This document shows, piece by piece, positions 1 to 64,000 of a stretch of 64,000 bases of DNA. The notes beneath the pieces are model-generated. The model was not told the origin of the DNA. It saw nothing but the letters and a program-made list of their open reading frames with translations, and made no database searches. The DNA comes from Eledone cirrhosa (lineage: Eukaryota). The position numbers were made by a program, and so were the translations under genes. Each line of letters opens with the position of its first letter. Position 1 is the first letter of the stretch. Where the stretch lies: the NCBI GenBank assembly GCA_964016885.1, contig OZ024741.1:86490001-86554000 (forward strand), in the 5' to 3' direction.

Positions 1-152
1 TCTCCCAGGTGAAAAATAATGACCAGGTAAAACCACCAACTGCAACTCCACCATAAGAAGAAAATTCCAAATTCTGGTTATCAATACCATCAATCATGGG
101 GCAGAGCACTTTGGTAGGATCTTTATGGATTTGAGCTAAAAGTGGGACAAGC
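1..152 (-). CDS. GALNT: GALNT catalytic-domain exon 4b (duplicate of exon 4a; runs off the window)
   Basis: Acceptor ttctttAG at 154-153, phase 2. Translates (W)LVPLLAQIHKDPTKVLCPMIDGIDNQNLEFSSYGGVAVGGFTWSLFFTWE, the GT27 segment WxxPLL...CPxID...GGFxW. Confidence 0.85.
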
Positions 153-1045
153 CTAAAGAAAGCACAGAAATCAAACATGAAAACAAATAAAAAAATTACT
201 GTAAAAAGTAAAATATTAATATATTAGTGTGTTTAGTAAAGGTTTTATGATACAAAATATGGCAAACATGAAAGGAATGAAAAGCTTTTTAAAAAAAAAT
301 CAATGTTAAAAGGGAGTCATAATTACGCCTTTACCATGAAAATATAATAGTATATATAGAGTAATGTGAATGCTAAAGGGTTAATGAGTCATCATTTTTG
401 TGACATATCTTAATGAGAGTCATACTTATTGTCGTCATCATCATCATCCTTTTCTGTCTGCTTTTCCATGTTTGCATGGTTTTTCCCAGCACAGCTTCCC
501 TCAAATTGTTGCCTTCCTTCATCTTCTCTTCTGTGAGGTTCTGCAATTTGAGACCAGTTCTCACCACTTCTGCCTAGGTCTTCCTCTACTATATCTTCTT
601 CACTCAATGATGCTATGCATCATGTGACAATACCTATGCAAACTTCTCTTTTACACACAACATCTGATTCCACTAATACTTGTTTTTCTTTGCTGCGGGT
701 TTTTCTTCTTTTTCTTATGCAGAAACTTAAGCTTTGACATGCAACCACTACGGATGGAAAAGGTTGGTGCACACCATGTCATGATGGCTTATTAAGACTC
801 AAACTATCAAAAATAAAAGACCCAGGTGTAGAGATCAAGTGACACTCTGATAGACAACTTTTCAACATCTACTCCAAACTCTACTCAAGAACACTGCCCA
901 ACATTGCCCTGATCACCAAATTTTAGTATGCAAAAGACAATTTTTCACCAGCACATACATATAAGGAGATGTAACAGTTAATTAATAACTGATCTGACTA
1001 TCAGCATAAAGAAAACCAAAATTTTCACACAACCTACTTCAAGGA

Positions 1046-1052
1046 CAAATAC

Positions 1053-1120
<68 letters not shown>
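1046..1120. repeat. (TA)n microsatellite
   Basis: About 35 TA units, seen directly. Confidence 0.95.
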
Positions 1121-1123
<3 letters not shown>

Positions 1124-1613
1124 TAAACGGAATAGAAAATGCTGACAAATTGTTCACAGTTGAAAAATGGTTTAATTAGGAGTAAAAGAGTATTAGTGAT
1201 TGTATGGGTTAGTATTCAGTTGTGGTTTTAAGTTTTTAAGTTTTTACCGGTTGCGCATTTCTAAATGCTTTTCAAAAATAATTTTGAGATAGAGTGTCCG
1301 TGTTGTTTGCTCTGATCTGATTAGTTTGGGGAATTCTACCTGTTTTTATGTTAAAAAAGTGGCTCCAGCGTTACTTTGGTGTTGCAAAAATTCTTGTGGT
1401 CAAAACAATTTTGATTGGTCGGTAGAGGTCATGTGAATGTAAAAAATTGATTTTGCGCCAAGACTGTTTTTATGTTAAAAAAGTGGCTCCAGCGCTACTT
1501 GGTGTTTGCAAAATTCTTGTGGTCAAAACAATTTTGATTGGTCGGTAGAGGTCATGTGAATAAAAAAATTGGTTTTGCGCCAAGATTGAGAAATGACTCT
1601 TTCACAACAAATA

Positions 1614-1645
<32 letters not shown>

Positions 1646-2606
1646 GCAGAGTAATTCGTGGTAGCAGGGATGGTCAGTAAGAATGTGTCTGAAAGCAATG
1701 GGGGGTATTTTAGCATGTCAATCGAATAATGTACACCATTTTACCAGGGGGGAAAAAAATACTGGTCCACCCACACACACACACACATACACATGCGTAC
1801 ATTAACATACAAAGAGACTTATACACACACACACACACACACGCACTTCTCCGTATAAGACAAAAGCTGAAAAATATCTTTTGACATGCTAAAATACCCC
1901 CATTGCTTTCAGACACATTCTTACTGACCATCCCTGCTACCACGAATTACTCTGCTATATACACACACACACACACACACACTTATCTTAATAGCCATTT
2001 GACACACATCCCTGCTAACCATTATCACAACATCGAACACCTTACAACTACTACACACACACACACACACACACACACATATTTGTTGTGAAAGAGTCAT
2101 TTCTCAATCTTGGCGCAAAACCAATTTTTTATTCACATGACCTCTACCGACCAATCAAAATTGTTTTGACCACAAGAATTTTGCAAACACCAAGTAGCGC
2201 TGGAGCCACTTTTTTAACATAAAAAGTCTTGGCGCAAAACCAATTTTTTACATTCACATGACCTCTACCGACCAATCAAAATTGTTTTGACCACAAGAAT
2301 TTTTGCAACACCAAAGTAACGCTGGAGCCACTTTTTTAACATAAAAACAGGTAGAATTCCCCAAACTAATCAGATCAGAGCAAACAACACGGACACTCTA
2401 TCTCAAAATTATTTTTGAAAAGCATTTAGAAATGCGCAACCGGTAAAAACTTAAAAACTTAAAACCTAAAACTTAAAAACTTAAAACCTAAAACTAAAAC
2501 TTAAAAACTGAATACTAACCCATACAATCACTAATACTCTTTTACTCCTAATTAAACCATTTTTCAACTGTGAACAATTTGTCAGCATTTTCTATTCCGT
2601 TTACCA
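1121..2606. repeat. Long inverted repeat / foldback (arms ~1121-1721 and ~1881-2606)
   Basis: tggtaaacggaatagaaaatgctgac at 1121 is the reverse complement of gtcagcattttctattccgtttacca ending at 2606. The arms are near-identical, each has an internal ~110 bp tandem duplication, and the spacer is ~160 bp. Confidence 0.95.
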
Positions 2607-2910
2607 ATATATAATAACTTGTGTGTTACACCTCTATTCTTTTAACTATATATATATATACATATATATACTTAGGCATACCTACATACGAACACACAAA
2701 TACATATTTATACACAGACACACACAAATACAAACATAAACATACACTCAAGTAAACACATATAGATACAGACATCATCATTTAATGTCCATTTTTTCTG
2801 TGAGCAAGTGTCCAAGTATATGTATTCGGAACTGTTTTTAGCTTAGTTTCTATGACACCACATTAAAGCATAGGCAGGGTGCTTTGTCGTGTCCACATTA
2901 CGACCAAGTT

Positions 2911-2953
<43 letters not shown>

Positions 2954-3169
2954 CAAGTATAATAGATAGTTTGATATATTCCCCCAAATGGCTGACTGAA
3001 CACAAACATGCTTTTTCTTTAAAAAATTTCTTCATTTATTTCTCATTTTATCTTCTGATGAAAGACTAACATCTGAAACCTTAAGACTCTTTTCCTACTA
3101 TTAAACTAATATATATCTTCATTGCACTGCATTATTTGCTTTGTTGTTTTCTGTTTACTTATGAACTGC

Positions 3170-3590
3170 TGTTCATCATAGTTCTCCAGGCCTTAACAGA
3201 GTAAAATGGGCGGTCCATGGGGAATTCTCTAGGCAGATGATTTGGTCCTTATTTCCGAAACCAAAAAAGAACTGGAAAATAAGTCCCGATTATGGAAACT
3301 GAATTTCGAATCAAACGGTCTGAGAGTCAACTTAGCCAAAACTAAAGTGCTAGGGAGTAGGGAAGAAGAAAGGACCCTGATTCTTTTCAGGAAGTGGCGC
3401 TGCTCAATATGTAGAAAAGGAGTAGGCATAAACTCCATACAATGTACACCCTGTAAATCTTGGGTACACAAAAGATGAAGTGGGATAACGAGTAGACTAA
3501 CAGGAAGGGAGGACTTTGTATGTAGAAGATGCAGAGGAGTAATCAAGAGGAAAAATGCCAGTGATATAAACCTTTTCCAGTCACATACCT
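3170..3590 (+). mobile_element. RTE LINE fragment (RT C-terminal part with Cys-rich finger)
   Basis: ORF 3242-3478 contains LRVNLAKTKVL...CSICRKGVGINSIQCTPCKSWVHKR, homologous to the larger RTE copies in this window. Confidence 0.85.
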
Positions 3591-3914
3591 TCACTCTTTT
3601 CTTCTATTATTCCTTGTTCTACTACTACTATGTCATATTACTCCCCACCTCACTAAGCCCATTCAATCTACCCCTTCAATCATACTCTTGCACCCTTCAT
3701 CCACTCAGCCTGGTTTCTCTTCTATCATTGCTCTCCTTTTCAACCCCATGGTTACATTGTCTTGAATGAACAGTGCTGGTGCCAGTACTGCGCAAACAGT
3801 ACATTCTAAAACATGGTTAGCAAATGAGTGGAGATAATACAAAGACATATATATATATATATCATCATCATCATCATGTATATATATATGGTACAGAACA
3901 CTGAGTTAATATAA

Positions 3915-4325
3915 TCCCTTCTTCTTTGCCCACTTATTCCTGGGAGCGTCATGGGGACAGTGTCCTCAAACAGAATCCAGCGGGTCCTGTCAGAATCAAC
4001 TGTCTCCAATTGATCCAGCTGAATCCCCAAGAAAGACCAGCTGAGCTCATGGATGTTGTCCAGCTATTTGCTCGGGGTCTACCCCTGAGTCTCCTGCCAG
4101 TTGGTTTTGCCCCCAAAATCTCTTCTGTGATTCTTTCCTGAGACATTCTAACCACATACCCTTAGTATCAGAGCTGTGATTTCTAAATTCGGAGAAGTAG
4201 TGGGCTACCTGGAGCGACTATCTGACCTCCGAGCTATGCACTATCAAGTAACGTTACTCTAAAGACGCTTTGGAGGAACCCCATTTTGGCCGCTTGTATT
4301 CGCAATCTTATTCTTTAGGTCATTA
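3915..4325 (-). mobile_element. 3' fragment of a second, degraded RTE-clade LINE family
   Basis: AKPTGRRLRGRPR C-terminal motif; related pieces lie at ~11140-11760, 12130-12710, 21285-21430, 28240-29200 and 37410-37610. Confidence 0.7.
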
Positions 4326-5214
4326 ATGATAATCTCGACAATTTTTAATAGAATGCAGCCATAGTGCTGTTTTGTACTTTTCTAGTCTTGCTAATGTGGT
4401 TTCATGAGGTACAGGATGTTACGAGTTAATAGCAAATAGATTTTTAAAAATTGCTATAATATAATATACCTTTGTGCTAATAACAACATTAAACATAAAC
4501 TATTATATTCTACAAATAGTAATTATATAAAGAACAAAGAGTATAGAATTATAAGCCGTATTATAGAATCAGAGAATTCATTTTAGTTGATTCTGCAAAG
4601 TGGTCTGGGAGGTGCCACGGAAAAAAATCACCCAGCACTCACTGTAAATGAGGTTGGTGTCAGGAAGGGCATCCAGCTGTAGAAATCAAGCCAGAATCAG
4701 TTTCCGTCCCACCCTTGCAAGCAGGGAAAAGCGGACATAGAATGATGATGATGATGATAGAAACATTTAGCTATGAACAAAGCCTACTGGAATTTATATA
4801 TAACTGAAAGAATTACAGTTATAAATTGATAAATTTTCTTATCAATGATAACGAAATAGAAAAAGAAAAGAGAATACAAAATTTAGGTATGCACACTAAA
4901 ACACATACGCATAGATGTACAAATTATTTACAAAACAAACATGTATGTAAAAATTGTATAGAGTCATTAGTTAAAAGAGACTGGTATGCATGGGTGACTG
5001 CTGGTCTTCCACAAACAGCCTTGCCTGAACTTGTGCCTCTGGGTGCAAATCCCATGGTCATTCGTGACCGAAGTGGGTTTTTACCATTAGTTAAAATCAA
5101 TATTTATACAGGCCTTTACCCCTTCCCCCTACACACATACATCTCCACCCCAAACATATGTACAGCTGACTAAACATGTGCACAAAAATATATATGTATA
5201 AAAAAATTGTTTAA

Positions 5215-5412
5215 CCCTTTAGCATTTAAACCGGTCGTATCTGGCCAGAATTCTCTCGTCTTTCTGTTCAAAATGGCTGTGACTGGCCGCTCATACTGAT
5301 GTTAAGGTATTGTTCTCAAAATAAATAACATCAAAATCTCATAGATTCATGAGGTAAAGCCTTTACCACAAAAATACAATAGTATATATAGAGTAATGTA
5401 AATGCTAAAGGG
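5215..5412. mobile_element. piggyBac-type MITE (~200-225 bp)
   Basis: TTAA|CCCTTTAGCATTT...AAATGCTAAAGGG|TTAA, i.e. terminal inverted repeats with a TTAA TSD. Confidence 0.8.
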
Positions 5413-6419
5413 TTAATAAAGGTATTTTAAAATATATAATTTGAAAGGGCTTTTTGTGGCTATATCGTTTAGTAAAAGACAAGACATTCCACAAAGTGTT
5501 CAAATATGTCCTTTAAATTCCATATATCAAAAGATGAAGAAGTAACTCATATTCTATTAAAGTTTCTAAATGAATAAATATGTTAGTGATATCTTTTTCA
5601 AATTGGTTAGCCTATATATGAGAAAGAAGACCAATTATATTAAACAATAGTGCCATACAGACTAGTTCTTTGGCTTAGTAATTCTCTTGAGAAGAGATAT
5701 AATTGGTACAAGTAGAAGTAAAATTACCAAGTTTATTTGGTTGGATATTAAATAATTTGATATGGTTAGCAATAGCAATGGTGAAAGCAAAATTGTATGT
5801 AGTAAAGTAGGAGATATTGATACTGTTTTTATTACAGAGTTTGTAGTATTATGGTTGGGAGGAGTGATTATACAAAAGTTTGAAAACATTTTTTACATAT
5901 ATTTACATGTGCATGTATACACAGACATACATGCATACATATATATATATATATATATTTATATACATACACACCTCACTCGAGGCAATGTTTTTCCATC
6001 TGACCCATGCTAGCGTGGAAGAATGGATGTAAAACGTTGATGATGACATATAGATAGATTTACAAATGTACATACATATATATATATGTATGGAACCATA
6101 ACACCTGATGGAGTTTTGGGATGCTATATTGACATATAATGTTTCTTGAGCATTTTAAAACCTGGCAGAGCCCATCTCCCCTCCAAATCAGAAGATTTCT
6201 TCCAGAGAAGGAAAGAGAGTGAGAAATAGATATAGAAGAAGAATCAACCCCAGTACTAGACTGGTATTTTTTTTTATCAACCTCGAAAGGATGAAAAGTA
6301 AAGTTTACCTCAGTGGAGTAGAACGCAGAAAGCCTGAATGTATACTCCAAAGTATTCTATCTCCAACGTTCTAACAACTCTGACAACTCACCTATATACA
6401 TGTATATCTATATATATAA

Positions 6420-7420
6420 TCATCATCATAATTTTTACGTCTGTTTTTCCACGCTTGCATGGGTTGGATGGGTCCTGCTCAACACAGTATCTCTCCACTC
6501 GCTGTGTTCCTTCGTCATCTCCTCTGTGAGTCTCTGCAATTTAAGATCAGCTCTCACCACCTCTGCCCAGGTCTTGCTTGGTCTACCTCTACTGAGGTTT
6601 CCTTCCACTGAGATTTCCTGGCACTTCTTCATCCAGCGATGATCATCCATGTGCATCACATATCTGTATGAAAGCAGTCTTCTCTCTTGCACACCACTTT
6701 AGATTCCTCTTAACCCAGTTTTTGTCTCAGTTCATCCAAGTTCTGCCTTTTTCTCACATATAGCACATCCAACAAAGCAAAGCTGCTTCATTTCTCTCCA
6801 GTCTACACATATCCCCTGCAGTCACTGCCCATATTTTACTACCATGTAGCATCACACTTTGCACAGTGTTACACAGTCATCCTTTTGTACACAGGGAGAA
6901 ACCTTTTGTTGTCAACAGTGGGAGTAACTCTCTAAATTCTTTCCATCCTATCCTTATTCTATCTATTATGTGCTCAGAGCACCCTCATTCACTGCTAATT
7001 AAGTCACCTAGATAGCAAAGGCTATCAACCACTTCTATGGATCCTTCATGTGATTAGAAAAGGTTTATATCACTGATGCTCTTCCCCTTGATTACCCCTG
7101 TCATCTTTTACATACAAAATCTTCTTTTACTGTTAGTTTACTTGATATCCCTCTACATTTCTTGTGTTTCCAAATTTACATTGTGTACATTGTATGGAGA
7201 TTATGTCTACTCCCTTTCTACATATTGAGCAGAGACACTTCTCTGGGGGAATCAGGGTCCTATCTTCTTTCCTACTCATTAGCACTTTAGTTTTGACTAA
7301 GTTTACTCTTAGACCTTTTGATTCCAAATTCTGTTTCCATAGTCAGAACATATTCTCTAGTTTTTTTATGGATTCAACTATTAGGACTAGATCATCTTCA
7401 TAGAGATGTTCCCATGGATA
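6420..7420 (-). mobile_element. Degraded 5'-truncated RTE LINE
   Basis: ORF fragments 6435-6692 and 7133-7327 match the RTE C-terminus; (ATG)n tail. Confidence 0.85.
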
Positions 7421-8102
7421 CACACACACACACATACACACATATATCACCATCATCATCATTTTAACATCCGCTTTCCCTGCTAGCAAGAGTTGGACGG
7501 GTCTACATAGACCAAGTCAGTACTGAAGCAAAGCAACTGATCTCCCAGGCAGGTCAGGGATCTGCATCTCACTTTATGTGTGGTCGATGCTCCACCATAT
7601 GCACAGGAGAAGTTGTCATGTCTTTGACACAACTGAGGGTCCTCCCAACCCTTTTGTTTCGCAAGATTTCTACGACTGGATACCACCCTTCCCATCACCA
7701 ACCACTTTACAGTGTGTACAGGGTGTGTTTATCATGTAGATCACCAACACTAAGGAGGCTGTCATGTCCTTGACATGATTGAAGAGTTCTACCAGCTCTT
7801 TGTTTGGCCCCCATGGCCGAATGTCCTTCCAATCACCAAATGCTTCACAGCAGTGGGCATGCATGGTGGGGTTGAAGTAGTGATGTTAAGGATAACTGTT
7901 GGGGAGTGCTAGTAGAGGCAGGGGCATGGGTGTAGGTCAGGTCATGTATGCTGTAGGTTAGGTCTTCCTCAGCACTGCATAGCACCAGTCCTCGCAGTCA
8001 TTAGTCATTTCTGTTGTGGTCTTGTTTCATAAAACCAGAGAGAGTTTTGAGTTGGTATTAAAAGTGTTGAACATACAGATCTACTTCAGTATACTGAATT
8101 AA

Positions 8103-8322
8103 CCATTTAGCATTTACATTATTCTATGTATACTATTGTATTTTTGTGGTAAATGCTTTATCTCATATAATTATCTCACATAATATCAAATCTATGAGAT
8201 TTTGATATTATTTATTTTGAGAACAAAACCGTAACATCAGTATGAGTGGCCAGTTAAGCCAGTTTGAACAGAAAAAGGTGAGAGAATTCTGGCTGGATAT
8301 GACCGGTTGAAATGCTAACGGG
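8103..8322. mobile_element. piggyBac-type MITE copy
   Basis: TTAA-flanked, same TIRs and body as 5215-5412, opposite orientation. Confidence 0.8.
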
Positions 8323-8822
8323 TTAAATTCAATCAGTTTTCTACTTGAGAAAATAAAGTTTCTTTATATACAGTTGTGAAAAATACAATTCCTACAATGA
8401 ACAATATGAAGCAAAATAAACACAAACACAGAATGCATACATGGTCCCGTAACTCCCGAGGGAATCGTAGAGGTGCCATATTGACATACATTTCTAGGGC
8501 ATTTTTAAACCTGGCAAAACCCATCTCTTCTCCAGGTCTAATTGGCCACCTAAATACAGAATAGTTATTCTTAAACTCATGTTGAAGATTAAGCAAAGAA
8601 TAATACATGGGTTTTTTTTGGTATGGTTATAATTAGATACCATAACAAAAGAAAATAATAAATAAATGCAAAACCACTAATAAGCTTGAAGCAATATCAT
8701 TTCCCCTATACAAAGAATTAAAGCAATTATCAAACAGGGTTCAAATAAAAATTTTGATATGAAAACTCCTGCAAAGCCTGAAGCAATATTATTGTCCCTA
8801 TACATAGAATGAAAGCAATTAC

Positions 8823-9014
8823 CGAACAGGTTTCACATCAAAATTTTGATATCCAGAAATTTTTTGCCAAGTAAAGTGCAAATTCCACCCAAAACCTCCA
8901 ACAACATAACTGCCAGTCGAGCCATATGACATGGTCGCAAAATTAATGTTATCAATTTCTGGACAGACTACTGTTGTTGAATTAGTTTTAATTCGTGAGA
9001 GCAGAGGTTCTATC
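8823..9014 (-). CDS. GALNT: GALNT exon 4a
   Basis: ctacAG acceptor (9016-9015) and GTAATT donor (8822); phase 2-2, 192 nt. (W)IEPLLSRIKTNSTTVVCPEIDNIN...GGFGWNLHFTW...KPVR, in frame with exon 3. Confidence 0.9.
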
Positions 9015-10852
9015 CTGTAGAATAATATAATCATTATAAATTCAACAGACAAAAAGGAAAAATCAACGAAAGATGACACGTATCAGGGTTGGCACACTTA
9101 ATGTTGGCACTCTGAAAGGTAGATCTGGTGAGATAGTAGAGATGCTAGAGAGAAAACATGTGGATGTGTGCTCTGTGCATGAGATGAGATGGAGAGGTGC
9201 CTCAGTAAGGCAAATCACAGGCAAACAGCTTAGCTATAAGATTTTCTGAGTTGGAAACAATGATGGGATAGGTGGGGTTGGCATTTTACTGGGGAAGAAT
9301 GTATCCCGCAACATAGGTTAGTTGTTAGTGACATCTCAATAAGCAAGAGACAGAATGAGACACAGGAAGGTATAAAAAAGGAAGGTCTGGAAGCTAAAGG
9401 ACCTTTCATTTAAATGATGATGAAAGGCTGTGATAAATGGAGAGATGCTGTGCTGAAGAGAACCCGTCCTATCCTTGCAAGCAGGGAAAAGCAGACGTAA
9501 AATGATGATGATATTTAAAGAGAAAGAATATTCGTTTTAATAAAAGAAAAAGCTGGAGAAAATAACGATTTCTAATTTTGACACAAGGCCAGCAATTTAA
9601 GGGAAGGGAAAGTCAATTATATTGACCCTCCTCCCCAGTACTTAACTGGTACTGTATTTTATTGACCTCAGTGGGATTTGAACTCAATAAAGAGATTGAA
9701 CAAATTCTGCAATGCATTCATCCAATACTCTAATGATTTTACAAAGCTGGAGAAAATAATGTAAGAGACATTATTTCAGAGCAATGTGATAGTGTTTCAC
9801 AGCAATTATAATGCATCTTTTCCATTTAACCATTCTGTGACCATTTTTTTTTTTTTTATGAAATACATTATTTCAATTAATTAAGAATTTTGAAGTATTT
9901 ACTAAAATTGATAATTATTTTATTACTAAGATGGTAACTTAACATATGGTTCTTAAATAAATTCATGCTGGAAGATTTTAATTTTTAAATTCTGTGGCTT
10001 GGTTTCCTAGAACCAAAGCTGGGTCTAGCTAAATTGATATCAAAAGGATTAAAAACAGAAAAGATGAGTGGATAGATAGATAAACTAAAAAATAGGATTG
10101 GAAGTATTTCAGGTATGAAGATGGAATGATAAAATAAAATATGTTTAATACATTCATAAGTGGTATATCACAGTACACTGGAAGGTCTATTTGACATGAT
10201 TTCAAAAGCATTTTTTATAAACATTAAAAACAAGATTGGTTGACATACAAATCAATGGGAAATTTAAAATTTTAAAATATAGTAACCCCAATGCAGATAA
10301 CTAAAAAGACAGTTAAATAAATCATGAAAGATACTTTGGTGTAATGGTAAAATATGCTTGCTCAGTACATGAGATATGTGTGGTTTGATTACCCACAGGT
10401 GTCTCTATCCATTTTTTTTCCAGGTGACATATTCAACTGTTATTATAATTATCTGGGACGATCACTGGGTAATTGCTGGCCTTGTGCCCCAAGTAGAAAC
10501 AATTATAATTATCTGGGACACCATGCTTTCTAGCATAGTTACGTCCCTTTACGGTCTGAGTTCAAATCCCGCCGAGGTTAACTTTGCCTTTCATCCTTAC
10601 GGGTGGATAAAATAAAGTACCAGTAATGTACTGGGTAATTGCTGGCCTTGTACCAATAGTAGAAACAATTATAATTATCTGCATTGTGGCAACTATATTT
10701 TCAAATAATACTGTGTGTTTTCTGGTTATTTAAAAAAAATCCCAATTTTAATTCTCTTGACATAAAATATACAATTTTAATTGTGAAGAGAAAATATTTG
10801 AACACAAAACGACTGTTGATAATCAAATATTGATAAAACTATTTGTACCCAC

Positions 10853-11030
10853 CAACCAGGACTAGCTTCACAATGTGCATCCAGAAAAATAATAACATCA
10901 CCACGGGCAGCCTGGGCTCCTACAATTCTAGCTCGAATTAAACCGGCACGTTCTTTGGTCCGAACTATTCTGACAATGTTATCTGGCCATGTATTATAAA
11001 TGTATTGCTTTAATTTGTTACCAAGTTCTT
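10853..11030 (-). CDS. GALNT: GALNT exon 3 (contains the DxH metal-binding motif)
   Basis: ttttcAG acceptor and GTGGGT donor; phase 1 to 2. EELGNKLKQYIYNTWPDNIVRIVRTKERAGLIRARIVGAQAARGDVIIFLDAHCEASPGW. Confidence 0.95.
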
Positions 11031-11880
11031 CTGAAAAGTTAAAAGAATATGTTATTTGTTAAAATATAAAAATTAAAAAATCAATGGATATCAAAATTTT
11101 GTTAATATTTAATTGAAACAAAATATTAAGACACAATACAAAACTCCCTGAGCAAACTAAGAGCGTTGAGATAGAGTGGAGATTGTTCAGCTCACTAGTT
11201 TCTGCTTCGGCTGTTAAATGCTGTAGGTGAAAGAGGCTTTGTGTGGCACCAGATGGCAGGAAGATCCCTTGGATTAATCAAGGGTCAAAGATGTCATTCA
11301 AGCAAATACAGAGGCCTTCAAAGCTTGGCTTGGAAATAAGTCCTCCTTCTTGCATTTGTTGTACAAGCAGACACAAAAAATTGCAGCAGAGACAGTAAAG
11401 GATTCCAAAGTTAAAGCATAGGAGGCCTTTGGGGTTAAGCTGGAATCCAACTTCAGATCAGCAAATAATGGATTCTGGCAGACCAACTGCTGATTTTGTT
11501 ATAAGAAGTCATCCTCCACACCCACTATCAGGAACACATCTGGAGTTCTCCTCTCTGTAGAGAGGTGCATCCTCATGAGATGGGGAGAATACGAGGCTGA
11601 ATTAAGTTCAAGAATTGCAGAGCTGGTGCAGCAATGCGCCAGCTTTAGCATTCAGTAATCAGAAGGGAGGCAGGATCAGTTGGAGACAGTTGCTTCTGAC
11701 AGGACCCGCTGGAAGGAGTGTTTAAGGACTCTGCCCCAATGACCCTCTCAGGAATAAGTAGTAGTAGTAGTAGTAGTAGTGCTGCTGCTGCTACTGCTAC
11801 TACTACTACTACAGACATTAACCATCAACACTTAAAGTACTTGAAATCTACATGAAATTCTGTCTTGACCAACTAATTGG

Positions 11881-12131
11881 TGATTTTTTAATGACATATG
11901 CATCTATATCAAATATAAGCAATGATAAATACAGAGGAACTGGTGTATCCTATAACCATGTTTACACTTAAAATATAGGAAAATATCCTTGAAGATAACG
12001 AGTTTAAAGAATATTTTCTTATATATTAAATGTAAGCATGGTTATAAGATACATGAGTTACTTGTTTTTCATATCCTCTGTATCTAGACTGCTTATATTT
12101 GATATAGATGCACATATTTCATTAAAAATCA
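11881..12131. mobile_element. Palindromic MITE-like element (~250 bp hairpin)
   Basis: tgattttttaatgacatatgcatctatatcaaatataagc pairs with gcttatatttgatatagatgcacatatttcattaaaaatca; the inner arms also pair. Confidence 0.75.
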
Positions 12132-13614
12132 GTATTTGTGCCAACCCTTACCTATGGTCATGAATCTTGGGTAATGACCAAAAGAATACAATTGTGAATA
12201 CAAGCACCCGAAATTGTGTTCCTCCGAAGGGTCTTTGGAGTAATGTTACTCGAAGGAGTACGTAGCTCGGAGAATCACTCCAGGTAGAGCTGATACTTCT
12301 CTGAGTTGAGAGATCACAACTCCGATACTAAAATGTATCAGGAAAGAATCGCTGGACAGATTTTACTAGCAAAACCAACCAGCAGGAGACCCAGGGGTAG
12401 ACTTTCAACAAGATGGCTGGATAACATCCATGAGCTTGGCTGGTCTCACTTGGGGATCCAGCCGGATGATTGTTGCTTTTGACAGGACTTGCTGGAAGGA
12501 GTGTTTGAGGACTCTGCCCCCACAACCCTCTCGGGAATAAGCAAGATGGTTAGATAACATCCATGAACTCAGCTCATCTTACATGGGGATCCAGCCAGAT
12601 CAATTGGAGACAGTTGCTTATAACATGAACTGCTGGAAGGCATGCCGAAGCACTATGCCCCCATGACACTCCCAGGAATAAGTGGGTGAATAAGAAGGAA
12701 AATATCCTTTGAACAATCCCCAGTAATAGAATGTATCTATCAATTATCTATATACTGATCCTAATAGATACACTTTTACAAAGGTGCCAGTATAAAGAGG
12801 ATAAAAGACTATAAAGTTGAAATAATTTTGAAAATAAACAAGAACTTGGATGGAGTTAGTAAAATAACTAACTTTCCCAATATTGAGTTGGTGTTTGTAA
12901 CATAACAAAGATTATAACAAGAAATTCAGATGGAAGGTTTTTTTAAATATAAACAGTTTTGTATTGTAGAACCAGGGTCAGTTTCAAGGAGCTTAGTATC
13001 AAAAGGATTAAATAGGTAGACATGTTTTCACCATTCAATTATAGCTAACAAAAGTTTTATTGTTTTTAAAAAAAATTATTGTTTTAAAAGAACCATTTTC
13101 TCAAAAATAAATTTAGAGTAAATGTGCAAGAAAAAATTGTTGGCACTATGAAGGGCATCCAACTGTAGAAAACCAAGCCAAAATCAGATCATAGGAGCAA
13201 GATGTGTTCTCTCGACCTGACTAGCCTCCTAACATGATAGCTCATCTAACCCATGCATCTAACCCAGTGGCGATAATGTTGATGATGGTTTGCATTTACA
13301 ACTGAACATTCCTTAACAACTCCTCTCTCCATTTTTATTGAAATAAAAAATAAAATTTACAGATCATACCTATGCAGACTTAGCTGGCCTCCTGGAAGGA
13401 GGTTTCATGGGTGTTTTAAAGATAAGGATCCCAGTCCTACCACGAAAGACAATGCGAAATGAAACATCTTGCTTGAGAACACAATGCACTGTATACTATT
13501 CATGTTTGTGTGTGTAAATCTTAAAGAGTTACAGAGATACGTATAAATAAATATACAAACACATATGACGTAATATTAAATTTGATTGGAATAATGACAA
13601 ATGGGATGACAAAC

Positions 13615-13781
13615 CTCTTGTACTGCTATCATCAAGTAAAATTACTTCTTTTAAATATTCAGGTGGTGACCTATTTATGACACTGTGGATAGTTCTAACA
13701 AGAGGAGAGAAAGCTTCATTATAATAAATGATTATCACACTGGCAGTAGGTAGATCTTTAGGGTACCTGATGTCCTGACAT
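13615..13781 (-). CDS. GALNT: GALNT exon 2 (start of GT-A catalytic domain)
   Basis: ttttttAG acceptor (13783-13782) and GT donor at 13614; phase 2 to 1. [55 protein letters not shown]. Confidence 0.95.
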
Positions 13782-13818
13782 CTAAAAAAGTAAAAATAAA
13801 AATAATAATAATAATAAT

Positions 13819-15603
13819 ATGTTAAGAATTGAATAGAACTGTTATGCAATGTTACCTGAAGAGTAACCCCAAGGAGAAAGGCTATAGGAAACGGATGCAT
13901 AACATCTGGAACGAGATTGGTCTATTTAAATTAGATGAACAAAAATTGGCCGGGCAGGCTCGGGTAATAAGAACTAATGGGTGGATAAGCGAGCTGCCCC
14001 TGACCAGTGTACTGTGAAAAGTGAGAGCAGGATACAGGTTGGGAAAGGGAGAGCTTACCATCAATCACCTCCTCTTCATAGACGATCTTAAGCTCTTCGG
14101 GAAGAGTGAGAAGGAGTTGGATGTGCTTGTTGACACTGTCCGTATTTTCAGCAATGATATATGTATGCAATTTGGTATTAGTAAGTGTGGAGTCATTGTG
14201 ATGAAGAGGGGTAAATTGAGCAGAAGTAACGGAATCCAGGTACCAACAGGTGAGATGATAAAGGAAATTGACTCTGAAGAAGGATACAAGTATTTGGGTG
14301 TTCTGGAGGCTGATGACATCAAGAACAAAAAAATGAAGGAATTGATAAGAACTGAATACATTCGGAGAGTAAGGAGCATATTAAAGTCACATCTGAACAG
14401 TAGGAATGCCATAAGTGCAGTAAATTCCCGAGCTGTGTCTATTATTAGGTACAGTGCGGGAATTCTGAGATGGAATGTTGCTGAACAAAAAGAAATGGAT
14501 AGGAAGACTAGGAAGCTATTGACTATCTACAACATGTTCCACAAGAGGAGTGATGTCGATAGACTCTACTTAAGGAGATCTGAAGGTGGAAGAGGTCTTA
14601 TCAGCATAGAGAACTGTGTTCAGATGGAGAAAAACAACCTACACAAATACGTGACTGATAGTAAGGAGCCAATGCTCAGAACTGTACTGAAGGAGGGGAC
14701 AATAGACCAGGGGATGTCCAAGGAGGAAATAACATCAAGGAGAAAGAGCAGCCTTCAGGAAAAATCCCTTCATAGTACCTTCTTTGAGAAAACTGAATTT
14801 AGAGATCCACAGACATGGAACTGGTTGAAAAGAGGAGACCTTAAAAAGGCTACAGAAGGAATGTTAATGGCTGTGCAGGAGCAGGCCCTCAAAACGAAGT
14901 GGTTGAAACACCATATTTACAAGGAGGAGGCTAGCCCACTGTGCAGGATCTGTGGAGAGAGAGAGGAGACTGTGGCTCACATTGTATCCGAGTGTAAACA
15001 CCTAGCCCAGACTCACTATAAGGGCTGGAGACATGATGTGATGGGCAGGGTGATCCACTGGCACCTATGCAAAGTAAACAATTTACCACATTCTGAGAAG
15101 TGGTATGAGCATAAGCCAGAGTCGGTGATAGAAAACGATCAGGTGAAGGTGCTGTGGGATTTTAGGATACAGACGGACAAGAAACTGGAACACAATAGAC
15201 CTGACTTGGTGGTTGTGGACATAGAAAAAAGATTGTGCCTGATTGTGGATGTGGCCTGCCCATTCGACACGAGAGTGCAAGAGAAGGAGAGGGAGAAAAT
15301 TAACCGATACCAGGACTTAAAGTGGGAGGTAAAAAGGATTTGGAACTGCCATGAAGTCAAAGTGATCCCGATTGTCATAGGCGCACTAGGGACTATCTCA
15401 AAAAGTTTCCAGGGATGGTTAAAGAAAATTGGCCCTGCCACGTTTTTTGGAACGCTTCAAAAGGCATGCTTGCTGGGAACAGCAAGAACCCTCCGATACG
15501 TCCTGAATATCTGAGGCTGCAGGTAGTGGCTTGATATTCATTTCAACAAACTTTCCAGTTAACTAACATCAATGACTGAGACTCAAAGAATAATAATAAT
15601 AAT
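13819..15603 (+). mobile_element. R4/Dong-clade non-LTR retrotransposon (restriction-like endonuclease), internally deleted
   Basis: N-terminal piece (ORF 13829-14017) joined to ORF 14021-15514, which has RT motif LLFIDDLKLF, CCHC CRICGEREETVAHIVSEC and RLE RPDLVVVD...DVACP...EK. (TAA)n on both sides. Confidence 0.9.
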
Positions 15604-16129
15604 ATAAGGATTATTATAAACAAAATAAAATACAAAAAATACAAGAAATACATTCTATTTTTTTTTCTTTCTTTCTTGTATTGTATAACATTTTACCATG
15701 CTGATGATAAAACATGCCAAAATCAGTCCCCGTCTGTACTTATTTAGATTGTTGACAAGTTTGATTATTAAATTCAGCTGGATAGAAAAAACTAGTGGGC
15801 AATACTTCTATGTTATATCAACTTCCCCACAAAAATTAATGATTAATTATGAAAGTGGTACTTGTATCACAACACAATGATGAAATAAACACAACTGATG
15901 ACATAAATCTAACAATCAAATCTCAAATTTAAACTCTGACCTACATAAGCTATATAAGACCCTTATGGCTTCCACATGATGCAGCCAGATGAAACAACTA
16001 AGCTGAAACTTCGAAGTCACTGCCATTTTTATACTTAGAAAATAAATTTCTACATTCTACTCCCCAGTATTGAGTGCTCATTCAGTTAATGTTTGAATGT
16101 TTTAAATACTACAGTATTTTAAACACATA

Positions 16130-16470
16130 TTCTAATTAGAAAATATAGGTATCCCAAACAACAGGAAATACTATAAACAACAGTTGATTAATTGATATAA
16201 ATAGCTTACATAAAATGTTATTTACATCCAAGCTGTTCATATAGCTTCTAGTTAAGATGAAATTTATTGTCAAAGGTTGATTATATCAATGGTTAGAGCA
16301 CTTGGTCGGAATTCAAGGGATACAGAGTTTGATTGTTTGTAGCAGCTGCTGGCCACATTTTTACATCCATAGGGATTTTATCTGATTCTCTAGGCTATTA
16401 TTTATAGTAATCAACTGTTGTTACAGTCTTTCCTGCATTTGAGATACCTATATTTTCTAATAAAGAATTT
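16130..16470. mobile_element. TIR element (~60 bp TIRs) with tRNA-like centre
   Basis: attagaaaatataggtatcccaaacaacaggaaatact...ttgatta pairs with taatcaactgttgttacagtctttcctgcatttgagatacctatattttctaat; tggttagagcacttggtcggaattcaag lies inside. Confidence 0.6.
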
Positions 16471-16526
16471 CATATTATCCAGCACTTTGATAGTTTACAT
16501 AGAATGTGTTTACATATTCTCATATA

Positions 16527-17514
16527 TTAGGGTGTTCGGAAATTAATTGTGTTTTTCCAGAAAGGATATAAAAAGGAATATAAACTATGTACATCTGAAT
16601 AATTTTAATCAAGAATGTAATCTCCATTGTTTTCAATGACTGCAGCCCAACGGGAAGGCAACTTTTTGATATCTGTTTACAAAAGCAGGCCACTTTCAAT
16701 GTAACTTTTCATTTACATGATCAAGTTGTTGACAATAGACATCTCCATTGATGGTCCTTCCATGTTCCAATAGCTTGTAATGGACAATACCTTTCATGTT
16801 CCACCAAACACAGAGCAAGAATTTTTGTGGATGGAGTTCTGGTTTTGGGTACTGGCCTCTCATTACGTGATAACCATTGTTTTTTTTTTATTTTCTGTTG
16901 TGATGTAAAACCCCTTTTTCATCACCTGTAACAATGTGCTGCAGGAATGGTAGGTGGTTATTCCTAGTTAGAAGGCTGCTGCAGATGTTGGAACGTTGTG
17001 TTTAGTTCTCAAGTGTAACTCATGTGGAACCCAAATTTCCTCTTTTTATGTTTTCCCAATTTGCTTGAGATGTTCATGGATAGTTGAACATGACATTAGA
17101 TTTATGTACCAAATCTATGGTGCTTTGATGTGGATCTGATACAATAATCTCAGTGAAAAGGTCGTCATTCAGAGTGGGTTGTCTTCAGGGTGAAACTTGT
17201 CAGAAATGTCACAATCACCATCTTTAAATCTTTTAAACTACAGCTGATATGTACAAGCTTTTACTGCATTTGGAAACACTTCACAAAAGTTTTTCATTGC
17301 TTCTGTTGTGATACTGTTCTTTCAAAACTCATACAGGCGAATATGTTGTTTCGTAAAGTTCTCATCCTTCATGGAGTTAATTACTATGAATGACATACTG
17401 CTAGATAGAAGAGATGCTATACTGAACTATTTTAAACAGTTCACACCCATTCGACTTTGGATGATGTGATTGGTTGATTCATGAAAAAACACAATTACTT
17501 TCCGGATACGCTAA
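16527..17514 (-). mobile_element. Mariner transposon remnant
   Basis: TA-flanked TIRs TTAGGGTGTTCGGAAATTAATTGTGTTTTT / AAAAAACACAATTACTTTCCGGATACGCTAA. The minus strand encodes WVPHEL and IVTGDEK motifs in broken frames. Confidence 0.85.
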
Positions 17515-17905
17515 TATATTTATATACACACACACACACATATATATAGAGAGAGAACGATACAGATAATGAACAATGGAAAAAAAAACACAAGACAAGA
17601 TATAAAATCAAAATCAAAGACATTTGTATTACATTCAGGAGTGAAATAAAAGATATTGACATTTTGGACAAAGTCCTTCTACAGAAAGCAGATGAAGAAA
17701 AAGAGCAAAAGAATAGAAATAAAATAAAATAACAGAAAAGGTCAGGTGAAGAGCTTATGTGTAATCTGTAGCAATTTTCTTCCATTCTAGCCATTGAATG
17801 ACCAGATGTGGTGTTCAGGATAAGAGAGTATGCGAGAGAGAAAGGGAAACGTAATGTGCATGTGTGTTTTAGTGAGTGTGTGTGTGAGAGAGAGAGAGTT
17901 AGCTT

Positions 17906-20900
17906 TCATCATCATCATCATCACCGTTTTACGTCCGTTCTTCCACGCTAGCATGGGCTAGACGGGTTGTCCTGTTGTGGGCAGTGTCTGGTTGGTTGAC
18001 CATGCCTTGCTCATACAGGAACTGATTTGGTTTGATTTCTACAGCTGGATGCCCTTCCTAACACCAACCTCATTTACAGTGAGTGCCGGGTGCTTTTTCG
18101 TGGCGCCTACACGTTCACTTTACAGTGTGGGCTGGGTGCTTTTTTGCCGTGGCATCTCCATGACCACTTTACAGTGGGAGGGGGTGGGGGCATATTGTCT
18201 ATATGCTTCAGCTTGTACCCATGGGAGGTCGGGTACTCTGTATTACTGCGTGACACCAGAGGTCACGGTCGTGTGTCATCGACTTGGAGAGGTGTAATTG
18301 GGTAAGGTCGCCTTTTATCACCTCATCCCAGGTCATCTTGGGTCTCCCCACTCCGCAGTTTCCATTGACTTCTAGTGCTCTGCACCTTTTTATGCAGCTG
18401 TCATCCTTCATACGCATCACATGTCCATACCAACGCAACCGCCTCTCCTGCACACAGCATTTGATTCCTCTTATGCTCAGTCTCTCTCTCAATTCATTTA
18501 TGCTTTGTCGTTCACGTATATTACTGTTACACATCCATCGGAGCATGCAGGCTTCGTTTCTCTCTAATCTACGTAAGTCTTCCACCTTCAGCGCCCAGGT
18601 CTCACTACCATGTAACATTGCTGTTCGGATACACGCATCATACAGTCTGCATTTTCATTTTGAGGGAGAAGCCTTTTGCAGCTAGCAGTGGTAGTAGTTC
18701 CCTGAACTTCTTCCATCCCGTTCTTACCCTAGTTATTGTACTTTCTGAACACCCACCTCCGCTGCTAATTCGGTCACCTAGGTAGCAGAAGCTGTCTACT
18801 GTCTCTACAGAGCCCGCCCAGAGATTGGTGGTACTTGTTTCCTGTGGCTGTTTGCTGCTTGCTGTCCCAGTACAGCTGCTGCATGTGAAGCCTACATTCT
18901 TAATTAAGCTTCCTGAGATCCCGCTACATCTCTTGTGTACCCATTGTTTGCATTTGGGACAGAAAATGGAGTTCCTACCTACACCTTTCCTACATACTGA
19001 GCAAGGCCATTTCCCTGAGGGGATCTGGGTTCTGTTTTCTCGTCTACTTACAAGGACCTTAGTCTTTGTCATGTTGACTTTGAGACTCTTTCTTTCTAGT
19101 CCCTGCTTCCAAGTTTGGAATTTCTTCTCTAGTTCTACCATAGATTCAGCTATAAGTGCGAGGTCATCAGCATACAGGAGTTCCCATGGGCATCCGGTCT
19201 TAAACTCCTCTGTTATTGCCTGCAGGACTATGATGAACAGGAGAGGGCTAAGAACAGAGCCCTGCTGGACCCCAACCTGTACGCTAAATTCCTCGCTATA
19301 TTCATTGCTAATCTTAACTTTGCTGACTGCTCCCCTATACATGGCTTGTACAGCTTTCACAAGCCATTCATCTACTCCTAGTTTTCTAAGAGCCCACCAG
19401 ATTACAGCACGTGGAACTCTGTCAAAGGCTTTCTCGAGATCGACGAATGCCAGGTAGAGTGGCTTACTTTTAGCTAGGTACTTTTGCTATGACACCTAGT
19501 ATTACCTGGTTAACAATACGTGTGGTTATAGTGTGACCTACAGACCCAGATGCCTTCAGCATCTTGGCAGCTATACCCGATGGACCGGTTGCCTTCCCCA
19601 TCTTCATATCTTTGATTGCCTTACTTACTACGCTGCTGCTGACTTGTACTGCTGGCCCCTCTATAGGGTCTACTTGGGGTAGGGTCTCTTCTTCCCATGC
19701 ATTCTCCTCATTTAGTAATCTATCATAATGACTTTTCCATGCATCTTTCTTCTCAGCACTTGTGAGGGCAAGCTCACCTTTATCATTCCGGATACACTTC
19801 TCTCCAATGACATCACAATTCTCTCTGACATACTGCCTCGCAATCTTGAACACCTCCTGTTTCTGGTCCTCACGTTGCAAAACATGCTTGAATTTTCTAT
19901 CCTCTGCTTCCCTCCTAGCTAAGTATACTTGTCGCCTAGCTTCCCTCTTGGTCTCTATGTAATGTACCCTGCTCCCTTCGTTCTTCCATTCTTTCCATGC
20001 CTGTCTCTTGGCCTTAACTGCCTCATCTACCTTATTGTTCCACCACCAAGTCACTCTCCTCCTGCTTGTGGTCTTACTCCAGCCACAGACCTCATCTGTC
20101 GCCTCTAGTAAGTTATTTTTTAGGAACTCCCAGTGTTCTTCTACATTGAATGTCTCTATCTGTTCTTCTTTACTGTCGTAGGCGTTGAGTAAAATATCTT
20201 TAAATCTGTTACTGGCTGAGGGGTCTTTCAGCTTCCAGATCTTTCTTCTCCAGGTTGGCCTCTGTTTCCAGGTTCGTCTAGTTCTGACTGTGAGGTCGCT
20301 GACAACTAAGCTATGTTGGGAGGTACATTCCTCACTAGGGAAGGCTTTTGTGTTTACGACCGTCCATCTGTCACGTCCTCTGATGAGGATAAAATCTATC
20401 TGACTAGAATGCTCCCCTGATCTATAGGTGATCAGGTGGTTGTCGGGTCTTTTGAAGTTTGTGTTACATATCGACATGTCATTGGCGTCGCAGAATTCTA
20501 GAAGTCTGAATCCTTCTTCATTTCTTGTGCCAACCCCATGGCCTCCATAGAAACCATCACGGTGTTTACCTACGTGTCCGTTAAAATCTCCTGCGATGAT
20601 TAGGAAGTCATTGTCGTTTGTTAGAGCAGTAGTGTGCATTAGGGACTCATAAAATCTATCCTTAAGTTCGTCTGGCAACCCCGATTGGGGTGCGTAAGCT
20701 GATATTATTGTGGTAATTGTTTTATTCAGGACTAGTCTGAGTTTAATGATTCTTGCATTCACCCTGTTTACTGAGATTACTTTATCAACCCATTTGTCAG
20801 CTAACAGTATACTTACACCACCCATCCCATCGTCATTTCCCACCCAGAAAAATTTGGAGCACTGACTTTTTCCTACAAAGACTCTAGCAGACTCTCCTCT

Positions 20901-21265
20901 CCATCTAGTCTCTTGCACACAGCATACATCAATTTCCTTTCGCTCTAGCATTTCTACGATTTCTCCTGCTCTTCCTTTCATTGTGCTTACATTGATGGTA
21001 CTAACTCAGAGTTTTGGGCATTTGTCGACACTCGTAGGGAAGGGTCGATTTTTGCAGGTGTGTGTGTGTGTTTCCTCTCTCTGGATTGGGGCTTCACATG
21101 GGTGCTTGGTAGCTTGCGGATTCATATTCATTTCATGTATTAATTCAGAGTTGCTCCAATTTATTCTCAGCTCATCCATACATAACGGTAGGAAAATTTC
21201 AGGGCTAGAAGAACAGTGGTGGTGGTAATAATGGCAGGGTGTGTTGGGCTGGGACGGGGGAGGAG
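17906..21265 (-). mobile_element. Near full-length RTE LINE (APE endonuclease + RT), subfamily 1
   Basis: ORFs 19470-20981 (VQETRW, AYAPQ, GDFNGH), 18638-19360 (QGSVLSP, YADD) and 18208-18618; (GAT)n tail; ~0.2 kb deletion near 19490 relative to the copy at 49-52 kb. Confidence 0.95.
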
Positions 21266-22638
21266 AGAGTTATGTGTGTGTGTGTCATTATCCAAGATAC
21301 ATTACCATAGGTGAGGGTTGGTATGACTACCGAATTGAAGAAAGCGAGTTTGGCTTTTACACCTACCTCCCTTCTACAGATTACCAAATGCTGAAGCTGA
21401 CGCATTACTGCACCAGCACCTGCAATTCTTGCAAATATGCATTTGCAATGTGTATTTATGTGGAGGCAGAGTGTGTATGTGTGTAAATCATCTTCAAAAC
21501 TATCCCTTTTCACTCCCCCAGAGTCACCACCATGCTAAATATCCTGAATCACTTCAAACCAACAAAGTCAGAGTCCTGACAATGTCCCTTCCATTATACT
21601 CAAATAACAAACCCTAGAGCTAAACCTATACTCACCAATTCATCAATTCCTCTCTTTCTTTCTACAATGATTGATCTTAAACTTTAGAAACACACTCCTG
21701 TGTGTCACATTCCCAATAAGGGCAATACCATATACCTTGACAACTCACTTCCAGCATCACTTCTCCAGCATCTAGAATTCCTCTTCCCCCCCTTAACTCT
21801 TAATATCCTATACCACGTGAAATCACATTAGCAAGGCAATCTTGAAAAATATAAAACAGCATTATGACTTCATTACATTAAACATTAAGGCCTTTATTCT
21901 AATACTGCAAATAATTTACACAACAATCTGTCCACTAAAAAAGATACTATAAGCATTTTGATTAACAAAAATGTATTTAGATATTTTCTGCTAAATCATT
22001 GTATGCATATATGAACCCATAACATCTGGTGGAGTCATAAAAGCAGAGTAGTGACATACAGTGTTTCTTGAGCATTGTAAATCTGGTGGAGCCCATCTCT
22101 CTTCAGGTCTAAACACAGCTGATTTCTTTCAGAGAAAGAGAGAGGATGAATAGATATAGAGAAGAATTGACCCCAAGACTAGACTGGTACTTTTTTTATC
22201 AACTTTGAAAAGATGAAAGGCAAAGCTGACCTCAGTGGGATTTTAACTCAGAGCACAGAGAGCCACATGAAATGCCACAAAGCATTTTATCTGATGTTCT
22301 AATGACTCTACCAAATCACTACCTCTGTTAAATGATTACAGGATGTTAAGAATTAATTACCACCAGCAGAGCTTTTGTAAAACTAGATTTGCTGGAAACC
22401 TCTCATATATTACTCGCAAGCTTTTCAAGAAATTTGGTGAGAACAATGTTGATAACCTTGAGATTAGCAAAGCAGTCACATGAATCTCCTGATGAAACAG
22501 CTTGCCTCAGTGTTCCATATGTTTCTCATCTCTTGGATCAGAAAATTTCTCTTAACTCTTTAGCATTTACATTTCTCTATATACACGAATGTATTTTTGT
22601 GGTAAAGGCTTTATCTTACACAATTATCTCATATAATA

Positions 22639-23783
22639 TAAAGGTCCTTGTAAGTAGACGAGAAAACAGAACCCAGATCCCCTCAGGGAAATGGCCTTGC
22701 TCAGTATGTAGGAAAGGTGTAGGTAGGAATTCCATTCTCTGCCCCAAATGCAAACAATGGGTACACAAGAGATGTAACGGGATCTCAGGAAGCTTAATTA
22801 AGAATGTAGGCTTCACATGCAGCAGCTGTGCTGAGACAGCAAGCAGCAAACAGCCACAGGAAACGAGTACCACCAATCTCTGGGAGGGCTCTGTAGAAGC
22901 AGTAGACAGCTTCTGCTACCTAGGTGACCGAATTAGCAGCGGAGGTGGGTGTTCAGAAAGTACAATAACTAGGGTAAGAACAGGATGGAAGAAATTCAGG
23001 GAACTACTGCCACTGCTAGCTGCAAAAGGCTTCTCCCTCAAAATGAAAGGCAGACTGTATGATGCGTGTATACGAACAGCAATGTTACATGGTAGTGAGA
23101 CCTGGATGCTGAAGGTGGAAGACTTATGTAGATTAGAAAGAAACGAAGCCTGCATGCTCCGATGGATGTGTAATAGTAATATACGCGAACGACAAAGTAT
23201 AAATGAATTGAGAGAGAGACTGAGCATAAGAGGAATCAAATGCTGTGTGCAGGAGAGGCGGTTGCGTTGGTATGGACATGTGATGCGTATGAAGGATGAC
23301 AGCTCCATAAAAAGGTGCAGAGCACTAGAAGTCAATGGAAACCGCGGAGTCGGGAGACCCAAAAAGACCTGGGATGAGGTGATAAAAGCCGACCTTACCC
23401 AATTACACCTCTCAAAGGCGATGACACATGACCGTGACCTCTGGCGTCACGCAGTAATACAGAGTGCCCGACCTCACATGGGTACAAGCTGAAGCATATA
23501 GACAATATGCCCCCACACCCTCCCACTGCAAGGTGGTCGTGGAGGTGCCACGGCAAAAAAGCACCCAGCCCACACTGTAAAGTGGACGTGTAGGCGCCAC
23601 GGAAAAAAGCACCCAGCACTCACTGTAAATGAGGTTGGTGTTAGGAAGGGCATCCAGCTGTAGAAATCAAGCCAAAATCAGTTCCTGTATGAGCAAGGCA
23701 TGGTCAGCTGACCAGACACTGCCCACAACAGGACAACCCGTCTAACCCATTCTAGCGTAAAACGATGATGATGATGATGATGA
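22639..23783 (+). mobile_element. 5'-truncated RTE LINE, subfamily 1
   Basis: Open frame KVLVSRRENR...ARPHMGTS, then 3' UTR and (GAT)n tail; nearly identical to 17906-19060 in inverted orientation. Confidence 0.95.
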
Positions 23784-23825
23784 ATATCGAATCTATGAGA
23801 TTTTGATGTTATTTATTTTGAGAAC

Positions 23826-26800
23826 TGTGGGTATGGTGTGGTGTGCGGTGGCCGGAAGCTGGGGAGTGCTCGACCGGAAGAGTGCTCGACTGGAAGAGTG
23901 CTCGACCGGAAGAGTGCTCGACCGGAAGGGCCAGCAGGTCGGCCTCTCTCTAGCGGTGATCAAACGTGGTGGACGCGAGTTTGGCAGCTCCCGGTGTTAA
24001 TAAGTTGGATCATACACACATGGAAGAGGAAAAACCAGCCATGGGATTTACCGGCGCCTATGAAAAGCAGTAAGTGAGATAGCTTTTTCTAACCACAAGC
24101 TATTTCGGCACTGGAAACTGAGATCTGATAGAAGAAAAAAAAAAATTTAAAAAAATAATAAACTTTCTCGAAAACAAAGCTACTGGAAAAACAGAGAGGA
24201 GTCTGTTGTTTTTTTTTTATTACTTAGCGCAATACAAATTAGGATGGCGATGAGACTACAAACGAGCAAAGCAATTAGGGCATTTTCCGGTGAAGGCGAT
24301 GTTGTCGCTTGGCTGCGAAAAGTCCGGCTGGTCGCAAGCTTACAGAAGTTTGAAGATGTGGTGGCACTGTACCTCGAGGGGGACGCGTTGGTTCGCTTCC
24401 TTGAAATGGATGAACACAGCCAAAGGGATGCGCAAAAGATCGAGAGGCACATGATGGAAGCGTTCGTGGAGGGACCATTAGCCGCTTTTGCTAAGCTGGC
24501 AAGAATTAGATGGAACGGTGAATGCGTTGACATTTTCGCAGCGGAAATACGGCGACTGGCCATGTTGGCTGGATATCAGGCGGAATGTGAATGCATGGTG
24601 CGGTTGGCGTTCATAAATGGATTTCCAGACGACATAGCGGTGAAACTGCAGCAAATCCCGGGTTACAAAGAAATGGAGATGCGTGCACTGGTGGAGCAAG
24701 CCCGCATCATGGCAGAAGATGCCAAGAAGAGTGTCGCGGCGATGGCAACTACAGAGGCCTAGGACAGTTGGCAGCAAAATGGTGAAAGGGAGGCAACCAC
24801 GGCACGCGGTCGCCCGCGAACGTTTAGAGGTCGCTGTTTTATGTGCCAGGGCCCGCACATGGCGAGAGACTGTAGAGAATCAAGGCCAGAAATAATATGC
24901 TACCGGTGTAAGCGACCAGGCCACATTGCTACTAACTGCGACCAGGGAAATGATCCAAGGGGAACTACTGCGCCGGTAGTTGCCCCTTACGAGTAGAGGC
25001 GCTGCCTGTGGTGGAAGTCTTCGTGAGGGGAAAGCCACAGCGAGCCCTCGTGGACACGGGCTGTACGACGACACTGGTGACCGCGGGAGTGGCGCAGAGG
25101 TGAAGAGGGAAGGGCAGCGTAAGGGCACGCGACGGTAGGAAAATTGAATGCAGCGAGGTGGAGATGGCGGTACGGAGAAGGAAAATAAGGCTTTCTGCCA
25201 TCGTAGTCGACAACGCGGTGGGTGGGATCGGCGTGGTTATGGGCATGGACGCAATTGGCCGTCTAGGAGGCGTCACAGTGAACAACGTCGGTGTGTTGTT
25301 TGGCGGCGCCGCATCGGTATGTGCGGTGAGTACGCGACAGGAGAACCAGAAGGCCCACGAGGAGAAATACCCCGCTGACACTGTGCAGGACAAAGACTTC
25401 AAGGCCGTGTTCGATGGGCAGCGATGGGTTGTTGAGTGGTATTGGAAGGGAGAACCACCAACACTGAAGACCAAAGTGGGCTGCTATCAACATACATTGA
25501 AGGGAGACATTAGGAGCGAATTCGAGTGAGAGGTAGAGAGATGGATTGAGGAGGGCATACTGCTTCCCTGGAAAGAGGAGGTGAAGTGCGGAGTATTGCC
25601 ATTAATGGCGGTGGCGCAATCCATGAAGAACAAGGTGAGGCCGGTACTGGACTTTCGGGAGCTGAACGAGCACGTGTCATGTCACACGGGTGGCGAGGTC
25701 ACGGATGTCTGTGGGGAAACCCTGCGTGAGTGGAGACGCATGGCGGGGGGGTTCCGCAATCGTAGATCTAAAGTCGGCATATTTGCAATTGCATATAGAT
25801 GAAAAGCTCTGGCAGTATCAGCTGGTCAGGTATAAGGGCCGAACATATTGCCTGACCAGGCTCAGTTTCGGGCTGAGCTCCGCACCGAAGATCATGGCGG
25901 CGGTCCTCAAGACCATTCTGGGAAAGGCCAACAAGATGAAGAGGGCCACTAATTGCTACATTGACGACATCCTAGTGGACGAGTCTGTAGTGTCGGAGGC
26001 AGAGGTCACGAGCCATTTACAGGGGTATGGACTGGCTGCGAAGCCGTCAGAAGCGTTGGAGGGAGGAGCTGCGCTGGGACTTAGGCTACGGCGAGACAGG
26101 ACGGGTGTCTTAGTATTCCAGAGGGGAAATGAAGTTCCAGAACTGGGCCTAAGTATGAGTAGGCGGGACTTTTCTCGGGGTGTAGAAAGTTAGTGGGTCA
26201 CTACCCAATTGCTGGGTGGCTCTGGACGGTATGCAGCTATGTCAAGAGACGAGCGAGAGGAGTGACTTGGAGTGACAGAGTGGGAGAGAGGACGGTGGCC
26301 ATGATACAGGAGATCGTATCATGCCAGCAGCATAGCGCCGGGTGTCACGTTGGAGATAGGAGGTGCTGAGGTCGAGGATGCAGCCTGGCTTAGGAAGGAC
26401 GACTGCAACCCCATCAATGTGGCCGAGCTGGACGTGGTGTTGAGAGGGGTGAACCTCGCCCTGAGGTGGGGACTGCGCACCATCGAGATAAGCACGGACT
26501 CGGCTACTGTACTCGGATGGGTGAGATCAGTGCTCACCAGTGAGAAGAGAGTGCGAACGAGAGGGGCGGCTGAGATGCTGATAAAGCGCCGCCTGGGAAC
26601 TTTAGGAGAGCTGGCCACCGAGTTTGACCTGAGGCTGAGCGTAGTTTTCGTGCCCTCAGAGAAAAATAGGGTGGACGTCTTAACCAGGGTGAAGAAAGCC
26701 TGGATGGAAGCGCCGGAGGAGGTAGAGGAGGAGATAGCTGCCGTGTGTCGGCTGACCGAGTCGGATCTGAAAGGGTTGCATGACATGCACCACATGGGAG

Positions 26801-27954
26801 TGGATAGGACTCTGATCCTAGCCAGGAGAATCGACTCGGACGTTGACATGCACAGTATTCAAAGAGTGGTTAGAGGCTGCGTCCGATGTCAGTCCATTGA
26901 TCCCGCCCGGGTGTGCACGAAACGGGAAGCCTCTCGGTGGATCGCGACTGGAAGCGATTGGTGGTGGATGTAACACACTACCGACAGGGAACGTACCTCT
27001 CGATGGTCGACTGTGGACCGGGACGGATAGCGATATGGAGGGAGATGAAGAATGGAACGGCCGAGGAAATCATGCGGACGTTGAGAGAGGTGTTCTTGGA
27101 GCAGGGACCTGTGGACGAACTGCTGATGGACAACAGTGCAGCATTCCGCTCGGAGGCGCTTAGGGAGATGCTCGATGGATGGAAGGTGGACCGTTTCTTC
27201 AGAGCCAGCGTACAGGCCGAGTGGAAATGGAATTGTGGTGCGACACCACCGGACGATCAAAGCAATGGCAAAGCGGGGCCACATCTCACCAATGGAGGCA
27301 GTGTTCTGGTACAACATGTCCCCTCGGGTGGGACAGGTTGAGGAATCGGTGCCACACAGAGCAGTATTCAGATACGAGTGGCGGCACCCGTGCACACCAC
27401 CACAGCGGCCAGTGGGGAGAGAGAATGCATTCGTGCAGGTGGGCAAAGAAGTCTGGGTTAAGCCCCCAGATGCACATTGCACATCTCAATGGGGAAGGGG
27501 AACGGTGACGGCCGTAAATTCCCAGAACAATGTGTCCGTGGACGGGGTACCACCTCATGTCCTGGACGTCCGTAGAATTACTGTGTCAACGGACTCCGAG
27601 GAAGAGGAAACCCAAAGTGCCGCCCCAACACTGCGGAGATCACAAAGAAGTCGCAAACCACCAACCTGGACAGCAGACTTTCATATGCAGAAGGACGAGG
27701 GGGAAATTGATCCTTGAGATCAGGGCGGCGTGTGGGTATGGTGTGGTGTGCGGTGGCCGGAAGCTGGGGAGTGTTCGACCGGAAGGGCCAGCAGGTCGGC
27801 CTCTCTCTAGCGGTGATCAAATGTGGTGGACGCAAGTTTGGCAGCTCCCGGTGTTAATAAGTTGGATCGTACGCATGTGGAAGAGGAGAAACCAACCATG
27901 GGATTTAGCGGCGCCTATGAAAAGCGGTAAGTGAGATAGCTTTTTCTAACCACA
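23826..27954 (+). mobile_element. Gypsy/Ty3-type LTR retrotransposon, complete but frameshifted
   Basis: LTRs 23826-24097 and 27731-27954 (TGTGG...CCACA), 5-bp TSD AGAAC. Gag with two CCHC knuckles, protease LVDTGC, RT YIDD, RNase H, then integrase (HHCC; VDVTH, DNSAAF) in Gypsy order. Confidence 0.95.
24945..24988 (+). promoter_or_regulatory. -1 ribosomal frameshift signal (gag-pol)
   Basis: In-phase slippery heptamer G GGA AAT followed after a short spacer by stem-loop AAGGGGAACTAC-tgcgccg-GTAGTTGCCCCTT. The -1 frame leads into the protease. Confidence 0.75.
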
Positions 27955-29249
27955 AGAACAATACCTTAACATCAGTATGAGCAGCCAGTTACAGACCGGT
28001 TTGAACAGAAAGAGGTGAGAGAATTCTGACTTGATACAGCTGGTTTAAATGCTGAAGGGTTAAACTGTATGAATATATCATTTACTGATGGAACTCTCTT
28101 TGATCTACACTTTATCAATTTGGAGATGTTGCAGTGTTCAGTTTTGTCCTTTACATCTTCATATATTAACAACCTATGAGCCGTCTTTTCCACTAACACC
28201 ATTTCTATGTATATGATATCACCCTTCATTTCTCCTTAATCTTCTTTACCCATTTATTCCTGAGAGGTTCGTGGAGGTAGAGTCCTGAAATACTCCTTCC
28301 AGCGGGTTCTGTCAGAAGCAACCGTCTCCAACTGATCAGACTGGATCCCCAAGTGAGACCAGTCAAGCTCATGGATGTTATCCAACACTCTTGCTCGGGG
28401 TCTACTCCTGGGTCTCCTGCCGGTTGGTTTTGCCTGTAAAATCTGTCCAGCAATTCATTCCTGAGACATTCTAACCACATGCCCATAGTATCAGAGCTGT
28501 GATCACTCAATTCAGAGAAGTAGTGGCTTTAACTGGAGTGACTATCTGACCTCCGAGCTATGCACTATCAAGTAACGTTACTCAAAAGATGCTTTGGAGG
28601 AACCCCATTTTGGCCGCTTATATTCTTTTGATCATTATCCTAGATACATTACTATAGGCGAGGGTTGGTATGACTACCGAATTGAAGAAAGCGAGTTTGA
28701 CTTTTACACCTACCTCCCTTCTACAGATTACCAAGTGCTGAAGCTGACGCATTACTGCACCAGCACCTGCAATTCTTGCACTTAATTCAGCTTCCTGCCT
28801 TCCATCACTCGAGATACTTGAACTTCTTCACCTGCTTCAGTGGAATTTCATTCACATATAAAACGCATTGCACAGGCATCCTTGAGAGAACAAGTGTTTC
28901 AGTTTTTGCAGCACTGATTTTCATTCCAGCCATGCAGCACTCAGCATCAAACCTATCAAGTGCAAGTCATAGATCACTTTCTGTGGAGATAAGTAACACC
29001 ATGTCGTCTGAAATTCCAACCGACTGATTTTACACCTGCCAGTCTTGATACCACTTCCAACCCGTCTGTGCATGTCAATCCTGTTCATGAAAATAATGAA
29101 CAGAAGAGGTGACAGTACACACCCTTGGTGAAGTCTGACTCCCACATTGAATGGTTTTGATTTAGCACCAATCCTCCGAACACAAATACTCAGGCATTTG
29201 TATAAGAGACATTTGGGCAACAAGAAGCTGACCATCGATCCCATAATCT

Positions 29250-30190
29250 TCTACACTCGAATGTCACCTGAACAAACAACCTAGACACCTCATGCCAAAT
29301 CTGTTAGTCTCCATGAACAAACACTTCAAAAACATCCATCAATGGAGACAAGACAATTTTGTCTCTTTCAACAGATTAAAGAAAATCAGTGCATACTTCA
29401 AGAAAATAGTATTGCACACAGGCCAATCACCAGACTTTGGTGCTGGACGTGGGGGAGCTTTTAGGACATTTTGGGTGGGCATTCTAATTTGCAATAATTC
29501 TAAAGTGTAGTTTCAGAATAAGCATATCTCATACCACTGAATAGTAGAAGGGCAATGCCATCCAATGACCACCACCTTTGGCAACAGGTCCGATTGTACT
29601 CCCTCAAAACATGAATAGCACACAACTAAAACCCTCATAATCATCACAAATGCTTAGCTTCATCATCACTGAGGATCTCTCTTCACCATAGCAAAGATTA
29701 ACCTTTTCTCTTAGGGGCCAGAAAATACTTCAGTCCCAACAATAACTAATCTTCTACAAATCTTAGGTGAGATCCACATCTGGGTCAGTGCTAATGCTTC
29801 ACACATAAGCATCCTATACTGCATTCAAAGAAAAGCCACTCAACTGATTGGCATGGAATTGCTCACAAAACACTCCACCTTCTGGTCCTGACATGATATC
29901 TTCTCTTTTCACTTTTTCTACTACTACAATGACCTCTGCTCTTTGGAGTGAGCTAGCCTTATGCTATCTTCAATCAGACACTCTTTAATCACTCATCTTG
30001 CCTCTTCCTTGGCTCAGGGCAATTATACCCAGTTCTTCCTCCCCAAAATGTATGGCCATCTCCCTGCACATGTCAGTTTACAGCAGTTTAAACAAAACAT
30101 TAATAGCATTAACCTCACATGTCTCAGAGGGTCTGTAAAGGCCATGAGTGCAGCTCCTTCTTCCAGACCAAACAAGTTAAAAATAAAAAT
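29250..30190 (+). mobile_element. Degraded CR1/L2/jockey-like LINE 3' remnant
   Basis: Decayed C-terminal RT-like coding (IQRKA-like), 3' A-rich end; no intact frame. Confidence 0.45.
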
Positions 30191-30526
30191 AAATAGAAAT
30201 TGCTCATAATAGTGAGAAATGGGGAGGGTGAGAGAGATGGAGGTGATGATAGTGGGAGTTCAGCTGTATGTGTATATGTATGCTTACAATAGAATTGTTC
30301 CAGGAGGCCAATTAGAGGTATCAAATTTCATATGCCCAAGCTTAATAATGATAGATCTTGCTGCATGAAATGAGAATCCGTGTTGGTATCTATATTTTAA
30401 GGCAGAGGTTCTCAAAGTGGGCGTTGCTGCCCCTTCCTCCCGGCCTTGAGAAGGTCCAGGGGGGGCGCTGGGGCCTAGTGGGGCAGGAGAGATGGTATAA
30501 AAGTATATTAAATATCAAATGATACA

Positions 30527-31386
30527 TCTCTATATATATAAAATTATTTGTCTCTCTGTCTATCTTCCTTATGCATTCTCAAACGGCTTGATCAAATCAA
30601 ATTTTGCCCCGGGATTAACAACATGTAATTTTTATTTTCATTTGGATTAAAACAATATAACATTTCATCTAAAATATTCTACTATAGACTATAAGTAAAC
30701 ATTTTTTAATACGACGATGACGTCACATTTTGTATATGAGTGTGTATGTGTGTGTGTTTGCATGTTCGTTACATACGTTAGGCCTTAGTAAGTTACATAC
30801 ATGTGTCTGTGAGTGTGTTTGCGTGTTCATTACGTACGTTAGGCCTTAGTAAGTTACATACACATACATTTTCACGTAAATATTTAATCAGATACACAGA
30901 GAATTAAACACACACACACATCTACACATACATATACATATGTGATGACTGACAAATATGTGTGTGAGTGTTCGTGAGGTTGAATTTAAGAGGCTTCAGT
31001 TACCAGTCAAACTAAGTTTTGTTATTTCAATTAACAAATCTCAGGATCAATCCCTCAAGGTAGTTGGACTTGATCTCTCTATTACATATTTCTCCCACGG
31101 TCAGCTCTATGTTGGTTGCTCATGAGTTGGAAGCAGCAACAATTTATTCATTTGGACACCAACAAAAAATTACACAATGAATATTGTTTACTGTGAGGTG
31201 CTTCAAGATTGACAGATTTTCATTTCTAAATTCTATTATCATTACAATTTTGATATTTCTTTTTATAAAATGTAGATATGTTGAAATAATTATGAGGAAA
31301 AAAATATATATCTCCATATTTATTGTTTGTTGACTAATCTGAATAAATAGAGCAGTAACTCGGGCAATACCAGGTCATTCAGCTAG
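30527..31386 (+). mobile_element. Non-autonomous Helitron with Pif1-helicase C-terminal remnant
   Basis: A|TC start; 3' GC hairpin then CTAG|T. 30980-31212 reads FKRLQLPVKLSFVISINKSQDQSLKVVGLDL...FSHGQLYVGCS*VG...NIVYCEVL. Confidence 0.9.
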
Positions 31387-31451
31387 TATTTTATATAAAT
31401 ATAGTAAAATAAAAAATATATATTTATTTATACATAGTATATATTTTATTA

Positions 31452-33793
31452 GGCATACATGACTTTTAGCGGTCGCAATAATGAAAGTAAATTTATTTTC
31501 ATTTTCGAACATCGTGTTTACATTTTGTGTGTGTGTTTAAACGAAACATGCTGGTGACGAAGCTTCTTCTTTGCACGGCTCCATGTGTTCTCTATGAGCT
31601 GTGTGTGCACATCAGGGTCCGCAGGATCTACAAAGTTCCGTTCATGCACCACAACATCATGAACGTAAATCCCACCTTCAATTTCCTCAATTTCCGAATA
31701 GGAAGCCCAACCATCGGAGATGATGCGGCTGCCTGGCAAAATCCCTGCTGAATGATGGGGACGAGAGTGTCACAGCTTCGATTTGAGACTTCTACAAGGC
31801 AGCAGCATCCAGAATGGCGGACTCACCATTCTGCAAGCCTCATTACAAGATTACTTCGGTATTGAGTACTCTTCTCTCAACCGTCAACTACACACACACA
31901 TATCTAATATATATTTGTGAAATGGGCGGTGGTTGAAATTCAGATGTGCACGGTTAAATGGTAGTAGACGTGGTCGGACGGACATGAAAATTTACACACC
32001 TATGTAAAAAGTGCCAAGGAAACAAATAGACGAGGGTTCAAATCTCTAACTTGAAAAATGTGGTCCCTGGGGCCCCAAAACTATCGCGTTCGGTGAGTTA
32101 TTTCCCCCTGTTCTAATACTTTTATCTAAAAAAAACATATCAAAGACAACGTTATTTCGCTGTTAATAAACTTTTGGCTACTACAGTACGTTTCATTTTC
32201 ATTTTTAAAATACAATTGCTCTATATTAAATTTAAATAATCCTATAACGATCATACAGTACTGTTTTATGAAATCGATTCTGCAGTATAATTTTACGAAA
32301 TGCCAAAACGAAAAAGGTAACTGTTTTCTAACAAAAGAAATAAAACCCTTACATTGCGAACCCCGTTCTAATACTGGGGTTAGTTATTCCCCCCCCCCCT
32401 CTAATAAATATCTAATATATAGAGGCCCCTCTTGCTGACCAGGGCAATCAAAGTGGAAACTACCATACAGTACCGTTTTATGAAATCAATTCTGCAGTAC
32501 CATTTTACGAAATGCCAAACCGAAAACAGTCACTGTTTTCCATCAAAAGAAATAAAACCCTTAAATTGCGAAGAAGGGAGTCATGTTCTCAAGTACGTTT
32601 TTTCAGATATCATTTTCATTTTATTTCTAATACATGTTAACCACCACTAACAGTAAGTAGTATTTTTCAGTTCATTGTCTTATTTAAAATAACATATCAA
32701 AGACAACGTTATTTCGCTGTTAATAAACTTTTGGCTACTACAAGCTTCCATGGTTACGGAGAAAATCGATGAAACAGGAATTTCCCATTCAAATTGAACT
32801 GAGAGTAATCTGTGAACGCAGAAGTAAATATTTCGAGAAACGTTACAACCGAACGAAAACAGGAAGACGATATTTTGGTTCGTGAAGACGTTCCCTGGCA
32901 ATAAACGGGAAAAAAGCGAGGATAATACATCGTTATGTGGACCGTAAAGAACAATTTCATGCAAAGACAAGACCAAGTTTATGGTATAAATGGAGTCGTT
33001 AGACTAATATTCTATTTAAAATAACAGAATGATTTCCAACCTCGGAGTTTAAGAATGATGTAAATAAAATTGAAAACGAAAATGACGGAGGTTATTAAAA
33101 TAGTAAAAGTAAATAGTGAAGATTTAGGCCAGTACATTACATACGTATGCCCCGACGGACATACACATACATACGCACACACACACACACACACGAACGC
33201 ACGCGCGTATGTATAAACCTTATGCATTTCTACAGTATTTTCACCAAACTTAAGACACAGGTTACTTATGTACTCCGGATGGTCATGGGCACAGTCATTT
33301 TTCCAGATATTGATTATAGGGCCCCCCGGCAGATAACCCCTTTAACCACTTCCTTGGAGTCGACTGAAGCACTGCAGTGCAATGCAACAAAACGTCATAA
33401 CTTCTGGAGTTCGCAACCGATTTTCACAAAACTTGACACATGGGCTACGTTTGTCCTACAGATGAATGTGAACTTTCAAACTGTCCGAATTGGCACATAT
33501 TGAGTAGGGGACCCCTGGGGGAAGGAACCCCTTTTGGAAAAAGCAGATGATTTTGTAAAAGTATAGTTTTCGAAGCAGCACTGAAGTATTGACATAAATG
33601 GTATACACAACTGCTATTTAATATCCGAGAAACGCCGGGTTCCTCTGCTAGTATATATATATATAATCAGTTAAAACGACAGAGGCTCTGATTTTGTCTT
33701 TAATCTCAGTAACTAATTTAGATCTAAACACGACGTTCGAAAATGAAAATAAATTTACTTTCAATTTTCAGACCGTTAAAAGTCATGTATGCC
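31452..33793 (-). mobile_element. Merlin (IS1016/IS1595-related) DNA transposon, defective
   Basis: ~65 bp TIRs beginning GGCATACATGACTTTTA, 8-bp TSD TTTTATTA. Transposase remnant at 31518-31810: IISDGWASY...VHERNFVDP...VHTQLIENTWSRAK. Confidence 0.9.
31903..33651 (+). mobile_element. Non-autonomous Helitron(s) nested in the Merlin element
   Basis: A|TCTAATATATA starts at 31903 and 32411; 3' end ccgagaaacgccggg...CTAG|T at 33651; internal duplicated blocks. Confidence 0.75.
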
Positions 33794-34331
33794 TTTTATT
33801 ATATATAAATTAACGATTTTATTTATTATAATTGTTTTACAATTTGTGTGTAGGCAGGTCTCTCTGGAAGCAAGGTTGGGGTGAGATGGGGGGGGGGGGG
33901 TATTACGTGGCGTTAATTATTTCTGTTGGCAGACTAAAATTAGTGAGGGACTGCACGTTTGGAGAGGCGATGAGCGCCGGGACAAAGTCGACTACGTAAC
34001 TAAATACCACAGACCATTTTATAAATAAATAAATAATAATAATAATTGTTTCTAAATTAATTGGGATAAATTTCGTAAAATTAAGCAAACTTGTTATGCC
34101 TGAGAAGTGAATACCAATGTTTCGGTGTAGGCCTTTTCACCTAATTTCCAAATCAAAGAAGGCTCAGCACACGAACCTTTTTACAAAATTTATTAATTGA
34201 TATTTACTGACCCAAACCATCTCTAGTTGTCTTCAGACTCTAATGTTTTTCTTAATTGGAATAAAATATTTGACATGATTAATAAAGCAAATAAAATAAA
34301 AGTACCAAATTAAAAAAAATGTAATACTTAC

Positions 34332-34657
34332 TTTTTATTGCGCACATCCCGCAGACTCCTGTCCAAAGCAATAGCATCACTTGCAATTAGATTAAAAGCT
34401 TCTTTAGCAAAAACTTTGTCTTGTTCAGCCTTACTGATTTGTAATATAACACGGTCTCCTTGTTCTCCCGGGCCTTTTCGATACGGCTCAGCTTTCTGAT
34501 AAGTTTCATACCGCTCTTTTCGGTATCTCAATATCTCTTCCTCATTATTTTTATTTGGTATGAAAAACTTCATATAAATGTAAACAAAAAGCAAAACGAA
34601 GGTAAAAGTTGACCATAACCTAACGTTAATTCTCCTTTTTAACCAAACCCGAAACAT
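34332..34657 (-). CDS. GALNT: GALNT first coding exon (type II TM anchor and stem)
   Basis: ATG at 34657; short basic tail, TM segment LWSTFTFVLLFVYIYM, then GPGEQG...FNLIASDAIALDRSLRDVR. GTAAGT donor at 34331, phase 2 matching exon 2. Confidence 0.95.
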
Positions 34658-36279
34658 TACTTAATAAAAGAACAAACAAGTAAATAAGTTTGATATGAAA
34701 TCAGTAGATGTTGACAATTGGCGAGTGATAACTTTAGTAATTAGTTTCAACTAATCGTTCATTTGTTGATGTTGCTGTTATTGTTTTCTTTACTTGTGGA
34801 TTAACTTGGATTACTTAAAGTTGTTCACGGATACGATAATATAAACACAAACGTATATATGTCTGCGTTAGTATGCATATATGTGTGGGTGTGTATGTTT
34901 TGATTGAAAAATCAATAAACATTTACCACGTTAACAAAATATTGACGTAGCCCTACAAATAAATGTTCGGCATTCAGCGGATTTTACGGAAATTGACGAA
35001 AATCTTATGATTAACGACTAGCATTCTACGTGAAATCATCTTTAGTTACCAACTCAATTTCCTATATCAGTCGAAGCTCTTTCTATATCTTTCTACCACT
35101 TAATGGGGGATAATTAATTTATTTTATATTCTGTTGCATTTCATTTTTATAATTATTTTCGCATGAATATCATAACATATCTATTAAAAACGTCAATAGG
35201 AGCCTTTTGATCTATATGTTGCAATATCATAAGGATGTAACCCCACTTTCTAAATTCAGGCATCCATAGCCGAACGAATAGACTTCCGAAATACCATGAT
35301 TTATCAGTAAACTACATTTTCCAGCTTGTGGCTTTCGAGATGTTTAAGGGAGCAGGGTTGCTGACAACGAGGTTTTGTCATTGCTGGTAGTTCCTTTTGA
35401 TGAAGTATCAGTTGATGCTGGTAAGGATGCTTGAATATTCTAGCATCTTACCCTTGCTATCACCCGGCTTTACTGAAGTATCAGGTGATGATCGCTATTC
35501 CTGTACCTTTGTTTAGCTACCACTCATGATAATGCTATGAGCGTTTTGACTTGCCTCAAACACTTTTAGAGGGAAACTAACATTCTCTGCTGTGATGCGT
35601 AATTGAATGTGCATGGCCTCTTGTCGTTTTTATTTATTTATTTCGCAAATCACGTTTATTATATAAATAATGTCTATTTATACATAACATTTTCACCCAC
35701 ACAGGACCTTGGGACGCAGCATGGCCGAATGTTTAAGAAGTTTGCTTCACAATCATTTATGATGTGGGTCCGATCCCAGTACATGGCATCTCGGGCATCA
35801 TTTATCAAAGCGTTGAGTTGATCCATGCCTTTTGAGTGAAACTGAATAGATGGAAAGTATTTGGAAGTCTGTCGAATGGACGGTACCTTAATTATGTTAG
35901 GGGTACATGTGTCTGGAATGTTATGGTAAAGGTCAGGGCCACTGCATCTGTAACTGAACGAAACAAAGTTTTAAAATAGTAAGAAGTATCAGCAAATTAT
36001 TTTTTCCAGCCAATGGTGTTCAAGTCGGGGTACTGGTCCGCTGACAAAATAAGTTCTTGTTCCCGTTGGTAACTTACCTTACTGTTGTATAAAGTGATGC
36101 CCTCAAGAGTGCACTGGTTATTCCAGTGCCTCAGCCACGCTATCATCCGTGTGTTAGCTTGCCTCAAAATTGATTAGAGGCTCCAGAACCCCGTGTGACA
36201 TATGATTGAGTGCACAGATCTTCCTCCCCTTTTTTCTTGTTTCATTATCTTCCCCTTTTCCTCTTCTTTTTTAGTACTT

Positions 36280-36311
<32 letters not shown>

Positions 36312-36600
36312 TATATTCGATATGTCTCATATGAAATAATACAGCCAATTTTCCACGCAATACTTTTAGTTAGCGCCCCGAACGCATAATTGGGAATATA
36401 ATCACTTATTTCCTAATGTTTGTTGAGTGAGTTGGAATTTGGCCGGAGTATCGCTAAAAAGCTTTCTCCGATATTGTATTTATTTATTTTTATTATATAT
36501 ATATATATATATATAGTGCAAATTTATACGGGAACAAAACAGAGAGGCAGACAAATAAAGGTTTATTAGGTTCACGCTTTTGAGAGTGGGGGGGGGGGGG

Positions 36601-36630
36601 CGTTTCGGACATAAGCCCTTCTTCAGGAGT
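36601..36630 (-). ncRNA. Hammerhead ribozyme-like core (Penelope-type remnant)
   Basis: CTGAAGA-a-gggc-ttat-gtcc-GAAAC on the minus strand; the cleavage triplet is replaced by poly-C. Confidence 0.5.
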
Positions 36631-39037
36631 AAATAGGTTAGGAAGAGAGTTCAGAGGGTGTGTGGAAATACATTTAGAAAAAAAGGGGAAGAACAAATAA
36701 AAATAAAAATAAACGTAAAAATAAGCATTAGAATATATATATGGATGTATGAGTGAAAAAAAATGTATTGCATATAAATTACTGACTATAAAACAGGTCA
36801 GTTCTGTGCTGTGGTAAGTGTCTGTCTGGTAGCACTGATTCTGTACATACATATGGTATTTAACACACATTAAAAGCATAATTAGTCTCTCTAGGACACT
36901 CATATTTCATCACAGCTTGCTTAACACTATTTAAGCGGTGAGGAAAATGAATAGGTTTCAGGGAAAGACAAGATAATTATTATGAAAAGTAGAAACAATT
37001 ATTTGGAGATAAAACATTTTTCAATATTTATATCTTCAGTATATTTCAATCAGTTTGATCTCGTCATTAGATGCCTTATTCCTGGATATATTTGGTTATT
37101 TTGTATTGCAATTAATGAACAATGGTGTTGTTATTTTATAGATTTCCAACAAGCCAATCACAAGGGAATGTATGTGAAATTTGGTGCAGAACAAATATCA
37201 TAATGGACCTCATTCAAAAAGCAGCATTTTGTCAGGCTATTTCAATGTTTATATCCTCCATTCATACATTTCAGCAAAAAAGATACACATGCACATATAT
37301 AAGTCAGGAAAAGTCTATATATTTATGTCTATGTTTGTATATAAATGCATATGCAATTGCATCTATCATTGTAAATTTGGATTGATATCTCTATATCTAT
37401 CACTGAACAGATATTACAGGCAAAACGAACTGACAGGAGATCCAGAAGTAGATCCCGAGTAAGATAGTTGGATAACACACATGAGCTTGGCTGGTCTTGC
37501 TTGGGTCCAGCCAGATCAATTGGAGATGGTTGTTTATGACATGACCCGCTGGAAGGAGTGTTTGAGGACTCTTTCCCCATGACCCTCCTAGGAATATATG
37601 GTGGAAGAAGTATCTATATATCTATCTACTTGCTTGCCTGTCTGTATGTATATCTATCTATCTATCAGTAGCAATATATATGTGTGTGTATCTATCTGTT
37701 TATGTATATATATGCATATACACACTAATTATACGCTATAAAAATAAGACGTGTTTATATATTAATATATATCTGTCACATATGTATCGCAATCATCATC
37801 ATTGACTACTTTCCCTACTAGCAAGTGTTGGACAGCTCATCAGAGTCCAAGTCAGTACCTAATCAATGCTACTGACCTCTCAGACAGGTTAGGGGCTGCA
37901 ACTCACATCCATTTCCTCACTTTACAGAGTGCAATAGGTACATGTTATTGTTGCACCAGAAATAAGAAAGTTTTCTTGTCTTTGACACAAATAAAGAATC
38001 TTTTTGACTCTTTATTTGGTAAGTCTCTACAGGTGGATGCCCTTCCTAATGCCAACCCCTTTACAGGGTGTTCTAGGTTCATTTTTCATGGCACCAGCAC
38101 TAGAGAGGTTGTCGGTCATCCATTCAACTGAAGAGCCCTCTCTACCTCATAGGTAGATGATGACCTGTCTCAGGTGGGACATGTTTAGGGGAAGAGAAGA
38201 GAAGTAAGATAGATGATAAGTATGATGTCAAGGATGAGTGACAATAAGGCAGTAGGAAGGGAAGATGCCAAGTATAGTGTCATGATTTAACAGTGATGTG
38301 AATGAGAAAGATGTGTGAGGGTGATCCTGGATAGAATGGAGAGTGGGCAGTACAATGATGGTGAGAATGGATACTAGGGAGCTGTGGTGAAGGGAGGCAT
38401 GAATGGGTCACATCACATTCACACACCAGCCCACACTGTAAAGTGGTCATGTAGGTTTCCTGACAAGAAGCACCCAACACACACTGTAAAGTGGTTGTGT
38501 AGGCGTCACATCAAAAAGCACCCAGTACACACTGTAAACGTGGTTAGCATGAGGAAGGGCATTTAGCTATATAAACCAAGCCATAATCAGTTCTGCGTGA
38601 GCAAGACATGGTCATCTGACCTGGCCTATCTCACAATGAGACAATTCGTTCAACCCTTGCTAGCATGGAAAAATGGATGTTAAATGATGATGATGATGAC
38701 ATTTTATGGGGCTAGAGTGCCAGAAGTGCAGGGGTGGTCTTACTGGAAACAAGGAGCCAGTGACATCACATCAGCAGTGCAAGCTGTCTTTCTGTCTCTC
38801 TGCCTCTCTCAGTCTATAGCAACATTAAGTGCAGACATCATTATTCATGGTTGGTGTCAATGAGTGTGTGAAATTTGCTATGTTCTCTGGCCTGATATGA
38901 AACAGGTGAACATCGTGCTGAAGGATGCAATCCAGACATGTGGAGATGCAAAGGTAGGTTCCTTCGCTTCTTACAATAAGCAATTTTGCCACCGCTTGTT
39001 TTTTTGTATTATTTACTTTCCCCATCCTCGCAGACAA

Positions 39038-39991
39038 TCATCATCACCGTTTTACGTCCGTTCTTCCACGCTAGCATGGGTTAGACGGGTTGTCCTGTTG
39101 TGGGCAGTGTCTGGTCGGCTGACCATGCCTTGCTCATACAGGAACTGATTTGGCTGGATTTCTACAGCTGGATGCCCTTCCTAACACCAACCTCATTTAC
39201 AGTGAGTGCTGGGTGCTTTTTCGTGGTGCCTACACATCCACTTTACAGTGTGGGCTGGGTGCTTTTTTGCCGTGGCACCTCCACGACCACCTTGCGGGGG
39301 GGGGGGGGGGGGGGGGAGCATATTGTCTATATGCTTCAGCTTCGGCTTGTACCCATGGGAGGGCGGGTACTCTGTATTACTGCGTGACGCCAGAGGTCAC
39401 GGTCGTGTGTCATTGCCTTTGAGAGGTGTAATTGGGTAAGGTCGGCTTTTATCACCTCATCCCAGGTCATCTTGGGTCTCCCCACTCCGCGGTTTCCATC
39501 GACTTCTAGTGCTCTGCACCTTTTTATGCAGCTGTCATCCTTCATACGCATCACATGTCCATACCAGCACAACCGCCTCTCCTACACACAGCATTTGATT
39601 CCTCTTATGCTCGGTCTCTCTCTCAATTCATTTACGCTTTGTCGTTCACGTATATTACTGTTACACATCCATTGGAGCATGCAGGCTTCGTTTCTCTCTA
39701 ATCTACGTAAGTCTTCCACCTTCAGCGCCCAGGTCTCACTACCATGCAACATCGCTGTTCAGATACACGCATCATACAGTCTGCCTTTCATTCTGAGGGA
39801 GAAGCCTTTTGCAGCTAGCAGTGGTAGTAGTTCCCCAAACTTCTTCCATCCCGTTCTTACCCTAGTTATTGTACTTTCTGAACACCCACCTCCGCTGCTA
39901 ATTCGGTCACCTAGGTAGCAGAAGCTGTCTACTGTTTCTACAGAGCCCTCCCAGAGATTGGTGGTACTTGTTTCCTGTGGCTGTTTGCTGC
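39038..39991 (-). mobile_element. 5'-truncated RTE LINE, subfamily 1
   Basis: Near-identical to 17906-18860. Confidence 0.93.
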
Positions 39992-39994
39992 CCC

Positions 39995-40760
39995 AATATG
40001 GCAATGAAAATAATAGTAGGTAGCAATGCAGTCCAAGCCTTCATGGCGAGGGAAATGTTATTGCCTGGAATAGAAAGATACAATTGCTTGCTACACTGCA
40101 AGGCATTGAAAAATGTGGCTGGCTTTAGGACACTTGATGGCAACGCGCTAGCATTTTACCTTGAAATGGACCAGGCAGACCAATTGAATGTGGAGAAGAT
40201 AGAGCAGCACCTTAAGGAAGTGTTCACTGAGGGATCTTGTGCTGCTTTTGCCAAGCTAGGCAAAGTGAGCTGGATGGGAGAGCAGGTGGAAGTGTTCACA
40301 GCGGAAATCCAGAGGTTGGCTACACTAGCCAAATTCACAGGAGAGAATCTAGAAAGAGTCGTGCAGATGGCATTCATGAACGATTTCTCTGATGAAATTT
40401 TGGTGAGGCTCCAACAGTTGCTGGGCAACAACAAAATGGCTATGAGTGAGCTAATTACACAGGCCCGCATAGAGGAGTTAGCAATGATGAAATCTCATAG
40501 TAGTCAACAGCGATCAATGATCAACGAGAGGATATGAACCCTCATGAATGCTCCGCCGCGTGCATTCAAAGGCCAATGCTTCAGGTTGCAGGATCACAAC
40601 AAGGGACTGCAAGCAACTGTAGCCCGAAATAATTTACTACTGATGTAAGTGGGCAGGCCTCATTGCCAACAATTGCAGCCAGGGAAATGTTCAAAGGGGA
40701 GTTACTGTGCCAATAGCTACCCTCAAAAGCAAGTAGAGGCGCTCTTGCAGTTACTGGTGG
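39995..40760 (+). mobile_element. Diverged gag remnant of the same LTR lineage as 23826-27954
   Basis: LDGNALAFYLEMD...EVFTEGSCAAFAKL...EIQRLATLA aligns to the gag at 24244-24762; decayed knuckles and the GGGAAAT site are retained. Confidence 0.85.
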
Positions 40761-41470
40761 GGGTAGAAAGGAAGTAGGCATAAACTCCATACAAAGTACA
40801 CAATGTGATGTAGTGGAATAACTGATAGACTGTATGTAGAAGATGCACAGGGATAACTGAGAGGAAGGGCTCATAGAAGTGGGTGATAGCTTCTGCTATC
40901 TAGACAACTTAATTAACAGTAGATTAGGGTGCTCTGAGAGCATAATAGCTAGAATAAAGATAGGATGGAAAAAGTTGAGAGCTACTCCCACTGTTGGCCA
41001 CAAAATGTTTCCTACATACAAAAGGACGACTGTATGACGCCTGTGTGAGAAGATGCTGCATGGTAGTGAAACATGGGCTGTGACTGCAGAGGACATGCAT
41101 AGATTGGAGAGAAATGAAGCAACCATACTTCATTGGATGTGCAATTTAAGTGTGTGAGAGATAGGCTTGGATGAGCTGAGGGAGAAGCTAGGTTTAAGAG
41201 GAATCTGAGGTGGTGTGCAGGCGGGAAGACTGCATTGGTATGGACATGTGGCATGGCACATGCATGAAGAAATGCCAGGAAATACCAGTAGAAGGAAGCT
41301 GCAGTAGAGGTAGACCAAGAAAGACCTGGGCAGAGGTGGTGAAAATTGACCTCAAATTGCTGAAACTCACAGAGGAGCTGGCAAAGGAATGCAGCAAGTG
41401 GAGAGTTACTGAGCAGGACCCATCCAACCAAGTGTGGAAAAGTGGATGTAAGAACGATGATGATAATGAT
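40760..41470 (+). mobile_element. Degraded RTE LINE 3' fragment
   Basis: CQEIPVEGSCSRGRPRKTWAEVV motif and (GAT)n tail. Confidence 0.8.
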
Positions 41471-41745
41471 GTCACTTGAATAAAAAATAGAAATTAGATA
41501 AGCCTACTTCTACACAAAATGCTAAACATCCTGTTTTTTTACATTATATAATGCTTTCTTTACATTATATAATGCCATGAGAAACTTAAGATTGTGTAAA
41601 ATTGAATTTTTTATGAATAACATGCTACAAATTCACAATATATACATATAGAGAAAGAGAGACGAAACTGTAACTCCGGGTCATATTTTGTTTTTCCTAA
41701 GCTGCAGAAATAGGTGTTGTATTACACAGAGAAATAGGGAATACT

Positions 41746-42080
41746 TCATCATCATCATTTTACGTCCACTTTTCCCTGCTTGCAAGGGTGGGACGGGAAC
41801 TGATTCTGGCTTGATTTCTACAGCTGGATGCCCTTCCTAACACTAACCTCATTTACAGTGAGTGCTGGGTGCTTTTTGCCGTGGCACCTACACGACCACT
41901 TTGCAGTGGAATGATAGGGACCCCAATCCCTATCATCTCATTTCTACAGCTGAGTAAACTGGAGCAATGTGAAATAAAGTGTCTTGCTCAAGGAAACAAC
42001 ACATCACATGGTCTGAGAATTGAACTCACAACCTTTCCATTGCAAGGCCAATGCTCTAACTACTAAACCATGTGCCTCCA
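41746..42080 (-). mobile_element. tRNA-headed SINE with RTE-derived tail
   Basis: Homologous to 60410-60767. Confidence 0.85.
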
Positions 42081-42297
42081 TGCCACTTCAGAGGATGTAT
42101 TTGTCCATCCATCTATCTATTGTTTATTTTTAATTGATGATAGTAGGAAATGCAAGCCTGTATTGTGCCAGTGTCTGTACAATAGCAAGCTGGCCTATTT
42201 TTTTTTCTTTAGCTGTGGAAATGTGTTAATACACAAAGAAATAGGGTCTATCAATGTAGATACAATACAGAGGATGTATTTGTTCATCTATCCATTA

Positions 42298-45180
42298 ATC
42301 ATCATTATCATCATCATTTTACGTCCGCTTTCCCCTGCGTGCAAGGGTGGGATGGGTCTTATTCAGCACAGCATCTCTCCACTTGTCACGGTCCTTCGTC
42401 ATCTCCACCATGAGCTTCAGCGATCTGAGGTCTGTTCTCACCACCTCCGCGCATGTTTTTCGTGGTCTACCTCTACCATGTCTTCCTTCAACTGGCATTT
42501 CCTGGCACTTCTTCACCCATCGGTCATCCTCCATGCGCATCACATGCCCATACCACCTCAGTCCCCTCTCTCGCACACTACATTCTATCCCTCTCAGACA
42601 CAGTTTCTCTCTCAACACATTCATGCTGGGTCATTCACGCACATTGACATTGCACATCCAACGGAGCATGCTTGCCTCATTTCTCTCCAGCAGTCGCATA
42701 TCCTCTGCAGTTGCTGCCCATGTCTCACTACCATGCAGCATTGCACTCCTCACATAGGCATCATATAATCGACCTTTTGTATGCAGGGAGAAACCCTTCT
42801 TCGCCAGCAGAGGAAGCAGCTCTCTAAAATCCTTCCAACCCGTCCTTATTCTAGATACTATGGCCTCGAAACACCCCCCTCCCATGCTAATCTGATCTCC
42901 TAGGTACCGGAAGCTATCCACCACTTCTATAGCGCCCTCCTGCATCTGAAAAATGTGTCTATCAATGCGACTTCTACTGTCTAATTTCCCTGTACATCTA
43001 CTGCATACATATTTCTCCCTACCTGTTAGTTTGCTTGCTATCCCACTACATCTCTTGTGTACCCAAGATCTGCATTGTGTGCATTTTATAGAATTTATGC
43101 CAGTTCCTTTTCTGCATATCGAACATGGCCATTTCCCTGACGGAATCAGAGTTTTGTCCTCTTTTCTACTCATCAACATTTTTGTCTTAGCTAGGTTCAC
43201 TCTGTCCTCTTGCTTCCAACTGCTGTTTCCATAGCCAGAATTTATTCTCTAGCTCCTCTACTGATTCTGCTATAAGAACCAGATCATCAACATAGAGAAG
43301 TTCCAATGGACAGCCAGTCTTAAACTCCTCTGTTATGGCTTGGAGGACTATAATGAACAAGAGCTGGCTGAGGACCGAACCTTGATGTACTCCTACTTGT
43401 ATCTGGAATTCCTCACTAAACTCCATTCCTACCCTGACTATACTGACAGCACCTCTGTACAAAGTTTGCACTGTCCTCACAAGCCATTCTTCAACACCTA
43501 GTTTCCTTAGGGACCACCAGATGACAGATCGGGGTACCCTATCAAAAGCCTTCACTAGGTCAACAAAGGCTAAGTATAGTGGCTTATTCTTCTCTAAGAA
43601 CCTCTCTTGTAGTTGTCTCACTAAGAAGAGGGCATCTGTTGTAATTTTCCCAGGCACAAAACCAAACTGCATCTCATCTAGTTTGACCCTTTCTCTAATT
43701 AGTTGTGCTAATATCCTTTCTGCCACTTTCATAGCCTGATCCATCAGTTTTATACCCCTATAATTGCTCCTCTCCAGAGCATACTCTTTACCTTTGTAGC
43801 AATTTATGAGAATACTGCTGCACCAGTCTTTGGATATGACACCACCATATATAGCCTGATTGATGATGCATGCAACCAGTTTAGTGCCTACGTCCCCTGA
43901 TGCCTTCAGCATCTCAGCAACTATCCCCGGCAGCCTTACCATTTTTTTCATCTCCTTAATCTCCTCTTGGACCCTATATTCATCAATCTCAATAGCTGGT
44001 CCCTCTGTTGGATCTACTAAGGGTAATTTCTCTCTCTTTCATCAGTCTCTCATAATGACATTTCCAGGCCTCCTTTTTCTGATCATTCGTGACACTAAGT
44101 ACACCGGCATCATTCCGGATACATTTATCTCCAACAACATCCTGATTTGCATTGCCACACTGCCTTGCAATGTGGAACACTGCACGCCTCTGATCTTCCC
44201 GTCACAGAACATTGGCAAACCTCCTACTCTCCGCCTCCCTGTGTGCTAAGTACACCTGACCTCTAGCTTCTCTCTGAGCGGCTGTATATCCTTCTCTACT
44301 CCCACCCTTTTTCCAAGCCTTCCATGCTAGTCTTTTGTATCTAATGGCCTTATCTACTGTGCTGTTCCACCACCAGGTCATTCTCTGTCTGGTTGGAGCT
44401 CTGCTCCAGCCACAAGTTTCATCAGTAGCCTGCAGTAAGTTGTCACGTAAGAAATTCCAGTTATTATCTATGTCATACGTCTCTAAATCATCTTTTTCGT
44501 CATACACATCTTGAAGGGCTTTCCTAAATTTGTATTTTAGTGAAAGGTCTTTTAGCTTCCAGACCTTTCTTCTCCACACCTTCCTGTATGTCTCATTCCA
44601 TCTCTTGCTTACTGAGATATCACTAACGACTAACCTATACTGTGGGGTACATTCTTCCCCAGAGTATGCCTTGGTATTTGACACCATCTGCCTGTCCCGC
44701 TGCCTAACTAGTAAGAAGTCAATCTGGCCTATGTGCTCGACTGATTTGTAGGTTATTAGGTGGTTGGCAGGTTTCTGAAGTTAGTGTTGCAAATAGTCAG
44801 TGTACTTGCATCACAAAATTCAAGAAGTCTCACTCCTTCTTCATTTCTTGAGCCGTAACCGTGCCCACCATGTACCCCTGTGTAACCATCCTGGAGCTGT
44901 CCAACATGACTATTGAAGTCCTCTGCTAGCATACCGATGTCTCCGTCCTCTGTCATTGCGGTTGTTTGTAAAAGTTGCTCGTAAAAGCAGTCTTTCTCTT
45001 CTTTGCCTAGGCCTGCTTGGGTAGCATAGGCAGAGATGATTGTCAGTAGTCTCCTGCCTACAACTATCTAAGCTTAATTATTCGATTACTAACTCGAACT
45101 ACCTCTATTGGCTTATTGATCTATCTCTCAGCCAGGAAAATGCCTACTCCCCCTAACCCATCATCCTTACCTACCCATCA
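42298..45180 (-). mobile_element. RTE LINE, subfamily 2, frameshifted
   Basis: Serial ORFs 44756-44956, 44202-44687, 43187-43951 (NYRGIKL, QGSVLS, YVDD), 42631-43200 and 42319-42624; tail directly after the stop. Confidence 0.93.
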
Positions 45181-48100
45181 TCCTTACTTACCACACATTT
45201 TACAGCATGGTCATAAAAAAACCCCAAAAAAACCCCCACCACTTATTGACACTCATGGCACACACACATATATATTACTGTCACATACATATATATATAT
45301 ATATATTACCATTGTTTATTTTTAATTGGTGAGGGTAGAAAATGCAAACCTGTGATGTGCCAGTGTCTGTACAACAGCAAGCTGGCCAGAAAGAAATAGG
45401 TCAGTAGCAGTAGCAATAGTAACAGCAGCAGTAGTAGTAGTGGTGGTGGAGGTAGCAGCTGTAGTAGACAGGAGCAAAACATAACTGTAGATTCAATATT
45501 TGTTGGACATTGGGAGGGTCATGTTGTCAATTAAAATACATGCACTGATTTAATTTCACTTTGGGTTTTATAATTAATCAGACAATTGATCTATCCATCA
45601 GTTGGATAATCTACTAATTAATCAATTGTCAAAGTTCTTTCATTACTGTTTATGACCCTGCCAATGACTTTTGCCCTGTGTATTTTCATCTTAATAATAA
45701 TGAAATTATTGTGTAAAGTGCTCAGGTGCATTACAACTCGTCAAAGGTGCATGTATAGTACATAGAATCTTCATTCACTTTAACCTTTCTCCATCTTTAT
45801 TTTAGGTGTAGCTGGAATTTATTGGAGGTATATGACATTTGTGTGGGTGCTAATGCTGTATTAAGCAGTCTCTGTCATCATGGAAACTATGCTGGTTGGG
45901 AAGTGAGTTTTTTGTGATGTCACCACCCTCTTAAATAGTTTAATTATATAATTGAAAGGCAAATTGCATTAAGCATGAAATGAGGTGAGCATGCTGCAAT
46001 GAATGTGTAATAGTGTACATGAATGAAAAAGCATCGAGTTGAGAGAAAATCTGGGCATAAAAGTGATTGGATGCAGTGTATAGGAGAGGGGGACTGCAAT
46101 GATATGGATATGTGATGTGATACCTATGGAGGATGACAGATGAGTAAAGAAATACAGTGTTTGAAGTCAATGAAATCTATGGAAGTGAAAGACCTAGGAA
46201 ATCTTCAGATGATATGGTGAAAGCTTACCTCATTAAGATGATGACTCAGGACTGAACTTGTTGGCAATATGTCAAACTACAGAAGACTCACCTTCTCAAG
46301 CAAGCATCAAGAGTATGGTAATGAAGAAGCAGAGAAGTGGAATGACATTTAGGTCCTCACCTGCCAGTATGCCCCTCCCCCAACCCAATCCCAAAGAAGC
46401 AAAGGGATGGAACAACATTTAGTTCCTCATCTATCAGTATGCTCCCAATTTCTCCACTCACATCCTTCCATGTCCAACCCATGCCAGTATGGAAAGTCAA
46501 GGTACAACCCCTTCCTCTCCCTTGCAGCAGTATGCTCCCCTACCAGTGTGGAAAATCAATATAATGCCAAATATCACTCACTTGCTTAAGGCTACCTCTA
46601 CAACCTGCCACTTGCTCTTCCTAGGTGGGATGACTCTGTTCGTTCCGAGGCAAGCAACATGTAGCACCCTCTCTCCTTTCTCAGCCTGGTCGAGGACACA
46701 ATGAGCAACCTAATGTTGTAATGGGTGCCTTGATAATACATACCAAGCCTATTCTCTGAAGTAGTGGTGTTGATGTCACAATAAAAAAACACCTAATCCA
46801 CCTTGTAAGGTGGTAGTGCTGGTACCATGAACAAATGCTCCTGATACATGTTGTAGGGTGGTTGGTGTTAGGAAAGGCATCCATAGAAACCAAACTAAAA
46901 ATGGAACGTATTAGCAAGATGTAGCCATCTGATTGGTCTGGCCTCAGAACATGACAGCTTGTCTAACCCATGCAAGCATAGAAAATAGATGTTGAACAGT
47001 GATGATACAAGAGGTAAGATTGGTTGATAATTTACTGCAAATGACTTGTTTCCTTTTTCTGTCTAAATTGGGATAGAAAATGTTCAGGTATACAGTTTGC
47101 ATCCAGTGATTACCTTCAGAGATTAGCTAGGTTTATAGGTTGATGTTGACAGGGCCCACTGCTAAGTTGTGTTTAACTTTGTTTATTGCAACTGTGATTT
47201 CAGGGAGCTGAAAGTTATATCAGGATGTGTTGGGGTTTTACTTCACAATGTAACCTAGTTTGTGCACATTATGATGACTGAAAAGGGAGCATTTTTTTCT
47301 GTAGAATCTCATTCATCAATCAGTGATCAAATAGATGAAGCAGCAACCTTTTGCTTTTTGGAAAATAAGAAAGACACTTTGGGATTAAGTTTAATTTTCT
47401 CATTGGCCCAGTCATCCTCAGCTACCCTTTACTGATTGATTATAGTCTTCATGTAGTAGGGGCCTTGCTAACATTATGAAGGAGTGCCATCAACAAGTTG
47501 CGACCTCTCTAGCTAATCTAGAGCAATGCTTGTTTGGAACAACAAAGTTCTTAAATCTATTATTCAATTGACATTTCTAGACTTTCACAGTGTGATCATC
47601 AGGAGTGTTGTTGGTTTATAATTACTGCCTCATTTTATTGTAGGGATATGTATTTTATGAAATTTTATGCAGGCCTTCCTTTCTTTGTTGCTATTAGAGG
47701 TAACAGCTTCCAGAACTTTTCCCACCCTTTTTTTATTCTGGCTACTATGATTTCTGAGCACCTTTCCTCCTCCATGTATGCATACACACACATGCCTATT
47801 TCTTATGTGATGTATCAACAAGATCCCAGACCTCATCAAATCGGACTGAGGAAACAATGCTTCCATTGGTCTTTCCAATTGCTAATACTATCTACCGGTT
47901 GCAAATCCAGGCAGAAGGAGCAACATGAAATAAAGTGTCTTGCTCAAGGACATAACGCATCACTTGGTCTGGGAATCTAACTCACAACTGCGAATATTAT
48001 TCTCTAAACACTCAGCGACATGCCTTCACATATATGTGATGTTTATCTTTTAATAATTATAAAATTGCAGCCCTGCACTGAAAAGTGATTACATAGGAGG

Positions 48101-48959
48101 TTTTATCTCTCACTGAGCAAAGAAAGTTGGATTCATCTGACAAATCTCTACTCTTCTTATTTTTTTTATCAGTGGATGAATACACATCTGTCAATGAAGA
48201 GGTATTTAGTAGTTTATTGCTATTTATGGTGTACACAAACTATAACTTAACTAAACTGGTCAACTCTAATTTACATAAGAATGCATATACTAACATCATC
48301 CTTTTGTCCATTTTCCATGCTGGCATGAGTTGGATGTGTTGTTATGATCTGAAACTAGATGGGTTGGGGAAACTTCATCTTGCTCATAAATTCCATATTT
48401 TGGAATAACTTCTACAGCTGGTTGTCCTTCCTAACATCAACCACTTTACAGGTTGTACTAGGTGCATTTTATCATGGCACCAGCACTAGAGAAGTCGCCA
48501 TATGCTCGGCTAGATTGAAGAGTCCTCTTTACCCTATATTGTTTCCAGTTCATTTACAGTGCCTTACAATGTTGTTTTTGTTTGTTTTTATTCCATAATA
48601 TATTGCAATGTATATATAAATATTTTGATAAACATAGATTTTGAGACTTACTGTGAAAAACCAAAGTTAAATTTGAGGTTTTTCACGAGATCAGACACAC
48701 TTGGTTCTGAATGGCGAACATGAATCAGTAGAACAAACTGCTAAACCATATTTAGCCATCCATCCATACATTCTTCAGGTATCTCTCTTCCCCAATTGCA
48801 AATGTTCCGCTCACACTATATAAATCTCCTGAGATGCGATAAGCCACTATGGCTACCTATCTCACAATTTCCCTCCCACCACCATAACCTGTTTGACCAA
48901 TCAAACCTCAGCAACATGTCCCCCCACCCACTACCAACCCCAACAAACTGCCATTACTA

Positions 48960-51900
48960 CTACCTTTCTTCTCTCCTTACCAGCCCCAACAAAGCCTTCC
49001 ATTATTACCACTACTGTCCTTCTAGCCCTGAATTCTCTTACCGTTATGTATGGATGAACTGAGGATAAATGGAGCAACCCCGAATTGATAAATAAATGAA
49101 CATGAATCCGCAAGTTACCAAGCACCCATGCAAAGCTTTAATTCAGAGACAGGAAGCATACACACACCCCTGCAAAAATTTACCTTTTTCCACGAATGTT
49201 GGCAAATGCCCAAAACTCTGAGTTGGAACCATCAATGTAAGCACAATGAAAGGAAGAGCAGGAGAAATCGTAGAGATGCTAGAGCGAAAGGAAATTGATG
49301 TATGCTGTGTGCAAGAGACTAGATGGAGAGGAGAGTCTGCTAGAGTCCTTGTAGGCAAAAGTCAGTGCTACAAATTTTTCTGGGTTGGAAATGACAATGG
49401 GATGGGTGGTGTAGGTATCCTACTAGCTGACAAATGGGTAGATAAGGTAATCTCAGTGAACAGGATGAATGCAAGAATCATTAAACTCAGACTAGTCCTG
49501 AATAAAACAATGACCACAATAATATCAGCTTACGCACCCCAATCTGGGTTGCCAGACGAACTTAAGGTTAGGTTTTACGAGTCCCTAATGCACACTACTG
49601 CTCTAACAAATGACAATGACTTCCTAATCATTGCAGGAGATTTTAACGGACACGTAGGTAAACACCATGATGGCTTCTATAGAGTCCATGGAGGCCATGG
49701 GTTTGGCACAAGAAATGAAGAAGGCTTCAGGCTTCTAGAATTCTGCGACGCTAATGACATGTCGATATGTAACACAAACTTCAACAAACCCGACAACCAC
49801 CTGATCACCTGATCAGGGTAGCATTCTAGTCAGATAGATTTTATCCTCATCAGAGGACGTGACAGATGGACGGTCGTAAACACAAAAGCCTTCCCAGGTG
49901 AGGAATGTACCTCCCAACATAACTTAGTTGTCAGTGACCTCATTGTCAAAACTAGACGAACTTGGAAACAGAGGCCAACCTGGAGAAGAAAGATCTGGGA
50001 GCTGAAAGAACCCTCAGCCAGTAACAGATTTAAAGATATTTTACTCGATGCCTACGACAGTAAAGAAGAACAGATAAAGACATTCAATGTAGATCACTGG
50101 GAGTTCCTAAAAAATAACTTACTAAAGGCGACGGATGAGATCTGTGGTTGGAGTAAGACCACAGGCTTAGGAGAGTGACTTGGTGGTGGAACAATAAGGT
50201 AGATGAGGCAGTTAAGGCTAAGAGACAGGCATGGAAAGAATGGAAGAACGGGGGAAGAAGGGTACGTTACAGAGAGACCAGAAGGGAAGCTAGGCGACAA
50301 GTATACTTTGCTAGAAGAGAAGCGGAGGATAGAAAATTCAAGCATGTCTTGCAACGTGAGGACCAGAAACAGGAGGTGTTCAAGATTGCAAGGCAGTGTG
50401 TCAGAGAGAATTGTGATGTCATTGGAGAGAAGTGTATCCGGAATGATAAAGGTGAGCTTGCCCTCACAAGTGCTGAGAAGAAAGATGTATGGAAGAGCCA
50501 TTATGAAAGATTACTAAATGAGGAGAATGCATGGGAAAAAGAAACCCTACCCCAAGTAGACCCTATAGAGGGGCTAGCAGTACAAGTCAACAGCAGCATA
50601 GTAACTAAGGCAATCAAAGATATGAAGACGGAGCAGGCATCCAGTCCATTGGGTATAGCTGCCGAGATGCTGAAGGCATCTGGGTTGGTAGGTCACACCA
50701 TAACCACATGTACTGTTAACCAGGTAATACTAGAAGGTGTCATACCAAAGGATTGGTGCAGCAGCATCATTGTCAACTGCTACAAGGGTAAAGATGATGC
50801 ACTAGAAAGAGGAAACTATAGAGGTATAAAGCTGATGGACCAGGTCATGAAAGTAACAGAAAGAGTTATAGCACAGTTGATTAGGGACCGGGTGAAAATA
50901 GATGAAATGCAATTTGGGTTTGTGCCAGGAAAAGGCACCACTGATGCCATCTTCCTTGTGAGGCAGTTACACGAAAAGTACCTAGCTAAAAGTAAGCCGC
51001 TCTACCTGGCATTCGTCAATCTGGAGAAAGCCTTTGACAGAGTTCCCCATGCTATAATCTGGTGGGCTCTTAGAAAACTAAGAGTAGATGAATAGCTTGG
51101 GAAAGCTGTACAAGCCATGTATAGGGGAGCAGTCAGCAAAGTTAGGATTAGCAATGACTATAGCGAGGAATTTAGCATACAGGTCGGTGTCCACCAGGGC
51201 TCTGTTCTTAGCCCTCTCCTGTTCATCATAGTTTTGCAGGCAATAACGGAGGAGTTTAAGACCGGATGCCCATGGGAACTCCTGTATGCAGATGATCTCG
51301 CACTTATAGCTGAATCTATGGTAGAACTAGAGAAGAAATTCCAAACATGGAAGCAGGGACTAGAAAGAAGGGGTCTCAAAGTCAACCTGACAAAGACTAA
51401 GGTCCTTGTAAGTAGACGAGAAAACAGAACCCAGATCCCCTCAGGGAAATGGCCTTGCTCAGTATGTAGGAAAGGTGTAGGTAGGAACTCCATTCTCTTC
51501 CCCAAATGCAAACAATGGGTACACAAGAGATGTAGTGGGATCTCAGGAAGCTTAATTAAGAATGTAGGCTTCACATGCAGCAGCTGCGCTGGGACAGCAA
51601 GCAGCAAACAGCCACAGGAAACAAGCACCACCAAACTCTGGGAGGGCTCTGTAGAAACAGTAGACAGCTTCTGCTACCTAAGTGACCGTATTAGCAGCGG
51701 AGGTGGGTGTTCGGAAAGTACAATAACTAGGGTATGAACGGAATGGAAGGAGTTCAGGGAGCTACTGCCACTGCTAGCTGCAAAAGGCTTTTCCCTCAAA
51801 ATGAAGGGCAGACTGTATGATGCGTGTATACGAACAGCAATGTTAGATACTAGTGAGACCTGGGCGCTGTCTGTGGAAGAAACGAAACCTGCATACTCCG

Positions 51901-52497
51901 ATGGATGTGTAATAGTAATATACGCGAACAGCAAAGCATAAACGAATTGAGAGAGAGACTGAGCATAAGAGGAATCAAATGCTGTGTGCAGGAGAGGAGG
52001 TTACGTTGGTATGGACATGTGATGCGTATGAAGGATGACAGCTGCATAAAAAGGTGCAGAGCACTAGAAGTCGATGGAAGCCGTGGAGTGGGGAGACCCA
52101 AGACCTGGGATGAGGTGATAAAAGCCGACCTTACCCAATTACACCTCTCAAAGGCGATGACACACGACCGTGACCTCTGTTTTCACGCAGTAATACAGAA
52201 GACCCCCCACAGGTACAAGTCGAAGCTAAAGCATATAGATAATATGCTCCCACCCCCTCCTACTGCAAAGTGGTCGTGGAGGTGCCACGGCAAAAAAGCA
52301 TCCAGCCCACACTGTAAATGAGGTTGGTGTTAGGAAGGGCACCCAGCTGTAGAAATCAAGTCAGAATCAGTTTCCGTATGAGCAAGACATGGTCAGCCGA
52401 CTGGCTACTGCCCACAACAGGACAACCCGTCTAACCCATGCTAGCATGGAAGAACGGACGTAAAACGGTGATGATGATGATGATGATGATGATGATG
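48960..52497 (+). mobile_element. Full-length RTE LINE, subfamily 1, several disabling mutations
   Basis: ORFs 49246-49812 (APE), 50175-51095, 51117-51737 (YADD) and 51905-52321; (GAT)n tail. Confidence 0.95.
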
Positions 52498-52947
52498 TAG
52501 AAAGAGCAACAACAACAAAAAAAAGAAAAACAAAACAATAACACAAATACAAATTTGTTAATTTTTTTAAAAATGTGATACAAAATTTTGCAACATTCAT
52601 TTTTAATTATATGGCAATTTCTTGATCATAACTTGTATTTTTTTATTTGTAAGGAAATACTGAGAGATGCTACAAGGAGAAATGTGTTCTGAAATGGTAA
52701 GACCTGACATTTAGCTGACTGCATTTTTATAGCTCTCAGTATAAGCCTGTTTTGTAATACCTCACAACTTAGTCTATGATACATAGTATATCGTCAATAA
52801 TGAAGCAAAATAAATTACTCTCTGTTCATTAAATACTAACTTTAGTTGTAACAAAATAAGTATTGTTACAATTTTATCACCTTCCTCTATTTTCATTTCT
52901 TTGTGAATAAATGGCACAAAGAAAATAGCAAGGGCTATTAGAGCACA

Positions 52948-53193
52948 TCACATAACAACACAACTCTTCACTACATCCTTTCGTAGCTGTGACTTTGTAT
53001 CATTTAATCCACTAAATCTCTTCCGTCGCATGAAAGATCTCTGTCTTTTGAAGTTAGGCGTTTCAGCAGAATTTTTGTTTCCAGCAGAAGACAATGCTGC
53101 AATCTCTATTACATCACCAACACTCCTTTGAGAAGATTTAGATGTTGTTTCAGAGTACACAAGAGCACCGATATGTTTTCCTGCTTTTAATCC
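52948..53193 (-). CDS. RND: Rnd/RhoE-like Rho GTPase, terminal exon
   Basis: ttttgtAG acceptor, phase 0. GLKAGKHIGALVYSETTSKSSQRSVGDVIEIAAL...LRKDVVKSCVVM*; the CAAX end resembles Rnd3 LRKDKAKSCTVM. Confidence 0.9.
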   Translation of the reverse strand, partial: GLKAGKHIGALVYSETTSKSSQRSVGDVIEIAALSSAGNKNSAETPNFKRQRSFMRRKRFSGLNDTKSQLRKDVVKSCVVM

Positions 53194-53297
53194 CTACAAA
53201 AAAAAAAAAAAAATAAAAGAGAAAAAAAAAAAGGCATATATATTAGAGTAGGTGTTTGAAATACCTTTGTACTTAAAACATTAAAATGAACACTTAA

Positions 53298-53485
53298 CCC
53301 ATTAGCATTTAAACTGGCTGTATCTGGCCAGAACTCTCACCTCTTTCTGTTCAAACCAGCTGAACAGGTCACTCATACTTATGTTAAGGTATTGTTCTCA
53401 AAATAAATAATATCAAAATCTCAGAGATTCGATATTTACCGTGAAAATATAACAGTAAATATAGAGTAATGTAAATGCTAAAAGG
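53298..53485. mobile_element. piggyBac-type MITE copy
   Basis: TTAA-flanked, same family as 5215-5412. Confidence 0.75.
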
Positions 53486-54534
53486 TTAATATATGTAAGC
53501 AAAGTGAAATTTTCATTTTCTGAAGAGAAAGGTGGCAGCTACAGAAACGATGATAAGTGTAAAACTTGAAACTGTTAAATTTATTTTAAATAGTAAAAAT
53601 ATATAATACAACTTTAAGTATTTTTCTTAAATACAAAAGAAAATATATCTTGACACACAAATCACTTTGGTAGAATGTATAGAACAAAGAGACTTTAGAT
53701 GTTTTTGAGTTATTGCTATAAGTTTGTAACATAGATCTACACTATCAATATCTTTGTTTCCAATATGCATCAATGGTATTTCCAAATTTACACAGACAAA
53801 GAGTTATAGGCAATGCCCCTCCCTTATCAGATTAAGTGGAACAAAAAACATTTTTGCTAAATATATAATTGCCACAATAATTTCCTAACTCACTGGTTAG
53901 CTAGTAATTAGAAAGAGCATCCAACTGTAAAATTCATATGCTCTGATAATATGTATATATATATATAACTGTACAAAATTAATATAACAATTCCTCTAAA
54001 AAAACCCACAACATTTATCATATAAATGGATATTAGAGGTACTGTAGCATAGCTTAGGATAAAATTATAACGTTAATTGGAATATATATATACATGTAAG
54101 ATAAAAGACATAATTAACAAGAGATGAACTTGTGCATGATATGTTGTTCGCTATGCAATGTTGCATGATAGTGAGACATGGGCAGTGACTGCAGAGGATA
54201 TACGATGGTTGGAGAAAAACGAATTGAGCTTACTCTATTGAATGTGTAGTGTTAGTGTGCACGAATGACAAATCTTTGATGAGTTGAGAGTAAAACTGAG
54301 AAATCAGATGTAGTATGCAAGAAAGAAAATTGCACTGGCATAAATACATGATGCATACGGATGATGATCATTGGGTGAAGAAATTACAGGAATTACCAGT
54401 GTTCATGATTACGTAATGCTGATACGTCCGAAACGTTAAGACCCTCTTCCTGCTATATCAAGCGTTAACCTAATATATCCCTTCCATACTGTCCCGATTG
54501 TGTTGTTATTTCTGTTTACCTTTTATATATACAT

Positions 54535-54948
54535 ATAGTGGTTAGAGCATTGGGCTGGCAATCGAAAGGTTATGAGTTCAATTCTCGGATCGGGTGATGT
54601 GTTGTTTCCTTGAGCAAGACACTTTATTTCACATTGCTCCAGTTTACTCAGCTGTAGAAATGAGATGATAAGACTGGGGTCCCTATCATTCCACTGCAAA
54701 GTGGTTGTGGAGGTGCCACGGCAAAAAAGCACCCAGCCCACACTGTAAAGTGGACGTGTAGGCGCCATGGAAAAAAAGCACCCAGCAATCACTGTAAATG
54801 AGGTTGGTGTTAGGAAGGGCATCCAGCAATAGAAATCAAGCCAGAAACAGTCCCCGTATGAGCAAGACAAGGTCAGCCGACTGGACACTGCCCACAACAA
54901 GACAACCCGTCTAACCCATGCTAGCATGGAAGAACGGATGTAAAACGG

Positions 54949-54980
<32 letters not shown>
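54535..54980 (+). mobile_element. tRNA-headed SINE with RTE subfamily-1 tail
   Basis: A-box tagtggttagagc, B-box-like gagttcaattc, core ttccttgagcaagacac; tail matches the RTE subfamily-1 3' UTR. Confidence 0.85.
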
Positions 54981-56008
54981 TATACACACACACACATATA
55001 TATGCATATTATACAAGAGGCCACATAGGGAATTCCATTATTGTAGCTGTTGGAATCTATCTTCAACAGATTGAATGACCATGTCTAAGACTGCAGTAGA
55101 ATCAAATTTGAATTTCTGCTTTGGATTTTGTGATGCCTCTTCTTGGGCCCCATACTTAAACTAAGTTTTCTTTCTAATATGTTCTGCCTTAAAGTTTGAT
55201 AGTATCTCTAGTTCTGTTTACAATCTCAGCTGCATCAGTCAAAACTTGTTGTAAACCTTCATCACAAGGTAATTCTTTGTCACTTGTCAACAGTGAGAGT
55301 AGCTCTTTAAACTGTTTCCATCCTATCCTTATTCTAACCTTTGGCATGGAGGAACCCAAATCGAAACAGATAAGCTGATTTTCTCTCATCTTCTCTGTTT
55401 TTCTAAATTAACTATCTACCTAAATCTCATTTTTAACCTTTCCACTTGTTTATATATGATTTTATTACAATGTTAACAGTCACTTTTTGCCCTAGTGTTT
55501 CTGCACCACTCCCACTCAACTCCCTATCTACCACCTACTGGCTCGCTGTTTGGCAGCTATGGCCTTGCACCCCCCCCCCCCCCTTCCCGCCAGTTGCTCT
55601 TCACATTGTCACACTTACTTTCCTACATCACTAATGCCAATTCACTTTAAAAAAAAAGTAAAATTATGATTTGTAAGCTACGATAGGAGAAACCCAAAAT
55701 TACAAATGATCTCCCGGAGCAGACATGTACCCAACACTTGAAATAAAGGTAGCCTGTCTAGGAGGGCAGTGACTCTAACTAAAAACAAGATCGACTCCCA
55801 CTGCATTGTCTTAAATTTTTTCAAAAGGCTTGAATCAGCCAAGGCTTTGGGATATCTCATTTTTGCATGCTTTTCATCACCTGAACACCCCTAAAGAGAA
55901 TTTTGGTCTTGAAATTTGTGGGTGAGCCTGTAATTCTAGAAAATTGATACCAAGAATGAAGTGTCGGAATTACTGAGATAATTGATTGAAAAAAAGTTTT
56001 ACACTTAC

Positions 56009-56143
56009 TTGATCATAAGAAACCATTATTTGCTTTTTCTTTGCTAGGGTTGATATACACTGCAGGTCTGATCTTAAATCTGTTTTACATCCAACTAGCA
56101 TAATGGGCTGATTTGGACAATGTTCTCGAACTTCAGGATACCA
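56009..56143 (-). CDS. RND: Rnd/RhoE-like GTPase, penultimate exon (G4 motif and Rho insert)
   Basis: cttctAG...GTAAGT, 135 nt, phase 0-0. WYPEVREHCPNQPIMLVGCKTDLRSDLQCISTLAKKKQIMVSYDQ. Confidence 0.93.
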
Positions 56144-56474
56144 CTAGAAGAATATAGAAATTAACTTTTCTGTTTATTTTTAATTATTTTAGAATATCAT
56201 AATATAACAGGTGAAGGGGAAAAAATAATCAAAACAAATATCTGGTCAGCAAATTAAGTTAACCGAACATAGTACACAGTGTTTTAAGGCTATTACCCTT
56301 CCACTCTGTACTAAAAAAAAAGGGGGTTAACCATGCAAGTCCCATAACACTAAGCAACCTGACACGTGGGGGGAGGGGGGTTAAACCCCTAGAGAAATTG
56401 TCATGTCACACTCAGTGATAGTTGTACTGGCGTCAAGTGGTGTGGCTGTGGTTGTGTATAACTATCATCAAGGT

Positions 56475-56511
<37 letters not shown>

Positions 56512-56857
56512 GGAGAGAGAGAGAGAGAGACAAAGTTGAGACAGAGAGAGCAGGGGTGAGGGAGGGGGTGAGGGGGAGAGAAGAGAGAGAGAGAATGTTT
56601 GTGGCTATGACTCTGCTGGAAGGAACAAAAACAAGAGAAGTAGGAATGAGGCGTCAAACAATGTAGCTGTGACTGCGTTTGGGTCATTCTATCATCAGGC
56701 TTTGTAGAAAGATAGAGAAAGAAGAAATACTTGTATTTGTGTCTCTGCTGGAAGGAAGGCATAGCATATTTTTTTTATTTTCTAGAAAGTTTGAAGTAAA
56801 AAAAAACAAAAGTTTCTTTTCAATGTTGACACAAACTGATACTAAAGCACAAATAAA

Positions 56858-57050
56858 CATAATTGTTTCCACGTTAGGCACAAGGCCAGCAATTACCCAG
56901 TGCATTACTGGTACTTTATTTTATCGACCCCATAAGGATGAAAGGCAAAGTCAACCTCGGCGGGATTTGAACTCAGATCGTAAAGGGACGTAACTATGCT
57001 GGAAAGCATGGCGTCCGACCCTCTACCGATACTGCCATTCCACCGTCCTT
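56858..57050 (-). mobile_element. Second tRNA-derived SINE family
   Basis: Minus strand ggtggaatggcag...gagttcaaatcccgccgaggttgactttgcctttcatcc; related copies at ~10440-10680, 6240-6390, 9570-9740 and 22160-22320. Confidence 0.7.
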
Positions 57051-57536
57051 AAGCACAAATAAACATAATGTTCAATAACTAGATTTAACAACAGCTGCAA
57101 GAAATGTGTATATAAACATTTACTTCAACTTTACCATGCTCGCATGGGTTGGATGGGACTTTTTGAGGCAATGCCGAATGCCCTTCTTCACACCAACCCT
57201 TTTAGTTGCTTATGTCACACAGGAATATGATGTACCTATTCTTAAACCAGATACATACATATTTATATATCTAAATGTCTTATTTAGATATTTCTCTGTA
57301 AATAAAAAATTATGGACAGTTTGACTTGAATTTCAGTTCTTGTTGGAATCACCATTAGAAACTATCTACATCTCTTACAATCCACAGAGAAATATGTAAC
57401 TAAAAAGGCTTTATAAGTCCATCAAATATGACAATATTGGCAAACTGGATGTGTCAACTTGCATATTATTAGTGCTTATGGTGGTAACAAATTAATTATA
57501 TATTAAATTGTGTGCACCAAACACCTGAAATCATTA

Positions 57537-57562
57537 TCTATAAAAGGCAGTGTGTGTGTGTG

Positions 57563-57621
<59 letters not shown>

Positions 57622-57924
57622 TCCATGTTTCTACATTTGCACAATTTCAAACCGATTCGACTCAAAGTCTGTATGAATGTTGTAAATGGTCTAACTTAGG
57701 TCAACGACTATTTATTTTTTTCAACCCACCCACAATTACGGAAATAATCGATAAAACTAAATACATGACGCTTTACCCCTCTAATACAATCTGATTTCCT
57801 CTCTCTACTCCCCTTAAAATTTGATAAAACTACATACATGCTGCAACTTTCTCTTATATACGCTTAAACCACTCCTTACAAACTTCCTTTAGGAACTCGG
57901 AAGAAAGAAGAGAGAAAGAAATGA

Positions 57925-58023
<99 letters not shown>

Positions 58024-58681
58024 GAGAGAGAAGAGAGAGAAGAGAGAGAAAGGGGGAGAATAGAGAGAGAGAGAGAGAGAAGAGAGTGAGAGAGAGAAGA
58101 GATTGAGAGAGAGAAAAGAGGAGAGAGAACGTTTATTTTTGAGTGTGTAATGGTCAAACATTTATTTACTTCAATGACAACAATTATTCAAAAGCAACAG
58201 ATGAATTTATTCAACAACAAAAAAAAATAGTGATAAATCTTTTTTAAAACATCTCTCAACGAAGTATCAGTTTATTTACTATACACAATAATATCCTCTA
58301 TGAGGTCACTAAACCTGCTAGAAACAGCAGCTAACTCTCCCCCATATCACACCCCTCCCTACTGTCTTAAATTTAGAAAACACACATTAGACAACTATGC
58401 AGAACAACTCCATCGCAGCTCTGTTGTTTGGCTGGCATCGTCTACACACGTGTTGCGCAAGTACTGTGAAACAATAAATTTCAACACTTCTTTGCACAGA
58501 GATAATATCCATAGGTGAAACTACAATTGTCACTGCTGGCGCAGTTCCTGCTTCAGCAGTCCAGGTCTGCAATTCATTCACCCAGTGCCTGGCAGACAAA
58601 AAAAGTGCTGCCATAAAATGGGTGGTGCAACCTAACTTTGGTAACTTACTGACCCCGAGCAACGCTGGGCTTTAATGCTAG
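57537..58681 (+). mobile_element. Non-autonomous Helitron carrying (GT)n and (GA)n tracts
   Basis: A|TCTATAAAAG start; ccccgagcaacgctggg hairpin then CTAG|T end. Confidence 0.75.
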
Positions 58682-59800
58682 TATACTATAAAATGATATC
58701 AGGACAGAAGTGTAAAAATTTAACTAAAAATTTTAGAAATGTGTATGTAAACACACACTTTCAAATCAAGTTTGTTTCATCATCATGATCATTTAACAAT
58801 CATTTTCCATACTTGCATGGGTTAGACAAAGTGTGACATCATGAGGCCAAACAGGTCAGGTGACCACGTCTTACTTATATGCTCCATTTTTTTGCTTGGG
58901 TTCCTATGATAGATGCTCTTCCTAATGCCAATCACCTTACTGTGTGTTCTGGGAGCTATTTCTGTGGCACCAGCACTACCACCTTACAGAGTGGTCCAAG
59001 TGCTTTTTGTTGTGACACCAGCATTACACTTGCTCTAGGTACATTAAAAAAAAAAATGTTAAACTGATGATGGTCAGAGATGAAACTGGTCAAAATGTTG
59101 ATGTAAATATTTTCAAATGTTGTTGGTGTTAGGAAGGGCATCCAGCTGTAAAATATCTGGCCAAATTTACAGTCCTTACCGGAGCAAGGTGCGACAGGAC
59201 CAACACTGGTCAGACTTGCCTCCCGGCATGGACGACCCGTCTAACCCATGCAAGCATGGAAAAATGGACATTAAACGGTGATGATGATATATTGAGAGAG
59301 AAAATAATTATGGCAACAGATGGGCTTTTACAACTAGCAACTCAGATATCAGCATGCAGAACAACAACCAGCTTAATGGTGATATGACTTTAATTTTATT
59401 TATAGTGACCAGGTCAGTGGTGGATTCAGAAAGTTATGTATAACAGCCGTAGAGACAGATGACTTTTCAAAGCAAACAATTTTCATGAACAGAATATTTA
59501 TTTAAGGCACAGATGGAATGTAATTTAATATATATTTGTAGCTACATTTAAATGGATTATACATAAATTCCCTACCATATACCATTGGACATACACGCAC
59601 ACACACATTTTACAGATTGCTGTATTCATTTATGTAATCAATAGCATTCCATCGTGTTTGTTTTTTGTTGTCAAGGTTGAAGATCATATATATAACAATT
59701 TTATTCCTACCAATTAAGTTTGTAACAACTAAAGTTATACCTGGTGGAATGATGATGGAAATAGAATATGACTTCAACATAAGAGGGTTTTCAGACTCAC

Positions 59801-59910
59801 CTTTGACATAACATGCTCCAGCGAATCTGGATCTGCTACTGAAAAGCATATAATTACTAGATCTGCCTCAGCATATGACAATGGCCGTACCCGATCATAT
59901 CCTGCATCAC
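59801..59910 (-). CDS. RND: Rnd/RhoE-like GTPase exon (switch II)
   Basis: attgtAG...GTGAGT, phase 1 to 0. (G)DAGYDRVRPLSYAEADLVIICFSVADPDSLEHVMSK. No upstream exons were found inside the window. Confidence 0.93.
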
Positions 59911-60409
59911 CTACAATATGAAAGAGAATTATCAGATTTCAAAATCATATATGTATATGTGCATAGACAAAGTATCAACTGCATTACAATACTCTCAAAA
60001 TTTAGACATTTGCATTACTCGGAAAAACGTTATGCAAACATTAAAACCTTATTAGATATTACAAGAAAAATAAACTATAAACGTTAAAAGAAATTTTGAT
60101 AATCCCTCCATATGAACATCACCATGATCATGATGATGGTCATTAATGTCACTTTTATGTCTACCTCTCCATGCTGGCATGGGTTAGACAGGAGTTTCAT
60201 TTTAGTTGCTGCGATGTATTAAAATGAAACCCAAGTCTGGTGAGTTGGTAAAGAGAGAGTTATATGAGTAAAGATCTTTAAACTATATTCCATGTGGTAT
60301 ATTTGAAATCATTCAGTAACACTACAGAAGCCTTTATCATTCAAAAAACATTTTATTGGACATTATTGACAGTTTTCATTGCATAAAAGCATTTTATGTA
60401 CATATCTCT

Positions 60410-60767
60410 GGAGGCACATGGCTTAGTGGTTAGAGCATTGACCTTGCAATCGAAAGGTTGTGAGTTCAATTCTCAGACCGGGTGATGTGTTGTTTCCTTG
60501 AGCAAGACACTTTATTTCACATTGCTCCAGTTTACTCAGCTGTAGAAATGAGATGATGCAAAGTGGTTGTGGAGGCGTCACAGCAAAAAAGCACTCAGCC
60601 CACACTATAAAAGTGCATGTGTAGGCGCCATGGAAAAAAAGCACCCAGCACTCACTGTAAAATGAGGTTGGTATTAGGAGGGGCATCCAGCTGTAGAAAT
60701 CAAGCCAGAATCAGTTCCTGTCCCACCCTTGCAAGCAGGGAAAAGAGGACATAAAAATGATGATGAT
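60410..60767 (+). mobile_element. tRNA-headed SINE with RTE subfamily-2-like tail
   Basis: ggaggcacatggcttagtggttagagc...gagttcaattc head; ends cccacccttgcaagcagggaaaag...(ATG)n. Confidence 0.85.
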
Positions 60768-60855
60768 CTCTATATACACGTTAGGTCAATATCTATATAT
60801 ATATATATATACTCTAGTTCTGTATCTATATCTATATACTATATATATATATATA

Positions 60856-62152
60856 TAGAGAAGAAATTCCAAACATGGAAGCATGGCCTAGAATCAAAAG
60901 GCCTTAAAATTAACCTGTCTAAGACTAAAGTTCTAGTTTGTAGGAAGGAAAATAGGGCGCCGGTCCCATCCGGGAAATGGCCATGCTCAGTGTGTAGGAA
61001 AGGAGTAGGTAGAAACTCCATTTTATGTCCCAAATGCAAAGTATGGGTGCATAAAAAATGTAGTGGGATCACAGGTAAGCTAACTAAGAACATAGATTTT
61101 ATATGTGGCCGGTGCTCTGGTGCAATAAGTAGCAGCAAGTGCCCACAGAATACTAGCTCATTCCATTGCACAGATGGTTCTATAGAAATAGTGGACAGCT
61201 TCCGTTACCTGGGTGACAAAATCAGCAGTGGGGGAGGGTGCTCTGAAAGTACAGTAGCTAGAGTCAGAACTGGATGGAAAAAGTTCAGAGAGCTTATACC
61301 ACTATTAGCCGTTAAAGGGTTCTCCCTAAAAATGAAAGGCAGGCTGTATGATGCCTGCATACGAACAGCAATGTTGCATGGCAGTGAGACCTGGGCATTG
61401 TGTGTAGAGGATATACGCAGACTGGAGAGGAACGAAGCTTGCATGTTCCGCTGGATGTGTAATAGTAATATACGTGAACGGCAAAGCATAAACGAACTAA
61501 GGGAAAAATTAGAAATAAGAGGGATCAGATGTTGTTTACTCGAGAGAAGGCTACGTTGGTATGGTCACGTGATGCGCATGAAAGACGACAGCTGTATAAA
61601 AAAGTGCAGGGCAATAAAAATAGACGGTAGCCACGGAGTAGGCAGACCCAGAAAAACCTGGGACGACTTGATAAATTCCGACCTCACACACTTACACCTC
61701 TCCAAGACAATGTCACTGGACCGAGAGCTTTGGCGCTACACAGTAATAGAGAAGACCCGCCTTACCTAAGTACCAAGTGAAACCTACTACAGTCAGTAGG
61801 CACCTCTAACAAAATACACCCCCGTCCCACTACCTCCACCCCATCCACACCACCCCTCTCAATTAAAGTTATGTTGGTATCACAACATCCAGCCCGAAAC
61901 AAATGAGGTCGTGTAGGTGTCACAACAAAAAAACACACATTCCACGCTGTAATGTGGCCGTGTAGGTAACACGGTAAAAACCTCCCAGTTCCACACTGTA
62001 AATGTGGTTGGTGTTAGGAAGGGCATCCAGCCGTAGAAAACCTGCCAGACAGTCCTATGCGAGCAAGACAACCACTCTTGCCTCAAGTGGGGAAACTCCC
62101 GTCCAAACCCATGCAAGCGTGGAATATGGACGTTAAACGATGATGATGATGG
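60856..62152 (+). mobile_element. 5'-truncated RTE LINE, third variant
   Basis: Open frame EKKFQTWK...IEKTRLT to 61769, then 3' UTR and (GAT)n tail. Confidence 0.93.
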
Positions 62153-62899
62153 TTAAACAGAACAAGCAATGTCACAAGTTTAACTAATTAACTAATATTA
62201 GAATACCCTAGGCATGGATAACAGAATGAGAACAATCTACCCCCATGGTCTGAATAAAGTGTTTGGTTAAGATTCCAAGAACATTATTGAATACAACAGA
62301 TACCTGAAAAAAGCCCAGAGGGTATAATGGCTAAAATGTTATGGTGACAACATAGATGAGGACACAGGTCAGAAAAATTAATCTCTATATTTCTTCCTAA
62401 CATTGGCACAAGATACTCAAAAGGATGAAAGCAAAGTTGACGTTGGTGAGATTTGAATTCAAAATTTAAAAAGCCATGATTAAATGCTGTAAATCATTTT
62501 GTTTGGTGCTCTAATGATTCGGTCAATCCACTGCCCTCTGTATCAACTCTGTATGTGTTGGTTGCTTGGTCAGATTTCAGATGTTATGCTTTACATCGTA
62601 TATAGAAAGGGGAGAGAGTTAAAGAGGAATAGAGAGAGGACTAACTTCTTGTTACCATATTTCCAATCAAAGACACACTGAGAATTTCCAAAGAACTTTG
62701 AAAATAATTACGAATTTGGGGTAATTTAGTAATATAACTAACTTTTTTTTATTATTAAGCTTATGTTTGTAGCATAAAGTAACAAATATTCTAATGTTAA
62801 ATTTATGATGGAAGGTTTTTAGATAAATATTAATACTTTAAAACAAAGTTTTGTATCATAAAATCAAGGATGGTTTGGGATAAAAAGGGTTGACATTAA

Positions 62900-63119
62900 C
62901 CCTTTAATGTTCAAACTGGCCAAAACAGGCCAGAATTCTCTATCTCTTTCTATTGAAACTGGCTGTAACTGGTCGCTCAAACTGATGTTAAGGTATTGTT
63001 CTCAAAATAAATACTTTCAAAATCTCAAAGATTCGATATTATGTGAGATAATTATGCGAGGTAAAGCTTTTACCATGAAAATATAATAGTATACATAGAG
63101 CAATGTGAATACTAAAGGG
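62900..63119. mobile_element. piggyBac-type MITE copy
   Basis: TTAA|CCCTTTAA...TAAAGGG|TTAA. Confidence 0.8.
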
Positions 63120-63619
63120 TTAAAGGTGAAGTAAGAGTATACATATTGACTGAAGTGCACAAAGTCATTTATTTTCACTCTATATTTGTCAACAACTAGA
63201 ATAAACATTTATGAAAATATATACTCCTTTTCTCTATTTCTTTTGTATCCTTTTTTCCCTTTTCTCAAATTGCTGCTTTGTTTCAATACTGTATTTGTAG
63301 ACCTTATTAACTCTTAACATCCTAAAATGATTTAGCAGAAAATATCTAAAAACAAGTTTAATTCAAATGGTTATAGTACAGTATCTTTACTAGCAGACAG
63401 ATTGTTGTGAATATTTGCAGTATTTGGCTAAAAGACTTAAATTTGTAATTTGATATGGCCATTGTGCTGTTTTATACTTTTTAGTTTCAGAATATTTATG
63501 GTTATGGGGGTCTATCTCCAAAACCATAGGAGGAGTTCATGAACAAACAAACAAACAGACAGGAACTACAACTTTATATCTATCTATAATATTATAAAGC
63601 TGAGTGTTATGTGTATGTA

Positions 63620-63970
63620 TTATCATCATCATCATTTCATTTCATTTTACGTCCGCTTTTTCCCTGCTTGCAAGGGTGGGATGGGAACTGATTCTGGCTT
63701 GATTTCTACAGTTGGATGCCGTTCCTAACACCAACCTCATTTTACAGTGAGTGCTGGGTGCTTTTTTGCCGTGGCACCTCCACGACCACTTTACAGTGGA
63801 ATAATATGGACCCCAGTCTCTATCATCTCATTTCTACAGCTGAGTAAACTGGAGCAATGAGAAATAAAGTGTCTTGCTCAAGGAAACAACACATCACCCG
63901 GTCTGAGAATTGAACTCACAACCTTTCGATTGCAAGGCCAATGGTCTAACCACTAAGCCATGTGCTTCCA
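63620..63970 (-). mobile_element. tRNA-headed SINE
   Basis: Homologous to 60410-60767. Confidence 0.85.
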
Positions 63971-64000
63971 TATTATGTATGTATGTATGTATGTATCCTA

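Follow-up and report, generated by a model that had tools for sequence, protein, structure and literature searches.

Two old copies of a putative peptide-groove exon in a predicted gly-9-like GalNAc-transferase gene of Eledone cirrhosa

A GalNAc-transferase gene with exon 4 in two copies

The window, the whole stretch of 64,000 nucleotides analysed here (G000:C2:86490001-86554000 of a 3.0-Gb genome), carries on its minus strand the first exons of a GalNAc-transferase gene of Eledone cirrhosa, which continues in the neighbouring DNA (Table 1). The gene has 11 exon slots, all in single copy except slot 4, which is filled by exons 4a and 4b. The exons follow in order and encode the features of family GT27: a type II anchor, a GT-A domain with DxH, a Gal/GalNAc-T motif and a ricin-type lectin domain. 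The Octopus sinensis ortholog scores above the cut-off for PF00535, PF02709 and PF00652, and the best matches among solved structures are PGANT9 and GalNAc-T1. Judged by these features, the product is a predicted polypeptide GalNAc-transferase (GT27). In a tree built without exon 4, the Eledone gene is sister to that of O. sinensis (98) and lies outside the clade of 5-like proteins (97); it clusters with nematode relatives and with proteins that bear the name 'probable N-acetylgalactosaminyltransferase 9', and its link to gly-9 is by that protein name (GALT9_CAEEL), C. elegans GLY-9 itself being absent from the tree.

Table 1. Features of the gene and exon 4 copies of a second gene. Positions without a prefix are those of the window.
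Feature	Position	Strand	Description
Coding exon 1	34332..34657	-	Start codon, transmembrane anchor, stem
Exon 2	13615..13781	-	GT-A catalytic domain begins here
Exon 3	10853..11030	-	Ends past the DxH motif, within a Trp codon; phase 2 donor TG/GT at 10853
Exon 4a	8823..9014	-	192 nt, a-type copy of the putative peptide-groove exon; acceptor ..CTACAG, donor GTAATT
92-nt tandem duplication	8670..8852	.	Covers the 3' end of 4a
4a-4b intron	153..8822	-	8670 nt, GT-AG, rich in repeats, without internal GALNT exon
Exon 4b	1..152, then 31 bases more outside the window, ending at G000:C2:86489970	-	183 nt, b-type; acceptor ..CTTTAG, donor GTAATA
Exons 5-11	C2:86479774 to about 86453940	-	Downstream of 4b, neighbouring DNA
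5-like gene, exon 4 copy 1	C26:1016404-1016617		AG/GT-bounded, open
5-like gene, exon 4 copy 2	C26:1022008-1022215		AG/GT-bounded, open
5-like gene, exon 4 copy 3	C26:1030636-1030846		AG/GT-bounded, open

An earlier note, made from the letters of the window, had described 4a and 4b as two open exons with phase-2 acceptors that encode the same GT27 segment, and we located both as described. Both are phase 2-2 and bounded by GT-AG, and both fit the donor of exon 3 and the acceptor of exon 5; the intron between them is flanked by introns of 1838 nt (3-4a) and about 10195 nt (4b to the exon 5 acceptor). The pair has the properties of a tandem-duplicated exon, namely adjacent homologous exons of similar length with the same phases, intact splice sites and open frames. 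Other candidate donors of exon 3, 4 nt upstream or downstream, give a stop or a frame shift with 4a when read from the sequence. The intronic copy of the 92-nt duplication has AT at the site of the would-be donor GT. When 5869 open frames from 183.7 kb (C2:86370301-86554000) were scanned with a profile, 12 GALNT pieces emerged, all on the minus strand and in order, among which the exon 4 segment alone is doubled. The scan revealed no extra exon 1-3 and no second SPTMAGG exon in the 183.7 kb, which agrees with the absence of such exons between the copies in the earlier reading and answers its call to look for further copies in the adjacent DNA.

The two copies were rightly described as strongly diverged: over 52 codons, protein identity is 43% and DNA identity 52%. 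Their likeness nevertheless exceeds chance, because open windows of 63 codons are few in the 4a-4b intron (295 of 8212, 3.6%) and 4a as a query recovers 4b across the whole genome at E 2.4e-8. Identity by codon position is 56/63/37%, and silent differences occur at 14 of the 20 codons for residues common to both. Since third positions are thus the most different and silent changes so frequent, the copies are, to judge from their codons, old and constrained at the protein level. Compared with O. sinensis, 4a is 81% and 4b 75% identical, and the constitutive exons span 66-96%; neither copy therefore appears unconstrained, which would have spoken against a pair in use. Two details of the earlier note are confirmed: the E>V change in the WxEPL motif of 4b, and a short loop in 4a. 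The change also occurs in the b exons of O. sinensis, O. vulgaris and the cuttlefish cluster and is, on this distribution, a shared coleoid trait rather than decay of the Eledone copy. The loop of 4b is even shorter than that of 4a (61 residues versus 67 in other molluscs).

The exon pair in relatives and its age

Relatives were gathered by a search with the two-exon region (best 120 of 5493 matches) and by protein cluster look-ups. The O. sinensis ortholog is annotated in three forms: a+b (P0001), a-only X2 (P0121) and b-only X3 (P0002). Among gene models that passed the motif filter, a precedes b in all 17 that contain both exons, which come from 15 species (octopus, five bivalves, seven snails, a chiton and a tardigrade); the a and b profiles were trained on 19 + 19 non-cephalopod mollusc exons, several from these same models, and only octopus and tardigrade are independent of that training. 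When a-only and b-only proteins were paired, 13 of the 16 pairs compared stemmed from one gene, in 13 species including the brachiopod Lingula; 12 of these are identical outside exon 4, and the Mya pair has 3 differences. The other three pairs (Bradybaena, Gigantopelta, Haliotis) are about 35-40% different outside the exon and represent paralogs. Evidence that does not depend on genome annotation comes from contigs of sequencing runs: two Logan proteins that cluster with Sepia pharaonis, P0037 (a-only, 46 contigs) and P0136 (b-only, a 2267-nt contig), differ at 0 of 228 residues before the exon and 0 of 270 after it. An 11-exon gene could not show an unbroken frame of 550 residues on a genomic contig of 2-4 kb, and we therefore take these contigs to be spliced RNA. 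Together with the 13 annotated pairs, they place each copy alone in mature messages of relatives. In total, 34 of the 39 Logan proteins listed were classed, 29 as a-only (one call being marginal), 5 as b-only and 0 as both, counts in which near-copies from few species prevail and which come from contigs that favour dominant forms, 5 single-exon proteins having been dropped by the filter. The arthropod and nematode proteins retrieved have one exon 4 copy each.

In a tree of 38 exons, which comprises no rotifer, crinoid or nematode rows, a splits from b at 97/89, with Eledone 4a beside octopus and decapod a exons and 4b beside octopus and argonaut b exons; FastTree placed octopod 4a outside the a clade, which we judge to be a misplacement. 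In a larger tree with outgroups, a and b no longer each form one clade, and its rotifer and nematode rows have no firm placement. An octopod-only duplication, with octopod a and b as one clade, is rejected by the AU test (p-AU 0.0009); a separate duplication in the tardigrade (p 0.153) or in Lingula (p 0.147) is not rejected. On these trees, the pair safely dates back to the ancestor shared by chitons, bivalves, snails and cephalopods, and it is possibly protostome-wide. That ancestor is Cambrian.

These data also bear on the suspicion that the pair results from an assembly join of two paralogous genes, from duplicated haplotypes or from a dead exon copied recently. The 11 kb are not covered end to end by any single read or contig, but the 183.7 kb contain no second gene, only a second exon 4, and the DNA of the copies is too dissimilar for a recent event. 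Contig depths in run X1, one of three runs that extend over introns and consist of genomic DNA, are alike (4b 9.8, 4a 10.8, exon 3 11.4), the a-then-b order recurs in 15 other species, and the AU test speaks against an origin within octopods. An artefact is excluded in practice, and we give it next to no weight.

Another reading accepts both exons as alternatives but holds that one octopod copy, most likely 4a, is relaxed or rarely used, or that the two specificities are not meaningfully different. Octopod 4a does sit on a long branch (0.78): it is 50% identical to the cuttlefish-cluster a exon, whereas cuttlefish and snail a exons share 69%, it has lost 4 loop residues, it carries Gly in place of the Trp present in 19 of 19 a exons, and its profile score favours a over b by only 2.6 bits. 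Loops are shortened in both copies, 4b has the E>V change, and the proteins retrieved from O. vulgaris and Argonauta carry b alone. Yet both exons are open with intact sites and as similar to those of O. sinensis as constitutive exons are, the differences between them concentrate in third codon positions, E>V is common to several coleoids, and the diagnostic a/b columns are maintained across molluscan classes. We therefore regard a relaxed or functionally equivalent copy as unlikely.

The putative peptide groove and the probable choice between the copies

Residues 1-53 of 4a align with GalNAc-T2 234-286 at equal length, and the alignment with GalNAc-T1 is free of gaps. According to PMC4432651, GalNAc-T2 Val255, Leu270, Phe280, Trp282 and Tyr284 are among the residues governing peptide specificity, and the aligned segment contains all five. 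Phe280 and Trp282 are kept in both 4a and 4b, and the copies differ at the equivalents of 255 (N/G), 270 (V/A) and 284 (K/S). In other molluscs (19 + 19 exons), a and b have no residue in common at 264, 266, 275, 281 and 284. By homology, exon 4 likely lines the peptide-binding groove, and from its mapped position we infer that the two products may differ in peptide specificity. AlphaFold predicts a complete fold for the b-only protein of O. sinensis (mean pLDDT 90). In the a+b protein, whose input alignment of mostly single-exon rows introduces a bias, a occupies the helix-strand slot and residues 299-339, most of b, fall below 50. These models present a and b as structural alternatives for one slot.

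We consider it probable that the locus is one gly-9-like gene with two old copies of exon 4 and a regulated one-per-message choice that yields two enzymes with different grooves. Each message would receive 4a or 4b, near-exclusively, through regulated splice-site competition. On this prediction, both enzymes would have the same metal and sugar-donor site, flexible loop and lectin domain but would differ in the peptide-binding groove, and hence likely in the Ser/Thr sites that they glycosylate; the use of a and b may be biased by tissue. Of the earlier proposal of a single gene with mutually exclusive exon 4 copies, the single gene with alternative copies is borne out by the gene model, conservation and the single-copy isoforms of relatives, whereas exclusion may be less than strict, as both exons are 3n and 17 models join them. 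There is no steric, frame or U12 lock, because the intron is long (8670 nt), both exons are 3n and both are U2-type; exclusion by a short intron, by a frame shift with decay and by a U2/U12 mismatch are thus all absent from the Eledone gene. A search for docking and selector helices in four region pairs of the Eledone gene alone gave best scores at shuffle level or simple repeats.

Double inclusion of 4a and 4b keeps the frame, which raises the question of whether the exons are independent cassettes. In that case, a+b messages would be plentiful and would encode either an a-type enzyme with a floppy insert of ~61 residues or an inactive form that tunes enzyme levels. The matching phases and GT-AG boundaries, the long intron between the exons, the lack of a detected pairing element and the two-exon models, several of which are RefSeq isoforms, are in line with this. 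However, none of the 34 classed Logan proteins contains both exons, though a two-exon query would rank such proteins first, and the AlphaFold model has room for a single exon 4 copy. Annotation pipelines can chain in-frame exons, which weakens the joined models as evidence. Independent cassettes seem to us quite improbable, and a regulated choice of one copy per message is the reading that we retain.

Further exon 4 copies and known exon swaps

The Eledone genome contains at least 10 matches to GALNT exon 5. Among the GALNT genes in which exon 4 was found, four have it in single copy, the C2 gene described here has two copies and a 5-like gene on C26 has three, flanked by a single exon 3 and a single exon 5 (Table 1). 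The C26 copies are 42-43% identical to each other, and copy 1 is 94% identical to cuttlefish. A motif test identified no orthologs of copies 2 and 3 among P0148-P0246, a weak set from a copy-1 search plus clusters. Because the C26 gene belongs to another subfamily than the C2 gene and its exon 4 copies cluster with those of 5-like proteins (100/99), its triplication is, by phylogeny, independent of the C2 duplication. The C26 exons are 3n+1 and run from phase 1 to 2, which means that the frame survives only when a single copy is included. The b-carrying proteins of Haliotis and Gigantopelta form a gene clade of their own (99), and abalone-type snails seem, from this grouping, to carry a in one gene and b in another after gene duplication. 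It is a tentative idea, which we hold to be possible but doubtful, that the groove exon is a reusable GalNAc-T cassette, with a gly-9 a/b pair predating the mollusc-tardigrade split, an independent octopod 5-like triplication and an abalone-type gene split, each version reading different mucin sites. If true, two octopod genes would provide five groove variants.

In C. elegans, the alternative exons of gly-5 and gly-6 lie in the lectin region. Exons 9a/b/c of gly-5 and 8a/b of gly-6 are tested cases of mutually exclusive homologous 3n exons, including a trio (PMC4165533); the main text of that paper does not name gly-9. These exons measure 102-111 nt, lie late in the gene and are partly locked by introns of 11-34 nt, unlike the Eledone exons of 183-192 nt, which are 8.7 kb apart without a steric lock. 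In Drosophila pgant9, a duplicated alternative exon (8A/8B) acts as a specificity switch (PMC6115407), but the swap there covers a stretch of about 30 residues in the lectin alpha subdomain, whereas Eledone exon 4 belongs to the catalytic domain. In Drosophila pgant5 A/B, splicing swaps a catalytic-domain segment with tissue bias and alters peptide specificity (PMC12776162). However, this enzyme of another subfamily swaps the catalytic flexible loop and a helix-turn-helix (398-457), downstream of the exon 4 segment, and its isoforms differ in few residues, compared with 57% between Eledone 4a and 4b. The exon 4 swap is thus absent from the known fly and worm GALNT cases, which swap other segments.

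The RefSeq entries 'probable N-acetylgalactosaminyltransferase 9' X1/X2/X3 (O. sinensis, Biomphalaria, Magallana, Mytilus, Patella and others) are orthologs, and their models already hold a-only, b-only and a+b forms as automatic, unremarked annotation. A literature search returned no description of the exon 4 pair, its age or its groove position, although catalogues of mutually exclusive exons in supplements could list it; the accessible portions of PMC5407767 and PMC4122909 contain nothing bearing on the pair. Only one mollusc GalNAc-T had been cloned by 2015, and it belongs to group Ib (PMC6272458). In Octopus maya, a gly-9 match is up-regulated in the oviducal gland at fertilisation and has been linked to egg slime (PMC8976471), which points to this gland as a tissue of interest.

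Finally, the surprise is limited, as the swapped-exon device is familiar and the isoforms already stand in automatic annotation. GalNAc-transferases follow no consensus motif when they choose Ser/Thr sites, and how each one does so is an open question. A natural pair that is identical save for ~60 groove residues would offer a controlled swap that already exists, persists in several molluscan classes and lends itself to direct assay. Exon 4 would be a third swapped GalNAc-T module beside the lectin alpha loop and the flexible loop, suggesting that invertebrates broaden their O-glycosylation range via splicing, where vertebrates use about 20 genes.

Origin of the exon triplet in the 5-like GALNT gene

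A second GALNT gene of the same genome, the 5-like member of a separate subfamily on contig C26, carries three tandem copies of the exon 4 segment. The triplet arose separately from the pair formed by 4a and 4b, the two copies of exon 4 in the gly-9-like gene of the window. The introns preceding exon 4 in the two paralogs (window 10853 versus C26:1001181) are offset by 4 nt, lying in phase 2 in a Trp codon in the window gene and in phase 1 in a Gly codon in the C26 gene; consequently, exon 4 is symmetric only in the former. The C26 copies measure 214, 208 and 211 nt, each 3n+1, and the reading frame of the triplet survives single inclusion only. Copy 1 is canonical in sequence, while copies 2 and 3 are diverged and bear an Arg in their GGF motif.

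Repeats and retroelement pieces around the window gene

A tandem duplication covers the end of 4a, where the second copy has AT instead of GT and is thus not a donor. The 4a-4b intron contains several inverted repeats, of which the nested one has a high copy number in reads and looks like a foldback transposon. In intron 1 (window ~25100-27300), fragments presumably derive from the reverse transcriptase and integrase of an LTR retrotransposon, and numerous pieces across window 14000-61800 are, judged by motifs in both cases, probably LINE-like reverse transcriptases. The open frame upstream of exon 1 reads like a coding exon; a Pfam search with it gave no matches above the cut-off.

Features of the window gene and of the C26 gene
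Feature	Coordinates	Remarks
Three tandem copies of exon 4 segment	G000:C26:1016404-1030846 (L026-L028)	all open
92-nt tandem duplication	window 8670-8852	copies 82% identical; spans 4a 3' end and donor region
Nested inverted repeat, ~1.5 kb	window 1114-2613	4a-4b intron; arms 92-100% complementary
Inverted repeat pair	window 3214-3531 / 7102-7418	4a-4b intron
Inverted repeat pair	window 5282-5417 / 8098-8254	4a-4b intron
Open frame, 98 codons	window 35674-35970	minus strand; 1 kb upstream of exon 1

Exon 4 copies in other animals

Two copies of the segment also occur in gene models of rotifers (P0052, P0074, P0077), with the 4a-like copy in second place, and of the crinoid Antedon (P0120), which falls outside the gly-9 group. 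Going by these predicted proteins, they are possibly additional independent duplications. Among the retrieved proteins of Haliotis, Gigantopelta and land snails, exons resembling 4a and 4b come from distinct paralogous genes (P0042, P0068, P0088, P0055 and P0103 versus P0051 and P0071; P0078 and P0021 versus P0057). In these snails, the gene may have been duplicated and the two exon types then partitioned between the copies.

Follow-up and report, generated by a model that had tools for sequence, protein, structure and literature searches.

The window, i.e. the whole 64,000-nucleotide stretch of Eledone cirrhosa DNA analysed here, carries a decayed LTR retrotransposon of 4.1 kb (23826-27954), in which the 12 nucleotides directly 3' of the 5' LTR were found to be exactly complementary to nt 1-12 of the host tRNA-Phe(GAA). 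It is quite probable that this site is the primer-binding site (PBS) for a 12-nt 5' piece of tRNA-Phe, which a cut in the D-stem between U12 and C13 would release. The first-pass annotation of this DNA had proposed that a 5' tRNA-Phe fragment of about 12 nt primes reverse transcription; the site, the match and its conservation stood up, and from them we infer the priming, the cut after U12 and the nuclease that would perform it.

The window element and its 12-nt site

The element, whose features all lie on the forward strand, possesses the general marks of an LTR retrotransposon, namely a TG..CA LTR pair and a target-site duplication within the 4-6 bp range, and, when window copy and relatives are taken together, also the general content, i.e. 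gag, protease, RT, RNase H, integrase and polypurine tract. The 5' LTR (23826-24097, 272 nt, TG...CA) is a direct repeat of the 3' LTR (27731-27954, 224 nt, TG...CA), with 213 of 224 aligned columns identical if a 48-nt difference in repeat number is excluded; within the 5' LTR four 16-nt tandem units are found (23864-23928), of which the 3' LTR has one. The pair is flanked by identical copies of AGAAC, the left one at 23821-23825 and the right one at 27955-27959. Between the LTRs, gag (24244-24996) was recognised from its translation, which shows two CCHC knuckles and an internal stop at 24760-24762, and from zf-CCHC matches in relatives. It is followed by protease and the start of RT (24997-25665), a part interrupted by stops and frameshifts and assigned by a DTG motif and by protease Pfam matches in relatives, and by the RT core with its YIDD motif and the start of DUF7047 (25666-26190; RVT_1 E 2.8e-6, DUF7047 in relatives). 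Next come an RVT_3-type RNase H, the first part of which is absent in the window copy, together with the integrase zinc finger (26305-26970; RVT_3 E 8.5e-6, Integrase_H2C2 E 0.062), and a frameshifted integrase core and C-terminus (26971-27715), identified by sequence and by rve matches in relatives. A polypurine tract (27716-27730) adjoins the 3' LTR in a layout, GATC..GGGGG.G and then TG, that is common to other copies and distant relatives.

Two observations accompany this anatomy. A splice-donor-like GTAAGT lies about 25 nt before the LTR end (24070-24076) and recurs at the same place in a second family of the same genome, though the LTRs of both families are otherwise unrelated. Outside the element, LINE-like repeats with (GAT)n tails occupy 22350-23780, with inverted copies near 18000-21100, 39000-40000 and 49000-52500; one of their frames matches a PHD finger and another an endonuclease domain.

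The site AGCTATTTCGGC (24098-24109) abuts the LTR end ...TAACCACA (24097) with no spacer. As the 3' LTR also ends ...TAACCACA and is then followed by the AGAAC duplication, the LTR end at 24097 is set without reference to the 12-mer, and the duplication bears out the first-pass reading of an LTR ending at this base, with the 12-mer directly after it and no TGG. The same annotation had cited a tRNA-Phe(GAA) 5' end that is complementary to the site at 12 of 12 positions, which proved correct for the host: the reverse complement of the site together with the tRNA continuation was found at 224 places in the host genome (anchored pattern; backward control 0), and at three of three loci checked ARAGORN places the beginning of tRNA-Phe(GAA) at exactly that base. 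When host tRNAs (Phe, Asn, Thr, Val, Ala and Asp) were compared, a long complement at +1 was given by Phe nt 1-12 only, the other five reaching at most 7 nt. Pairing ends at U12, with the A and C of the LTR opposite C13 and A14 of the tRNA. For one given tRNA 5' end at a fixed place, the chance of an exact 12-mer is 4^-12, or about 4e-6 assuming 60 tRNA species.

Both a TGG start and pairing with a tRNA CCA end, which mark the canonical site, are absent from the window element; +1 to +3 read AGC in 34 of 35 distinct junctions, across which no conserved TGG-type site was found. A TGG at +15 of the window copy was rejected as a site, being unconserved, as was a 7-nt match of +19 to +25 to tRNA nt 11-17, which is common to Thr tRNAs or unconserved. 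Extension of the pairing into the pre-tRNA leader was likewise discarded, as 15 host gene leaders end in CA and match no longer. With respect to the tRNA genes themselves, a long tandem array of units of about 1.26 kb was observed in the host genome from about 117.36 Mb of G000:C4 (L034-L045). Each unit comprises a tRNA-Phe and a tRNA-Asn gene, with T-stem changes in most Phe copies, and about 97 of the first 100 listed tRNA-Phe-pattern matches fall inside this array.

Conservation of the site among copies and distant relatives

The first-pass annotation had named loss of the 12-mer, or a TGG-type site, in other copies as an outcome that would speak against its reading, and neither outcome was observed. 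Among the best 30 DNA matches in the Eledone cirrhosa genome, the 12-mer is exact in 26, carries one change in 3 and is affected by a small junction deletion in 1, and the exact 21-nt junction pattern occurs 372+4 times in this genome (control 0), i.e. in at least 376 copies. A set of 60 own-genome loci was assembled, 56 of which were chosen by a DUF7047 match, hence independently of the motif, and 4 by the motif; with at most one mismatch, the site follows CA or CG in 55 of the 60 and in 51 of the 56 DUF7047-chosen loci. For structural delimitation, 23 elements were retained that have a TG start and a 5/5 duplication, the rest lacking an LTR pair or having miscalled ends, and 22 of the 23 carry the site at +1 (16 exact, 6 with one change). 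The sole exception, L328 (G000:C1 near 73.82 Mb), is a member of the second family, whose LTRs are unrelated and in which the 12-mer (0-2 changes) follows 12 of 30 LTR ends, the other 18 entering unrelated flank. As a side observation, the 3' LTR of L328 is 27 nt short and ends at an internal CA (AG is next in the full LTR), and its 5-bp duplication is perfect; therefore, integration used the shortened 3' LTR end.

Sequence beyond +12 varies between own-genome subfamilies, and four junctions that seemed aberrant were recognised to be merely a subfamily. In the internally deleted copy L376 (G000:C2 near 388.03 Mb), element sequence is broken exactly at +12, with a 6-nt microhomology, and the layout is 5' LTR, 12-nt site, RNase H sequence of about 100 nt in inverted orientation and the remainder of pol. 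This break would resemble a misdirected strong-stop jump, a single case that an ordinary microhomology deletion also explains.

Beyond this genome, 80 metagenome loci were gathered by Pol similarity, 43 of which have a gag match, and CA+AGCTAT-NNN-GGC stands immediately before gag in 38 of these 43. The five remaining gag loci comprise one contig that begins inside gag, one that begins within the site, L115 and L119, which are one element that keeps the first nine site bases and then diverges from GGC, and the degenerate L145, in which no site was seen. L082 keeps AGCTAT and the final C, its acceptor-stem part being altered and departing from GGC. In four comparisons (L084, L113, L077 vs L078, L126 vs L140), the flanks confirmed the LTR ends. 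Across the 35 distinct junctions (32 foreign, 3 own), +1 to +6 and +10 to +12 are 97-100% fixed and positions from +13 onward reach at most 60%, figures that are partly circular, as the motif served to select the rows; the counts free of this circularity are 38/43 and 22/23. The edge of conservation coincides with the base that faces tRNA nt 1.

Opposite tRNA nt 4-6, 17 of the 35 junctions have the triplet TTC, 8 have CTA, 7 CGC, 2 CCC and 1 CAC. On a Pol tree of 47 rows (lineage members only, quick search, SH-aLRT support only), 6 changes were found for TTC and 4 for CGC, at least three of each being forced by branches at 95 or more; the eight CTA junctions form one clade and are to be counted once. 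The switches involve 2-3 bases at once; copying of the primer into the site would explain such multi-base switches, as selection could too. Runs in which one CTA element occurs bear the label annelid metagenome in 21 of 22 rows, and the viral contig L154 carries a tRNA-Phe(GAA) of eukaryote type with a 5' end that fits the CTA junctions. For the CGC, CCC and CAC types, 5' ends in viral contigs were found at 80 loci with 16 tRNAs (Thr 10, Ile 3, Phe 2, Arg 1), which without exception are bacterial- or phage-type; no relative of Pol was found in the viral contigs, and a search of the host genome for the variant tRNA 5' ends gave 2 matches, neither of them a tRNA. The occurrence of variant 5' ends on bacterial or phage-type Thr, Ile and Arg tRNAs would fit the assumption that a different host small RNA ending in the same 12-mer, or a non-Phe tRNA in the variant families, is the actual partner of the site. 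This assumption was judged very improbable, given that at least 224 tRNA-Phe-like loci in the host genome begin with the complement of the 12-mer and that variation between families is confined to tRNA positions 4-6, at which the tRNA-Phe genes of eukaryote type examined here also differ from one another. As an observation apart, L150-L152 are tandem copies of this animal-type element inside a bacterial genome record (Arenicella MAG), where they are probably host contamination.

Proposed priming mechanism and known systems

The proposed mechanism assumes that initially tRNA-Phe hybridises through its 5' strand with the element RNA, whereby the acceptor and D stems would open. The tRNA would then be cut after U12, leaving a 3'-OH at the LTR end, from which RT would extend the 12-nt piece into U5, so that the cDNA end would be flush with CA and trimming unneeded. 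Subsequently, plus-strand strong-stop DNA would copy the whole primer, halting at tRNA nt 1 where the template ends, and as a consequence the site could be rewritten to the tRNA of a new host upon host change. The site spans from the LTR end to tRNA nt 1 and therefore is as predicted for a fully paired 12-nt primer. Copying of the primer into the site was reported for retroviruses, not for Ty1 and Ty3 (PMC7472051), and in canonical priming the plus-strand stop is fixed by m1A58 (PMC13191261). The cut may be made by the element's own RNase H acting in trans, much as that of Tf1 acts in cis on its 11-nt primer, which it frees from an RNA-RNA duplex by cutting between bases 11 and 12 (PMC7175516); this enzyme is favoured over a host nuclease, with the chances about even. 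One Sulfolobus RNase HI was reported to cleave double-stranded RNA (PMC9719913).

Computed binding energies bear on what the primer is. According to the computation, the U5 hairpin is displaced by the 12-nt primer (net -10.3 kcal/mol), a 10-nt tRNA piece still binds (net -5.2 kcal/mol), and full-length tRNA-Phe binds weakly (net -4.1 kcal/mol). The second value would allow for a shorter primer from the same tRNA (nt 1-10 or 1-11), with AG as an overhang trimmed by integrase in a retrovirus-like manner, i.e. with the site 2-4 nt from the LTR, and ERV spacers usually are 2-4 nt (PMC7472051). However, AG is near-invariant and complementary to C11 and U12 of the tRNA, which would be a 1-in-16 coincidence, and the shorter primer is thus regarded as unlikely. 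The third value is compatible with intact tRNA-Phe, for which no cut is required, serving through its 5' strand as scaffold or packaging signal while synthesis starts from another 3'-OH (protein or freed tRNA 3' end). Such a role is very unlikely to account for the site, as pairing stops in every family exactly at the LTR end, the required place of the primer 3'-OH, no conserved TGG or second site was found nearby in the 35 junctions, and extra U5 pairing with tRNA nt 13-32 is not conserved (p<0.05 in 2 of 36 rows). A cofold of the window family had also suggested pairing of U5 with tRNA nt 15-28, a candidate that was dropped because it did not hold across families (p<0.05 in 2 of 36 rows; Wilcoxon p 0.43).

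The priming RNA could also be that of the element itself, either as in Tf1 or through a U5-stem hairpin, with element RNA pairing with the site. The window family indeed has a 10-11-bp hairpin between the site and a U5 stretch that is private to it (24075-24085), and the first-pass annotation had pointed to this pairing; it is real in the window copy (11-bp stem, -14.6 kcal/mol) but does not go beyond shuffles (z -1.0) and, being confined to one family, stands outside the general mechanism. Across the 35 junctions, the longest complement within 300 nt upstream averages 5.1 nt, as do shuffles (5.1), and near the LTR end only the window family (window, L063) exceeds shuffles; self-priming is therefore unsupported. 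Furthermore, a transcript start at the U5 stem would yield strong-stop DNA of about 11 nt, and self-priming was considered extremely improbable.

Priming of copia minus-strand DNA by a cut 5' tRNA fragment was reportedly described by Kikuchi in 1986 (as cited in PMC7773854). The half-tRNA of copia and Ty5 is an initiator tRNA-Met fragment of about 39-40 nt, of which only the anticodon-stem end pairs. Like Drosophila copia and yeast Ty5 (Hemivirus type), the window lineage would use a cut tRNA 5' fragment; unlike them, it pairs tRNA-Phe nt 1-12 over the whole length and has RT before integrase, and its match is to tRNA-Phe nt 1-12, not to the anticodon-stem region of initiator tRNA-Met. Tf1/sushi (Schizosaccharomyces pombe Tf1) resembles the window lineage in that its primer is a short 5'-terminal RNA (11 nt), fully paired beside the LTR and released by RNase H (PMC7175516), but Tf1 cuts its own transcript in cis, while the partner of the window lineage is a host tRNA-Phe in trans, without self-complement; over the 35 junctions, complementarity between the site and the LTR sequence in which the transcript would begin did not exceed that of shuffles. 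Common with canonical 3'-CCA priming is the position of the site directly 3' of the 5' LTR, and IAP likewise uses tRNA-Phe(GAA) (PMC7472051); TGG sites, however, pair with the tRNA 3' end, whereas the window site is complementary to the other acceptor-stem strand. Fungal GalEa also has a lineage-wide non-TGG sequence abutting the LTR, a conserved hairpin replacing the PBS (PMC5445492), but, unlike the window lineage, it is copia-type, palindromic and self-pairing, without a tRNA match. Finally, Troyka elements are likewise LTR elements of marine animals; they have short LTRs, are arranged Gag-PR-RT-RH-IN and fall outside the typical gypsy clades (PMC12440569), and they differ from the window element (TG..CA, 5 bp) by CG..CG ends and 3-bp duplications; the main text of PMC12440569 mentions neither PBS nor tRNA.

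Lineage and significance

Searches with the RNase H region identified relatives in Octopus, Argonauta and Aplysia as well as in four genera of crustaceans; a profile search added Trichuris suis and, in the sponge Sycon ciliatum, a sister group with a different integrase. Genomes with matches include Octopus bimaculoides, Argonauta hians, Aplysia californica, Petrolisthes, Oratosquilla and a clitellate annelid. This sister group (P0215, P0217, P0221, P0223 and P0231, one of them from Sycon ciliatum) has protease-RT-DUF7047-RNase H in common with the lineage; its integrase is longer and is not joined to the same stretch by the lineage profile, which suggests an integrase exchange. In all full Pol proteins scanned, DUF7047 lies between RT and RNase H. 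The lineage RNase H matches the RVT_3 and RNase_H models and, weakly, archaeal RNase HI models (best E 4.8e-5, far under model cut-offs), and for the gypsy RNase H models (RT_RNaseH, RT_RNaseH_2) 4 full Pol proteins showed no match at E 0.05 and 15 further proteins showed one, with E 0.019. The PR-RT-RH-IN order of Ty3/gypsy (Metaviridae) is present in the lineage Pol, and the marks of Ty1/copia (Pseudoviridae), i.e. integrase before RT and an RVT_2-type RT, are absent. Peptidase_A17, DUF1759 and DUF5641, the Pfam marks of BEL/Pao (Belpaoviridae), do not occur among the matches of the scanned proteins. By such domain and terminal marks, Pol is distinct from Troyka, copia and BEL. A structure model (pLDDT 79.5, pTM 0.54) confirmed the PR-RT-RH-IN folds; Foldseek matches at 10-20% identity gave no placement of the lineage, and its ESM Atlas neighbours are unnamed RT clusters only. 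The lineage profile reaches 1,376 protein clusters at E 1e-30, an upper bound, as strong matches can include neighbours.

A full-text literature search found no report of such a PBS, with Repbase Reports, subscription journals and supplements, which may name families, lying outside its scope. The available text of PMC6238403 and PMC4402516 holds nothing on primer sites, and that of PMC3601003 treats hairpin and tRNA priming in general terms only. The site is read as a lineage-wide variant of tRNA-fragment priming, and there is a real chance that neither the lineage nor the cut belongs to a known kind. A wider reading, which is possible yet doubtful, would see here an animal-wide unrecognised superfamily (DUF7047, non-gypsy RNase H; sponges, molluscs, annelids, crustaceans, nematodes) that cuts captured tRNA-Phe after U12 with its own RNase H, rewrites the site per host and sidesteps silencing by 3' tRNA fragments, thus constituting a fourth mode of RT initiation.

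The site is not a one-off, as the lineage it marks is present in this genome in hundreds of copies. For genome annotation, the finding predicts that tools seeking TGG overlook or misplace such elements. It would give a concrete role to a 12-nt 5' tRNA fragment, a size below what most small-RNA libraries retain, and it opens the biochemical question of whether a tRNA-RNA duplex can be severed at a single bond by an RT-RNase H. Considering PMC7472051, escape of the primer site from 3'-tRF control would be predicted as well. If true, a new priming mode would stand beside the three described in reviews, i.e. priming by the tRNA 3' end, by half tRNA and self-priming.
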